Positions 1 to 64,000 of a stretch of DNA of 64,000 nucleotides are shown here, piece after piece. Under the pieces are notes generated by a model. That model made no database searches. It worked only from the letters and a program-made list of their open reading frames with translations, and was not told the DNA's origin. Every line of letters begins with the position of its first letter. The first letter of the stretch is position 1. Source of the stretch: Bdellovibrionales bacterium. GTDB taxonomy: Bacteria; Bdellovibrionota; Bdellovibrionia; Bdellovibrionales; UBA1609. The translations under genes were made by a program, and so were the position numbers. The stretch spans positions 986,229 to 1,050,228 of the forward strand of contig OZ241325.1 of assembly GCA_965200025.1 (NCBI GenBank), in the 5' to 3' direction.

Positions 1-16334: not shown

Positions 16335-17687
16335 CTAATCCCCAGGGAAGCGGTTTTGTGGGGTTTTAAGTCCCGGGGGAAAATGGCGACTCCCCCTTGC
16401 CTTAAGATCCTTTATCTGTTTTAACAGGCAGGCTTTATTTGTGATTTGGTGTTCCAGCTGATACTCATAAAGCTTCTGAAGGTTTGAAGCCATATCCTGT
16501 TTTTTTATTTTTTTGTATTTTTTTAAATCCTCACCCGTAACCAGAGGTTTTAAAAGGCCCTTTAGTTTTAAAGTCTCAAAAGTTTTACTTAAACGGCTTA
16601 AAGAATGAAGGGATTTTCCCTGGCTTTTCAGGTAAGTTTTTAAAAGGTGTAAAGCCTCCCCCCCACCGGGGGAGTTTAAAAGAGCCAGCTTTTTTCCCTT
16701 TGAGGTTTTTTCCCGGTCCAAAAAACAAAAAGAAGCAAACAGAACCTGACGCAAAAACTTAAGTGTTTTTAAGGGAAATCTTTTTTCCCTAAAACGCCTG
16801 TGCCACACAGAGTTTTTGTGATTCCTTAAAAAAGAATCCAGCTGGGGTTTTTTTATCCCCATACACAAGGGGTAAAGGGCATAAGCCCAGGTTTTTTCCG
16901 CTTCATCAAGCCAGCCATCAGGGGGGGGATATCTCCAAAAAACCTGACAGGTTTTTTTGTCTTCACAAAGCTGCCACAAAAAAGAAAACAAACCCAGTTT
17001 GTTAAAAAAATAAAAAGCCCGCTCAAACTTTCCCGTTCTTAAAGTTTTCAGACTTTCTTCATAAACTCTCTCCGGGGCCACTTGTGTGTTTAAGCTTTCC
17101 TTCATGTCAAACAGGGTTTTTTGTGTTTGTTTTTCTATCCGAAACCCTGTCACCACACTGAAGCGTATGGCACGAATAAGACGCAGTTTGTCCTCTTCAA
17201 ACTTTTGTAAAGGGGTACCCACTGTGCGTATCAGCTGGCTTGTTAAATCCCTCACCCCACCCACATAGTCCAAAACATCCCCGGTCTTTATATCATAAAA
17301 CAAAGCGTTGATGGTAAAATCCCTTCTTAAAGCATCTTCTTTTTCAGAACAAAAAGTTACAAACTCCGGCCTTCTGCCGTCCCTGTAAGGGCCGTCCTTT
17401 CTAAAAGTGGCTATTTCCACCGATGAGCTTTTTTCTTTCTTAAGGGGGGGAAGTCTTAAAGCTATCACTCCAAAGGACTTGCCCTGCTTTCTGCCTTCAG
17501 GGAACAAATTTAACAACTCTTCAGGACGTGCCGAAGTGGCGATGTCAAAATCCTTTGGCACCCGTTTTAACAGGCCATCCCTGATACAACCTCCGGCCAA
17601 ATAGGCTTTAAAACCTGCACGGTGCAGCTTCCTCAACACAGAACACACCGCAGGCCAGTAAGGATGTTTTTTAAAAAGTAAAACCAA
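16335..17687 (-). CDS. tRNA nucleotidyltransferase / poly(A) polymerase family protein
   Basis: The N-terminal block AYLAGGCIRDGLLKRVPKDFDIAT is typical of the CCA-adding/PcnB head domain. TTG start. Confidence 0.8.
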   Translation of the reverse strand: MVLLFKKHPYWPAVCSVLRKLHRAGFKAYLAGGCIRDGLLKRVPKDFDIATSARPEELLNLFPEGRKQGKSFGVIALRLPPLKKEKSSSVEIATFRKDGPYRDGRRPEFVTFCSEKEDALRRDFTINALFYDIKTGDVLDYVGGVRDLTSQLIRTVGTPLQKFEEDKLRLIRAIRFSVVTGFRIEKQTQKTLFDMKESLNTQVAPERVYEESLKTLRTGKFERAFYFFNKLGLFSFLWQLCEDKKTCQVFWRYPPPDGWLDEAEKTWAYALYPLCMGIKKPQLDSFLRNHKNSVWHRRFREKRFPLKTLKFLRQVLFASFCFLDREKTSKGKKLALLNSPGGGEALHLLKTYLKSQGKSLHSLSRLSKTFETLKLKGLLKPLVTGEDLKKYKKIKKQDMASNLQKLYEYQLEHQITNKACLLKQIKDLKARGSRHFPPGLKTPQNRFPGD

Positions 17688-17832
17688 AAAACCTTAACCC
17701 CCACCCTGTTGGAATTTCAACTCCCCTGACACGGAAAACAAAAACCATTTTATATGTTTTTTTTCAGCCTGGCAAAAAAGAAGTGAAAAAAGACTTGTCA
17801 ATTTGACGGTTTTTATAAATTATGGCAGATTA

Positions 17833-19197
17833 ATGAAACAACATTTTGATTTGATTATCAAAGGGGGTAAGGTCCTGGCCCCTCACCTGAAAAACCCCTG
17901 TGAGCTGGTGGAGGAGGAAACAGACATAGGGGTTTCAGAGGGAAAAATTACAGAACTGGGACAACTCAACCCCCAAAAGGCCGGGCAGGTTTTTGATGCA
18001 AAAAACCTCCACATACTCCCCGGCCTGATAGACAGTCAGGTCCACTTTCGGGAACCAGGTATGGAACACAAAGAAGACCTGAGTACGGGAAGCCAGTCGG
18101 CCCTTTTAGGGGGCATGAGTGCTTTTTTGGAGATGCCCAACACCTATCCCCCCACCACCTCTGAAACACTTTTAAAAGACAAACTGAAAAGAGCAAAAAA
18201 CAGAAGCTGGTGCGATTTTGCCTTTTTTGCAGGGGCTTCACCAGAGAATATCACCCACCTTCCCCACCTGGAGCACCACAAGCACTGCTGCGGAATAAAA
18301 GTCTTTATGGGCAGCTCCACAGGCTCTCTTCTCGTGCATAAAGAAGAGCAGCTGAATTATGTGTTTCACACCACCCGGGGGCCTTTGGCCTTTCACAGCG
18401 AAGACAACCAAAGGCTGCAGAAAAGAAAAAAGCTTCTTCCCCTCCGCTCGGTCAGAGAACACACAGAGTGGAGAGATTCTCTTTGTGCTTTGCTTTCCAC
18501 ACAAAAACTGGTGGGCCTGGCCCAAAAATTCCAAAGAAGGATACATATTTTGCACCTCAGTACAGCAGAGGAAATAGAGTTTTTATCCCCTTACAAAAAC
18601 CTCATCAGTGTGGAACTCACCCCCCAGCACTTAAGCCTTGCAAGCCCTGATTGTTACGAACAACTGGGAACTTTATCTCAAATGAATCCCCCTTTACGAA
18701 GTAAAAACCACTTAAAGGCCCTGTGGAGGGGACTGCACTCCGGGCTGGTGACCATGCTGGGTTCTGACCACGCCCCCCACCTTTTGAAGGAAAAACAACA
18801 AAAATACCCGGGTTCTCCGGCCGGTATGCCTGGCACTCAAACCATGCTCCCTCTTATGCTGGATCATGTGAATAAAAAACGCTTAAGCTTAAAGCACCTG
18901 TGCAGCCTGCTGTCCTCAGGCCCCTGTCGTTATTATCAAATCAAAGATCAGGGTTTTATCCGCAAAGGGTTTAAAGCCCATTTCACTGTGGTGGATTTAA
19001 AGAAAACAGAGCGTATTCGTAAGGCATGGCTTGCTTCCCGGTGCGGATGGTCCCCTTTTGAAAACAAACAGGTTCAGGGATGGCCTGTGGGGGTTATGCT
19101 CAAGGGAAAATGGGCCATGCGGGAGGGGCAGCTTACAGGCCCGCCCAAAGGGGAAGCCCTGTGCTTTAACAAATCTTTTTCACATAATTCTCTTTAA
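17833..19197 (+). CDS. pyrC: Dihydroorotase
   Basis: Amidohydrolase blocks DSQVHFREPG, LLGGMSAFLEMPNT and GSDHAPH. The ATG at 17833 is preferred over the TTG at 17803. Confidence 0.85.
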   Translation: MKQHFDLIIKGGKVLAPHLKNPCELVEEETDIGVSEGKITELGQLNPQKAGQVFDAKNLHILPGLIDSQVHFREPGMEHKEDLSTGSQSALLGGMSAFLEMPNTYPPTTSETLLKDKLKRAKNRSWCDFAFFAGASPENITHLPHLEHHKHCCGIKVFMGSSTGSLLVHKEEQLNYVFHTTRGPLAFHSEDNQRLQKRKKLLPLRSVREHTEWRDSLCALLSTQKLVGLAQKFQRRIHILHLSTAEEIEFLSPYKNLISVELTPQHLSLASPDCYEQLGTLSQMNPPLRSKNHLKALWRGLHSGLVTMLGSDHAPHLLKEKQQKYPGSPAGMPGTQTMLPLMLDHVNKKRLSLKHLCSLLSSGPCRYYQIKDQGFIRKGFKAHFTVVDLKKTERIRKAWLASRCGWSPFENKQVQGWPVGVMLKGKWAMREGQLTGPPKGEALCFNKSFSHNSL

Positions 19198-19283
19198 GAT
19201 TTTTGATTTTATGCCGAATATGTAAATAAAACCTCACAATAAGAAACTTTTAACTTAAAAGAGAGCAAAGCATCACGAGGCCC

Positions 19284-19706
19284 ATGGAAAAAGACAGTTC
19301 AAAAAAGAGCAAATTGATTTTTGTCAGCGACAGCCTGGCAGACATACAACAGGTGCAAAAGATTGCTGACCGTTGTGGCTACCCTGTGGAGCATTACTCC
19401 ACCAGAGAGTGGAACAAGAGGGGCAGGGGCCGGCCAGCCAGGTCTTTCACTTTCCCCCCTTCTGTGATCCCCATTTCCCAGGCTCACAGTCACGCCAGCC
19501 CCCACATGAGTTTAAGACAGCTTCAGGGGAAAGCCATAAAACAGGCCTTAACACTCTCCAGAGGAAATGTCTCAAAAGCCTGTGGGTTGCTCAAAGTGGG
19601 AAGAGCCACTTTTTACAGAAAAGTCCAGAGCTTAAGATTAAAACCCAACTCTTTTCGCGAAGCCCCTTTAAAAATAAAACCCCGGCGGGTGAAAAAAGCC
19701 GCCTAA
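19284..19706 (+). CDS. Fis-type helix-turn-helix DNA-binding protein
   Basis: The C-terminus AIKQALTLSRGNVSKACGLLKVGRATFYRKV matches the Fis/NtrC-type HTH pattern. The N-terminal part is uncharacterised. Confidence 0.6.
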   Translation: MEKDSSKKSKLIFVSDSLADIQQVQKIADRCGYPVEHYSTREWNKRGRGRPARSFTFPPSVIPISQAHSHASPHMSLRQLQGKAIKQALTLSRGNVSKACGLLKVGRATFYRKVQSLRLKPNSFREAPLKIKPRRVKKAA

Positions 19707-19759
19707 GCCCTCTTTGCTTGACTGCCCCACCCGGGCAGGGATAAAGCTGTTTTCACCGG

Positions 19760-22384
19760 ATGAAACAAAAAACACTTTATCTTTTGGACACAAGCTCTTT
19801 ATTTTTCAGAGCTTATTATGCCGTATCCCACCACCTTCAAAGCCCCGGAGGGATGCCCACCAATGCTTTGTATGGCTTTTTATCCATGATCACCAAATTT
19901 TTAAAAGATCACCAGCCTGAGTACATGGTTTGCTGTATGGACTCTGAAACCCCCTCTTTTCGCACCAAAATCTACCCTTTATATAAAGCCCACCGGGGGG
20001 AGACCCCTGAAGATTTAAAAACACAAATTCCTTACATACAAAAACTCATACAGGCCATGGGGGTACCCATGCTCAAAAAACCAGGTTATGAAGCCGATGA
20101 CATTATTGGCACCTTAAGCTCTTTGGGTCTGAAACATCAGCTTAAAATTCTGATTGTCAGTGGGGACAAAGACTTTGCCCAGCTGATAGGCCCTGCTGTG
20201 TCTCTTTACGACCCCATGAGGAATATCACTTACGATTCCAAAAAAGCTTTTGAAAAATGGGGGGTTTTACCAGAACAAATGACAGACTATCTGTCCCTTG
20301 TGGGGGACAGCACAGACAACATTCCCGGTGTCAGGGGCATAGGCCCTAAAAGTGCCCAAAAACTTTTAAAGGAATACAAAAACCTCCCCGCCATTTACGA
20401 TCATATCAAACAGATCCCTGAAAAACTTGCCAAAAAACTAAGCCAGTCCCAGACAGAAGCTTTTTTGTCGCAAAAACTGGTGCGTATTGTTACTGATATG
20501 AGCCTTCCGGAACTTACGCACCGGCAGGCTACCAAAAAATCTGCCCCCCCCACAAAAGAGCAAATGACTCACTTTATACAATACAAAAAGTCCAAAAACA
20601 CAGAGCTTAAAAACCTGTTGGAGGAGTTGGGCTTTAAAAGCTTTGCTGTCAAACTTTGTGGGGAAAATGCCACCTCTTCCCCTGCCAAACCCTCCACGGA
20701 TAAAAAAGAAACCTTAAGCCCCTCCAGCCAAGGTGTATTAAAAAAACTCCCGGGCAATTTAAGGGTGCATTTTATGAGTTTTCCGGAGTTAAAAAAATTT
20801 ATCTGCACTTACCGCCCCGTCTGGTTGTTTCAGGACAGCAACAATGAGTGGTTTTTGGCTCACCAAAACCGCACCATCAGTTTAAAGGGACATAATCTGT
20901 CACAAACAGGAAAATGGCTGTCTTATAAAAGGGTCAAGTGGTGTGGTTATGATTTAAAAAACATTTTTACTCAGTTTTCCTGCACACATCCTGTCCCCGG
21001 GTGGTGTGCTTTGGTGGCAGCCTACACTTTACAATCCCGCCCCATAAGCTCTTTTGAGTATTTGTGCAAAGGCTATGGTTTTTCTGTTTCCCCCAAAACT
21101 TCACCGGGAGAGCTTTATCAAATCCACCAAAAATTAAAAAAGAAACTCACAGAAGACTTACAAACCCAAAATTTGTGGGATATGTACGGGAACACTGAGC
21201 TTCCCCTTACTGCTGTACTTTTTGAAATGGAGCAAAAAGGTATTCAGCTCAATTCCCAAAAACTGAAGCAACACTCTCAGCTTATCAACCGGCAGCTTTC
21301 TGAAATGGAAAAAGAGATTTTTTCTTATACAGAGGGGCCTTTTAACCTTGCAAGCCCCAAACAAATGTCTTCTGTTTTGTTTCACAAACTGGGCTTAAAG
21401 CACGGACGCAAAACCAAAACCGGTTATTCCACAGACATGGATGTTCTGTTAAAACTGAAAAACCAACACCCTGCTATTCCCCTGATTTTAAAATACAGAG
21501 AGCTTTTTAAACTGAAAAACACTTATGTGGATGTCTTACCCACTCTGGTCAATAAAACAACAGGCAGGCTTCACACGCATTTCCGGCAGACTTTGACCTC
21601 CACAGGAAGGCTTTCCAGTGTAAAACCCAACCTGCAAAACATACCCATCAAAACCTCTCAGGGGCAAAAAGTTCGCACAGCTTTTGAAGCAAAAAAAAAC
21701 CACAGTCTTATTTCTGCGGACTACTCACAAATTGAGTTGCGTATGCTGGCTCATCTGTCAGGAGACAAAAATCTCATAAAAGCCTTCCATGCGGGAAAAG
21801 ACATTCACCTTATCACCGCCAGTGAAATTTACGACCTTCCCCTTAAAAAAGTCAGCCCGGCCTTAAGGCACCGGGCCAAGACCATTAATTTTGGCCTCAT
21901 GTATGGACAGGGGCCTTATACACTTTCCTCAGAGTTGGGAATAAGCACCGGAGAGGCACAAACCATCATAGACAATTATTTTAAAAAATTTGAAGGGGTA
22001 AAAAAATACAGAGAGCAGCTTCTCAGGCAGGCGGAAAAACAAGGCTATGTACAAACCCTTTCCGGAAGAAAAAGACAAATCCCTGAGCTGAAAGCGGCAA
22101 AATTTCACAATCAACAGGCCGCACGCCGCATAGCTATTAACACTCCTGTACAGGGTTCCGCCTCTGAAATAGTGAAAGAGGTTATGGTGGAGTTACGAAA
22201 AAGTGTGTTCTCCCGCCTTCTGCTGCAAATCCACGACGAGCTTCTTTTTGAATGTGAAGATCACCTGGTAAAAGAGGAATGCCTGCACATTCAACACATT
22301 ATGGAAAAACACCAGACCTTAAAAGTGCCATTGAAAGTTCATATTGCCTGTGGAAAAAACTGGCTTCAGGCCCATCCCCTTTAA
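19760..22384 (+). CDS. polA: DNA polymerase I
   Basis: 874 aa with an N-terminal 5'-nuclease block (LYLLDTSSLFFRAYYA, GDKDFAQL) and C-terminal family-A motifs DYSQIELR, INFGLMYG and QIHDELLFE. Confidence 0.95.
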   Translation: MKQKTLYLLDTSSLFFRAYYAVSHHLQSPGGMPTNALYGFLSMITKFLKDHQPEYMVCCMDSETPSFRTKIYPLYKAHRGETPEDLKTQIPYIQKLIQAMGVPMLKKPGYEADDIIGTLSSLGLKHQLKILIVSGDKDFAQLIGPAVSLYDPMRNITYDSKKAFEKWGVLPEQMTDYLSLVGDSTDNIPGVRGIGPKSAQKLLKEYKNLPAIYDHIKQIPEKLAKKLSQSQTEAFLSQKLVRIVTDMSLPELTHRQATKKSAPPTKEQMTHFIQYKKSKNTELKNLLEELGFKSFAVKLCGENATSSPAKPSTDKKETLSPSSQGVLKKLPGNLRVHFMSFPELKKFICTYRPVWLFQDSNNEWFLAHQNRTISLKGHNLSQTGKWLSYKRVKWCGYDLKNIFTQFSCTHPVPGWCALVAAYTLQSRPISSFEYLCKGYGFSVSPKTSPGELYQIHQKLKKKLTEDLQTQNLWDMYGNTELPLTAVLFEMEQKGIQLNSQKLKQHSQLINRQLSEMEKEIFSYTEGPFNLASPKQMSSVLFHKLGLKHGRKTKTGYSTDMDVLLKLKNQHPAIPLILKYRELFKLKNTYVDVLPTLVNKTTGRLHTHFRQTLTSTGRLSSVKPNLQNIPIKTSQGQKVRTAFEAKKNHSLISADYSQIELRMLAHLSGDKNLIKAFHAGKDIHLITASEIYDLPLKKVSPALRHRAKTINFGLMYGQGPYTLSSELGISTGEAQTIIDNYFKKFEGVKKYREQLLRQAEKQGYVQTLSGRKRQIPELKAAKFHNQQAARRIAINTPVQGSASEIVKEVMVELRKSVFSRLLLQIHDELLFECEDHLVKEECLHIQHIMEKHQTLKVPLKVHIACGKNWLQAHPL

Positions 22385-22479
22385 ACCTGCCTAAACTCAC
22401 ACTCTTTTAATTGCAGACCCAAAATCCAATTTTTATTTTTTTAAAAAACCCCTCGAAAAAAATGGAGGATTATCCTTTT

Positions 22480-22885
22480 CTACATAAACCGAATTATGGT
22501 ATCGGGCAAGGCTTTTCTTATGCGGTCTTTTTCAATTTTTGACAAATCATTATCTATATAAAGACTCTTAAGAGAAGAAAGTCCTGAAAATATCCCAACA
22601 GGCACAGCACTTAACCAGTTATGACCCAATTCAAGTATCTCCAGAGAAACAAGATCCGAAAAATCCCCCACCTTCAGCGATTTAATCCTTATTTTCTAAA
22701 TGTAAAAAGTCTATCTGATCCAAAAGCTTATCTGCCAAGGTGCAGTTTATGTTGGAATCCACAACATCCTTAAGCTTCTTTACAATCGCATCTTTGACTT
22801 GCGGGGTACGATCACAAACCGGCAGCACTGTCTCACCATAAACAAACAAATTAAAAGAAAAAACAGCAAATATAAAAAACTTCAT
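22480..22885 (-). pseudogene. Frameshifted LRR paralogue
   Basis: The N-terminal ORF (22682-22885, MKFFIFAVFSFNLFVYG...) and C-terminal ORF (22480-22671) are in different frames. They join at aaggattaaatcg, where intact paralogues read ..GIKSLKVGDF. This is consistent with a 2-nt loss. Confidence 0.7.
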
Positions 22886-22912
22886 TGTAAGCCTCCTGGT
22901 CTTGGGAAGTGT

Positions 22913-23026
22913 TTAAGAGTTGTTTTTCATTAAATGGTCCATCAAGCGATCAAGCTTGGTCTCTATCCTGTCCATTCTGCCATTCATACTATTCTTATCT
23001 TCTTTTATATGGACTTGAGGCCCCAC
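22913..23026 (-). CDS. Very small ORF related to the C-terminal half of the 79-aa protein at 32540-32779 (doubtful)
   Basis: 37 codons from GTG. ..SMNGRMDRIETKLDRLMDHLMKNNS compares with KMNGMSKDIS..NRRIENLTHRFDRLYEILIK. Both lie just upstream of an LRR gene. Confidence 0.3.
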   Translation of the reverse strand: MGPQVHIKEDKNSMNGRMDRIETKLDRLMDHLMKNNS

Positions 23027-23035
23027 CTGAATTTT

Positions 23036-23665
23036 TTAACCCCAATTTATCCTAGCACCCGAAGGCAGTCCTTTTAGTATGAGCTTTAATTCATCTTCTG
23101 TCAAAGAATTACCCCCTAGACCAAGCACCTGAAGAGAAGGAAGTCCAGAAAATACCTCGACACCAGGATTTAACCTGTTGTTATCAGACAAACCAAGCCA
23201 CCGAAGAGAAGTAAGTCCTGCAAATATCCCAACAGGCAAATCACTTAAATTGTTACCACCCAAGCCAAGCTCCTTAAGAGAAGCAAGGCCTGAAAATACC
23301 CCAACAGACAAAGCACCTAAATTGTTACCCCACAAATAAAGCTCCTCAAGAGAAGTAAGTCCTGCAAATACCCCAACAGGCAAACCACTTATTTTGTTAC
23401 CATTCAAGCTAAGCTCCTTAAGAGAAATCAACCCTGAAAAGTCCCCCACCCACAGCGTTTCAATACCCTTACCTCTTATATATAAAAATTGTATCTGATC
23501 CAAAAAGTGATCTGCCAAATTGCAGTTTATATTGGAATCAACATTTTCTTTTAGCTTTTCCACAATCGCATCCCTTACCTGCGGGGTACGCTTACAAACT
23601 GGAATCACTGTCTGCCCATAAGCAAACAGATTAAAAGAAAAAACAGCAAATATAAAAAACTTCAT
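23036..23665 (-). CDS. Leucine-rich repeat protein (4 repeats)
   Basis: The start is set at the ATG at 23665 (MKFFIFAVFSFNLFAYG, AGGAGG RBS), not at the ORF-track start 23836. It has the same N-terminal domain and 24-residue repeats. Confidence 0.8.
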   Translation of the reverse strand: MKFFIFAVFSFNLFAYGQTVIPVCKRTPQVRDAIVEKLKENVDSNINCNLADHFLDQIQFLYIRGKGIETLWVGDFSGLISLKELSLNGNKISGLPVGVFAGLTSLEELYLWGNNLGALSVGVFSGLASLKELGLGGNNLSDLPVGIFAGLTSLRWLGLSDNNRLNPGVEVFSGLPSLQVLGLGGNSLTEDELKLILKGLPSGARINWG

Positions 23666-23935
23666 TTTAAGCCTCCTTTTTTTATTTCTAAATATCAAAT
23701 AAAGGTTTTTATCCTTAACAGCCCCCTCCCTTAAAAAGTAACCGGGCTGCAAATCTTGTTTTAGAGCTTTAAAAACATCTGTAATGAAGGTTTTGAAGCT
23801 CAAAACTGACTTTACCTCCCCCCCATTTTTTTTCAAGCTTTTTCTTCAGAAAAACAAAAACTGGACCTTTGACCCTGAAAAGCTCCGTAAATCCTTCCCT
23901 TCACGACATCTTTTTTAAAAACTTCTCAGAGAGAG

Positions 23936-25762
23936 TTAGCTTTCACAAGTGGAGGGAAGCTCCTGTTTTTTTAAATACTGTTCCCAAAACTCCACAACCC
24001 CAGGGGGGGAACCTTGAATCTCTCTTCCCAGTACCGCCTCTGTGTGTGCCAGGTTGGAAATGGTGTTGCGAATGGCTCTTCCTTTCCTTTTTTCCCCACG
24101 GGCCATGGCAGAAAGTTTGGTGGCAAAGGAATACACCCTCAGCTGCTCCCAGGTGGGAGGGTTGGGATTATTGATTAAGGCTCTTTTTACTGCATTTTGA
24201 GCTCTTATCACATAGAGCTGACCTCCGTTATAAGCAGACACTGCTTTTCGCCACTGATCCCGCTTTGTTTTTCCCATACCTGTCCAGCCGCCTGTACAAT
24301 TCTGTGGTCTGGTCTCTGGCAGACTTCCGTTGGTGAGCTTGTAAGCATCCCGTAAAATCCGCACCCCATAAAGAGTGTTGTTTGTGATATTCATCAAACA
24401 TTCCCGGTTGGCAGAGGATTTTTTTTGATGTCCTTTACAGCTATGAACATCTGCATTCACCTGAAAAAGCCCAAGACTGGTTTCATGAGAGCTGTCATTA
24501 ACACTTCCGCACCGGCCAGAGCTTTCTATACTCATCATGGCCAGCATCACCTCAGGAGGTACACCTCTTTGACAGGAAATACAGTACAGATCAGAAACAA
24601 AATCTTTAAACTTCCCTTTACAGCTTCTTTCAAAATTTCTAATAAGTCCTTTCAGACTCTCATGTGGAGTACAGATTTTTTTTAAATACTTCAGTTTTTT
24701 TGAATGAGTGGTATGAACAGTGGTCAGAAAATTCTCTATATCCTTCGTATGGCTTCTTAAATCCCCGGAACAATGAAGACATGTGGCCTGAGAGGTGGCA
24801 GCCGGGGAGTGGGGTTTGTTAATGGTCACACAGCCCGGGGCCAGCTCTTTGGTTTGAGCAGCCCTGGTACGAACAGCAAAAGTGGGACGGCGGACAGAAA
24901 GATTAAACGAATCCTCTGCACCATCCTGTTCATCTGTGTTCTGCGTATTGGCTTCCCCTGCACTGGCTTCCTTTTCACCACTGACTTCCCCGGTACCGGC
25001 TTCCTGAGGTTTTGTTTCCTCTGAAGGGGTGGGGGTTGCTGTTGTTGTCTCCTGTCCCTGTGCATTTTCCTGATCCTCATTCTCAGGAGAAAGGGCAGAA
25101 TCTTTTCTCTCCTCTTTCGCCGGGGAGGTGGAATCTAACTTTTTGTTCTCATCCTCAGGGGGGGGCTCTTCTTTCCTCTCTTCTTCAGAGGAGGCTGCCG
25201 CTTCCAAGATCTCTCTTAAGTCCTCAAACACCGGTTGCTCAGAGTCCCCGGCAGAAAGTTTTAAATCTTTTTCCGGCACATAAACCAGTTTGCCTGTACG
25301 AATGCGTGTGTTTTCACCACTTCCCCTGACCTCCACCAGGTCGTCATAGCTGTCTTTTTTGTAAAGCCTTCTGGAACTTTGAGCATGAAACCCGGGCATA
25401 AGTTTATAGCCCTGGTTTTGAAAGTACATCTCAGAAAGCCCCTGTGCCTCCACCATTTGGTGCAAAACAGGCAGGTAAAGTTCCTGGTTGAGCCTTCCAT
25501 TTACACTCACATGCGTTAAAGGCTGTGCATAAGAAAGCCATTCCTGAAAACACGAAGCCCCACCACCGGCAGCACACAAAGGGTTAAGCATAGCCCCCGC
25601 TCTCAAGGGAATCAAATTGGGGTTGGACAAATTGGGACGGATAAAAAGACCTTGTGCTTTTACTTCACAGACGAAAACAAAAAAAAAACAGGCTTTAAGC
25701 ACCAGGCCCAACGAAACAAAAAAGACCTTAAGCTCACTGGCAAACACCTCTGGACTTTCCAA
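23936..25762 (-). CDS. Lytic transglycosylase (SLT domain) with an acidic low-complexity linker
   Basis: C-terminal blocks MMSIESSG, GLFQVN and AVSAYNGG are the SLT catalytic-domain pattern. There is a central Glu/Lys/Pro/Thr-rich region. Confidence 0.8.
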   Translation of the reverse strand: MESPEVFASELKVFFVSLGLVLKACFFFVFVCEVKAQGLFIRPNLSNPNLIPLRAGAMLNPLCAAGGGASCFQEWLSYAQPLTHVSVNGRLNQELYLPVLHQMVEAQGLSEMYFQNQGYKLMPGFHAQSSRRLYKKDSYDDLVEVRGSGENTRIRTGKLVYVPEKDLKLSAGDSEQPVFEDLREILEAAASSEEERKEEPPPEDENKKLDSTSPAKEERKDSALSPENEDQENAQGQETTTATPTPSEETKPQEAGTGEVSGEKEASAGEANTQNTDEQDGAEDSFNLSVRRPTFAVRTRAAQTKELAPGCVTINKPHSPAATSQATCLHCSGDLRSHTKDIENFLTTVHTTHSKKLKYLKKICTPHESLKGLIRNFERSCKGKFKDFVSDLYCISCQRGVPPEVMLAMMSIESSGRCGSVNDSSHETSLGLFQVNADVHSCKGHQKKSSANRECLMNITNNTLYGVRILRDAYKLTNGSLPETRPQNCTGGWTGMGKTKRDQWRKAVSAYNGGQLYVIRAQNAVKRALINNPNPPTWEQLRVYSFATKLSAMARGEKRKGRAIRNTISNLAHTEAVLGREIQGSPPGVVEFWEQYLKKQELPSTCES

Positions 25763-25797
25763 TACCTTTATTTTTTATATAATCCCGGGATAAGGTT

Positions 25798-26943
25798 TTA
25801 AAAATACACAGCCACATTGACAGAGGCAATCACCCAGTTGGTACGCTCCAAAGTGGAGTTTTGCACATAATGGGTGTTATAGTGGTAAGTGAACCCCTGA
25901 TATATCATTCGATGATTTCGAAACAAGGCATCGTTGTTGTTGTAAAGATTGCGAACATTTACCAGCACACTTCCCCCCACCCCCACTTTTTTGTTAAACC
26001 TGACATCCACTCCGGCCTGCACCCCCACATCAATGGAGTTGGTGGTTTTTCTACTGGTGTTGCAACCACTTTGTCCACTCAGGGCAGGGCAAAAAGAATA
26101 ACCTGTCAGGTAGTTTTCATCCTCGTTGTCATACATCCACAGGCTGTAAAGCCCCACCAGGGCCACATAGGGTTTTAACCGGCTTTTAAAAGGTGTAAAT
26201 TTTAAAGACAAGGCACCAGTGAGTTGGTCCACATCAGAGAAAGGGGAAAGATACTGCCCCAGCTGATGATTGTAAAACACCGGGAAACCTCTGTTGGCCC
26301 AGCTCCCCGAATACCCACGACTCACCTCATGCAGAGAGTAAAGAAAAGAGGCCTCCACAGACAAACCACTCTCATCATCTGTACCAAGGGAAAACCCGTA
26401 GCTTCCGTAGGATTTTTCGATCCGGTTGGTTAAATTGGCAGCCTGGCCAAAATGAAACCGTAAAAAAACCTGGTCCTCTTCCTCCACATCCTCAAGAATG
26501 TTTTTCTTATCCACATAAACCACATCACTCTCAGAGGACACCACAGTCTGCTCTCCTGCCACATCCCCAAAAAGCCGTCTTAAACGCTCCTGCTCATCTC
26601 TTAAACGGGAACGCTCCAGCTTTTCCACAATTCTTTGTTCTGTTTGAATTTCCGCATTTCTTCTACTATGCATCAAATCGGTGGCTTTATTTTTGATCAG
26701 GGGTATCCCCTTGACCTCCACCACCGGCTGCTGGGATATTTTGTTTTTTTGTGCTGAAAGGCTTTGTTCCACTTTTTGATTGTTCATAATAATCACTGGT
26801 TTTGCCTTTTGTGCACCAGAGGAATCCTCCTCCACCAAAACCACATCATCCTCATCCACATAAACATTGGTTTGTGCCACAGCACTGATTGTAAAAGAAA
26901 GGAAAAATAAAATTCCCACCAAATGGTTTATCTGCTTCTTCAT
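25798..26943 (-). CDS. Outer-membrane beta-barrel protein (putative)
   Basis: The ATG at 26943 gives signal peptide MKKQINHLVGILFFLSFTISAVAQ. The C-terminal half has alternating amphipathic strands and ends in VAVYF. Confidence 0.6.
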   Translation of the reverse strand: MKKQINHLVGILFFLSFTISAVAQTNVYVDEDDVVLVEEDSSGAQKAKPVIIMNNQKVEQSLSAQKNKISQQPVVEVKGIPLIKNKATDLMHSRRNAEIQTEQRIVEKLERSRLRDEQERLRRLFGDVAGEQTVVSSESDVVYVDKKNILEDVEEEDQVFLRFHFGQAANLTNRIEKSYGSYGFSLGTDDESGLSVEASFLYSLHEVSRGYSGSWANRGFPVFYNHQLGQYLSPFSDVDQLTGALSLKFTPFKSRLKPYVALVGLYSLWMYDNEDENYLTGYSFCPALSGQSGCNTSRKTTNSIDVGVQAGVDVRFNKKVGVGGSVLVNVRNLYNNNDALFRNHRMIYQGFTYHYNTHYVQNSTLERTNWVIASVNVAVYF

Positions 26944-27222
26944 ATTCTTAACTCCTCTCAAATCACCTCTCACCTGATTGTCTGTTTTTTTGACACTTAA
27001 AATACCTTTTCCCCTTTAAAGACACTCCTTTAAAGGCTATACTTCGTTAATCGGAAAAAATACAAAAAAACCAAAATTTTTTAAAATTTTCAGGCCAAAG
27101 GTCCTGATTTTTAAACTCCCTGGAAGGTCAGGGACAGGGTCCTGACTGCATCATATATAAACAGACTGAAGAGAAGCAAAGTTTTGCTTTGCACCGCTGA
27201 AAATGCTATTTTTCCAGATTAT

Positions 27223-27309
27223 GCCTCGGTGGCGGAACTGGTAGACGCGTGCGACTCAAAATCGTATGTTCTTACGAGCATGGGAGTTCGACTCTCCCCC
27301 GAGGCACCA
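27223..27309 (+). tRNA. tRNA-Leu (anticodon CAA), CCA encoded
   Basis: Acceptor GCCTCGG/CCGAGGC, anticodon loop CTCAAAA, long variable arm, T-loop GTTCGACTC. Confidence 0.9.
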
Positions 27310-27445
27310 TTAAAAAACAGACCTGTAAAGCAGCATTTTAAGTACTTCAAGTGAGAATGGCCTGTGACATAAGAACTCCCCCCCCCTCGTCCATAAAGAC
27401 TTCAAAAAAGTGCTGCCACAGTCAATTATTGAACATCTGTAATTG

Positions 27446-27532
27446 TGGTGCGGGTGAGAGGATTTGAACCTCCACGGAGCCAGGCTCCACCAGAACCTGA
27501 ATCTGACGCGTCTACCATTCCGCCACACCCGC
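27446..27532 (-). tRNA. tRNA-Leu (anticodon CAG), CCA encoded
   Basis: The reverse complement is GCGGGTG...TCAGA-TTCAGGT-TCTGG...GGTTCAAATCC...CACCCGCACCA, with a long variable arm. Confidence 0.9.
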
Positions 27533-27546
27533 TCAATAAAAAAATA

Positions 27547-27632
27547 TGCCCGAGGCCAGACTTGAACTGACACGGTTCGTTAGAACCACAGGATTTTAAG
27601 TCCTGTGCGTCTACCAGTTTCGCCACTCGGGC
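27547..27632 (-). tRNA. tRNA-Leu (anticodon TAA), CCA not encoded
   Basis: The reverse complement is GCCCGAG...CAGGA-CTTAAAA-TCCTG...AGTTCAAGTCT...CTCGGGCA, with a long variable arm. Confidence 0.9.
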
Positions 27633-27789
27633 CTTTCTTTAAAACTTTTACACTCAAGCTAAAGAAGCCTTAAAAGCCCCCTTAAACTGAAAAAGAGCAT
27701 ACAAGAGGTGTTTTTATCCGGCAAGATCATTAAAAACACTTAAAAAATTCTCTGGACAAACTCTTCAGATCTTTAGTTTAATAAAAACC

Positions 27790-28629
27790 ATGAGTACCTG
27801 TGGTGGTAAGCCCCCTTCGAAAAACACTGTTGCTGACCCCCTTCAGGTGTCTGAAGCTGCCCCCTCACCAAACCCCCTGCCCTCAAAGCCTGATATGCCA
27901 CATCTTGATTCTGGCTTCAGCTCTGCCCCTCTTCTCAAGCGGGCCTTTTATGAAAGCAACAAACACTTTGTGTGGCTTTTGAGAAAAATCAGTTTTATTC
28001 TCATTTTGGCTATTGCGGTTTTTGTCCCCTTTCAGCTGGCTTACATCAACACCTTTGGACCTGAGCATTTTATTGTAAAAGCTTTTGAGTTTTGCATGCA
28101 CGGCTCTTTAGGCGTGTTAGCCATGATTATGACAGGCTTTTATATGTTTGAGCTGACCCATCCGGAGCAGGAAAAGCCAAAATTTCTTCCTTTTACACAT
28201 GCCACAACTCTGCCTTTGGTGATAGAGGGCTTCAAAGCCCTGATTGTGATTTTGGCAGGGCTGTTTTTGTTTATTGTCCCCGGCCTTATCAAACAAATAC
28301 ATTTTATGTTTCTTCCCTATGTGGTCTGTTTTAACCGCCTTTACCACCAAAGAAAAATCAGTGCCTTAAAACATTCTCAAATGCTGTCCAAAGGGCTTCG
28401 GTGGCATTTGTTGTTTTTGTTTATTGTCTTCCCCTTCTTTTTGAGCCTGGGCTTCAACAATATCACAAGCTTTTTAACAGACAAAACTTTTGAGCATGCC
28501 TGGTATATAAAATATCCTTTGTTTATGTTTGTACTTTACATGGTCTCAATGGCTATGGTGTATTTGTCCTCTCTGCTTTATCTTTTGTATGCCGCCAAAG
28601 ACAAAGAGCTTATAACCTCCCCTTATTGA
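27790..28629 (+). CDS. Polytopic membrane protein, function unknown
   Basis: 279 aa with a Pro-rich N-terminus followed by about 6 hydrophobic segments. Confidence 0.55.
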   Translation: MSTCGGKPPSKNTVADPLQVSEAAPSPNPLPSKPDMPHLDSGFSSAPLLKRAFYESNKHFVWLLRKISFILILAIAVFVPFQLAYINTFGPEHFIVKAFEFCMHGSLGVLAMIMTGFYMFELTHPEQEKPKFLPFTHATTLPLVIEGFKALIVILAGLFLFIVPGLIKQIHFMFLPYVVCFNRLYHQRKISALKHSQMLSKGLRWHLLFLFIVFPFFLSLGFNNITSFLTDKTFEHAWYIKYPLFMFVLYMVSMAMVYLSSLLYLLYAAKDKELITSPY

Positions 28630-28818
28630 GCAGACCCTGATTCAAAACCTGAAAAAGACTTCCTATTGTTTGCATAATTTCCATACTCCCTCACTATACC
28701 ACACTCTGTTATACCACCCGGTGTCCACAAAAAGCAACTAAAGGCCCTCTAATAAGGGTTTTTGAGAATTTAAAACTGCCCAAAAATGTATCCCCGGACA
28801 CCAGGAAGGCGTTTTATC
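28630..28818. repeat. Segmental repeat R1 (second copy at 32725-32912)
   Basis: About 150 bp are near-identical, then the match decays. The copy at 32725 contains the true 5' end and leader of the 79-aa gene, whereas this copy keeps only its first ~18 codons. Confidence 0.8.
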
Positions 28819-28880
28819 CAGCTTCAGCTTGTGCGGGAGTCTTGATTTTCTCTATGGCCTGGTCGGCCCCAGTCAGGTCC
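28781..28880. repeat. Intergenic repeat R2 (second copy at 31196-31290)
   Basis: The shared core is ..tttatccagcttcagcttg.gcgggagtcttgattttctctatggcctggtcggccc. Confidence 0.75.
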
Positions 28881-28943
28881 TTGGTGGCCACCGGTAAATC
28901 TGATTTTTTTGCCATATTGCTGCGGGGTTTTAACCTCTAAATA

Positions 28944-29411
28944 TCACTTGCTTTGGTTACAGGAACAAACCTCACCCTTGACTTTAACAGGCTTGGCATC
29001 AATAAGAACAGGCTTGCCACCTTTAAAAACAGTCGTACCACTCACAGTCTGATCCATCATTGAAGGATCAGGGGGAAGCTTTTTACATTCCTCTTTAGCT
29101 TTATCAACTAAAGCATCGCATGCTTCAGGATCCGGGGGAGTTTGAGCCTGCCTTACACCATTTATGCGAAGAGGGCCGTCATAGCAATAACCCAGTTTTT
29201 TTCCCAGAGCATAGGCATCCCCTATCATATTATGGCAGCGAATATCCCCGGGCATTATTACTGAAGGTTTGATGTTACTGTCATCAACTTTGGACCGGTT
29301 ACAGTAATCCTCACATGAAGTATAAAGGGGCTTGTTATCCTCAAGAGGCTTGTTATCCTTACAAGATACTATGACAAAACAGGTTATTAAAAATGTTACA
29401 AAAATCTTCAT
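28944..29411 (-). CDS. 8-Cys lipoprotein, partner of metzincin module 3
   Basis: Lipobox IVSC with the family blocks conserved. An ATGA overlap joins it to the protease stop, and GGAGGAAG lies upstream. Confidence 0.75.
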   Translation of the reverse strand: MKIFVTFLITCFVIVSCKDNKPLEDNKPLYTSCEDYCNRSKVDDSNIKPSVIMPGDIRCHNMIGDAYALGKKLGYCYDGPLRINGVRQAQTPPDPEACDALVDKAKEECKKLPPDPSMMDQTVSGTTVFKGGKPVLIDAKPVKVKGEVCSCNQSK

Positions 29412-30457
29412 TTTACTTCCTCCTTACTTAAGGGTTTATTCCTTCGGATTTTTGCAAATTCTCTCTCAACGGCTTCTATCCAAATATCCACATTATCATA
29501 ATAATCTAATATGTGTAGAGTTCTCTTCATTGCAAGGTCAATATCTTTTTCCCTTTCATGTATTTCAATAACTCCCTTATAATACTCCTGACTCTCTTTA
29601 AATTTTCTAAAAAAAGGCCAGTTCCTTACAACTTGACCACCATTAGAGAAATTATCTAAAAAAGCATTAAAATCTTTTTTAGTAAAGGCACAAATCTCTC
29701 CGTATCCCCCGTCCTTACAACCAAAACCCTGTGAAGCCATAATCTCTGTCTCATCGGGTTCCAGGTGGGGAATCCCCAAAAGGTGACCAAACTCATGCAT
29801 CATAACATTGATAAAATGCTCTCTTTCCCACTTGTGTTTATTGCTCATAACTATTTGCCCAAAAAAATCCCAGGGCAAATCCCCAGGTCCTGAAATAAGT
29901 GTACTGTTGACACCAACAAACAAGTCCCTGTACCAATCTGGGGGGTTTATTGACCTATAGTAAGCCAACACCGTATCCTTTGTGGAACCAAATAACGGAT
30001 AAACAAGATTGTATTTATCTTTATCGCAAGACCATGTCAATAATTTTCTTTTAGGATTAGGCCAACCTCTTACAAAATAACTCCTGTTATCAACACTATG
30101 ATACAGGTGACTTCCTGGAAAAGGAAAATCTAAAGGATTTGAAACCAAAGTGTCATACTCGTAGGATTGTACAAAAGCATCATATTCTTCATTCCATTCT
30201 TCCATGGCTTGCCAGGTCCAGTTTAGATGTTTTTGTTCAAAGTTATGCTTTCCCTTCGGAAAACACACCCCCCAAGGGTAATCCCCAGGTTTTTCCAAAA
30301 TAGCATAATGTTCTTTCTTATAAGCCTCGCTTGGTATATGAAAACTTTGGACTATTTTACCACCTGGATTATGGGCCTTATCCTGTTTATAAAAAACAAT
30401 GCCAGAGCTTTTGAAACAAAACCCGGATAAAAGAAAAAGAGCCATAAGGATTTTCAT
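29408..30457 (-). CDS. Secreted metzincin-type zinc metalloprotease, module 3
   Basis: HEFGHLLGIPHLEPDETEIMAS with the same signal peptide. It has a unique insertion and a unique ~95-aa C-terminal tail. Confidence 0.8.
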   Translation of the reverse strand: MKILMALFLLSGFCFKSSGIVFYKQDKAHNPGGKIVQSFHIPSEAYKKEHYAILEKPGDYPWGVCFPKGKHNFEQKHLNWTWQAMEEWNEEYDAFVQSYEYDTLVSNPLDFPFPGSHLYHSVDNRSYFVRGWPNPKRKLLTWSCDKDKYNLVYPLFGSTKDTVLAYYRSINPPDWYRDLFVGVNSTLISGPGDLPWDFFGQIVMSNKHKWEREHFINVMMHEFGHLLGIPHLEPDETEIMASQGFGCKDGGYGEICAFTKKDFNAFLDNFSNGGQVVRNWPFFRKFKESQEYYKGVIEIHEREKDIDLAMKRTLHILDYYDNVDIWIEAVEREFAKIRRNKPLSKEEVK

Positions 30458-30530
30458 AGTGGCTCTTTAAATAACACGTTTAAGGAAAAATAATAATCCC
30501 CCGTGTAAAACTTACATTTTTGTCAAAAAA
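30458..30530 (-). promoter_or_regulatory. Conserved leader/promoter block (copy 3)
   Basis: TGTAA-AAC-TTACA is at 30504-30516 and TTGACA (gene sense) at 30521-30526. ATTATTAT lies downstream. Confidence 0.5.
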
Positions 30531-30546
30531 AACATCAATTATTTAC

Positions 30547-31059
30547 TCAAAGAGTGATGCTTGTTTCCCCACCACCAGGGGATTCTGATAAACTTTGACC
30601 GCCGGGGAGTATAAAATCATTTATCTTACCTGATCCATAAGAAATCTGCTTCCCATCTGGTAAAACCACATTGACCTTCCCATCTGTTTCTATGTTAAGC
30701 TTGTTACCATCTGTTTTCGAAACTAAACGACCATCAGGAAATACTGTCATAGTCGACACAGACAAAACATTAGGGACTTGTGCGTCAAACTTGCCATCGG
30801 GATATAAAGAAAGAACAGATCCATTATAATTCTGAATATAAACAGACTTTAATCCTTTTGCCTCAACCTTCATTTTCTTTGCAAAAGGTTTAATATATCT
30901 GTCCATTAAAGTCTTACTATCTATCTCTGAAGCTTCAAACTTTTCCCAACCTACAGAAAAAGATCCAGATTCTTTTTTAAGAAAAGAAACCAAATCTTTT
31001 TTATCCGCTTTTTTGGCACATCCACCTGTGAGTAACAAAACAAACAGCAAGATTTTCAT
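30547..31059 (-). CDS. Putative lipoprotein, function unknown
   Basis: The ATG at 31059 is preceded by GGAGG. The signal peptide MKILLFVLLLTGGC is followed by a beta-rich Gly/Lys/Val body. Confidence 0.6.
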   Translation of the reverse strand: MKILLFVLLLTGGCAKKADKKDLVSFLKKESGSFSVGWEKFEASEIDSKTLMDRYIKPFAKKMKVEAKGLKSVYIQNYNGSVLSLYPDGKFDAQVPNVLSVSTMTVFPDGRLVSKTDGNKLNIETDGKVNVVLPDGKQISYGSGKINDFILPGGQSLSESPGGGETSITL

Positions 31060-31275
31060 AAACACCTCCGGTATAAAAACTTTATCGGCCCAAGGTTCTG
31101 GTGGCTTTAATAAAAAGAAGGGGGGAGTCCCTCAGATTCAAGGCGACCCGTGACCGAGTCGCTATCCTCGACACTTTTTTTGATTGAAAACCGAACAAAA
31201 ATGCACTTCCGACCACCGGGAAGGTGGTTTATCCAGCTTCAGCTTGGGCGGGAGTCTTGATTTTCTCTATGGCCT

Positions 31276-31372
31276 GGTCGGCCCTGGTCAAGGTTTTTAA
31301 GCCTTATGAAGTGGTGTCACGGGGCCTTCCATGAAACCTTATTCGGCTTAGTCTCAAAAAACTTTAATCCCG
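31276..31372. repeat. Intergenic repeat R3 (second copy at 12127-12226)
   Basis: The shared sequence is ggtcggccc..g.tttttaa.cctta.tgaagt...gtc.cggggccttccatg.a.ccttat.cggcttagtctcaaaaaactttaatcccg. Confidence 0.75.
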
Positions 31373-31409
31373 GCCAAAGAACCCCAGGATAAGGGTATCA
31401 AAACGGAGA

Positions 31410-32465
31410 TTAATGAAATGTTACCTTAACACCAGAAGGAACATCTCGTCTTATAGCATCTGCTTTCCTCGCTAAAGAAACATCTAAATAAAGCTTCTCA
31501 AGAGAAGGAAGATCTGAAAATAACCCAACAGGTAAATCACTTAATAATTTGTTATCATCCAAATCAATCCACTCAAGAGAAGAAAGCCCTGAAAATACTC
31601 CAACCAGCAAAGCTCTTAAATTGTTATGCTCCAAATCAATCCACTCAAGAGAAGAAAGCCCTGAAAATACTCCAACCGGCAAAGCACTTAACTCGTTATG
31701 CCCCAAATCAAGCCTCTCAAGAGAAGGAAGATATGAAAATACTCCAACCGGCAAAGCACTTAAATTGTTACGACTTAAACCAATCCCCTCAAGAGAAGGA
31801 AGATCTGAAAATACTCCAACCGGCAAATCACTTAACTTGTTAGTATGCAAACTAAGACTCTTAAGAGAAGAAAGTCCTGAAAAAACCCCAGCAGGCAAAG
31901 CACTTAAATTGTTAGTATGCAAACTAAGAATCTTAAGAGAAGGAAGATCTGAAAACACCCCAACAGGCAAATCACTTAACTCGTTATGCTCCAAATCAAG
32001 CCTCTCAAGAGAAGGAAGATATGAAAATACTCCAACCGGCAAAGCACTTAACTCGTTATGCTCCAAACCAATCCACTCAAGAGAAGGAAGATCTGAAAAT
32101 ACCCCAGCAGGCAAAGCACTTAACTCGTTATGCTCCAAACCAATCACCTTAAGAGAAGGAAGATCTGAAAACACCCCAACAGGCAAATCACTTAATCCGT
32201 TATGCCTCAAAACAACATCCCGAAGAGAAGTAAGTCCTGAAAAGTCCCCCGCCTTCAGAGATTTGATACCTCTGTCGTCTAAATCAAGTAATATTATCTG
32301 ATCTAAAAGAAAATCTGCCAAAGTACAGTCCATGCTGGAATCCATAGTCTGAAACTTTTCCACAATCGCATCCCTTACCTGCGGGGTACGCTTACAAACT
32401 GGAATCACTGTCTCACCATAAGCAAACAAATTAAAAGAAAAAACAGCAAATATAAAAAGCTTCAT
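31410..32465 (-). CDS. Leucine-rich repeat protein (about ten 24-residue repeats)
   Basis: The start is set at the ATG at 32465 (MKLFIFAVFSFNLFAYG). The repeats and C-terminal cap LYLDVSLARKADAIRRDVPSGVKV are the same as in the 15122 gene. Confidence 0.85.
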   Translation of the reverse strand: MKLFIFAVFSFNLFAYGETVIPVCKRTPQVRDAIVEKFQTMDSSMDCTLADFLLDQIILLDLDDRGIKSLKAGDFSGLTSLRDVVLRHNGLSDLPVGVFSDLPSLKVIGLEHNELSALPAGVFSDLPSLEWIGLEHNELSALPVGVFSYLPSLERLDLEHNELSDLPVGVFSDLPSLKILSLHTNNLSALPAGVFSGLSSLKSLSLHTNKLSDLPVGVFSDLPSLEGIGLSRNNLSALPVGVFSYLPSLERLDLGHNELSALPVGVFSGLSSLEWIDLEHNNLRALLVGVFSGLSSLEWIDLDDNKLLSDLPVGLFSDLPSLEKLYLDVSLARKADAIRRDVPSGVKVTFH

Positions 32466-32539
32466 TTTAAACCTCACATGGTTAAAAGTTAAACATACAG
32501 TCTCATCGGCCAAAAATCCGGAGGACTTAAGTCCCTTTT

Positions 32540-32779
32540 TTATTGTTTGTCTTTTATCAGAATCTCATACAGCCGATCAAAACGGTGGGTAAGATTCTCA
32601 ATCCTCCGGTTTGTGTCCGTGATGTGATTGCCCAGATCTTTAGAAATCTGACTTATATCTTTGGACATGCCATTCATTTTAAACAGCATATAAATAAGAA
32701 GAGCCAGCACAATCAAATCAATGGGCAGACCCTGATTCAAAACCTGAAAAAGACTTCCTATTGTTTGCATAATTTCCAT
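32540..32779 (-). CDS. Small membrane-anchored coiled-coil protein
   Basis: 79 aa with one hydrophobic segment (LPIDLIVLALLIYMLF) and a helical tail. It lies directly upstream of the LRR gene. Confidence 0.5.
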   Translation of the reverse strand: MEIMQTIGSLFQVLNQGLPIDLIVLALLIYMLFKMNGMSKDISQISKDLGNHITDTNRRIENLTHRFDRLYEILIKDKQ

Positions 32780-33351
32780 ACTCCCTCACTATACCACACT
32801 CTGTTATACCACCCGGTGTCCACAAAAAGCAACTAAAAGCCCTCTAATAAGGGTTTTTGAGAATTTAAAAACACCCAAAAATGCACCCCCCGACCCCCCA
32901 GACGGCGGTTTTGTAAGATTTTTCTAATGTTTTAGTCCGCACAGACCGATAAAAACCAAGGTGGATACAAAACCTTAAAGGTCCCACAGACAAAAACGGG
33001 CTATAGCCCCTTATATTGTAGGGAACACTGTTTGAAATGGAGTAAAAACATGAGAATACGAAGCTTTACCCCCCCCCATTTTTTTCAAAAAACAGCCCTG
33101 CTGATTTAAAATCTTTTTTTAAAACCGGCTTTAAAAAATCACCTCACCCCCACAGTGCCTGCTTTGGCTTAAACCCCACTGGAGTTTTTTTTATTCTGTT
33201 TTTTCTCACAAGCTTTGAGGCGGCCTGCCAAACCTGTACAAAAGGTGGTCAGTCCTGGAGATCGAAGGGCATTTGCCAGCACCCTCCACAAAGACAGGGC
33301 TGCTTTTGTACAGCCGACAGCCAAATTTTAAATGCTGCGGGAACCAGTTGT

Positions 33352-34326
33352 GTGGATCGCTGCCCCTCTGGTTCCACCTTTCAGTCAGATTGCAGCTGCC
33401 GATGTGCATCGGGAGAAACCTGGAGTGCAAAAAACAGCGTATTTAACCGATCAAAAAGATGCACATTTTGCCCATCTCACCAACAATGGAGTACCACCTC
33501 CAACAGCTGTGTCAATCGTTGCACAGGAGTGAAGTCCCACTGGAGCACTGCCAAAAGGCAGTGTGTTTGCGATCCTTCCATAAATTGCCTCCACAACAGA
33601 ATAAATCCCAACACCTGTGAATGCTCAAATTGTACAGTCAGGGGGCAGAGTTACAAATCAGCTTCAGCATGCCATACTTCCAAAATGACCACAGGCTGCA
33701 GATGCACAGATAACGATAAAGTTATTTCTGTTTGGCCTGTTATAAATGCGGCTAACACCTACTGCAGAAATCGCTGCCCCAATGGTACTTTCAGATCATC
33801 AGATTGCACATGTCACTGTGGCAGCTATAGCAACAAAAGCTGGAGTGTGGTTAATAACAATGATATTGTTGTAACAAATAAAAACGAAAGCTGCTGTGAG
33901 AATGAGGCACATAAAACCCGATGGGACGAATCCTCTCAGTCCTGTAAATGCCCAGGGGGCAAAACAGAACATGGCAACCTTTGTTGTAACACCTGCTTCA
34001 ATGGATATGCCTCTTACGGGTCTTGCACCTGCAGGCAGGTTGTGACCCCCACCACCTGCCCGACAAACAGACCTTGTGGCAGTCCTCCCAACTGCAATGC
34101 CAAACTACTCAGCTGCCCGAATGGTGTGACCATGGTCTGCAACACAACAGACTGTCCCACTGTCCCCCCCTGTAGTGGCTCTTTAATCCGTTGTGCTAAC
34201 TCCTGTGTGACGGGCAAGCTTTGCCCGGGAAGCTCTGAAAAAGTCTGCCCCTCTGTTTCCTGTTCCACAAGCACCCCCACACCCACAGTGGAAGTGGAGC
34301 TTGCCACACCCGCCACATGTGAGTGA
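33352..34326 (+). CDS. Cys-rich secreted protein, paralogue class of 11227-11967 (start uncertain)
   Basis: 324 aa from GTG, with about 50 Cys. The frame is open upstream to 33046 and encodes a signal-peptide-like GVFFILFFLTSFEAAC with no canonical start codon before it. The C-terminus is ..ELATPATCE. Confidence 0.6.
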   Translation: MDRCPSGSTFQSDCSCRCASGETWSAKNSVFNRSKRCTFCPSHQQWSTTSNSCVNRCTGVKSHWSTAKRQCVCDPSINCLHNRINPNTCECSNCTVRGQSYKSASACHTSKMTTGCRCTDNDKVISVWPVINAANTYCRNRCPNGTFRSSDCTCHCGSYSNKSWSVVNNNDIVVTNKNESCCENEAHKTRWDESSQSCKCPGGKTEHGNLCCNTCFNGYASYGSCTCRQVVTPTTCPTNRPCGSPPNCNAKLLSCPNGVTMVCNTTDCPTVPPCSGSLIRCANSCVTGKLCPGSSEKVCPSVSCSTSTPTPTVEVELATPATCE

Positions 34327-34329
34327 GCT

Positions 34330-35307
34330 TTAAGCGGCCCGGGTTTTATCTTTAAGAAGGGTTTTTTTCAGATCTTTGACCCATGAGTTAATTTCTTTGA
34401 TATGCTTCGACGGCACAGCAGACTGGGAAATACCCATAAAAGCCCCCAACAAATTATCTCCCTCACCATACACAGGCACCAAAGAGATATGCTTGGGCAA
34501 AGCATGCTTAAAACCACAGGAGGCAAAAAACTGAATATGAGTTTGATTTTGAACCACCCAGCCATGGTACTCCCTTCGGGAGGTGTACATCAACCGAAAA
34601 AGAGAGTTTTCCCTAACAGACACCTCTATGGGGGTACTCAAAGAGTCTGAATACTGAAGAGGTATAAATTTGTCTTTATGAAAACCAAAAACAATCACAC
34701 AGGAAAAGTATTTTTTTGAAAGTTTAAAAATTCCGTCCCTTTCTGTGGAAACAGAGGAGGTTTTTTTATCTGATTTAAACATTTTTAACAAATTGGTGAC
34801 TCGTGTAATTTTTGTAACAGAGGCAATAAGGGTTTGAAGCCGGGGGGGGGCAGCGGGGGCTTCATTAAACACCTTTGTCTCTTCCTCTTTGTTCTCCAAA
34901 GGGGGCTGAGATTCTTTTTGCAGATCTTGAATTTTCTCCCAACACAGCTCCAATTTTGCAGGATCCACCAAAACAGGCACCAGGTCCTCAGACAGGTGTT
35001 CCGCATCAGGGGGTTCCACACAGGCACAAAAAACAGTCCCCTCCCATTGGTATATGGGAACCCATTTTTTACTCCACTTTCCTTTATGCTCCAGGGTTTT
35101 CCACATTGAGGAATCCATACTCACATTTTGAAAAAAAGAGTTTTTAAGAATGGGCAGTCCGTAGCGTGTGCTGGCCCATTTTAAATACTTCAGCTTGTCC
35201 ACCCGTCCCTCCTTCAAAGCCCAGTAAAGGGGGGAACCCTGAGAGGACTTTTCCCATCCCTGAAACACTTTTTCCGGGATACCAAAAAAAACCTGCCACT
35301 CTTCCAT
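34330..35307 (-). CDS. Hypothetical protein
   Basis: A 325-aa ORF with good coding appearance. I cannot place any motif with confidence. Confidence 0.5.
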   Translation of the reverse strand: MEEWQVFFGIPEKVFQGWEKSSQGSPLYWALKEGRVDKLKYLKWASTRYGLPILKNSFFQNVSMDSSMWKTLEHKGKWSKKWVPIYQWEGTVFCACVEPPDAEHLSEDLVPVLVDPAKLELCWEKIQDLQKESQPPLENKEEETKVFNEAPAAPPRLQTLIASVTKITRVTNLLKMFKSDKKTSSVSTERDGIFKLSKKYFSCVIVFGFHKDKFIPLQYSDSLSTPIEVSVRENSLFRLMYTSRREYHGWVVQNQTHIQFFASCGFKHALPKHISLVPVYGEGDNLLGAFMGISQSAVPSKHIKEINSWVKDLKKTLLKDKTRAA

Positions 35308-35412
35308 AAAATGTTCTTCGGCTCCTGGTGGACATTTCTTAAACTTTGCTGTAACAGGTAGAGTACGAGCTTTAAAAATGCCCTCATTTTAAAAAACACC
35401 AGGGAAGCTGTT

Positions 35413-36603
35413 TTGCATGTTTTAAAAGACAAAAAAAGAATTTATCTGGACTACAATGCCACCACTCCCCCGGCCCTGTTTCTTCAGGATAAAATAACCC
35501 AGTGGCTGCCTTTGTGGGGGAACCCCTCCTCCATTCACCAAAACGGGCAAACCACAAAAAGCCTTATCTGGTCTGCCAAAAGCACTTTTGCCCGGCTGGT
35601 GGGCTGCCACCCCCTGGAGCTGATAGCCCTCAGTGGAGGCAGTGAAGCCAACAACATGGCCCTTAAGGGCCTGTATGAAAAATACTTCCCCCTTCACCCG
35701 GAAAGAAATCAAATTCTCATATCCGCTGTGGAGCATCCCAGTGTCAAAGCCCCGGTGGAGTACTTAAAATCCAAAGGGATGAAGGTTTATACCATCCCTG
35801 TAAAGAGGGGTGGGGTATTGGACATGGAGGCCTTTACACAGGCTTTAAACGAAAAAACCTTTTTGGTGGCCTGCATGTATGCCAACAACGAGACAGGGCT
35901 TATTTTTCCCATAGATCAGATGGCCAGGGAGGCAAAAAAAGTGGGCAGCTTTTTCCACTGTGATGGGGTGCAGGCTTTGGGCAAACTCCCTTTAAACCTT
36001 GGGAAGTGGGAGGGGGACACCATGAGTTTTTCCGCCCATAAGTTTTACGCCTTAAAAGGGGTGGGGCTGCTTTACTGCCGAAAAGGCCTTCTGCCCGCAA
36101 GCCTCATCGAAGGTGGCCCCCAGGAAAGAAAACGCAGAGCGGGTACAGAAAATGTCCTTGGGATTTTGTCCCTGGGAGCGGTGGCAGAACACGGGGAAGA
36201 GATCTTAAAGCAACACCAGAGCCTTAAACCCTTAAGAGACACCATGGAAAAAACCCTGACAAGATCCCTGAAGGGAATAGAGATCATAGGGGAGGGCAAT
36301 TTGAGGCTTGCCAACACCTCCTGCATGTACATAGAGGGGGTGGATGGTCAAACCCTTCTGATGAATATGGATTTAAAAGGTTATTCTTTCAGTGTGGGTT
36401 CCGCCTGTCACTCCGGAAACCTGAACCCTTCTGAAACCTTAAAAAGCATGGGATTTAGCGAAAACCAGTCCCGATCGGTTATCCGTATCAGCCTGGGACT
36501 GGGAGTGGAGGCTGGAGAGCTTAAAAACTTTGTAAAAGATTTAACCCATGCGGTAAACCGCATTCGTTCTTTTTCCTCAAAACCCTTAAAGGAAAAACCC
36601 TGA
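35413..36603 (+). CDS. Cysteine desulfurase, class V aminotransferase (NifS/IscS-like)
   Basis: RIYLDYNATTP at the N-terminus, PLP-lysine block SFSAHKFYALKGVGLLY, and active-site block SVGSACHSG. Confidence 0.85.
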   Translation: MHVLKDKKRIYLDYNATTPPALFLQDKITQWLPLWGNPSSIHQNGQTTKSLIWSAKSTFARLVGCHPLELIALSGGSEANNMALKGLYEKYFPLHPERNQILISAVEHPSVKAPVEYLKSKGMKVYTIPVKRGGVLDMEAFTQALNEKTFLVACMYANNETGLIFPIDQMAREAKKVGSFFHCDGVQALGKLPLNLGKWEGDTMSFSAHKFYALKGVGLLYCRKGLLPASLIEGGPQERKRRAGTENVLGILSLGAVAEHGEEILKQHQSLKPLRDTMEKTLTRSLKGIEIIGEGNLRLANTSCMYIEGVDGQTLLMNMDLKGYSFSVGSACHSGNLNPSETLKSMGFSENQSRSVIRISLGLGVEAGELKNFVKDLTHAVNRIRSFSSKPLKEKP

Positions 36604-36604
36604 A

Positions 36605-38161
36605 ATGCCCTTTTTGTTTTTTAGCCGCACTTCAAAAAAAACCTGTTTTTACTCTGTCTTTTTGGTCACTTTCCTGTTGGTGGGTCTTTATCTTTTAACC
36701 GGCAGCGGAAGCCGGAAGAAGGACACCCAAGATTTTACTGTAACTGTGGCTTTGGACTCAGAGCCCAAAAGCCTGGACCCCCGCCACAGCACCGATGCCA
36801 ACAGCATGAGAGTGGTGGATTTAATTTTTCAGTCCCTGATTCGTTTAAACCAAAAAAACCAGCTGGCCCCTTCCGCTGCTGAAAAATGGCTTTGCCAGTT
36901 AAAGAAATGCACCTTTTACATCAACAAAAACATACACTTTTCCAACGGACGGGGGCTTAAGGCCTCTGACATTGTGTTCAGTTTTCAGGAGTTTCAGTCT
37001 CCAAAATCCCCTTTTTTTTCCGCTTTTCAGGTTATTCAGTCTTTGAATGTAAAGGAAACCACCTCTCATTTTATACTCACTTTGCTTTTAAAAAAGCCCT
37101 CCCCCAAGTTTTTATCTGTCGATCTCCCGGTTTTAAAGCTGCTTCCTGAACAGGAAACACGGGCCGCCCCCCGTCACTTTTATAAAAACCCCATAGGATC
37201 TGGTGCCTTTGTACTGGAAAGCCAAAAGCCCGGCTCCCTGGTTTTAAAGGCCTCCCCCTTTCACCACCCCTTAAAAACCCGGGTGGTGTTTAAAATTATT
37301 CGGGACGATTTAACACGGTACCAAAAAACCTTAAAAGGTAAGATTGACATTGCCCAGTCTGTTCTGCCTTTTGGAAAAATAAAAAACTTTTCTGACAAAG
37401 ATTTTCAAATTTTTAAAAATTTAAGCTCTTCTGTCACTTACATACTGATTAACTTCAAAGATCCCTGTTTAAGGCTTAAGCCTTTCAGAAAAATCCTGCT
37501 GGAAAGTGTGGACCCTGTGGCTTTAATCCGGCACAAGCTGAAAGGCTTTGCTGTTCCCGCCCGGGGGCTTTTAAACCCCCACCATGCTTTTTTTAACCCC
37601 CGCCTGCCGGTGCTTCCCCACCGCCTTAAAGAGGCTCAAAAGCAGTTTCAAAAGCTTTCCCCAAAATGCCAGGCCCACCCCCTGGTTCTCAACACGGGGG
37701 GGAGTTTTACCTCCCTTTCTTACGGAAGAGTTTTGTCACAACACATGCGAAACAGTGGGTTAAAAGTGAAATTGAAGAGCTTTGAGTGGGGGACTTTTTA
37801 TGAGGACTTAAACAAAGGTCGGTTTCAGCTGGCTCTTTTGAAATGGGTGGGGGTTTTGGATCCCGATATTTACCGGCTGGCCTTTCATTCTCACGAACAC
37901 CCCCCAAAAGGCAGAAACAGAGGTTTTTACAGCCACGCACCACTGGACCGGCTTTTACAAAAAGCCCAGTCCCTTCTCAGCACCAAAAAAAGAAAAAAAA
38001 TATACCACCAGATACAAAGTATGGTTTATGAGGACATAGCCTTTATCCCTTTGTGGCACGAGGAGCAGGTGGCTGTGGTCAAAAACAACATAAAAAACTA
38101 TCAGCTAAGCCCCCGGGGCGACTTTTGGTTTCTACACCACATCCGCAGGGAAGGCCCTTAA
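36605..38161 (+). CDS. ABC transporter substrate-binding protein, family 5 (peptide/nickel type), orphan
   Basis: LDSEPKSLDPRHSTDANSMRVVDLIFQSLIR is a typical SBP_bac_5 N-terminal pattern. No permease or ATPase genes are adjacent. Confidence 0.7.
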   Translation: MPFLFFSRTSKKTCFYSVFLVTFLLVGLYLLTGSGSRKKDTQDFTVTVALDSEPKSLDPRHSTDANSMRVVDLIFQSLIRLNQKNQLAPSAAEKWLCQLKKCTFYINKNIHFSNGRGLKASDIVFSFQEFQSPKSPFFSAFQVIQSLNVKETTSHFILTLLLKKPSPKFLSVDLPVLKLLPEQETRAAPRHFYKNPIGSGAFVLESQKPGSLVLKASPFHHPLKTRVVFKIIRDDLTRYQKTLKGKIDIAQSVLPFGKIKNFSDKDFQIFKNLSSSVTYILINFKDPCLRLKPFRKILLESVDPVALIRHKLKGFAVPARGLLNPHHAFFNPRLPVLPHRLKEAQKQFQKLSPKCQAHPLVLNTGGSFTSLSYGRVLSQHMRNSGLKVKLKSFEWGTFYEDLNKGRFQLALLKWVGVLDPDIYRLAFHSHEHPPKGRNRGFYSHAPLDRLLQKAQSLLSTKKRKKIYHQIQSMVYEDIAFIPLWHEEQVAVVKNNIKNYQLSPRGDFWFLHHIRREGP

Positions 38162-38361
38162 CTTTAAAAAAACCTCTTTTTCTTAAAAATTCCACAAAAA
38201 AATAACCGGCACCAGCCCATAAATTTATAGACAGGGCAAAAACATGTGTGTTAAAAGCAAAACATGCCTTTTTTTTGAAAAAGAACCTTTACAGGGCCTT
38301 TTGAAAGGGGCAGGATTAAGCATAAAAGGTGTTTTTGACCTGTGAATTGAGGAGTAAAGTT

Positions 38362-38646
38362 ATGGTGATGATGCGACTGGCCCGATGTGGTACAAAGCAT
38401 AAACCAAAATACCGCATCACTGTGGCAGACAAAAGATGCAGTGTAAAAGGCCGTTTTATTGAAATTATTGGTTCCTACAACCCTTTGGCCAAAGACAAAA
38501 AAGCCGCCTTTCACATTAAAAAAGATCGCTACGACAAATGGTTGTCGCAAGGGGCCAGGCCCAGCGAAACCTTAAAGAGTCTGGTTAAAAAACTGCACTC
38601 TGTCCAGGAGACAAAACTTAATGAAACAAACAAAACTGTCCAATAA
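38362..38646 (+). CDS. rpsP: 30S ribosomal protein S16
   Basis: MVMMRLARCGTKHKPKYRI.. with GGAG 7 nt upstream of the ATG at 38362. The ORF-track start at 38329 is rejected. Confidence 0.9.
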   Translation: MVMMRLARCGTKHKPKYRITVADKRCSVKGRFIEIIGSYNPLAKDKKAAFHIKKDRYDKWLSQGARPSETLKSLVKKLHSVQETKLNETNKTVQ

Positions 38647-38672
38647 ATTTTTTTTGAAAGTAAAGGTGTGAA

Positions 38673-38930
38673 ATGGAAGCTTCAATGTCTGAAATTATTG
38701 AAATGTTAATCAAAGCCCTGGTGGATGAACCCGAACAGGTGGAAGTCACAGAAAGCAAGGGGGAAAAAACCACTATTTATGAGGCCAAGGTCTCCAAAAA
38801 CGACATGGGAAAAGTCATTGGCCGGGGGGGGCGAACCATAGAATCCCTTCGAACCATTGTGGGGGCCTGTGGAGCCAAAAAGAAACAAAGATGTATTTTC
38901 CAGGTCATTGACGAGTACGAAGAAAACTAA
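38673..38930 (+). CDS. KH-domain RNA-binding protein (UPF0109/YlqC-like)
   Basis: About 80 aa with a GKVIGRGGRTI GXXG loop, in the conserved position between rpsP and rimM. Confidence 0.8.
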   Translation: MEASMSEIIEMLIKALVDEPEQVEVTESKGEKTTIYEAKVSKNDMGKVIGRGGRTIESLRTIVGACGAKKKQRCIFQVIDEYEEN

Positions 38931-39486
38931 TCTTCAGGGCTTTTTAAAAACAGGCCTTATCACCTCTGCCCATGGTTTAAAGGGCTTTTTATTTGCACAG
39001 GTTTTAAGCCCCTTTCCTGAGTCACACACCCGGGAAATGCTCAAGCTCCTGGCGGTAAAAGCCACACAAAGGCCCATTAAAGTGGTAAAACAGAACCAGC
39101 TGCTTTTTGAGGGTTTGCCTGAGCAGGTTCAGGTTCATAAAAAAGGTCTGCTTTTAAAACTGCCTCACATTCATTCTTTAAACCAGGCTCTGACCTTAAA
39201 ATCCAGCTCACTTTGGCTGTCTCAAAAGCTTTTTTTATCCTCTGTGGGGGAAAGCTTTTATTTGTCGGAGACTCTGGGTTTTCAGGTTTATGATCAAAAA
39301 ACCAAGGCACTTAAGGGGGTGGTGGTGTCCTTCAGTCACAATGGAGCAGACGATATTTTGATCATAAAAAATCAACAGAGGGGAAAGTGGCCCCTGCTGT
39401 TGAGAAAAGAATTTGTAAAAAAAACAGATTTTTTAAACCAAAAAATTTTGGTCCGGCTGCCGGAAGACTGGCCGGAAGAGGCATAA
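38857..39486 (+). CDS. rimM: Ribosome maturation factor RimM (start uncertain, possibly TTG at 38908)
   Basis: The LKTGLITSAHGLKGFLFAQV block and the position after rpsP-KH support the call. The gene overlaps the KH gene's 3' end. Confidence 0.75.
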   Translation: MWGPVEPKRNKDVFSRSLTSTKKTNLQGFLKTGLITSAHGLKGFLFAQVLSPFPESHTREMLKLLAVKATQRPIKVVKQNQLLFEGLPEQVQVHKKGLLLKLPHIHSLNQALTLKSSSLWLSQKLFLSSVGESFYLSETLGFQVYDQKTKALKGVVVSFSHNGADDILIIKNQQRGKWPLLLRKEFVKKTDFLNQKILVRLPEDWPEEA

Positions 39487-39572
39487 ACTTAAAAACATTT
39501 CATGAATGGATGGTGTCTTTAGCACCAAAAGCTGACATTCAGAAAACACTTTGTACCAGGAGCAGTTATACC

Positions 39573-40217
39573 CTACATTCTTTTTTTGTGAAGGGGACAC
39601 TCAGAAAGCCTGAAAAGCGGACCAGTCAGCTTTTTCACCTCACATCTCCTCTCACACTCCATGGCATGGGCAAATCCTGAACACTGCAAAACAAAATGGT
39701 TATCCCCTGAAGCAGGGCTGTTGTCACCACCCACAAAATAGGAATTACTGATCATCTGATCCATACTGGCCGGATCAGGGGGCAACTTCTTACACTCTTC
39801 TTCAGCCTCATCCTGAAGAGCCTGGCATTTTTCTGGATCCGGATGCCTGCCACCCTCCTCCTCTGTAAGATTACCACCATAACAAACACCCGTCTTGATC
39901 CCCTCCCCAATGGCTTCCAATACCTTATTATGGCACCTGATATCCCCCTCCATAATCATAGAGGCAAAAGGCAGATCATCATCATAAGGCAAGCTCTCAG
40001 ACCTTTTCACCATACATTGCCCCTTACACACACTGGCATGGGCAGGGGAAAGACCAAAACACTCCACAGTAAAATAATCATCTCTTTTGTAATCAGCAGA
40101 CTTTTGAGTGGCACACCACTTCCGACACTTTGTATCCGGAAAATTATCAACAGCAGGCCTTAACCGACAGGAAATCACCACAAAAGCACCAATAAATAAC
40201 ACCATAATACACTTCAT
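39573..40217 (-). CDS. Enlarged Cys-rich lipoprotein, partner of metzincin module 4
   Basis: Lipobox VISC. It retains IMEGDIRCH, HPDPEKC and CKKLPPDPASMDQ but has longer N- and C-terminal parts (214 aa). Confidence 0.7.
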   Translation of the reverse strand: MKCIMVLFIGAFVVISCRLRPAVDNFPDTKCRKWCATQKSADYKRDDYFTVECFGLSPAHASVCKGQCMVKRSESLPYDDDLPFASMIMEGDIRCHNKVLEAIGEGIKTGVCYGGNLTEEEGGRHPDPEKCQALQDEAEEECKKLPPDPASMDQMISNSYFVGGDNSPASGDNHFVLQCSGFAHAMECERRCEVKKLTGPLFRLSECPLHKKRM

Positions 40218-40232
40218 CTCTTAACCCTGGCT

Positions 40233-40943
40233 TTAAGATCGTTTATCTGTTTTCTTAAAATCAAAAACTCTGTAAGAGCATCCTGAAGCTTCCTGATCTT
40301 GTTTTAACTCCACCGCTTCCGGATCATAAGATATCAGAAAAGCTTCAAAGTCAACCTCTTTCAGCTGACAAATTTTGTCTTTCCCCCTATTCCCACACCT
40401 AAAATTATGAGAAGTCATAATCTCTGTTTCCTCTCTATCCAAATGAGGTATTCCCAAAGCATGACCCAGCTCATGCATCATTACATTAATAAAATGGGGT
40501 TTTCTCCATGAGGTTTTGCTACTCATTTCAACCACTCCATGAAAAGAAGTAGAATCACCCTTTGTACGATACCCCCCCAAAGCACCAGAAGGTAAAATAG
40601 CTTTTTGAGGATAAATTATATGAAACAGCTGATTATTGCAAGACTCTGTAAATAACAGAGTGTCCGGTGCAGATAAAAAAAGACAGCTATGTTTTTTGAT
40701 ATACTTCTCATATTCTTTATTCCACCTCCGCATGGCCTCCCTGGTCCATTCTGCTTCTGTAGAGGAGATGTTGTTTGTATTCAGGCAAACCCCCCAAGGG
40801 TAATCCATTGCACCTAAAATTCTATGAACTCTTGCCTTAAAACTTTTGTGTTCAGAGTTATAGTGACATCTCAAAACCTCAATCTGAGCATGACCTTTAA
40901 CAATAAAAGCTGATAAAAGTATCAGTACAATCCATCTGTTCAT
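40233..40943 (-). CDS. Secreted metzincin-type zinc metalloprotease, module 4 (divergent)
   Basis: HELGHALGIPHLDREETEIMTS, with DYPWGVC and WNKEYEKY blocks. It has a different signal peptide (cleavage near GHA-Q). Confidence 0.8.
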   Translation of the reverse strand: MNRWIVLILLSAFIVKGHAQIEVLRCHYNSEHKSFKARVHRILGAMDYPWGVCLNTNNISSTEAEWTREAMRRWNKEYEKYIKKHSCLFLSAPDTLLFTESCNNQLFHIIYPQKAILPSGALGGYRTKGDSTSFHGVVEMSSKTSWRKPHFINVMMHELGHALGIPHLDREETEIMTSHNFRCGNRGKDKICQLKEVDFEAFLISYDPEAVELKQDQEASGCSYRVFDFKKTDKRS

Positions 40944-41329
40944 TACACTGCGTAAAATATCACATCACGCAGATCAGCCGGAAAGATTTTCCCCATCTGT
41001 GAAAAACTTACACTATTGTTTAAAAAAGAGACATTATTGGGGACACTCAGAAAGTCTGATCCATACTGGCCGGATCAGGGGGTAACTTCTTACACTAAAA
41101 CAACAAGCTGTGCATGGCTGTCAAGACCAAAGTCTGGCATATCCCCCGCTCTGTCCAACACTCAAAGATAAAAAATTCAAAAGGTTTTTTTTATAACCGA
41201 TAAAAAATTTATAAGGTGTACCAGGGAAAAACCTATCCACCTCTCTCCAATAATCAAAAAATGGGAGTAAGGCCGGGATATGGTTTTTCATAATGGTCAC
41301 GAACAAACAAGCAGAGAACCTTAAATAAC

Positions 41330-41719
41330 ATGCAAACATATATGCTTTCATTTTTCTTAATTCTTTTTATTATGGGGTGCAAAACCCAAAATCCTTATTT
41401 TACAGAGGAAAGCACACACTTAAGCCAATCCTCATCCACAGAAGAGTGCAAGAAAGAAATCCAGGGTTATTCTCTTTGTGTGGAACACAGCCTCAAAGAG
41501 GACTGCCAGGCTGTCAGGCAATCCTTAAACCCCTCTGAAAACAAACCCCTGTTTAAAGAGATGAGAGAGTTTTGCAACATTAAGAAACTCAAATCCCTGT
41601 GTGATATGGACAAGCCTGAGTATCAGGATCTGTTTTTTCAGGCCTATCATAAAGGGGCAAGAGCGGTGTTCAGCCACTGCGGCCTTCCATACTCAGAACC
41701 CAGACAACCATTTTTTTAA
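41330..41719 (+). CDS. Small lipoprotein, function unknown
   Basis: MQTYMLSFFLILFIMGC with lipobox IMGC, and several Cys. Confidence 0.55.
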   Translation: MQTYMLSFFLILFIMGCKTQNPYFTEESTHLSQSSSTEECKKEIQGYSLCVEHSLKEDCQAVRQSLNPSENKPLFKEMREFCNIKKLKSLCDMDKPEYQDLFFQAYHKGARAVFSHCGLPYSEPRQPFF

Positions 41720-41753
41720 ACCCCAAAACCAACCCAACCTAAAGAGAAACCTC

Positions 41754-42563
41754 ATGATAAAATGCTTTTTTGTTTTTTTGTGTATCGTTTTATGGTTTTA
41801 CTCATGCACTCAAGCCACAGAACAGGCTCACTTTTCCACAGATTTAAAAAAATGGTGGTGGGGGGAGGAAGAGGAAACCTCTCACTCCTCATCCTCTTCG
41901 AAAACAAAACGCAAAAAAAGAAGCCGAAGATCAAAATTCAGCAGTTCAAAGGATTACTACCCCTCTGCCAGTGGAGGAGGATCTTCCTCACCCAGTGAAG
42001 ACTCCTCTTCTGAGGATGAGGAAACCGTTACTTCAAACAGGTTTCAGGATGGCTTAAGGTTTACCACTTATACACAAGACCACTGCCCATCCAATACTGC
42101 CTATTCCTTTCAGGCAGAAGAAGAGTTAAGAGATCTCAAATTGAGTGAGATAGAGTTTGCCGTGGATAATACAGATCCTTCAAACCCCATCTACACTTTT
42201 GACAAGACAGCAAGCACAGGCAGCGATGATCCAGGACAAAACCTTATCAAAAAAATACAGTTTGCTCGCCATGCAGCCAGTCAATGGAATGTCACTTTGT
42301 GGTTTGATGAATCTCTTGTCTCTGCTCTGTCCCGTGGAGATCATGCAGACCATAATTGGTATATATTTATCAAACAGAAAAATGGCATTCGCCTCAATAT
42401 CAACGAACTGAGAAATATCAGATTTACCCCCAATGTTGTGGTGGAGGATGGGCTTTATAAGTATGACATACGCTCTTCCAAAGGATTTTCTGATGGAGGT
42501 CCTTTTAAAGTGTATTTCACCATGGGAAGCTCTGAAACCTGCACCTTTGTTGTGGGAACTTAA
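41754..42563 (+). CDS. Lipoprotein with a Ser/Glu-rich linker, function unknown
   Basis: The internal ATG at 41754 gives MIKCFFVFLCIVLWFYSC (lipobox). Poly-Ser/Lys/Arg and acidic Ser-rich stretches are followed by a globular domain. Confidence 0.55.
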   Translation: MIKCFFVFLCIVLWFYSCTQATEQAHFSTDLKKWWWGEEEETSHSSSSSKTKRKKRSRRSKFSSSKDYYPSASGGGSSSPSEDSSSEDEETVTSNRFQDGLRFTTYTQDHCPSNTAYSFQAEEELRDLKLSEIEFAVDNTDPSNPIYTFDKTASTGSDDPGQNLIKKIQFARHAASQWNVTLWFDESLVSALSRGDHADHNWYIFIKQKNGIRLNINELRNIRFTPNVVVEDGLYKYDIRSSKGFSDGGPFKVYFTMGSSETCTFVVGT

Positions 42564-42590
42564 AGGTATTTCTTTCAACACCCTGAAAAT

Positions 42591-44705
42591 TTAAGCATTT
42601 AAAAAATCACCGGAAAGGATTTTTTGAGCAATCTTATCCGGTACTTTTTCATAAGTTTTCATCTTCATGGAAAAAGAGGCCCGGCCCTGGCTTATCGATC
42701 TTAAATCCGTGGCATAACCAAACATGTTCATCAAAGGCACCTGAGCTTTCACCACCTGAAGTTGTTTTTGGGATAAAACCTGTTCAATTTTTGCTCTTTT
42801 GGTATTGAGGTGACTTAAAACATCCCCTAAAAAATCCTCAGGACTTAAAACCTCCAAATCAAAGATGGGTTCCAAAAGATGACAGTCCACCTGCTCCAAA
42901 GCCCGCAGAAAAGCCTGTGTGCTGCTGACCTTTAAAGCCTGAAGCTGGTCTGCCTCCTTTTCCCCCTCAAGCTTTAAAGAAAGCACACGCACCTTTACAC
43001 CCAAAAGCCTCCACCCCATAAGTCTTCCCACATAAGAGGCCTCTTTAACTGCCTGCCGGACAACTTCCCTCTGCTCAGACTTAAAAGAATGTGTCTTAAA
43101 AAAATCCTCTTCAAACACAAGGGGCTGAAGGGGTTTAAAGGGGCTGATCTCCAAAGTTAGGGAGGCACGGGCCGTTCCCCCTTCTGTTTCAAACACCGCC
43201 TCGCCCCGGCCGGTGCTTTGCACACTTTCCCTGAAAGACACTCTGGGAGGGCCTGTTCTTAAATCCAGCTTGTGTTCTTTTTTTAACCGGTTGACCAAAA
43301 TCTCCAAATGCAGCTCTCCCATACCCATAAGCAGGGTACGCCCTGTTTCCCCCTCCACGGACACAAAACAGGAAGGATCCTCCCGCATCAGAGTTTGAAG
43401 AGCCTTATGAAGTTTTTTTTGATCAGAAGCCGCTTTAGGTTCCAGCACCTGGGAAATAACAGGTTCCGGAAAGGCCATGCTTTCCAAAGAGACCAAGTCC
43501 CCCCCTCCACAAAGGGTGTCCCCTGTTTTTGTCCACCTTAAACCCAAAACCACCCCAATATCCCCGGCCTTTAAACAATTCACCTCCTGTCTGGCACGGG
43601 AGTGCATTTTTAAAAGCCTGCCTATTCTTTCCTTTTTGTTTTCTCTTGCATTCCACACCTGCCCCCCCACTGTTAAAGTTCCGGAGTAGACCCGAATGTA
43701 AGTCATATAGCCTGCAAAACTGTCTGCCACCATTTTAAAAGCCAAAGCCACAGCTGGTGCATCAAAATCCGGAAGGCACACAACAGTAGTTTGAGATTTT
43801 TTTAAAGCCTCCACGGGTGGCACATCACAGGGAGAGGGAAGGTAGTCCACCACTGCAGAAAGCAGAGGCTGAACCCCTTTGTTCTTAAAAGCTGAACCAC
43901 AAAACACCGGTGTAATTTTGGCCTTCAACACCGCCTGCCTTAAACCCCTCTTAATATCCTCCACAGAAAGTTTTTCTGTTTTCAGGTATTTGTCCATCAC
44001 CCCATCATCCCCTTCACAGGCTTTTTCCACCACATGTTGATAAGCTTTCAGGCTTTCCTCCTGAAACTCCTTTGGTACATCCACACAGGAGTACTTAAAC
44101 CCCAACTCATCCTGATCCCACACAAAAGCTTTTTGCTCCACCAGGTCTATCACTCCCTTAAAACCCTCCTCTTTCCCCATGGGGAGCTGAAGCATAAGGG
44201 GTTGTGCATTAAGTTTTTCTTTTAAAGAATGAACACTTTTTTCAAAATCCGCACCCACCCGGTCCATCTTGTTGATAAAACAAAGCCTGGGAATTTTGTA
44301 TCTGTCCGCCTGCCTCCACACGGTTTCACTTTGCGGCTGAACCCCTTTACCGGCATCAAAAACCACCAAAACCCCATCCAGCACACGAAGGCAGCGCTCC
44401 ACCTCCACAGTAAAATCCACATGGCCGGGAGTATCGATAATATTGATACGATGTTTTTTCCAAAAACAGGTGGTGGCAGCCGAACTTATGGTAATACCCC
44501 TTTGTTGCTCTTCCGGCATCCAGTCCATAACGGCACTGCCTTCGTGCACCTCCCCCATTTTGTAACTGCGTCCTGTGTAAAAAAGTATTCTTTCTGTGAG
44601 AGTGGTTTTTCCCGCATCAATATGGGCTATAATCCCTATATTGCGGGTCAGGGATTTGTCCGAAACACTTTGAATGGAAAGACTGAGCTGAGGCATAAAA
44701 AACAA
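42591..44705 (-). CDS. fusA: Elongation factor G
   Basis: [14 protein letters not shown] and NKMD GTPase motifs. Full five-domain length, downstream of rpsG. Confidence 0.95.
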
Positions 44706-44727
44706 CAGGGTTTGGTTTTAAAATAAA

Positions 44728-45204
44728 TCACCAGTTGTAGTGAGAGAAAGCCCGGTTGGACTCCGCCATACGGTGCACATCCTCTTTTTTCTTAATGGAG
44801 TTTCCTTTGTTATGAAAAGCATCCTCCAGTTCGGCAGCCAGTCTGTCAGACATGGTTTTTTCGCGACGAAGGCGGGCATGGAGAATAATCCACCTTAAAG
44901 CCAAAGTGGCTCTTCGGGCCGGACGCACATCCACTGGCACCTGGTAAGTGGCCCCACCCACTCTGCGGCTTCTTACCTCCAGGGCCGGCTTACAGTTGTC
45001 CACAGCTTTTTTGAACACAGTCAAAGCTTTTTCGCCAGGGTGTTTTTTACCAAGTTTTTCCAAAGCTTTATAAACAATACCCCGGGCCATTTCTTTTTTC
45101 CCATCCCACATTATCTTGTTGATAAAGTAAGACACCTGAGCATCTGCATAAAGAGGATCAGGTGGGGTTTCACGCTTTCGAATTTGCCGGCTTCTTCTGG
45201 ACAT
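44728..45204 (-). CDS. rpsG: 30S ribosomal protein S7
   Basis: 158 aa. MSRRSR..DPLY.., RRVGGATYQVPV and RMAESNRAFSHYNW are canonical S7 blocks. Confidence 0.95.
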   Translation of the reverse strand: MSRRSRQIRKRETPPDPLYADAQVSYFINKIMWDGKKEMARGIVYKALEKLGKKHPGEKALTVFKKAVDNCKPALEVRSRRVGGATYQVPVDVRPARRATLALRWIILHARLRREKTMSDRLAAELEDAFHNKGNSIKKKEDVHRMAESNRAFSHYNW

Positions 45205-45220
45205 ATCTTAAAACCTCTCT

Positions 45221-45598
45221 TTAGTCTTTCTTTGCTTTTTTTGTGCCGTAAAGGGACCGGCCTCTTTTGCGGTCCTTAACACCCTGGGTGTCCAAATGCC
45301 CCCGAACAGTATGATACTTCACCCCCGGCATATCCTGCACCCGTCCACCACGCACCAGTACCACAGAATGCTCCTGCAAATTATGCCCCTCCCCGGGAAT
45401 ATAAGAGTTGATTTCAAAACCGTTGGAAAGCCGGACCCGGGCCACTTTACGAATGGCCGAGTTGGGTTTTTTTGGAGATCGGGTAAAAACACGCACACAA
45501 ACCCCCCTGCGCTGGGGACAGGCAGTCAGGGCCGGAGACTTGGTCCTAACCCTTTGAGGCTTTCTGTTTTTACGAATCAGCTGATTTAAAGTGGGCAT
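45221..45598 (-). CDS. rpsL: 30S ribosomal protein S12
   Basis: [10 protein letters not shown]..., [18 protein letters not shown] and GVKYHTVRG are canonical S12 blocks. Confidence 0.95.
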
Positions 45599-45672
45599 AT
45601 CCTACCTTTTCTTAAAAGAACCCTGTTTTAAGCTTTCAAAATTACTTTAGTCAAGTGGATTTTATATTTGTC

Positions 45673-46491
45673 TTAAAAATTGATACCCAAAAGAGCATTG
45701 ATATTCATCCAGTCCCCATAAGGTTGAAAGGTGCTTTGCATCCCCCCCCCATCCGGCTGAAGGGGAAGGCTTTCCTTTTCCAGCTCCACATAATGAAAAG
45801 AGTACTGAAGACCAAAATGAATACCCCGCACAAGCAAAAACTCTATCCCCACCCCAGCGTGTACCCCAAAACCCTTGTCACTGTAGCTGCCCGGTTGATT
45901 GGTAAAACGGGCCTGCATGGCGGAAGTGGAACGATAAGCCCCCAAGGCAAAAAAAGGCTGAAACCAGCTAAATCTTTCACTGAAAAGCCTCCGGTTGACA
46001 AAATACTTAAAATCCACCCCCATGGAAATCAAATCAGCACCTCCCCGAAACCCCCCCCCTGTGTCTGTATCAACAATCACATTATGGTTACTCATCACCA
46101 CCTCAAACTGAAGGGCAAACTCTATATTAAAAAAGTAATTTAAATACCCCCCATACATGGGTCCCTGGCGGTAAAGCTGAGCCATTTTTTGTGTAAAAAT
46201 TCTCCACCCGCCTTTAAACCCCAGTGTCAAAAGCCTGCCATGTTGAAAAAAATGCATATCCTCCCGCTCAGAGTCTGTGTTTTCAAACTCGGCATAATCT
46301 GCAAAAGGATCATACATACTGGGATTTGAAGAGGAAGAGGAGGCAGAGCTTTGTGCTGCTGCCACCCACAGTGTTTTTTCCACAGCACTTCCTGCCAGGG
46401 CCGGGGGAAACCACCCCCCTCCAAAGCCCCAAAACAGAGCAAAGTAAAAACCCTTTTTGAAATAAAGACACTTTTTGATCATGGACTGCAT
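45673..46491 (-). CDS. Outer-membrane beta-barrel protein (putative)
   Basis: A start near MQSMIKK (46491) is preferred to avoid overlap with pheS. Signal peptide ..PPALAGS, alternating strands, and a C-terminal LLGINF. Confidence 0.55.
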   Translation of the reverse strand: MQSMIKKCLYFKKGFYFALFWGFGGGWFPPALAGSAVEKTLWVAAAQSSASSSSSNPSMYDPFADYAEFENTDSEREDMHFFQHGRLLTLGFKGGWRIFTQKMAQLYRQGPMYGGYLNYFFNIEFALQFEVVMSNHNVIVDTDTGGGFRGGADLISMGVDFKYFVNRRLFSERFSWFQPFFALGAYRSTSAMQARFTNQPGSYSDKGFGVHAGVGIEFLLVRGIHFGLQYSFHYVELEKESLPLQPDGGGMQSTFQPYGDWMNINALLGINF

Positions 46492-46528
46492 CCCCTTTAA
46501 ATACCATAGTTTTTTAAAAAAGAGGTTT

Positions 46529-47563
46529 TTAAAACTGCTCCAAAAAAGAAATTTGGTTTTCAAAAAACAACCTTATGTTGGGAATTTCATAGTAAATAAT
46601 TGCCAGTCTTTCCATACCCAGACCAAAAGCCAGACCTTCCCACGCAGAGGGGTCAATATGCGAGAGCTTCAACACCCTGGGATGTATCAGGCCACAGCCT
46701 CCAATTTCCACCCAACCACTTTGCTTGCACATGGCACAACCTTTGGCTGCACATATAGGGCAGGAGCAGTCATACTCTGCTGAGGGTTCTGTAAAGGGGA
46801 AATAACTGGGACGAAAGCGTACTTTACTCTTTGTTCCAAACATCTCTCTTAAAAAATGAGAGAGCAGGCCCTTCAAGTGAGCCATGGTCACAGATTTATC
46901 TATCCACATCCCCTCCATCTGATGAAAAGTGGGGGAATGGGAAATGTCATTGTCTCTTCTGAACACTTTACCAGGGGCCAGGCAGGCCAGGGGGAGAGTG
47001 TGCCTGAGCATGCTTCGAACCTGAATGGGGCTGGTATGGGTGCGAAGAACATGGGTGGAGTCGATGTAAAAGGTGTCCTGTTCGTCACGGGCCGGGTGAT
47101 CAGGAGGGATGTTTAAAGCCTGAAAATTATTCCAATCGCTTTCAATCAAAGGGCCGGTGTGGACGGCAAAACCCAGTTTTTTAAAAATATCCACGGTTTT
47201 TTCCATCATCTGCTCCACTGGGTGAAGGCTGGCCATCTTTACAGAGGGGCCAGGCAAACTGAAATCCCAGCTGGTGGATTGAAGGGCCTGGTTGATTTCC
47301 TGTGTTTTCAGTGTTTCCCCTCTGGTTTTATACAAAGTCTCCAGAGTGTTTTTCACTTCATTTAAGGATTTGCCAAAAGAGGGCCTGGCTTCAGGCTCCA
47401 GATTTTTGATTTCCTTCGTCAGGGCCTGTAAAGGGCTTTTTAAACCCATATATTTGGTTTTCCTCTCATACAGCTGAGAAAAAGAACAAGCCGACTGAAA
47501 GGCTTTTTGTGCCTCATCAAACAACTGCTGAAGACGGGCTTTTAAATCCTTAAGAGAGAGCAT
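46529..47563 (-). CDS. pheS: Phenylalanine--tRNA ligase alpha subunit
   Basis: The ATG at 47563 gives MLSLKDLKARLQQ.. (344 aa). Class II motifs are HPARDEQDTFY and FRPSYFPFTEPSAE..GCGLIHP. The upstream 129 codons of the track ORF are rejected. Confidence 0.9.
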   Translation of the reverse strand: MLSLKDLKARLQQLFDEAQKAFQSACSFSQLYERKTKYMGLKSPLQALTKEIKNLEPEARPSFGKSLNEVKNTLETLYKTRGETLKTQEINQALQSTSWDFSLPGPSVKMASLHPVEQMMEKTVDIFKKLGFAVHTGPLIESDWNNFQALNIPPDHPARDEQDTFYIDSTHVLRTHTSPIQVRSMLRHTLPLACLAPGKVFRRDNDISHSPTFHQMEGMWIDKSVTMAHLKGLLSHFLREMFGTKSKVRFRPSYFPFTEPSAEYDCSCPICAAKGCAMCKQSGWVEIGGCGLIHPRVLKLSHIDPSAWEGLAFGLGMERLAIIYYEIPNIRLFFENQISFLEQF

Positions 47564-48078
47564 TATGGGTCCTTTTTTAAAGAAGCGGCTTTGTTTATCA
47601 TGAGGTCCCGGCCAAAATAACCCCATTGTTTGTAGCAATTTTGAGAATACAAAACTTCTTTTTGCATCCGGGCGGTGGCCGGTTGAAAAAGGTGAAAAAA
47701 GAACAAGCTCCCATGGCCCCTTGGTACAGACTTCATAACACACCGGGACCATTTTTGAAACAGAGAGGAAAAATAATTTTTTTGCTGTTTTTGACAATAA
47801 AGCGGCACCTGGCTCAACAATACACCAAAAGCACATGGCCAGGCCACCTGCCTTAACAGGCGATTCAGTACACAAGCCTGGTACTGTCTCCAGTACCTTG
47901 CGATATGTGCCACCATAAGCTCCCCCAACCGGGGATCCAGCCGGACCCACTGACTGTACCGCACCAAAGATCTGTCTTTCAGCTTTTGTTCTGTACTTTG
48001 CAAAATATGGTAAGCTTTCTTCAGGCTCCGTGGAGAAGGGGGATGTTTTAATCCTTTCATAATTTTTGAAAACCTCAT
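47563..48078 (-). CDS. Hypothetical protein, translationally coupled to pheS
   Basis: 171 aa. Its stop TAA overlaps the pheS ATG (TAATG). Its start overlaps the upstream gene by 4 nt. Confidence 0.45.
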   Translation of the reverse strand: MRFSKIMKGLKHPPSPRSLKKAYHILQSTEQKLKDRSLVRYSQWVRLDPRLGELMVAHIARYWRQYQACVLNRLLRQVAWPCAFGVLLSQVPLYCQKQQKNYFSSLFQKWSRCVMKSVPRGHGSLFFFHLFQPATARMQKEVLYSQNCYKQWGYFGRDLMINKAASLKKDP

Positions 48079-48614
48079 TTTAAGTGCTTTATGTTACACT
48101 CTTCCATAATATCCTCCAAAAATTCAATGGCCTGATCATCTGGAAGTATTCTCTTCTTCCTTAAAAACTCCAAATGCTTCATAACCATGGAAGAATCGGC
48201 GTGGTTTTGAACCAAAGTGCGGGCATGACTGACATCCTTAGCACGATGAGCACAGCATTTCAATATCAACATATCTTCCGGTCCCAATGCAAAAGCCTGA
48301 AGTTTTTTTCCTTTAAAAATCTGTTTTAACCGGTGCAAAAACTCTTTGGGCAGGGTATGGGTAAAACTGCTGTACCAGGTGTTTAACCAGTCCCGGGGAA
48401 GATGCAGTTGTTTGGACACCTGTTGTATTAAATCCTGAATTTCCGGATAAGAGATTTTCTTTGGTATGGCATCTATGTCCCAGGTTCCCAGTGGGGAACC
48501 ATAACAATAAAGCATTGCAGCACCACCCCCTATAATTAATTCAAAAGATTTTAAAGAAAGCTCATCCATTTTCTGAAGAGCGGCTTTGATGCTTTTTTTG
48601 TTTAGCTTTTCCAC
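48075..48614 (-). CDS. Nucleotidyltransferase-fold-like protein (DUF6036/AbiEii-like pattern, tentative)
   Basis: IIGGGAAMLYCYGSPLGTWDIDAIP and ..PEDMLILKCCAHRAKDVSHARTL resemble the GG..(x)n..DID and K..A.R.KD blocks of minimal nucleotidyltransferases. Confidence 0.4.
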   Translation of the reverse strand: MEKLNKKSIKAALQKMDELSLKSFELIIGGGAAMLYCYGSPLGTWDIDAIPKKISYPEIQDLIQQVSKQLHLPRDWLNTWYSSFTHTLPKEFLHRLKQIFKGKKLQAFALGPEDMLILKCCAHRAKDVSHARTLVQNHADSSMVMKHLEFLRKKRILPDDQAIEFLEDIMEECNIKHLK

Positions 48615-48694
48615 ATCAAAGAGGGTATCCTGTTTTCTGCTACAGCTTCAATCTTTTTTTGGCCTTAACCGCATCTTAAGAAAGGCTTGGGGGG

Positions 48695-49408
48695 ATGAAA
48701 AGAAAATATGTTTTTTTTGTAAAAAAAGAGGCATCGATGGCAGTTACGCTGTGGATCGGGGTAGTGATTTGCGGGCTGGCAGGGCTTATCCTTTGGGATT
48801 TAAAAAAAGATCTCCCCTTTATCCTGATGGTGTATGCTCTGATTGGCTGCCCTTTTTTGGTATATGCCTTTAGTGGCAAGAGGGTGGTTATTTTTCCCTA
48901 TAAAAAAACTCTCATAAGGTCTTTTTGCCTTATGGGTTATTCTTTTTCCAAACAGTCTTTAAAAATAGATATGGAAGAGGTTTTTATTGTTCCACAGTTG
49001 ATTATTTCCCACAATGAGTACTCGCAGGATGTTTATACACTTCACTACCCTCTTTACATAGGAAGGTTTAAAACCCGGATTTTAAAAGGACTTGAAGAAA
49101 TGGACCCTCAGGCCGCAGAGAGCTTAAGGGAGGAGGCTCTGTCTTTCCGGCACACAGAGGCTTTTCTTCGAAAACTGGCCCGCAAAGTTTTTTTACCGGC
49201 CCGTATTTACTGGGATCACCTGATTCTTAAACATCCTGAACAATTTAAACCCCACTTGAAAAACCTGACACCCCCGGGCAAGGTGGAAAAACTCAGCCAC
49301 CAGCTCCACACCCCCTTCACCTATCCACCTTATTTAAAAGAATACATGAAACAAAAAAACTCCCTGCTGGAAAACATGATAAACCGCATCACCTCCCAAA
49401 ACCCCTGA
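48695..49408 (+). CDS. Hypothetical membrane protein
   Basis: 237 aa with two N-terminal hydrophobic segments and no recognised motif. Confidence 0.45.
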   Translation: MKRKYVFFVKKEASMAVTLWIGVVICGLAGLILWDLKKDLPFILMVYALIGCPFLVYAFSGKRVVIFPYKKTLIRSFCLMGYSFSKQSLKIDMEEVFIVPQLIISHNEYSQDVYTLHYPLYIGRFKTRILKGLEEMDPQAAESLREEALSFRHTEAFLRKLARKVFLPARIYWDHLILKHPEQFKPHLKNLTPPGKVEKLSHQLHTPFTYPPYLKEYMKQKNSLLENMINRITSQNP

Positions 49409-49629
49409 AAAAAGCTTAAAGAATGTAATTTTTACACAGCTAATTATTATGCTTTGCATTAAGCACAAAGCCCTGATAATTTTATTGTAATGCGTTAGTT
49501 CCGTGACATTTTAAAAGACTTATTTTATTTTCTGTTTCTTTACATTCAACTTTTGACCTGTCACATAAAGCTTTTCAGAGTAAATAAGGCTTGTAAGAAA
49601 CAGAAGGCAAAAGAAAGGGAGTTCTTTTG

Positions 49630-50928
49630 ATGAGGAAAACACATTTTGGTTTAACTGCTTCTGTTATTTTTGTTTTCTGCACATGGTTTGTGGAGGCGGA
49701 CCATGCCCACAAAGCGGTATGGAAGGTACAAAACCCCCTGTCTTATATGGGAACTGGTTTTTTTATAGGAAAAAACCTTTTTGTAACCAATTTTCATGTG
49801 GCTTTCTCCTCTAAAAATCCCGGGGATTCTCTTGTTATCACACAGGAAAATCAACAAAAAATCCTTTTAAACCACAGTCAAATTAAAGCTTTTTCGATCC
49901 TCAAAGACCTGGTGCTTTTTGAAACAGAACAAACTGTAAGTCATTTTTTAAAAATGCATCCCTCTTCTTTGGCGGAGGACGAAGATCTTTTTCTCATCTC
50001 TTATCCTTTGGGGAATTTTCAGGAGATCACCAAAACCAGCCACATTCAATTTCACGGGGATATACACACTTTTGCAGTGGATCATTCTTTATTGGCAGGG
50101 GCCAGTGGTTCCCCTGTTTTAAATCTCAATGAGGAGGTTGTGGGCATCGCTTTTGCAGCAGACGGTAATATGTTGAGCATGATACCCGTTACTCATCTGC
50201 ACCATCTGCTTTCCGGGGAAACGGGGCTTCAATGCAGTACAAAATCTCTTGAAGAATGCTTAAAGCAGGAGACAAACCACTTAAAACAGGCCGCCCGGGA
50301 AGGCAACACTTCTGCCCAGTATGTACTGGCCCTGCTCTATGAAAGCGGCTTTGAAGCAAGGAACACCACTCACTACACTTCATCATCCCCCACTTACACC
50401 TGGATGGAAAAAGCCGCAAAAGGGGGCTACCGTCTGGCTCAAAATGACTTGGGACTGATGTACTATAACGGAAAAAATCGAAGGGGAAGAAATATCAAAA
50501 AAGCTTTTGACCTGCTTTATCAGGCGGCCCACCAGGGCCTGGCCTCTTCCCAACTCAATTTGGGCATTGCTTTTCACCAAAACAGAACATCCCCTTACTT
50601 TGACCCGGAAAGAGCTTTTTTTCTGGTGGAGCAGGCGGCCCACCAGGGGTATTCCCGGGCTCAGTTTCACTTAAGTTTAATGCACTACAGGGGTATTGGC
50701 ACTCCTCACAATATGAAACAAACCTTTTACTATATGGAAAAATCCGCTCAGGCCGGTTTTGCCCCGGCTCAAAACAACCTGGGTCTTATGTACAAAGATG
50801 GAAACGGCACAAAAAAGAATTTGCAAAAAGCTCTTATGTGGATCCGGAAAGCCGCCCACCAGGGATGGATACCAGCCCAACACAATCTTTACCGCATCAA
50901 AAAAACACCTGTGGTACTGTCCCCTTAG
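49630..50928 (+). CDS. Secreted trypsin-like serine protease domain fused to six Sel1 repeats
   Basis: The N-terminal half has GTGFFIGKNLFVTNFHV (His) and AGASGSPVLN (Ser). The C-terminal half has repeated AA.(Q/E)G...AQ..LG.MY..G units. Confidence 0.75.
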   Translation: MRKTHFGLTASVIFVFCTWFVEADHAHKAVWKVQNPLSYMGTGFFIGKNLFVTNFHVAFSSKNPGDSLVITQENQQKILLNHSQIKAFSILKDLVLFETEQTVSHFLKMHPSSLAEDEDLFLISYPLGNFQEITKTSHIQFHGDIHTFAVDHSLLAGASGSPVLNLNEEVVGIAFAADGNMLSMIPVTHLHHLLSGETGLQCSTKSLEECLKQETNHLKQAAREGNTSAQYVLALLYESGFEARNTTHYTSSSPTYTWMEKAAKGGYRLAQNDLGLMYYNGKNRRGRNIKKAFDLLYQAAHQGLASSQLNLGIAFHQNRTSPYFDPERAFFLVEQAAHQGYSRAQFHLSLMHYRGIGTPHNMKQTFYYMEKSAQAGFAPAQNNLGLMYKDGNGTKKNLQKALMWIRKAAHQGWIPAQHNLYRIKKTPVVLSP

Positions 50929-51761
50929 TGAAACAGGTGATGCACCTCTTTCAAAGAGTAAAACAGTAAAAAACAAAAACCTGCACCCAGGGTACAGGTT
51001 TTGATTTGCCGGGTTTTAAAAACAACGGGAATAAGATGTACCAAAGCCACATAGATAAAAAGTCCGGTGGCCACAGGTAAAAGCCAGATCTCAAAATGAG
51101 AAAAGTCAGACACAAGAACATAAATAAAAGAGCCTCCCAAAAGAGCCAGACCATAAAGAAGCACAATACCCACCAGCACAGAACCCAGCCCGGAAGAAAG
51201 AGCCATACCTATCACAGTCACACTCTCAGGCAGGAGGTGGCAAAGCAGGGCAAAAGCTGCTGTTAAACCCGCTTCCGTACCCATAAAAAGAGAGGCACTT
51301 AAACGGATACCGTCAAAAAAAGCACACAAAATAAAACATGCCACCACAGAACAACCCACAGAAGAGGGAAGCAGGTGGTAATGGTGAATATGATGACTGT
51401 CGTGTTCCCGGCACTGATGCGTTTGAGAGGGTAAAAACCGGTTTAACACTTTTATTCTTGGAAGGATAAAAACTTCCGCCACCCCGTTCAGCAAAAAACC
51501 ACCCAACAGCAAACTTAAACCCAGCTGCCAACTCAAATCAGGAAGCTCAAAAATATGTGGCAACAGATCATACATCACAAGAACCACCAGCACACCACAG
51601 CCAAAAGCCACCCATTTTTCCAAAGAGATTTTAATCTTTTTTTGTATAAGAACCCATGTCAAACACAGGATCAAAAACAAATACATCAATGGAACAAGCA
51701 AAATAAGATATTTTTCCCACATATTACATATCCTTTTAAGAAAACTTGGCAGGCTTGTCAA
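50925..51761 (-). CDS. ZIP-family-like divalent metal transporter (tentative)
   Basis: About 8 hydrophobic segments, a His-rich loop CREHDSHHIHHYH, and HLLPESVTVIG resembling the ZIP H.(x)PEG block. Confidence 0.5.
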   Translation of the reverse strand: MTSLPSFLKRICNMWEKYLILLVPLMYLFLILCLTWVLIQKKIKISLEKWVAFGCGVLVVLVMYDLLPHIFELPDLSWQLGLSLLLGGFLLNGVAEVFILPRIKVLNRFLPSQTHQCREHDSHHIHHYHLLPSSVGCSVVACFILCAFFDGIRLSASLFMGTEAGLTAAFALLCHLLPESVTVIGMALSSGLGSVLVGIVLLYGLALLGGSFIYVLVSDFSHFEIWLLPVATGLFIYVALVHLIPVVFKTRQIKTCTLGAGFCFLLFYSLKEVHHLFH

Positions 51762-51797
51762 AAGCTGCTACCTTAAAATCTTTCCAGGCGGGGTGGG

Positions 51798-52592
51798 ATG
51801 TCTCTAATGATAAAGATATTTTTAAAAAGGGGCTTAATCCTCTTAACAGGTATTTTGCTTTTTATGGGGTTTTTTGTGGCCTGTGGCACTTTTTCCCCTC
51901 TGTCTCAAAAACCTCAAAACCAGGTTTCCTGTGCCGCAGGCCATGCATGCGATGAAGTTGTGCCTCCTGCTGCTGAGAAGACCCCTAAAAACTTACCTCC
52001 CTCCTCCCGAAATATCAGCTCTGTGGAAAAGTCCACTCCGGACCCCTCCCCACTCAAAATCAGCACCCCCCCCCGCCGGAAAGCACCTTTATCCCCCTCT
52101 GTCAAAACAGGCAGCTCTTTTAAAAATCCGTTCCCTGTCAGCCCCACTTTACAGGGGAAAAACCCAGCCCCTAATGGCACAAAGCCTCAGGCCCCCCGGC
52201 TTCCTTCTCTTCCCGTTTATAGTGCTTATCCAAAAACTTCTGTAATTTGCGAAGGCAGCCCTGTTCGCACTCTTTATTTTTCCACCTCAAAGGATTTAAC
52301 AAATTTTCGCTGCCACTTTCAAAAACAAAAACTGAAAGTCCAGTCCCTGCAAGGTTTAATACAGGTACATGCCCCCTTCCGCCTGGGCGGCAGGCCACCG
52401 GGTTTTAAAGGGGAAATTGTTTGCCTTGCATCTTCTTCTTCAAAGAGCATAAAAACCAACCCCCACACAAAAACACAGCTTACAGAACAAACACGAAGTT
52501 TAAGCTCTTCAGACCCCCAGACACAGCCTTTATTTGAGTACACTTACAAATGGGAAGTGGCGGGAAGGGGAAAAGCTTGTTTTTACCAATAA
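51798..52592 (+). CDS. Pro-rich lipoprotein, function unknown
   Basis: Signal peptide ending in FVAC (lipobox), then a Pro/Ser/Lys-rich linker and a small C-terminal domain. Confidence 0.5.
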   Translation: MSLMIKIFLKRGLILLTGILLFMGFFVACGTFSPLSQKPQNQVSCAAGHACDEVVPPAAEKTPKNLPPSSRNISSVEKSTPDPSPLKISTPPRRKAPLSPSVKTGSSFKNPFPVSPTLQGKNPAPNGTKPQAPRLPSLPVYSAYPKTSVICEGSPVRTLYFSTSKDLTNFRCHFQKQKLKVQSLQGLIQVHAPFRLGGRPPGFKGEIVCLASSSSKSIKTNPHTKTQLTEQTRSLSSSDPQTQPLFEYTYKWEVAGRGKACFYQ

Positions 52593-52617
52593 CAAAAACC
52601 TTAGGAGGAAAAAGAAA

Positions 52618-53061
52618 ATGAGTGCAAGACAAAAAAACCTGGAGCAAACCTTAAAAAACCTCAGGGTAAATGCTTTTACCACTCCATGCCCCAAGGTGGT
52701 ATCTCCTGAGGCCACCTTAAAAGAGCTGGAAGAGCTTATGAAAGCCCACAGCATTCGTCATATCCCTGTGGTGGATGACAATCAAAAAATAGTGGGGATT
52801 TTGAGCGAAAGGGATATTTACTTTGTTTATCGCCTGGGGCTTACCAAAGACTGTAAGGCCCGGGACATTATGCACAAAAACCCTTACCAGGTGCATTGTG
52901 AAACCAAAATTTCTGAAGTGGCTTTTTATATGTCCGAGAACAAATACGGCAGTGCTTTGGTCACAGGCCCCGGGGAAAAAGATCTGGGGGTTTTTACCAC
53001 AACAGATGCCTTAAATGCTTTGATCGAAATACTCAGAGGTGATATTTTAACAGAAGACTAA
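52618..53061 (+). CDS. CBS-domain pair protein
   Basis: The ATG at 52618 is preceded by AGGAGG. HSIRHIPVVDDNQKIVGILSERDI is followed by a second CBS-like unit. Confidence 0.75.
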   Translation: MSARQKNLEQTLKNLRVNAFTTPCPKVVSPEATLKELEELMKAHSIRHIPVVDDNQKIVGILSERDIYFVYRLGLTKDCKARDIMHKNPYQVHCETKISEVAFYMSENKYGSALVTGPGEKDLGVFTTTDALNALIEILRGDILTED

Positions 53062-53099
53062 AACACTGTAGTTAACCTTTGACAAAGCATTATGCTGAA

Positions 53100-53175
53100 G
53101 GGGTTGTAGCTCAGCTGGGAGAGCGTAGCACTGGCAGTGCTGAGGTCAGGGGTTCGATCCCCCTCAACTCCACCA
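53100..53175 (+). tRNA. tRNA-Ala (anticodon GGC), CCA encoded
   Basis: Acceptor GGGGTTG/CAACTCC with a G3:U70 pair, anticodon loop CTGGCAG, T-loop GGTTCGATCC. Confidence 0.9.
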
Positions 53176-53233
53176 CACTTTAAACCTTAAGAAAGATACC
53201 TTTAATCAATATTAATAACATGTGTGTCCGTGT

Positions 53234-54442
53234 CTATTTTTGCTTCAGTAAAAATTCAGGATTTAAATGTTCTTCAGGAAGAGGTTTTTCCAATGGCAGG
53301 TAAATGCAGCTGGGTATATCCATTTGATTTAAATACCGGCACATTAAAGGCCCCACATCCCTCCAGTCCAAACCTCCCAGGCCACAACCCAAAGCTGGCA
53401 GGGCCAGGGAGGGAATACCAAGGGCTTTGTAATTTCTCAACAACCACTGCATGCCTTCTTCAATCCCCTTGAGAGGGGATTTGTATTTCCAGTGGACTTT
53501 GGTGGGGAACAGTAAAAACCAACGCTCGCCGTTTTCCGTTGTAAGTGCTTCATTATCTTCTGCAAGTATTTCATTATCTTCCATAAGGGTTTTAATAAAA
53601 TTTACCTCCCTCTTGTGTAAAAAAGGAACACCCATTTTAAGTTTTTTTTGACGACAAAGATCCTGATAAAGAACATACACATCAGGAAACTGATACTTGG
53701 CCCGGGAGGCAAGTCCCTTACCCATAATTCCCACTGTGTTTACACTGATTGTAAAAACCTTCATTTCTGAAAAAAACATATCCCCTTGTTTTAAACTGAT
53801 GTTTTGTGAAATATTTTTTTCTTTATCAGGTAAAAAGAACATATTGGGATTAGGTATACACTTCACTGTTTTTACTGAAGGGTTTATGGTGTATAGAGTG
53901 TTTTTCATTTCTTCAGCAGCTTGTTGATGAGCCACATAAACACTCATAATTTTTTCTTTCGGAATGTGATGATAAACCAGGATTTCCGCCATAATTTTTC
54001 TTTTGCCATCATCGGTGTCATTCCAATAGGTTTTTTTAAACTGCTCCCCTTTCAGAGTGTTTAAACCCTCGCCAATATCTTCAAAAAGTTTTGTATTGTG
54101 AGAGGCTGCATTGCCATCTGCCAATCCCACATCAGGTCCATCAATAATATCTGATTGGATTTGAAGAACAGCAATGTTGCTGGCTTCAAATTTTTTAATG
54201 ACTGAAAATAACATGGGGTTTCTGGCTTCAAAATACACATTGGCATAATCCCATAAAGAGCGATTTTTGAATTTTCTCTCTTCTCTACGCTTCACCACCT
54301 CTTCACTGTGAATGGATTTTGGCTTCCTGTTAAATGGCCACCAGGACCCATGCATTTGAGACCTGCACCATATCCCCTGCTTTAAGAGGGATTTGAGATT
54401 GTCTTTATGAGTTATATAATAAAAACACTTGGGTTTATTCAT
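53234..54442 (-). CDS. DarT-like (DUF4433) ADP-ribosyltransferase fused to a macrodomain
   Basis: The N-terminal half has FYYITHKDNLKSLLKQG, NPMLF, DGNAAS and MAEILVYHHIP. The C-terminal half has NTVGIMGKGLA, FPTKVHW and LPALGCGLGGLDW. It is a single uninterrupted ORF. Confidence 0.7.
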   Translation of the reverse strand: MNKPKCFYYITHKDNLKSLLKQGIWCRSQMHGSWWPFNRKPKSIHSEEVVKRREERKFKNRSLWDYANVYFEARNPMLFSVIKKFEASNIAVLQIQSDIIDGPDVGLADGNAASHNTKLFEDIGEGLNTLKGEQFKKTYWNDTDDGKRKIMAEILVYHHIPKEKIMSVYVAHQQAAEEMKNTLYTINPSVKTVKCIPNPNMFFLPDKEKNISQNISLKQGDMFFSEMKVFTISVNTVGIMGKGLASRAKYQFPDVYVLYQDLCRQKKLKMGVPFLHKREVNFIKTLMEDNEILAEDNEALTTENGERWFLLFPTKVHWKYKSPLKGIEEGMQWLLRNYKALGIPSLALPALGCGLGGLDWRDVGPLMCRYLNQMDIPSCIYLPLEKPLPEEHLNPEFLLKQK

Positions 54443-54509
54443 CAATCATGCCTTTTTTGAACAAAATATATTGATTAAGAGGGCTAAAGCAAGCTATATT
54501 CAGGGAGTT

Positions 54510-55481
54510 ATGAAAGCACAAGAGAACATATCTCTTCAAAAGGTGAAAAAAATATATCATTTGCCTTTGGCAGACCTGGTTTTTCAGGCCCATCTCACGC
54601 ATAAAAAGCACTTTCACCCCCTCCATGTACAGACCAGCAAGCTGCTGTCCATAAAAACAGGGGGATGCCCGGAAAATTGTGCCTACTGCCCCCAGTCCGC
54701 TCACCACAACACGGAACTGAAGAAAGAAAAGCTTATGGACTTAAAGGAGGTGTTAAAATCTGCCAAAAAGGCCAAAGAGGAGGGGGCCACCCGGTTTTGC
54801 ATGGGGGCTGCCTGGAGAGATGTCAAAGATGGCCCCTTGTTTGACCGGGTGTGTGAAATGGTCTCTGAGGTCAAAAAACTGGACATGGAGGTGTGCTGCA
54901 CTCTGGGGATGCTCACATTGGAGCAGGCCAAAAAATTAAAAGCCTGTGGACTTTACGCCTACAACCACAACATTGACTGCTCCAAAAATTTTTACCCCCG
55001 TATTATTACCACCCGCACTTACCAGGACCGGCTCAACACCTTACACCATGTCAGAAAAGCCGGCTTAACTGTTTGTACCGGGGGTATTATAGGGATGGGG
55101 GAAAGCCACCAGGATCGCATTGAGTTTTTGCATCAGCTGGCAGTCTTTGACCCTCAGCCGGAAAGTGTCACCATTAACAAGCTCATTGCCATACCGGGGA
55201 CCCCTTTGCAGGATGCAGAGGCTGTTTCCGCCCTTGAAATAGTGCGGGTGATAGCCACAGCCCGTATAGTTATGCCCAAATCCATGATCCGTCTCAGTGC
55301 CGGACGGGAAAACATGCCAGCTGCCGACCAATTTTTATGTTTTTTCTCAGGAGCAAATTCTCTTTTTATCGGGGACAGGCTTCTCACTGCCAAAAACGCC
55401 AAACTCAAAGATGACCAAAGCCTGTTTCAGCTCTTGGGACTTAGGCCTGTAAAACACCCGGCCCACTCCCACCCGCTATAA
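54510..55481 (+). CDS. bioB: Biotin synthase
   Basis: Radical-SAM motif GGCPENCAYCPQS. The ATG at 54510 has an AGGGAG RBS. Typical length of about 320 aa. Confidence 0.9.
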   Translation: MKAQENISLQKVKKIYHLPLADLVFQAHLTHKKHFHPLHVQTSKLLSIKTGGCPENCAYCPQSAHHNTELKKEKLMDLKEVLKSAKKAKEEGATRFCMGAAWRDVKDGPLFDRVCEMVSEVKKLDMEVCCTLGMLTLEQAKKLKACGLYAYNHNIDCSKNFYPRIITTRTYQDRLNTLHHVRKAGLTVCTGGIIGMGESHQDRIEFLHQLAVFDPQPESVTINKLIAIPGTPLQDAEAVSALEIVRVIATARIVMPKSMIRLSAGRENMPAADQFLCFFSGANSLFIGDRLLTAKNAKLKDDQSLFQLLGLRPVKHPAHSHPL

Positions 55482-55499
55482 ATCACCTGATTTTAAAAA

Positions 55500-56246
55500 A
55501 TGAAGCTTTTTTACTTATGGACTTACAGCAGAGCTTTTTTACACTGGGGGTGGGTTTTCATCATAACCCTCGCATTTGCACCTCTTGTGTGTGCAGGCTA
55601 TGTTCTTAAAAAATCCGATTTTGTGTATATGCTGGCCCGGTTCTGGGCCAGGTTTTTGCTCTGGTTTTGTGGAATCAAAGTATATTGTAAAAACCCGAAA
55701 CATCTGCCTAAAAAAGGCAGCTTTGTTTTACTGTTCAACCACAGAAGCTATGTGGACATACTGGTTTTGTTTGCCTCCACCCACAGGCCTATTTATTTTG
55801 GAGCCAAAAAAGAGCTGTTTGCCATACCGCTTTGGGGATGGTTAATTTCTTTGGCGGGGCAGATCCCCATTCACCGGGAAAATGTGAGGCAGGTTCATAA
55901 GGTTTTTTATTCCCTTAAAAGCCGGGTAAAAACCGGGGATGGTTTTGCCATGGCCGCAGAGGGAGGTACCAAAAAACAGGCCCATCTCAGCCCTTTTAAG
56001 ACAGGGCCTTTTCTTCTGGCTTTTATTTACGGATTGCCCGTGGTGCCTGTTGTGATTTCAGGGGCCAGGGAATGTATGCCCAAAGGGTCTTATTTGTGTA
56101 ATCCATACACTTTAAAAACTGTGGTGAAGGTGGAATTTTTGCCAGCACAAGACACACAGCACTTAAGCAAAACACAAATCCCTGTGTTGAAAAAACAGCT
56201 GCACCAAAAAATGAGCCAACTTTCCCAAAGTGAAAGTGCCATTTAA
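55500..56246 (+). CDS. plsC: 1-acyl-sn-glycerol-3-phosphate acyltransferase
   Basis: An N-terminal TM segment, the HX4D block NHRSYVDIL, and the AAEGGT block. Confidence 0.8.
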   Translation: MKLFYLWTYSRAFLHWGWVFIITLAFAPLVCAGYVLKKSDFVYMLARFWARFLLWFCGIKVYCKNPKHLPKKGSFVLLFNHRSYVDILVLFASTHRPIYFGAKKELFAIPLWGWLISLAGQIPIHRENVRQVHKVFYSLKSRVKTGDGFAMAAEGGTKKQAHLSPFKTGPFLLAFIYGLPVVPVVISGARECMPKGSYLCNPYTLKTVVKVEFLPAQDTQHLSKTQIPVLKKQLHQKMSQLSQSESAI

Positions 56247-56389
56247 TGGCTGCCACCCCATAAACAGAGTATGAAATAAGCTATCATCAAAAACCCCTTC
56301 ACCTCTCAATGGAGAGTGAAGTTCCCCTGTATTTTGGCACCTGGCAAAAAAGCTTGTTTTATTTTAAAGCCTTGTGTTAATTGAGGGGT

Positions 56390-57202
56390 ATGTTTAAGCC
56401 TTACTACCGCAAAGGTGATTTTTGTCTTTATCACGGCAATTGTCTGGATGTGTTGGAGTCTGTTCCAGCGGATTCTGTGGATATGATTTTTGCAGATCCC
56501 CCTTATAATTTGTCCAATGGGGGGTTTTCTGTTCATTCAGGGAAGCAGGTGGATGTTTATAAAGGGAATTGGGATCAAAGCCGTGGGATTGAGAAAGACT
56601 TTGCTTTTCACTTAAGCTGGATAAAAGCCTGCCGGAGGGTTCTTAAGCCGGAAGGTACCTTATGGATCAGCGGAACTTACCATTCCATTTACCAATGTGG
56701 TTTTGCTCTTCAAACCCTGGGTTACAGAATTTTAAACGACATTACATGGTACAAGCCCAACGCTTCGCCCAACATTGGTTGCCGATGTTTTGCTGCCAGT
56801 CACGAGACTTTGATTTGGGCCTCAAAAGAGGAAAAATCAAAATACACTTTCCATTATAAAGACATGAAGTTTGGTTTGTGGAACAGGGATTTTATTAAAA
56901 AACCGGAAAAACAAATGAGGTCTGTTTGGGCTATCAACACCCCTTTAGCTTCTGAAAAAACTGCTGGAAAGCACCCCACGCAAAAACCCCTGGATCTTTT
57001 GATCCGTGTGTTGAAGGCCAGTACAAATAAAAAAGATGTGGTTTTGGATCCTTTTACAGGAAGTTCCACAACAGGGATTGCAGCACATCGTTTAGGCAGG
57101 TCATTTATTGGTATTGACAGCCACAGCCCTTTTTTGGACTTATCCATCAAAAGACTAAAAGCAGAATCCCAACCTATGGTTCAATTGGAACTATCCCCTT
57201 AG
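56390..57202 (+). CDS. Beta-class DNA methyltransferase (N6-adenine or N4-cytosine), CcrM/HinfI-like organisation
   Basis: Motif IV FADPPYN is near the N-terminus. The SAM-binding motif I VLDPFTGSSTTGIAA is near the C-terminus. Confidence 0.8.
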   Translation: MFKPYYRKGDFCLYHGNCLDVLESVPADSVDMIFADPPYNLSNGGFSVHSGKQVDVYKGNWDQSRGIEKDFAFHLSWIKACRRVLKPEGTLWISGTYHSIYQCGFALQTLGYRILNDITWYKPNASPNIGCRCFAASHETLIWASKEEKSKYTFHYKDMKFGLWNRDFIKKPEKQMRSVWAINTPLASEKTAGKHPTQKPLDLLIRVLKASTNKKDVVLDPFTGSSTTGIAAHRLGRSFIGIDSHSPFLDLSIKRLKAESQPMVQLELSP

Positions 57203-57366
57203 GCAAAAATGGAAAAAATCAGCAATAAATCATGGAATAAGATTTTTGAGGATTATAGTATTCACCAACATACTTTTGACAAAAGCTATTGCATTTTTTC
57301 TCAACTTATAAAGGGTATTTGATTAACTGTTGAGTCTTTGCTGTGTTTGTTCTTTTCTGATTTTTT

Positions 57367-58689
57367 TTATAATGTGAAAGAGTTTTCTGGTTCAGAATGT
57401 AGAATTTTCTCTACTGTTTTATGAGGGGATATGCCATAAAATTCATATAAAGATTTTATAAAACAATCTATTTCCTGTTTTGTATTTGAAGAAAATAAAG
57501 ACACCCGTATGCAGGACCTGGCATAATCCTTGGCTGAAGCACCTTCACAAACACCCAATGCCCTTATAACATGGGAAGGTTCAGGGGAGCCGGCATTACA
57601 AGCTGAACCAGCAGAAACACAAATTCCTTTTTTAGCCAGATGAAACAAAACTGATTGGTTGCTCACATTCCCACCGCAATAGATACTGGAGGTGTTTGAA
57701 AGTCTGTGGGCTTGTCTGCAATTCACTCTAAAGAAAGAAGATGGTTTTTTTTCCGGGTTGTTTGTTGAAAAGCTAATCCCTTCTCTGTGCGAAGGGTTTA
57801 AATCTTTGGATAAGTGTTTATGCATGGGGGTCAATAATGTATTTTCCAGATAATCTCTTAAGTTTTTAATGTATGTTTGTTTGCTTAAATCAATATCCTG
57901 TACAGCCAGTTTAAGGGATTGAATAGCCGGGTAGTTATAAGTCCCTGATCGATAGCCTTTTTCCTGTCCACCCCCATACATAAGAGGTGCAAAGGGTGTT
58001 TTGGCATACAAAAGCCCTATCCCCTTCATAGCTCCTGTTTTATGGCCCGAAAAGCTTGCAAAATCCACATCCCAGCTTTCCAAATCCACAGGGGTTTTTC
58101 CCAAAGACTGAACAGCATCCACATGGATTAAGCAACTGTATTTTTTTGCAATTTGACTTATAGTTTTTACATCTGTTATGACTCCTGTTTCATTATTGGC
58201 ACTTAAAAAAGACAACAAAGAGCGAGGGTGTTTTGAGCAAAGCTCTTCCAAGTTGTTTAAATCAATCTCCCCCTCTTTATTATTTGATACAAAAAAAGAT
58301 TTCATACCATAAGGTGAGTCGTATTTTAAAGTGTTGTTTTTTTGAGGGGCATTGAGGGCAAAACCTGATAACGCTTCCACTTTTTTTAAGGTGGCATGAT
58401 GCTCCAACCGGGAGGTGATAACACTGGATATATGGTTAAGCTTTAAAGTTTCCATGGAAAGCACAGTGTTAATGGATTCTGTCCCCCCACTGGTAAAAAA
58501 TAGATATTGTGCGGGGCAATTTAAATAATCAGCAATAAATTTTCTGCACTCTTTAATTTCTTGGTCCAGTTTTTGAGACTTGAGACACAGAGAGGATGGA
58601 TTGTACCAATCCTCTAAAACACCCTGCTCCAAATAACCTCTGACAGAGGGGGAATAAGGAACAGTGGAATTATGATCCAGGTAAATCAT
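57367..58689 (-). CDS. Cysteine desulfurase (DndA/SspA-like), last gene of the phosphorothioation-like operon
   Basis: MIYLDHNSTVP, PLP-lysine block SFSGHKTGAMKGIGLLY, and active site SAGSACNAG. The ATG at 58689 forms an ATGA overlap with the upstream stop. Confidence 0.8.
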   Translation of the reverse strand: MIYLDHNSTVPYSPSVRGYLEQGVLEDWYNPSSLCLKSQKLDQEIKECRKFIADYLNCPAQYLFFTSGGTESINTVLSMETLKLNHISSVITSRLEHHATLKKVEALSGFALNAPQKNNTLKYDSPYGMKSFFVSNNKEGEIDLNNLEELCSKHPRSLLSFLSANNETGVITDVKTISQIAKKYSCLIHVDAVQSLGKTPVDLESWDVDFASFSGHKTGAMKGIGLLYAKTPFAPLMYGGGQEKGYRSGTYNYPAIQSLKLAVQDIDLSKQTYIKNLRDYLENTLLTPMHKHLSKDLNPSHREGISFSTNNPEKKPSSFFRVNCRQAHRLSNTSSIYCGGNVSNQSVLFHLAKKGICVSAGSACNAGSPEPSHVIRALGVCEGASAKDYARSCIRVSLFSSNTKQEIDCFIKSLYEFYGISPHKTVEKILHSEPENSFTL

Positions 58690-60755
58690 TTGCCCCACTT
58701 TTTTTCCAAATTTTTAAGATATTTCTTTATTGTATTTGTTATTTCTTTATCTCTTGCTTCTATAAATGTTTTATACAGATTTTCTTTGTCCTGATTGTTT
58801 GCGTTTCTTACTTTAATGGAAAAATCATCCCAGGAAAGACTATTAATTGTGTTAGGAATTACAGCTTTATATTCTTTAATTTCCCTATTAGACCAAGAAA
58901 ACCAACTTTTAGCACGATCCTCCCGGTTAACCGGTTTTGGTAATAAAGCCAAATTAAAAACAGAATTAATATAATGTTTTTTCTTTCTGGTTATTGGTTG
59001 TTCTCTATTTTGATTGAAGTCATTTAAGGATATTAAATGTGACTTTTCAAGTTCAGAGTCTTTTAACTTATCTATTACTTTTGAATAATTATTTAAGTTG
59101 TTATTCAGTATACCGTAGGTTAAAATAAACTGCAAAATTGGATATTCCAATTTAGGGGTTTCCTGATCTTTCAAAGACTCAGAATCACTGTAGCCTGGAT
59201 CGTTAAAAACTTTTTCAGATGTTTCTTCTATTACACCTTCAGTTTTCCCTGTATCTAATAATTTTTTTAAATTTTTTATATCCTCTATGGAGCGAGGATT
59301 TTGTTTCTCCCTATATCTACCTCCAAACAATGCACTCCAGTACCAATAAAGAATTTTATACATATCTCTTTCACTTAAATTGTTATGTTTATCATATAAA
59401 TTTTTTGCCATTGGAATAAGCATTAACTCATAAGAAATCTCATTTATATTTGAAACACCACAATATCCGGATAAAAACCTAAAAGCCAAAGCAATAGAAG
59501 TTACAGCTTTATCAGTATGTCTATCAATATCTTCTTTTGTAAGAGACAATTTATGTTTTTCTTTAATATGGTCAGAAGCATGATTATTTGAAGAAAAAAT
59601 ACCCAACATATTTAAATATGATTTATGAAATTTTTGTTCATCTTTATCTTTTTTAAAATGATTAAATAATTTTTCAGTATCAATGCTTGGTAAAATATTA
59701 TGTTTTTTATTACAAGCTTCATTAAATTTATTTTTTATACGATCTTTGAGTAATTCCTCTTTCGTGAAGGCAGAATATTTGGCTGCAATAATGTCAAATG
59801 CACTTAAAGGCAGTCCACCTGTATTCATAGCAGTAAAAGCTTCAACAGCTTTTGGAAAGTTGTCTTTATAAGTTATAATAAAAATCTTTCTTCTGTCAGT
59901 AAGAAAACGTTGCAAAGTCTCATATATATCATCTGCCCATTGTTGAGAGAGTTTTTCAACTTTATCTCTATCATCCAAGTCAATGGAAATATCATATTCC
60001 TTTAGAATATCTATAAATTTATTTTTTTCTTCATGGTTATTTTTTAATGCTAAGAACCACTTGTTTTGGAAAATTTTTTGAGTTGGCTCTTTCAATAACT
60101 CCTTATATTTAGAGGATAGATCAGTTCTTTCTATGGTAGACAGAATCAAAAATAATGCTACATATTGATTGTTAATTAAAAAATTTTCAAAGTCCTCTGA
60201 TCTGTTCCTGATAACATGAGGATGAAATGGTTTTCTTTTCTTTGTTTTTACAATTTTGTTCTGAATAATTAAATCTTTTATATCTGAAATATTTTTATCA
60301 TCTTTTATTTCTGCATATTTTATGAGATCTAAAATAATTCTTAAATGTGTCTGGTCAATTTTTCCTTTCTTATCAAAAATTCCTAATTTAAAAAACCATC
60401 TGCTTTTTAAATTGTTGTATAGTTCATCAAATATCTGATTGTCTCCTTTTTTAAAAAAATCATCAAAAACCCCCTTAATAGTGGTAAGCCTCTGTTGTCC
60501 ATCCATGAGATAACAATTAGCTTTTTCACCTTCAGAATTATTTGGATTCTTATATCCAATTGTTTTTGTCATCATATTTGTTTCAGTTTCTAAAAATAAT
60601 AAGCTGCCAATGGGAACATTATAGAAGATGGAAGCAATTAAGCTTTTTTGTTTTTCTTTGTCCCAATTAAAATCTCTTTGAAAATTCGGTAATAATAATT
60701 TATTATTATTTATTTCCTTCATTATGTCTTGTATATTTTTTTCTTTGGAATCCAT
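58686..60755 (-). CDS. DUF262 (DGQQR) + DUF1524-like nuclease protein, SspE/GmrSD-like
   Basis: The N-terminus has LLLPNFQRDFNW.. and YLMDGQQRLTT. The C-terminus has EKSHLISL...INSVFNLALLPKPVN, an His-Me/HNH-like pattern. 689 aa. Confidence 0.7.
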   Translation of the reverse strand: MDSKEKNIQDIMKEINNNKLLLPNFQRDFNWDKEKQKSLIASIFYNVPIGSLLFLETETNMMTKTIGYKNPNNSEGEKANCYLMDGQQRLTTIKGVFDDFFKKGDNQIFDELYNNLKSRWFFKLGIFDKKGKIDQTHLRIILDLIKYAEIKDDKNISDIKDLIIQNKIVKTKKRKPFHPHVIRNRSEDFENFLINNQYVALFLILSTIERTDLSSKYKELLKEPTQKIFQNKWFLALKNNHEEKNKFIDILKEYDISIDLDDRDKVEKLSQQWADDIYETLQRFLTDRRKIFIITYKDNFPKAVEAFTAMNTGGLPLSAFDIIAAKYSAFTKEELLKDRIKNKFNEACNKKHNILPSIDTEKLFNHFKKDKDEQKFHKSYLNMLGIFSSNNHASDHIKEKHKLSLTKEDIDRHTDKAVTSIALAFRFLSGYCGVSNINEISYELMLIPMAKNLYDKHNNLSERDMYKILYWYWSALFGGRYREKQNPRSIEDIKNLKKLLDTGKTEGVIEETSEKVFNDPGYSDSESLKDQETPKLEYPILQFILTYGILNNNLNNYSKVIDKLKDSELEKSHLISLNDFNQNREQPITRKKKHYINSVFNLALLPKPVNREDRAKSWFSWSNREIKEYKAVIPNTINSLSWDDFSIKVRNANNQDKENLYKTFIEARDKEITNTIKKYLKNLEKKWGK

Positions 60756-60770
60756 TATACCCTTCCCTCG

Positions 60771-61616
60771 TTAAAGGTCGCAGATGAGGCAGGCATCTGC
60801 CTGTCCATCATCATTTACAACATCTTTAAAAACATCTGTTATGTGTTTTCCGTTTTGATTTAACCGGGCTTTTTGCATCCGGGCCTTATAATCCTGTTTT
60901 ATTTTTTCCTTGTTTTTTTCCACCTCCTCAAGAGGCATGCCATCCACCCAGGTAAAACTCACATGGTCCCCCTTATAATTCTGTTTCTCGTACCTCTTGG
61001 CTTTTTTAAACAGCTTGGGGTGTTTTTCCAAAAGCCCCACCCATTCTATTTTTCTCTGAAAAAAGCAAAAATAACACCCCGACCTGGCCCGCCACTCATA
61101 ATACTTGGGAAGACCAATGCCCGATTCTTTTAAAATCTGATTAACCCCATTGAGGTCAATGCCCTCCTCCTTAAAAGGGTAGCGGGGAACAATGGTCTCT
61201 TTTTGGGAAATGTAACCCTTTCGATGCTCATCCGCCCGTATACCAATATAACTCTCTATCAAATCCTCCCCAATATACCTCTCAAAAGACTTGATTTTCA
61301 TCTCCATGGTACACCACCTGGCCCGGGGGGATGGTAAATAATCAGAATGCTGCTTAAGTAAGTAATCAAAGTTTTTTTCGCTGTTGAGCCGTACAATCTT
61401 TTGAGCCAAAAATGCCTCCAGCTTGTCCAGGTATTCGTAAGTTTCGGGCAATTCACTTCCTGTATCACAAAATACATACTCCAGCCTGGGGATTTTATTT
61501 TTCAGAAAGATAGCCATAGCCGTGGAATCCTTACCACCAGACAAAGGACATATCTGCCGTCTTTTTTTATCGTATTTAAGCATGTATTTCCGGCTCCCGG
61601 GAATACCCCTCTTCAT
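60771..61616 (-). CDS. PP-loop ATP pyrophosphatase of the PAPS-reductase family (SspD/DndC-like)
   Basis: Blocks CPLSGGKDS (PP-loop), RWCT, GIRADEH and RSGCYFC. An alternative ATG at 61583 would reduce the overlap with the upstream gene to 8 nt. Confidence 0.8.
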   Translation of the reverse strand: MKRGIPGSRKYMLKYDKKRRQICPLSGGKDSTAMAIFLKNKIPRLEYVFCDTGSELPETYEYLDKLEAFLAQKIVRLNSEKNFDYLLKQHSDYLPSPRARWCTMEMKIKSFERYIGEDLIESYIGIRADEHRKGYISQKETIVPRYPFKEEGIDLNGVNQILKESGIGLPKYYEWRARSGCYFCFFQRKIEWVGLLEKHPKLFKKAKRYEKQNYKGDHVSFTWVDGMPLEEVEKNKEKIKQDYKARMQKARLNQNGKHITDVFKDVVNDDGQADACLICDL

Positions 61617-64000
61617 ATTTCATAAACTCTGAGTGTTTTTGATCAAAAGACTCTATAAGAGATAAAATAATTTTTCTTTTGTCTGTTTCATCAAAAGTGT
61701 TTAAAATCATTTTTATTTTCTCTAAAGAAGATTTAAGATGTTTGTTCACATCAAATGAAGTACCTAATTTAACAAAGGTCTTTTTATTTTTCCCTTTATC
61801 TATAAAAGCCAAAACAGATTGCCCCTTAAAATGAGGGCTGGCTATCTCACATGCCAGTTCAATCTCTGTCTGCACCCTCTTAAGAGCAAACTCAAATCTG
61901 GAGTACCCTTTGTTATCCCAATATCTGGGGGATGAACCAGTTAATACATCAGCGATTGTTTCCAAAAAATACTGCTTATAACCGGAAGAATCAAAATTCA
62001 ACACTCTTCCTGTAAAACGGGCGGTGTGAGAACTCAAAGGAAAATCTTTCACCTGTGAGAGAGTTTTTTGAAAATTTTGAATAAAATTGTCTTTTTCCAT
62101 AAGTTTAAAAGAATTGTTTAAGCATTTTGTTCTTATAAAATCTATAAAACCTGACAGGTCATTTTGGATTTTTAAAAGCAGATTTTTATAAATGCCTTCA
62201 ATCTCTATTTGAGTGGCCTGTAGTTTTGACAGCAGCTCTGTTATTTCCTTTTTTTTTGTTTTTAAATGGATGTTTGATTTACCAACACAGCCTGGTATTC
62301 CATTAAAAAGAAACTTGTCAGGCTCTTTGGCAGAATCGATTTGAATAAGCAGCTTTCTTCCTGATTGAGACAAGGCAGAGGACAGTTTGGTAGACTCTGG
62401 TATTTTTTTTCTCCACCTCAAGAGTGCCTCAATCACAGAGTGTAAAGACACACCCTGGGCTTTAAACATTTGAGCCAGTTTATCCAAAAAATTTTGCTGC
62501 ACATCATCTATAGTTGTGTAATGGATAAATGTTTTCTTAGGGTACTTCATTAAAAGATCATAATGATCCCCATCCAGCTCTTTGACATAAACCTCATCCA
62601 AATAATGGCTGACAGGCTGCTTAAAACACAAATCAGACAGGGCCATAAAAACAGGCATTACTCCCAACCTTAAACCATAAGGGGGGGAAGCCAGTATATC
62701 CAACAAATCAGCCCCACAAATACCATGGGGGTATTGAGAGAGAATCTCCTGATAGGCTTCAAAAAACTTATAGTAAGGTGACTTTTGAGACACCTGATAA
62801 GTGTTTGTTAAACCATGATATTTAAAATTTGAAAGCCTGAGCATGGCATTAAAAATAACATACTCCGGCCCACGACCCTCTATAAGATGAGCTATATTGT
62901 GTGAGGGATTTTTTTTGTGTTTTCTTAAAAGATCAATAAACTTCTTTCGGGCCAGGGTAATACTCCCCGAAACACTGTGTCTGTTCATATACTCCAGATT
63001 AAAACTGATGTATTGGTTGTATTCTTTCTCAAAAAGATTGCCCAAATATCTCTGTAGCTCTTTAAAATGAGTGATTTTTCTTAAATTACATCCTGCACTT
63101 TTTAAATAACCAGATTTGGGATAAATAACATGGACAGACAACTCCATACAACCAATAAGTGGTCTTAATAAAGAGCTTATGGAGGTCAGTAAAACCTCCT
63201 TGTGGCGGTCCAGTTCTTTTTTTACCAAAGGGCTGGCTGATAAAATTTCTTTATTATTGTACAAACAATCCACAGCATTTAACTCTTCAATATCCTTCCT
63301 GCATTCTATAAATTTCACAGGCAAAACAAAAACAGTGAGCGAAGAAGGTATGCCACGAATAACAGATTTTGCATAAGTCATCTCATCGTGGCTAAAGGGA
63401 ACAACATAAAAAACCCTGCCGTCCTCCCTTAAAAAATCAACAATGTTCTTTTTTGTCTTTAAACTTTTTAACTCCTCAACAGAGATCATCTCTGTCCTGT
63501 AAAAACGGGTAATGGCATGGTCAAAGTTATACTTTTTGGGAATAATGAAGTTTGTTTTAAAATACCTCTTCAAAATTTGAACAAGGGTTTTTCCCGTTAA
63601 GGTTACATTTTTTAACTTTGCAATTTCCTCATCAATATCAACAGGGGTGCCTTCCTGCAAAAGATATTGTTTTGTGGTTTTGTTGTAAAACACCACTCTT
63701 TGAGCTTTCAGAAACTTTAAAGATTTTTCAATATCTGATTTTGAAAACACCTGATTAAAACATGAGGTAATAAACCCCGCTGTTAAAGGGGCAAAGTGAG
63801 TGTCTTTAATAACAGCACACAAAGCCATAAGGCTTATCACCTGTTTGGAAACCTCGTCTTTTTTGTGAACCCTGTTAAAAGCCTCCTCAGTCATGAGTTG
63901 AATTTTATAAGTCCCACCAATACCAATATCTTTTGCAATCAAAAGTTTAAAGTACTGATACAAGTCATAAGGCATTAACAAAGTGGTTTCATTTTTAAAA
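61576..64000 (-). CDS. Large uncharacterised protein (>=808 aa), N-terminus outside the window; candidate SspC/BrxC-like component
   Basis: The frame remains open from the TTG at 63981 to the window edge. No Walker A is visible in the present part. Its stop overlaps the PAPS-reductase gene. Confidence 0.6.
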   Translation of the reverse strand, partial: FKNETTLLMPYDLYQYFKLLIAKDIGIGGTYKIQLMTEEAFNRVHKKDEVSKQVISLMALCAVIKDTHFAPLTAGFITSCFNQVFSKSDIEKSLKFLKAQRVVFYNKTTKQYLLQEGTPVDIDEEIAKLKNVTLTGKTLVQILKRYFKTNFIIPKKYNFDHAITRFYRTEMISVEELKSLKTKKNIVDFLREDGRVFYVVPFSHDEMTYAKSVIRGIPSSLTVFVLPVKFIECRKDIEELNAVDCLYNNKEILSASPLVKKELDRHKEVLLTSISSLLRPLIGCMELSVHVIYPKSGYLKSAGCNLRKITHFKELQRYLGNLFEKEYNQYISFNLEYMNRHSVSGSITLARKKFIDLLRKHKKNPSHNIAHLIEGRGPEYVIFNAMLRLSNFKYHGLTNTYQVSQKSPYYKFFEAYQEILSQYPHGICGADLLDILASPPYGLRLGVMPVFMALSDLCFKQPVSHYLDEVYVKELDGDHYDLLMKYPKKTFIHYTTIDDVQQNFLDKLAQMFKAQGVSLHSVIEALLRWRKKIPESTKLSSALSQSGRKLLIQIDSAKEPDKFLFNGIPGCVGKSNIHLKTKKKEITELLSKLQATQIEIEGIYKNLLLKIQNDLSGFIDFIRTKCLNNSFKLMEKDNFIQNFQKTLSQVKDFPLSSHTARFTGRVLNFDSSGYKQYFLETIADVLTGSSPRYWDNKGYSRFEFALKRVQTEIELACEIASPHFKGQSVLAFIDKGKNKKTFVKLGTSFDVNKHLKSSLEKIKMILNTFDETDKRKIILSLIESFDQKHSEFMKYEEGYSREPEIHA

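What the first reader, a model, noticed from the sequence alone, without database searches (positions are those of the whole stretch)
53100..54442. DarT-like toxin domain and macrodomain fused in one polypeptide, alone next to tRNA-Ala
The 402-aa ORF combines two domains. The N-terminal half has the hallmark blocks of DUF4433/DarT DNA ADP-ribosyltransferases: (F/Y)H.TH..NL.SIL..G-like FYYITHKDNLKSLLKQG, NPMLF, DGNAAS, and the catalytic-Glu block AEILV. The C-terminal half is a complete macrodomain: N..G.MGKGLA, FPTK.HW and P.LGCGLGGLDW. In the established DarTG toxin-antitoxin and antiphage system, the transferase and the macrodomain hydrolase are separate proteins. A covalent writer-eraser fusion would need a different control logic, such as a conformational or proteolytic switch, or a reversible DNA/RNA/protein ADP-ribosylation cycle. 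The gene sits alone between tRNA-Ala (59 nt away) and bioB, which is a typical islet position.
Basis: partly seen in the sequence, partly recalled or inferred. Interest (0 to 1): 0.65.

Follow-up and report, generated by a model that had tools for sequence, protein, structure and literature searches.

The report
Single-chain DarT–macrodomain (DarTG) fusion gene
The gene really does encode a DNA ADP-ribosylating toxin domain fused to its own eraser macrodomain, but this single-chain form is an already solved and widespread family (Thermosipho africanus DarTG, PDB 7OMU), so this is one more member, not a new architecture.

Summary
Window 53234-54442 (- strand) is one uninterrupted 402-aa ORF. 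It has a full-length DarT domain (Pfam PF14487, E 1.6e-36) followed by a DarG/TARG1-type macrodomain (PADLOC DarG, E 8.8e-43). Both catalytic residues are present: Glu153 and Lys315. The DarT-binding C-terminal domain of DarG is absent.

The fusion is not new. The protein aligns end to end with PDB 7OMU, "Thermosipho africanus DarTG in complex with ADP-ribose" (released 2021; E 1.5e-112). An AlphaFold model superposes on 7OMU at TM 0.83/0.88.

I collected 200 full-length fused homologues from many bacterial phyla and some archaea. Glu153 and Lys315 are each conserved in 199 of 200. The family has no conserved partner gene. The three closest relatives I looked up sit in defence islands (type I R-M, AbiE, Fic, transposases) at differing positions.

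The "tRNA islet" reading is weak. I found no integrase among the flanking genes, no tRNA-derived repeat and near-normal GC, and none of 49 related loci has a tRNA within 4 kb. An Ssp phosphorothioation cluster and a DNA methylase lie 2-3 kb away.

Most likely function, inferred and not shown: a self-contained, self-neutralising ssDNA ADP-ribosylation module used in phage defence. How a 1:1 tethered writer and eraser is switched on remains open.

The parts
53234..54442 (-). Single-chain DarTG gene: 402 codons plus the TAG stop at 53234-53236. The start is the ATG at 54440-54442; an in-frame TTG at 54443-54445 is the mechanical ORF start.
53834..54421 (-). DarT (DUF4433) ADP-ribosyltransferase domain, residues 8-203 in ATG numbering.
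   Evidence: Pfam PF14487 full-length match, E 1.6e-36. PADLOC DarT E 1e-35. Foldseek matches to Thermus DarT 7OMY/7OMV, E about 4e-14.
53984..53986 (-). Codon of Glu153 (GAA), the predicted catalytic glutamate of the DarT domain, in the motif M-A-E-I-L-V.
   Evidence: It aligns with the Ala of the Glu-to-Ala crystallised chains 7OMV (E160A), 7YK3, 8BAQ and 7OMU (PMC11281641). It is conserved in 199 of 200 fused homologues.
53273..53800 (-). DarG/TARG1-type macrodomain, residues 215-390. The protein ends 12 residues later, so there is no DarG C-terminal DarT-binding domain.
   Evidence: PADLOC DarG E 8.8e-43, profile positions 2-152 of 329. NCBIfam antitoxin_DarG matches positions 68-155 of 338. 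PDB matches 5M3I/5M31. Foldseek matches 5M3E/5M3I.
53498..53500 (-). Codon of Lys315 (AAA) in FPTKVHW, the equivalent of the catalytic Lys80 of DarG and Lys84 of TARG1.
   Evidence: Alignment to the Taq and Mtb DarG macrodomains, FPTKKHW. The role of K80 is from PMC8385414. It is conserved in 199 of 200.
53540..53581 (-). Imperfect 21-nt tandem duplication (18 of 21 bases identical) encoding EDNEILA/EDNEALT. It lies inside a variable acidic insertion loop of the macrodomain.
   Evidence: The 279-307 segment is 28 aa here against a family median of 21, and the 284-305 part has net charge -6 against a mean of -2.3. The AF2 pLDDT is below 50 for residues 290-304. The segment is an insertion relative to Mtb DarG.
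53100..53175 (+). tRNA-Ala(GGC). It is a neighbour of the gene, not part of the system.
   Evidence: ARAGORN. It is the only Rfam hit in 52-56 kb. No repeat of it occurs downstream.

Best explanation
The gene encodes a single-chain DarTG of the family typified by Thermosipho africanus DarTG (PDB 7OMU). An N-terminal DarT-type NAD+-dependent ssDNA-base ADP-ribosyltransferase is joined, through a conserved structured linker (MFFLP ... GDMFFS), to a DarG/TARG1-type macrodomain that removes the same mark. It lacks the C-terminal domain through which two-gene DarG physically sequesters DarT. What is shown: the architecture, both catalytic residues, the fold, the family distribution, the absence of a conserved partner, and a defence-island context in the three closest relatives looked up. 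What is inferred: the tethered eraser keeps the host's net DNA ADP-ribosylation low. The module then acts as a self-contained phage-defence (abortive infection) element when abundant phage ssDNA, or loss or inhibition of macrodomain activity, tips the balance towards modification and blocks DNA replication. The trigger and the target base or motif are unknown.
For: Identity and architecture: plus an end-to-end alignment to 7OMU (residues 7-400 against 25-404, E 1.5e-112). The AF2 model (pLDDT 81.5, pTM 0.83) has 7OMU as its top Foldseek hit, named 'Thermosipho africanus DarTG in complex with ADP-ribose', at TM 0.83/0.88 over 402 columns. Both centres are under selection: in 200 full-length fused homologues, E153 is kept in 199, K315 in 199, R53 in 197, and the G-rich loops are near-invariant. 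All four crystallised DarT chains, including 7OMU, carry Ala at the catalytic Glu, consistent with an active and toxic wild-type domain. The module is self-contained: no neighbour family is shared across 50 fused loci beyond lineage-level synteny. Defence context: the closest homologues sit among type I R-M (HsdR/HsdS), AbiEii, Fic, integrase, transposases, SLFN and AAA_15 genes. Immediate neighbours elsewhere include MkoA, PD-T4-6, AbiEi and HsdS. In the window, a DNA methylase and SspA/D/C lie 2-3 kb away. DarTG is reported to provide phage defence and to co-occur with R-M systems (PMC8385414; PMC12170906). It behaves as an accessory gene: its position differs among relatives. In the genome of P0023, for example, it lies about 370 kb from bioB. 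It is present in only about 13 of about 35 large contigs that carry the closest bioB homologues, judged by matching contig lengths.
Against: No activity was measured for this protein. I could not read any functional data for any fused member, because Schuller et al. 2021 is not in the library. Many neighbours of fused genes are ordinary housekeeping genes such as 6PGD, a Na/Ala symporter, aconitase and NadA; here they are bioB and tRNA-Ala. Defence association is therefore qualitative and was not tested statistically. A fixed 1:1 tether removes the usual toxin-antitoxin trigger of differential antitoxin turnover, so the activation step is speculative. NCBIfam equivalog cut-offs for DarT (89 bits against 150) and DarG (137.5 against 250) are not reached, so the substrate could differ from that of canonical DarT2/DarG2. 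Only 1 fused copy was found in 2.9 million viral contigs and none on plasmids, so the route of mobility is unclear.
Confidence: 0.6

Rival explanations
1. A physiological, reversible DNA-marking enzyme rather than a defence module. The fused writer and eraser would set a low steady-state level of ADP-ribose on ssDNA, for example at origins or promoters, to couple replication and transcription to NAD+ or growth state, as reported for DarT-DarG in Mycobacterium tuberculosis.
For: M. tuberculosis DarT-DarG controls replication and gene expression (PMC12170906). Here the gene has near-native GC (0.386 against 0.419), housekeeping neighbours (tRNA-Ala and bioB) and no mobility genes among the ten flanking genes scanned. 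The roughly 90 closest homologues come from the same clade as the host, judged by matching contig lengths.
Against: The gene has a patchy presence and non-conserved positions among related genomes. The closest homologues are embedded in R-M, Abi and transposase islands. The family is scattered across many phyla and archaea, as expected for a horizontally moving accessory gene.
Confidence: 0.2
2. A degenerate or domesticated fusion in which only the macrodomain matters, for example as an eraser of ADP-ribosylation inflicted by foreign ADP-ribosyltransferases. The DarT half would be an inactive scaffold or DNA-binding module.
For: The macrodomain is much more conserved than the DarT half: mean identity to the query is 68.5% against 44.9%. 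Macro-only ORFs of the fused clade exist in Poribacteria and other genomes (L046, L052-L054). Phages carry stand-alone DarG-like macrodomains.
Against: The DarT catalytic Glu is kept in 199 of 200 members. R53 (197), N111 (195), Y70 (195) and H12 (186) are also kept, and the Pfam DarT match covers the full profile. Such conservation is not expected for a dead domain.
Confidence: 0.1
3. A classical addiction-type toxin-antitoxin module that needs proteolytic separation of the two halves, with faster decay of the macrodomain, to release the toxin.
For: It descends from a toxin-antitoxin pair. Canonical darT and darG are separated by only 0-3 nt, mostly in the same frame, so the fusion could be a recent read-through of a TA operon. 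A disordered loop exists at residues 290-304.
Against: The inter-domain linker is conserved and predicted to be structured: F202, F203 and D221-F224 are invariant in the 30-sequence alignment. The model has pTM 0.83 and the same domain arrangement as the crystal structure. The fusion is ancient and stable, spanning 27-65% identity across phyla, and it has lost the DarG C-terminal domain. The disordered loop lies inside the macrodomain, not between the domains.
Confidence: 0.07
4. An assembly or sequencing artefact: a missed stop codon that masks an ordinary darT-darG pair.
For: In canonical operons the two genes are often in the same frame and separated by little more than the stop codon.
Against: The ORF is continuous and an identical protein is deposited independently (P0001). 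200 homologues have the same length and architecture, and a crystal structure of the fused chain exists. The protein also lacks the roughly 190-aa DarG C-terminal domain that a masked pair would retain.
Confidence: 0.01

Closest known systems
Thermosipho africanus DarTG, single-chain DarT-macrodomain protein (PDB 7OMU, released 2021-06-23; from memory, part of Schuller et al., Nature 2021, which I could not read here)
   Same: Both have the same one-polypeptide architecture, domain order and length (402 against about 385 native residues). They are colinear end to end (E 1.5e-112) and have the same predicted three-dimensional arrangement (TM 0.83/0.88). They share the linker motifs (FFLP, GDMFFS) and the macrodomain loops, and both have an insertion loop in the macrodomain.
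   Different: Foldseek reports about 44% identity. The host lineage differs: a Bdellovibrionales-like organism of about 1.9 Mb against Thermotogota. The acidic loop here is longer and carries a 7-aa duplication. The crystallised chain has Ala at the catalytic Glu position, whereas this gene has Glu.
Canonical two-gene DarTG2 toxin-antitoxin and phage-defence system (Thermus, M. tuberculosis, EPEC; DarT2 plus DarG)
   Same: The DarT fold and catalytic Glu are shared, as are the DarG/TARG1-type macrodomain and its catalytic Lys. The gene order is also the same, with the writer upstream of the eraser. The DarT half is closer to DarT2 (7OMV, E 1.6e-10; 7YK3, E 2.4e-7) than to DarT1 (8BAQ, E 5e-5). 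Some relatives share the association with R-M systems (PMC8385414).
   Different: This is one ORF instead of two. The DarG C-terminal domain, which binds and inhibits DarT (reported as ssDNA mimicry), is absent. Identity is only 25-33%. Both NCBIfam equivalog cut-offs are missed. Stoichiometry is fixed at 1:1, so control by antitoxin turnover is not available.
DarTG1 (DarT1 plus a NADAR-domain DarG1; guanosine-specific)
   Same: Both contain a DarT-family ADP-ribosyltransferase. The same Asn-Ala-Ala motif is present at the base-recognition position (PMC11281641).
   Different: The eraser here is a macrodomain, not a NADAR domain. Similarity to DarT1 is the weakest of the DarT structures.
Phage-encoded orphan DarG-like macrodomains (anti-DarT counter-defence)
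   Same: The macrodomain half is similar at 31-37% identity over residues 215-380.
   Different: These are stand-alone erasers without a DarT domain, encoded by phages.

Membership tests
DarT (Pfam PF14487 / DUF4433) ssDNA ADP-ribosyltransferases | Full-length match to the family profile above the curated cut-off | tested here: met
   126.4 bits against 22.5, profile positions 1-201 of 201. PADLOC DarT E 1e-35.
DarT (Pfam PF14487 / DUF4433) ssDNA ADP-ribosyltransferases | Catalytic glutamate of the ARTT region (Glu160 in Thermus DarT2) | tested here: met
   Glu153 aligns with the mutated Ala of 7OMV, 7YK3, 8BAQ and 7OMU (PMC11281641). It is kept in 199 of 200 family members.
DarT (Pfam PF14487 / DUF4433) ssDNA ADP-ribosyltransferases | Thymidine-recognising and activating residues of Thermus DarT2 (Arg51, His119) | tested here: inconclusive
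   Arg53 is kept in 197 of 200 members and lies within a few positions of Arg51, but in a gappy alignment region. The His119 position is Asn111 (DGNAAS), which is also found in thymidine-specific M. tuberculosis DarT (DGNAA) and in DarT1. No base specificity can be read from it.
DarT (Pfam PF14487 / DUF4433) ssDNA ADP-ribosyltransferases | NCBIfam toxin_DarT equivalog score | tested here: not met
   89 bits against a cut-off of 150. The domain is a homologue, not an equivalog of the two-gene toxin.
DarT (Pfam PF14487 / DUF4433) ssDNA ADP-ribosyltransferases | NAD+-dependent ADP-ribosylation of ssDNA bases | not testable with these tools
   This needs biochemistry.
DarG antitoxin (macrodomain plus C-terminal DarT-binding domain) | TARG1-like macrodomain with the catalytic Lys (K80 in DarG) | tested here: met
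   PADLOC DarG E 8.8e-43. Alignments to 5M3I and 5M31 place Lys315 in FPTK. It is kept in 199 of 200 members. The role of K80 is from PMC8385414.
DarG antitoxin (macrodomain plus C-terminal DarT-binding domain) | C-terminal domain that binds and sequesters DarT | tested here: not met
   Only profile positions 2-152 of 329 (PADLOC) and 68-155 of 338 (NCBIfam) are matched, and the protein ends 12 residues after the macrodomain. NCBIfam scores 137.5 bits against a cut-off of 250.
Two-gene DarTG toxin-antitoxin operon | Toxin and antitoxin encoded as separate polypeptides | tested here: not met
   This is a single ORF. Genuine two-gene pairs look different: darT of about 207 aa plus darG of about 345-365 aa.
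Single-chain DarTG (T. africanus 7OMU type) | Colinear similarity over both domains and the linker, in one ORF of about 385-420 aa | tested here: met
   E 1.5e-112 over residues 7-400. 200 full-length relatives were collected. About 30 full-length clusters appear among the 66 clusters with E <= 1e-30 in the 50%-identity library.
Single-chain DarTG (T. africanus 7OMU type) | Same fold and relative domain arrangement | tested here: met
   AF2 pTM 0.83. Foldseek TM 0.83/0.88 and rmsd 3.3 over 402 columns. This compares a prediction with a crystal structure.
tRNA-integrated genomic islet | Integrase, a direct repeat of the tRNA 3' end at the far boundary, and deviant composition | tested here: not met
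   No repeat of any 12-20-mer from the tRNA occurs in 53176-58000. No integrase is among the ten flanking genes. GC is 0.386 against 0.419 for the window. 0 of 49 related loci has a tRNA within 4 kb.

The most novel reading that the evidence does not exclude
The single-chain DarTG clade may be a mechanistically distinct class in which intramolecular control replaces the DarG C-terminal domain. For instance, the clade-specific, disordered, acidic insertion loop of the macrodomain (unusually long and duplicated here) could act in cis as an ssDNA mimic that gates the DarT groove. Competing phage ssDNA, or another infection cue, would then switch on a one-protein defence system that current two-gene DarTG detection rules would miss.
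Probability: 0.1. Interest if true: 0.55.

Novelty: new member of a known kind. Interest (0 to 1): 0.25.

Why it matters
The value is mostly corrective. The fusion is real, but it has been structurally characterised since 2021 and is common in environmental bacteria. It should be annotated as a single-chain DarTG rather than flagged as a new architecture.

A residual question is worth a modest experiment. I found no open-access functional study of how a 1:1 tethered DNA ADP-ribosyl writer and eraser, lacking the toxin-sequestering domain, is kept silent and then activated, or of whether it defends against phage.

The data here supply the material for that experiment. They comprise 200 family members with both catalytic centres conserved, no partner gene, and defence-island contexts. 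Fused genes probably escape two-gene DarTG rules in defence-system finders, but that is my inference and was not tested.

Tried and rejected
1. The first genome-contig scan, using the single protein, found no relative. The profile-based rescan worked.
2. The exact-sequence lookup of the window's own protein found no contig on record, and cluster members carried no organism names. The host is therefore inferred to be Bdellovibrionales-like only from named relatives.
3. I attempted an empty-site test of the islet idea through bioB homologues. Relatives at about 72% BioB identity share no synteny around bioB, so the test is uninformative beyond showing that the fused gene's position is not conserved.
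4. I considered reading base specificity from Asn111, which replaces Thermus His119 and resembles DarT1 Asn104. I rejected this because thymidine-specific M. tuberculosis DarT also has DGNAA.
5. Literature searches for the fused form found nothing: Thermosipho plus DarTG, 7OMU, 'DarTG fusion' and variants, and DUF4433 plus macro plus fused. Schuller et al. 2021 and LeRoux et al. 2022 are not held.
6. The sigma-70 promoter scan gave no convincing promoter for the gene in the 64-nt divergent spacer shared with bioB.
7. Tandem Repeats Finder found nothing in the gene. The 21-nt duplication was seen by eye and then verified by script.
8. Plasmid and phage collections hold only two-gene DarT/DarG pairs or macro-only genes, with no close fused homologue. 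Only one fused copy turned up in the viral-contig collection.
Full report
**What is there.** The window carries one uninterrupted ORF at 53234..54445 on the minus strand. The ATG at 54440-54442 gives 402 residues, and that start matches the N-termini of all close homologues (MN[KR]PK.FYYITH).

Pfam matches the whole DarT model (PF14487; residues 9-204 cover profile positions 1-201 of 201; E 1.6e-36; 126 bits against a 22.5 cut-off). It also matches the Macro model (PF01661; 26.9 bits against 22). PADLOC gives DarT at E 1e-35. It gives DarG at E 8.8e-43, but only over profile positions 2-152 of 329, which is the macrodomain half of DarG. NCBIfam finds both the toxin_DarT and antitoxin_DarG models, each below its equivalog cut-off (89 against 150, and 137.5 against 250).

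tRNA-Ala(GGC) is at 53100-53175 on the plus strand, 58 nt beyond the stop codon. bioB starts at 54510 on the plus strand, divergently.

**Both active sites look intact.**
- Glu153 (codon 53984-53986) lies in M-A-E-I-L-V. It aligns with the position that is Ala in the crystallised DarT chains (Thermus 7OMV, M. tuberculosis 7YK3, E. coli DarT1 8BAQ) and in 7OMU itself. For Thermus DarT2 (Glu160Ala) and DarT1 (Glu152Ala), PMC11281641 says this is the key glutamate.
- Lys315 (codon 53498-53500) lies in FPTKVHW. It aligns with the first Lys of FPTKKHW in the Thermus aquaticus and M. tuberculosis DarG macrodomains. Mutating DarG K80, the residue corresponding to TARG1's main catalytic residue, abolishes DarG activity (PMC8385414); by my count, allowing for a tag in the crystallised chain, that first Lys is K80.
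- I assembled 200 full-length two-domain homologues. Glu153 is kept in 199, Lys315 in 199, Arg53 in 197, Asn111 in 195, and the glycine-rich macrodomain loops are almost invariant.
- The macrodomain half is more conserved than the DarT half (mean identity to the query 68.5% against 44.9%), but the DarT half is clearly not decaying.

**The fusion is already known.**
- A PDB sequence search returns 7omu_AAA, a 406-residue chain. It aligns end to end with the query (residues 7-400 against 25-404; E 1.5e-112).
- I built an AlphaFold2 model from a 30-sequence alignment (pLDDT 81.5, pTM 0.83). Its top Foldseek hit in the PDB is 7OMU, described as "Thermosipho africanus DarTG in complex with ADP-ribose", released 2021-06-23. 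The match has TM 0.83/0.88 over 402 columns. It is followed by the separate Thermus and Mtb DarT structures and the DarG macrodomains.
- From memory this entry belongs to Schuller et al., Nature 2021. That paper is not in the library, and no open-access paper I could search discusses the fused form.

**The family is large and widespread.**
- The 90%-identity protein collection returns 2362 hits. The best 120 are nearly all about 385-430 aa (a few are truncated), and all but one carry both Pfam domains.
- In the 50%-identity library, 66 clusters score E <= 1e-30, and about 30 of those are full-length fusions.
Of the 80 kept plus the three contigs fetched are single-ORF fusions.
- The fusions share 32-65% identity with the query. 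They come from Bdellovibrionales (the closest named relative, 59%), Terriglobia, Chloroflexota, Poribacteria, Cyanobacteria, Planctomycetota, Thermotogota, Aquificaceae and Bathyarchaeota.
- The hits at 25-33% identity (L055-L080) are ordinary two-gene pairs: darT of about 207 aa and darG of about 345-365 aa. Their stop and start codons are 0-3 nt apart and mostly in the same frame.
- The fused clade therefore looks like an old read-through fusion that also lost the DarG C-terminal domain.

**Context.**
- No neighbouring gene family is shared across the 50 fused loci beyond lineage-level synteny in Poribacteria, Nostoc and Prochloron. The gene is a self-contained module.
- The three closest homologues I could place sit in defence or mobile islands. 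One lies between HsdR and a transposase, with an integrase nearby (L081). One lies inside a type I R-M cluster with AbiEii and Fic (L082). One lies next to SLFN/AlbA, AAA_15 and a transposase (L083).
- Immediate neighbours elsewhere are mixed. Some are housekeeping genes (6PGD, Na/Ala symporter, aconitase). Others are defence-type proteins (MkoA, PD-T4-6 kinases, AbiEi, HsdS).
- Co-occurrence of DarTG with R-M systems is reported for the two-gene form (PMC8385414).

**The tRNA-islet idea is weak.**
- No 12-20-mer of the tRNA recurs in the next 4.8 kb.
- None of the ten flanking genes is an integrase.
- GC is 0.386 against 0.419 for the window, within the range of neighbouring genes.
- None of 49 related loci has a tRNA within 4 kb of the fusion.
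- BioB-based synteny with relatives was uninformative, because the bioB neighbourhoods are not conserved. It did show that in one related genome the fusion lies about 370 kb from bioB.
- Matching contig lengths between searches indicate that about 13 of about 35 related large contigs carry a fused DarTG. This points to a patchy accessory gene that circulates within the host's clade.
- The gene is not strictly alone. A type II/orphan N6/N4 DNA methylase (56381-57202) and an SspA / DUF262 / SspD / SspC cluster (57367-63981) lie 2-3 kb away, beyond bioB and an acyltransferase gene.

**How it most likely works.**
- *Shown:* a DarT2-like transferase domain and a DarG-type eraser domain, both with catalytic residues under strong purifying selection. 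They are joined by a conserved structured linker (invariant FF at 202-203 and DMFF at 221-224 in the 30-sequence alignment) in a compact arrangement equal to the crystal structure. There is no partner gene.
- *Known for the two-gene system:* DarT ADP-ribosylates thymidine in ssDNA. DarG neutralises it in two ways, by removing the mark and by physically sequestering DarT through its C-terminal domain (PMC8385414, PMC12170906). [quoted passage not shown]
- *Inferred for this protein:* the tethered macrodomain erases self-inflicted marks. Net modification would rise only when substrate or conditions change, for example with abundant phage ssDNA or macrodomain inhibition, and this would block replication.
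- *Unknown:* the usual toxin-antitoxin trigger, faster loss of the antitoxin, is not available to a 1:1 fusion, so the activation step is the real unknown.
- I put 0.6 on the overall statement. Family identity is near-certain; the defence role is roughly even odds or slightly better.
- Rivals are a physiological DNA-marking role as in M. tuberculosis (0.2), a macrodomain-only function with a dead DarT half (0.1, disfavoured by conservation of Glu153), a proteolytically released toxin (0.07, disfavoured by the structured conserved linker), and an assembly artefact (refuted).

**A small peculiarity.** The macrodomain of the fused clade carries an insertion relative to canonical DarG. The segment is variable, net acidic, and of low confidence in the model (pLDDT below 50 for residues 290-304). 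In this gene the segment is the longest of 200 members (28 aa against a median of 21; net charge -6 against -2.3). The extra length comes from an imperfect 21-nt tandem duplication at 53540-53581 that encodes EDNEILA/EDNEALT. DarG's missing C-terminal domain is reported to inhibit DarT by ssDNA mimicry (title of Deep et al. 2023, cited in PMC12170906). An acidic cis-loop acting as a substitute mimic is therefore an attractive but untested idea. I give it about 0.1.

**Verdict.** This is a new member of the known single-chain DarTG family. Interest is low to moderate (0.25), resting only on the unresolved control logic and the apparently untested biological role of the fused form.

Noticed in passing
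window 57367-63981 (- strand): An Ssp-type DNA phosphorothioation/defence cluster. It comprises SspA cysteine desulfurase (57367-58698; PADLOC E 1.5e-81), a 689-aa GmrSD_N/DUF262 protein (58686-60755; possibly SspE-like), SspD (60771-61616; E 5.9e-106) and an SspC-like ATPase (61576-63981; E 3.2e-71, matching only profile positions about 370-1050). GC drops to 0.25-0.30 around 59-60 kb.
   Followed up: partly
window 56381-57202 (+): An N6/N4 DNA methyltransferase (Pfam E 1.8e-54; PADLOC type II MTase E 2e-91, orphan MTase E 7e-75). No obvious restriction enzyme lies next to it. It sits between the acyltransferase gene and the Ssp cluster.
   Followed up: partly
window 53540-53581 (- strand): An imperfect 21-nt tandem duplication (GAAGATAATGAAATACTTGCA / GAAGATAATGAAGCACTTACA) inside the fusion gene. 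It lengthens the acidic variable loop of the macrodomain to the longest value seen in 200 homologues.
   Followed up: yes
loci L055-L080: In canonical two-gene DarTG operons, the darT stop and the darG start are 0-3 nt apart and mostly in the same reading frame. tblastn reads straight through them, so loss of one stop codon would create a fusion.
   Followed up: partly
L046 5085-5702; L052 1-591; L053 5983-6588; L054 5986-6588: Stand-alone macrodomain ORFs of about 200 aa in Thermoflexus and Poribacteria genomes. They are 51-55% identical to the macro half of the fused clade, and tblastn detected no DarT half in the fetched flanks. They could be orphan erasers or remnants of fusions.
   Followed up: no
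L044 5944-7155; L045 1223-2296: Fused-clade genes that are interrupted or truncated: broken ORFs in a Planctomycetaceae MAG, and a 357-aa ORF in an unclassified MAG. These may be pseudogenes or assembly errors.
   Followed up: no
window 54393-54420 (+): A near-consensus sigma-70-like promoter (TTGAGA, 16-nt spacer, TATAAT; 11 of 12) pointing towards bioB. It lies inside the first codons of the fusion gene on the opposite strand. It may be the bioB promoter or a chance match.
   Followed up: no
window 53100-53175: Rfam's tmRNA model scores 40.4 bits on the tRNA-Ala gene, below its gathering score of 47. This reflects the tRNA-Ala-like part of tmRNA. The 76-nt gene is an ordinary tRNA according to ARAGORN.
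   Followed up: yes
window 49627-50928 (+): A protein that combines a trypsin-like peptidase domain with C-terminal Sel1 repeats. It is unrelated to the finding.
   Followed up: no
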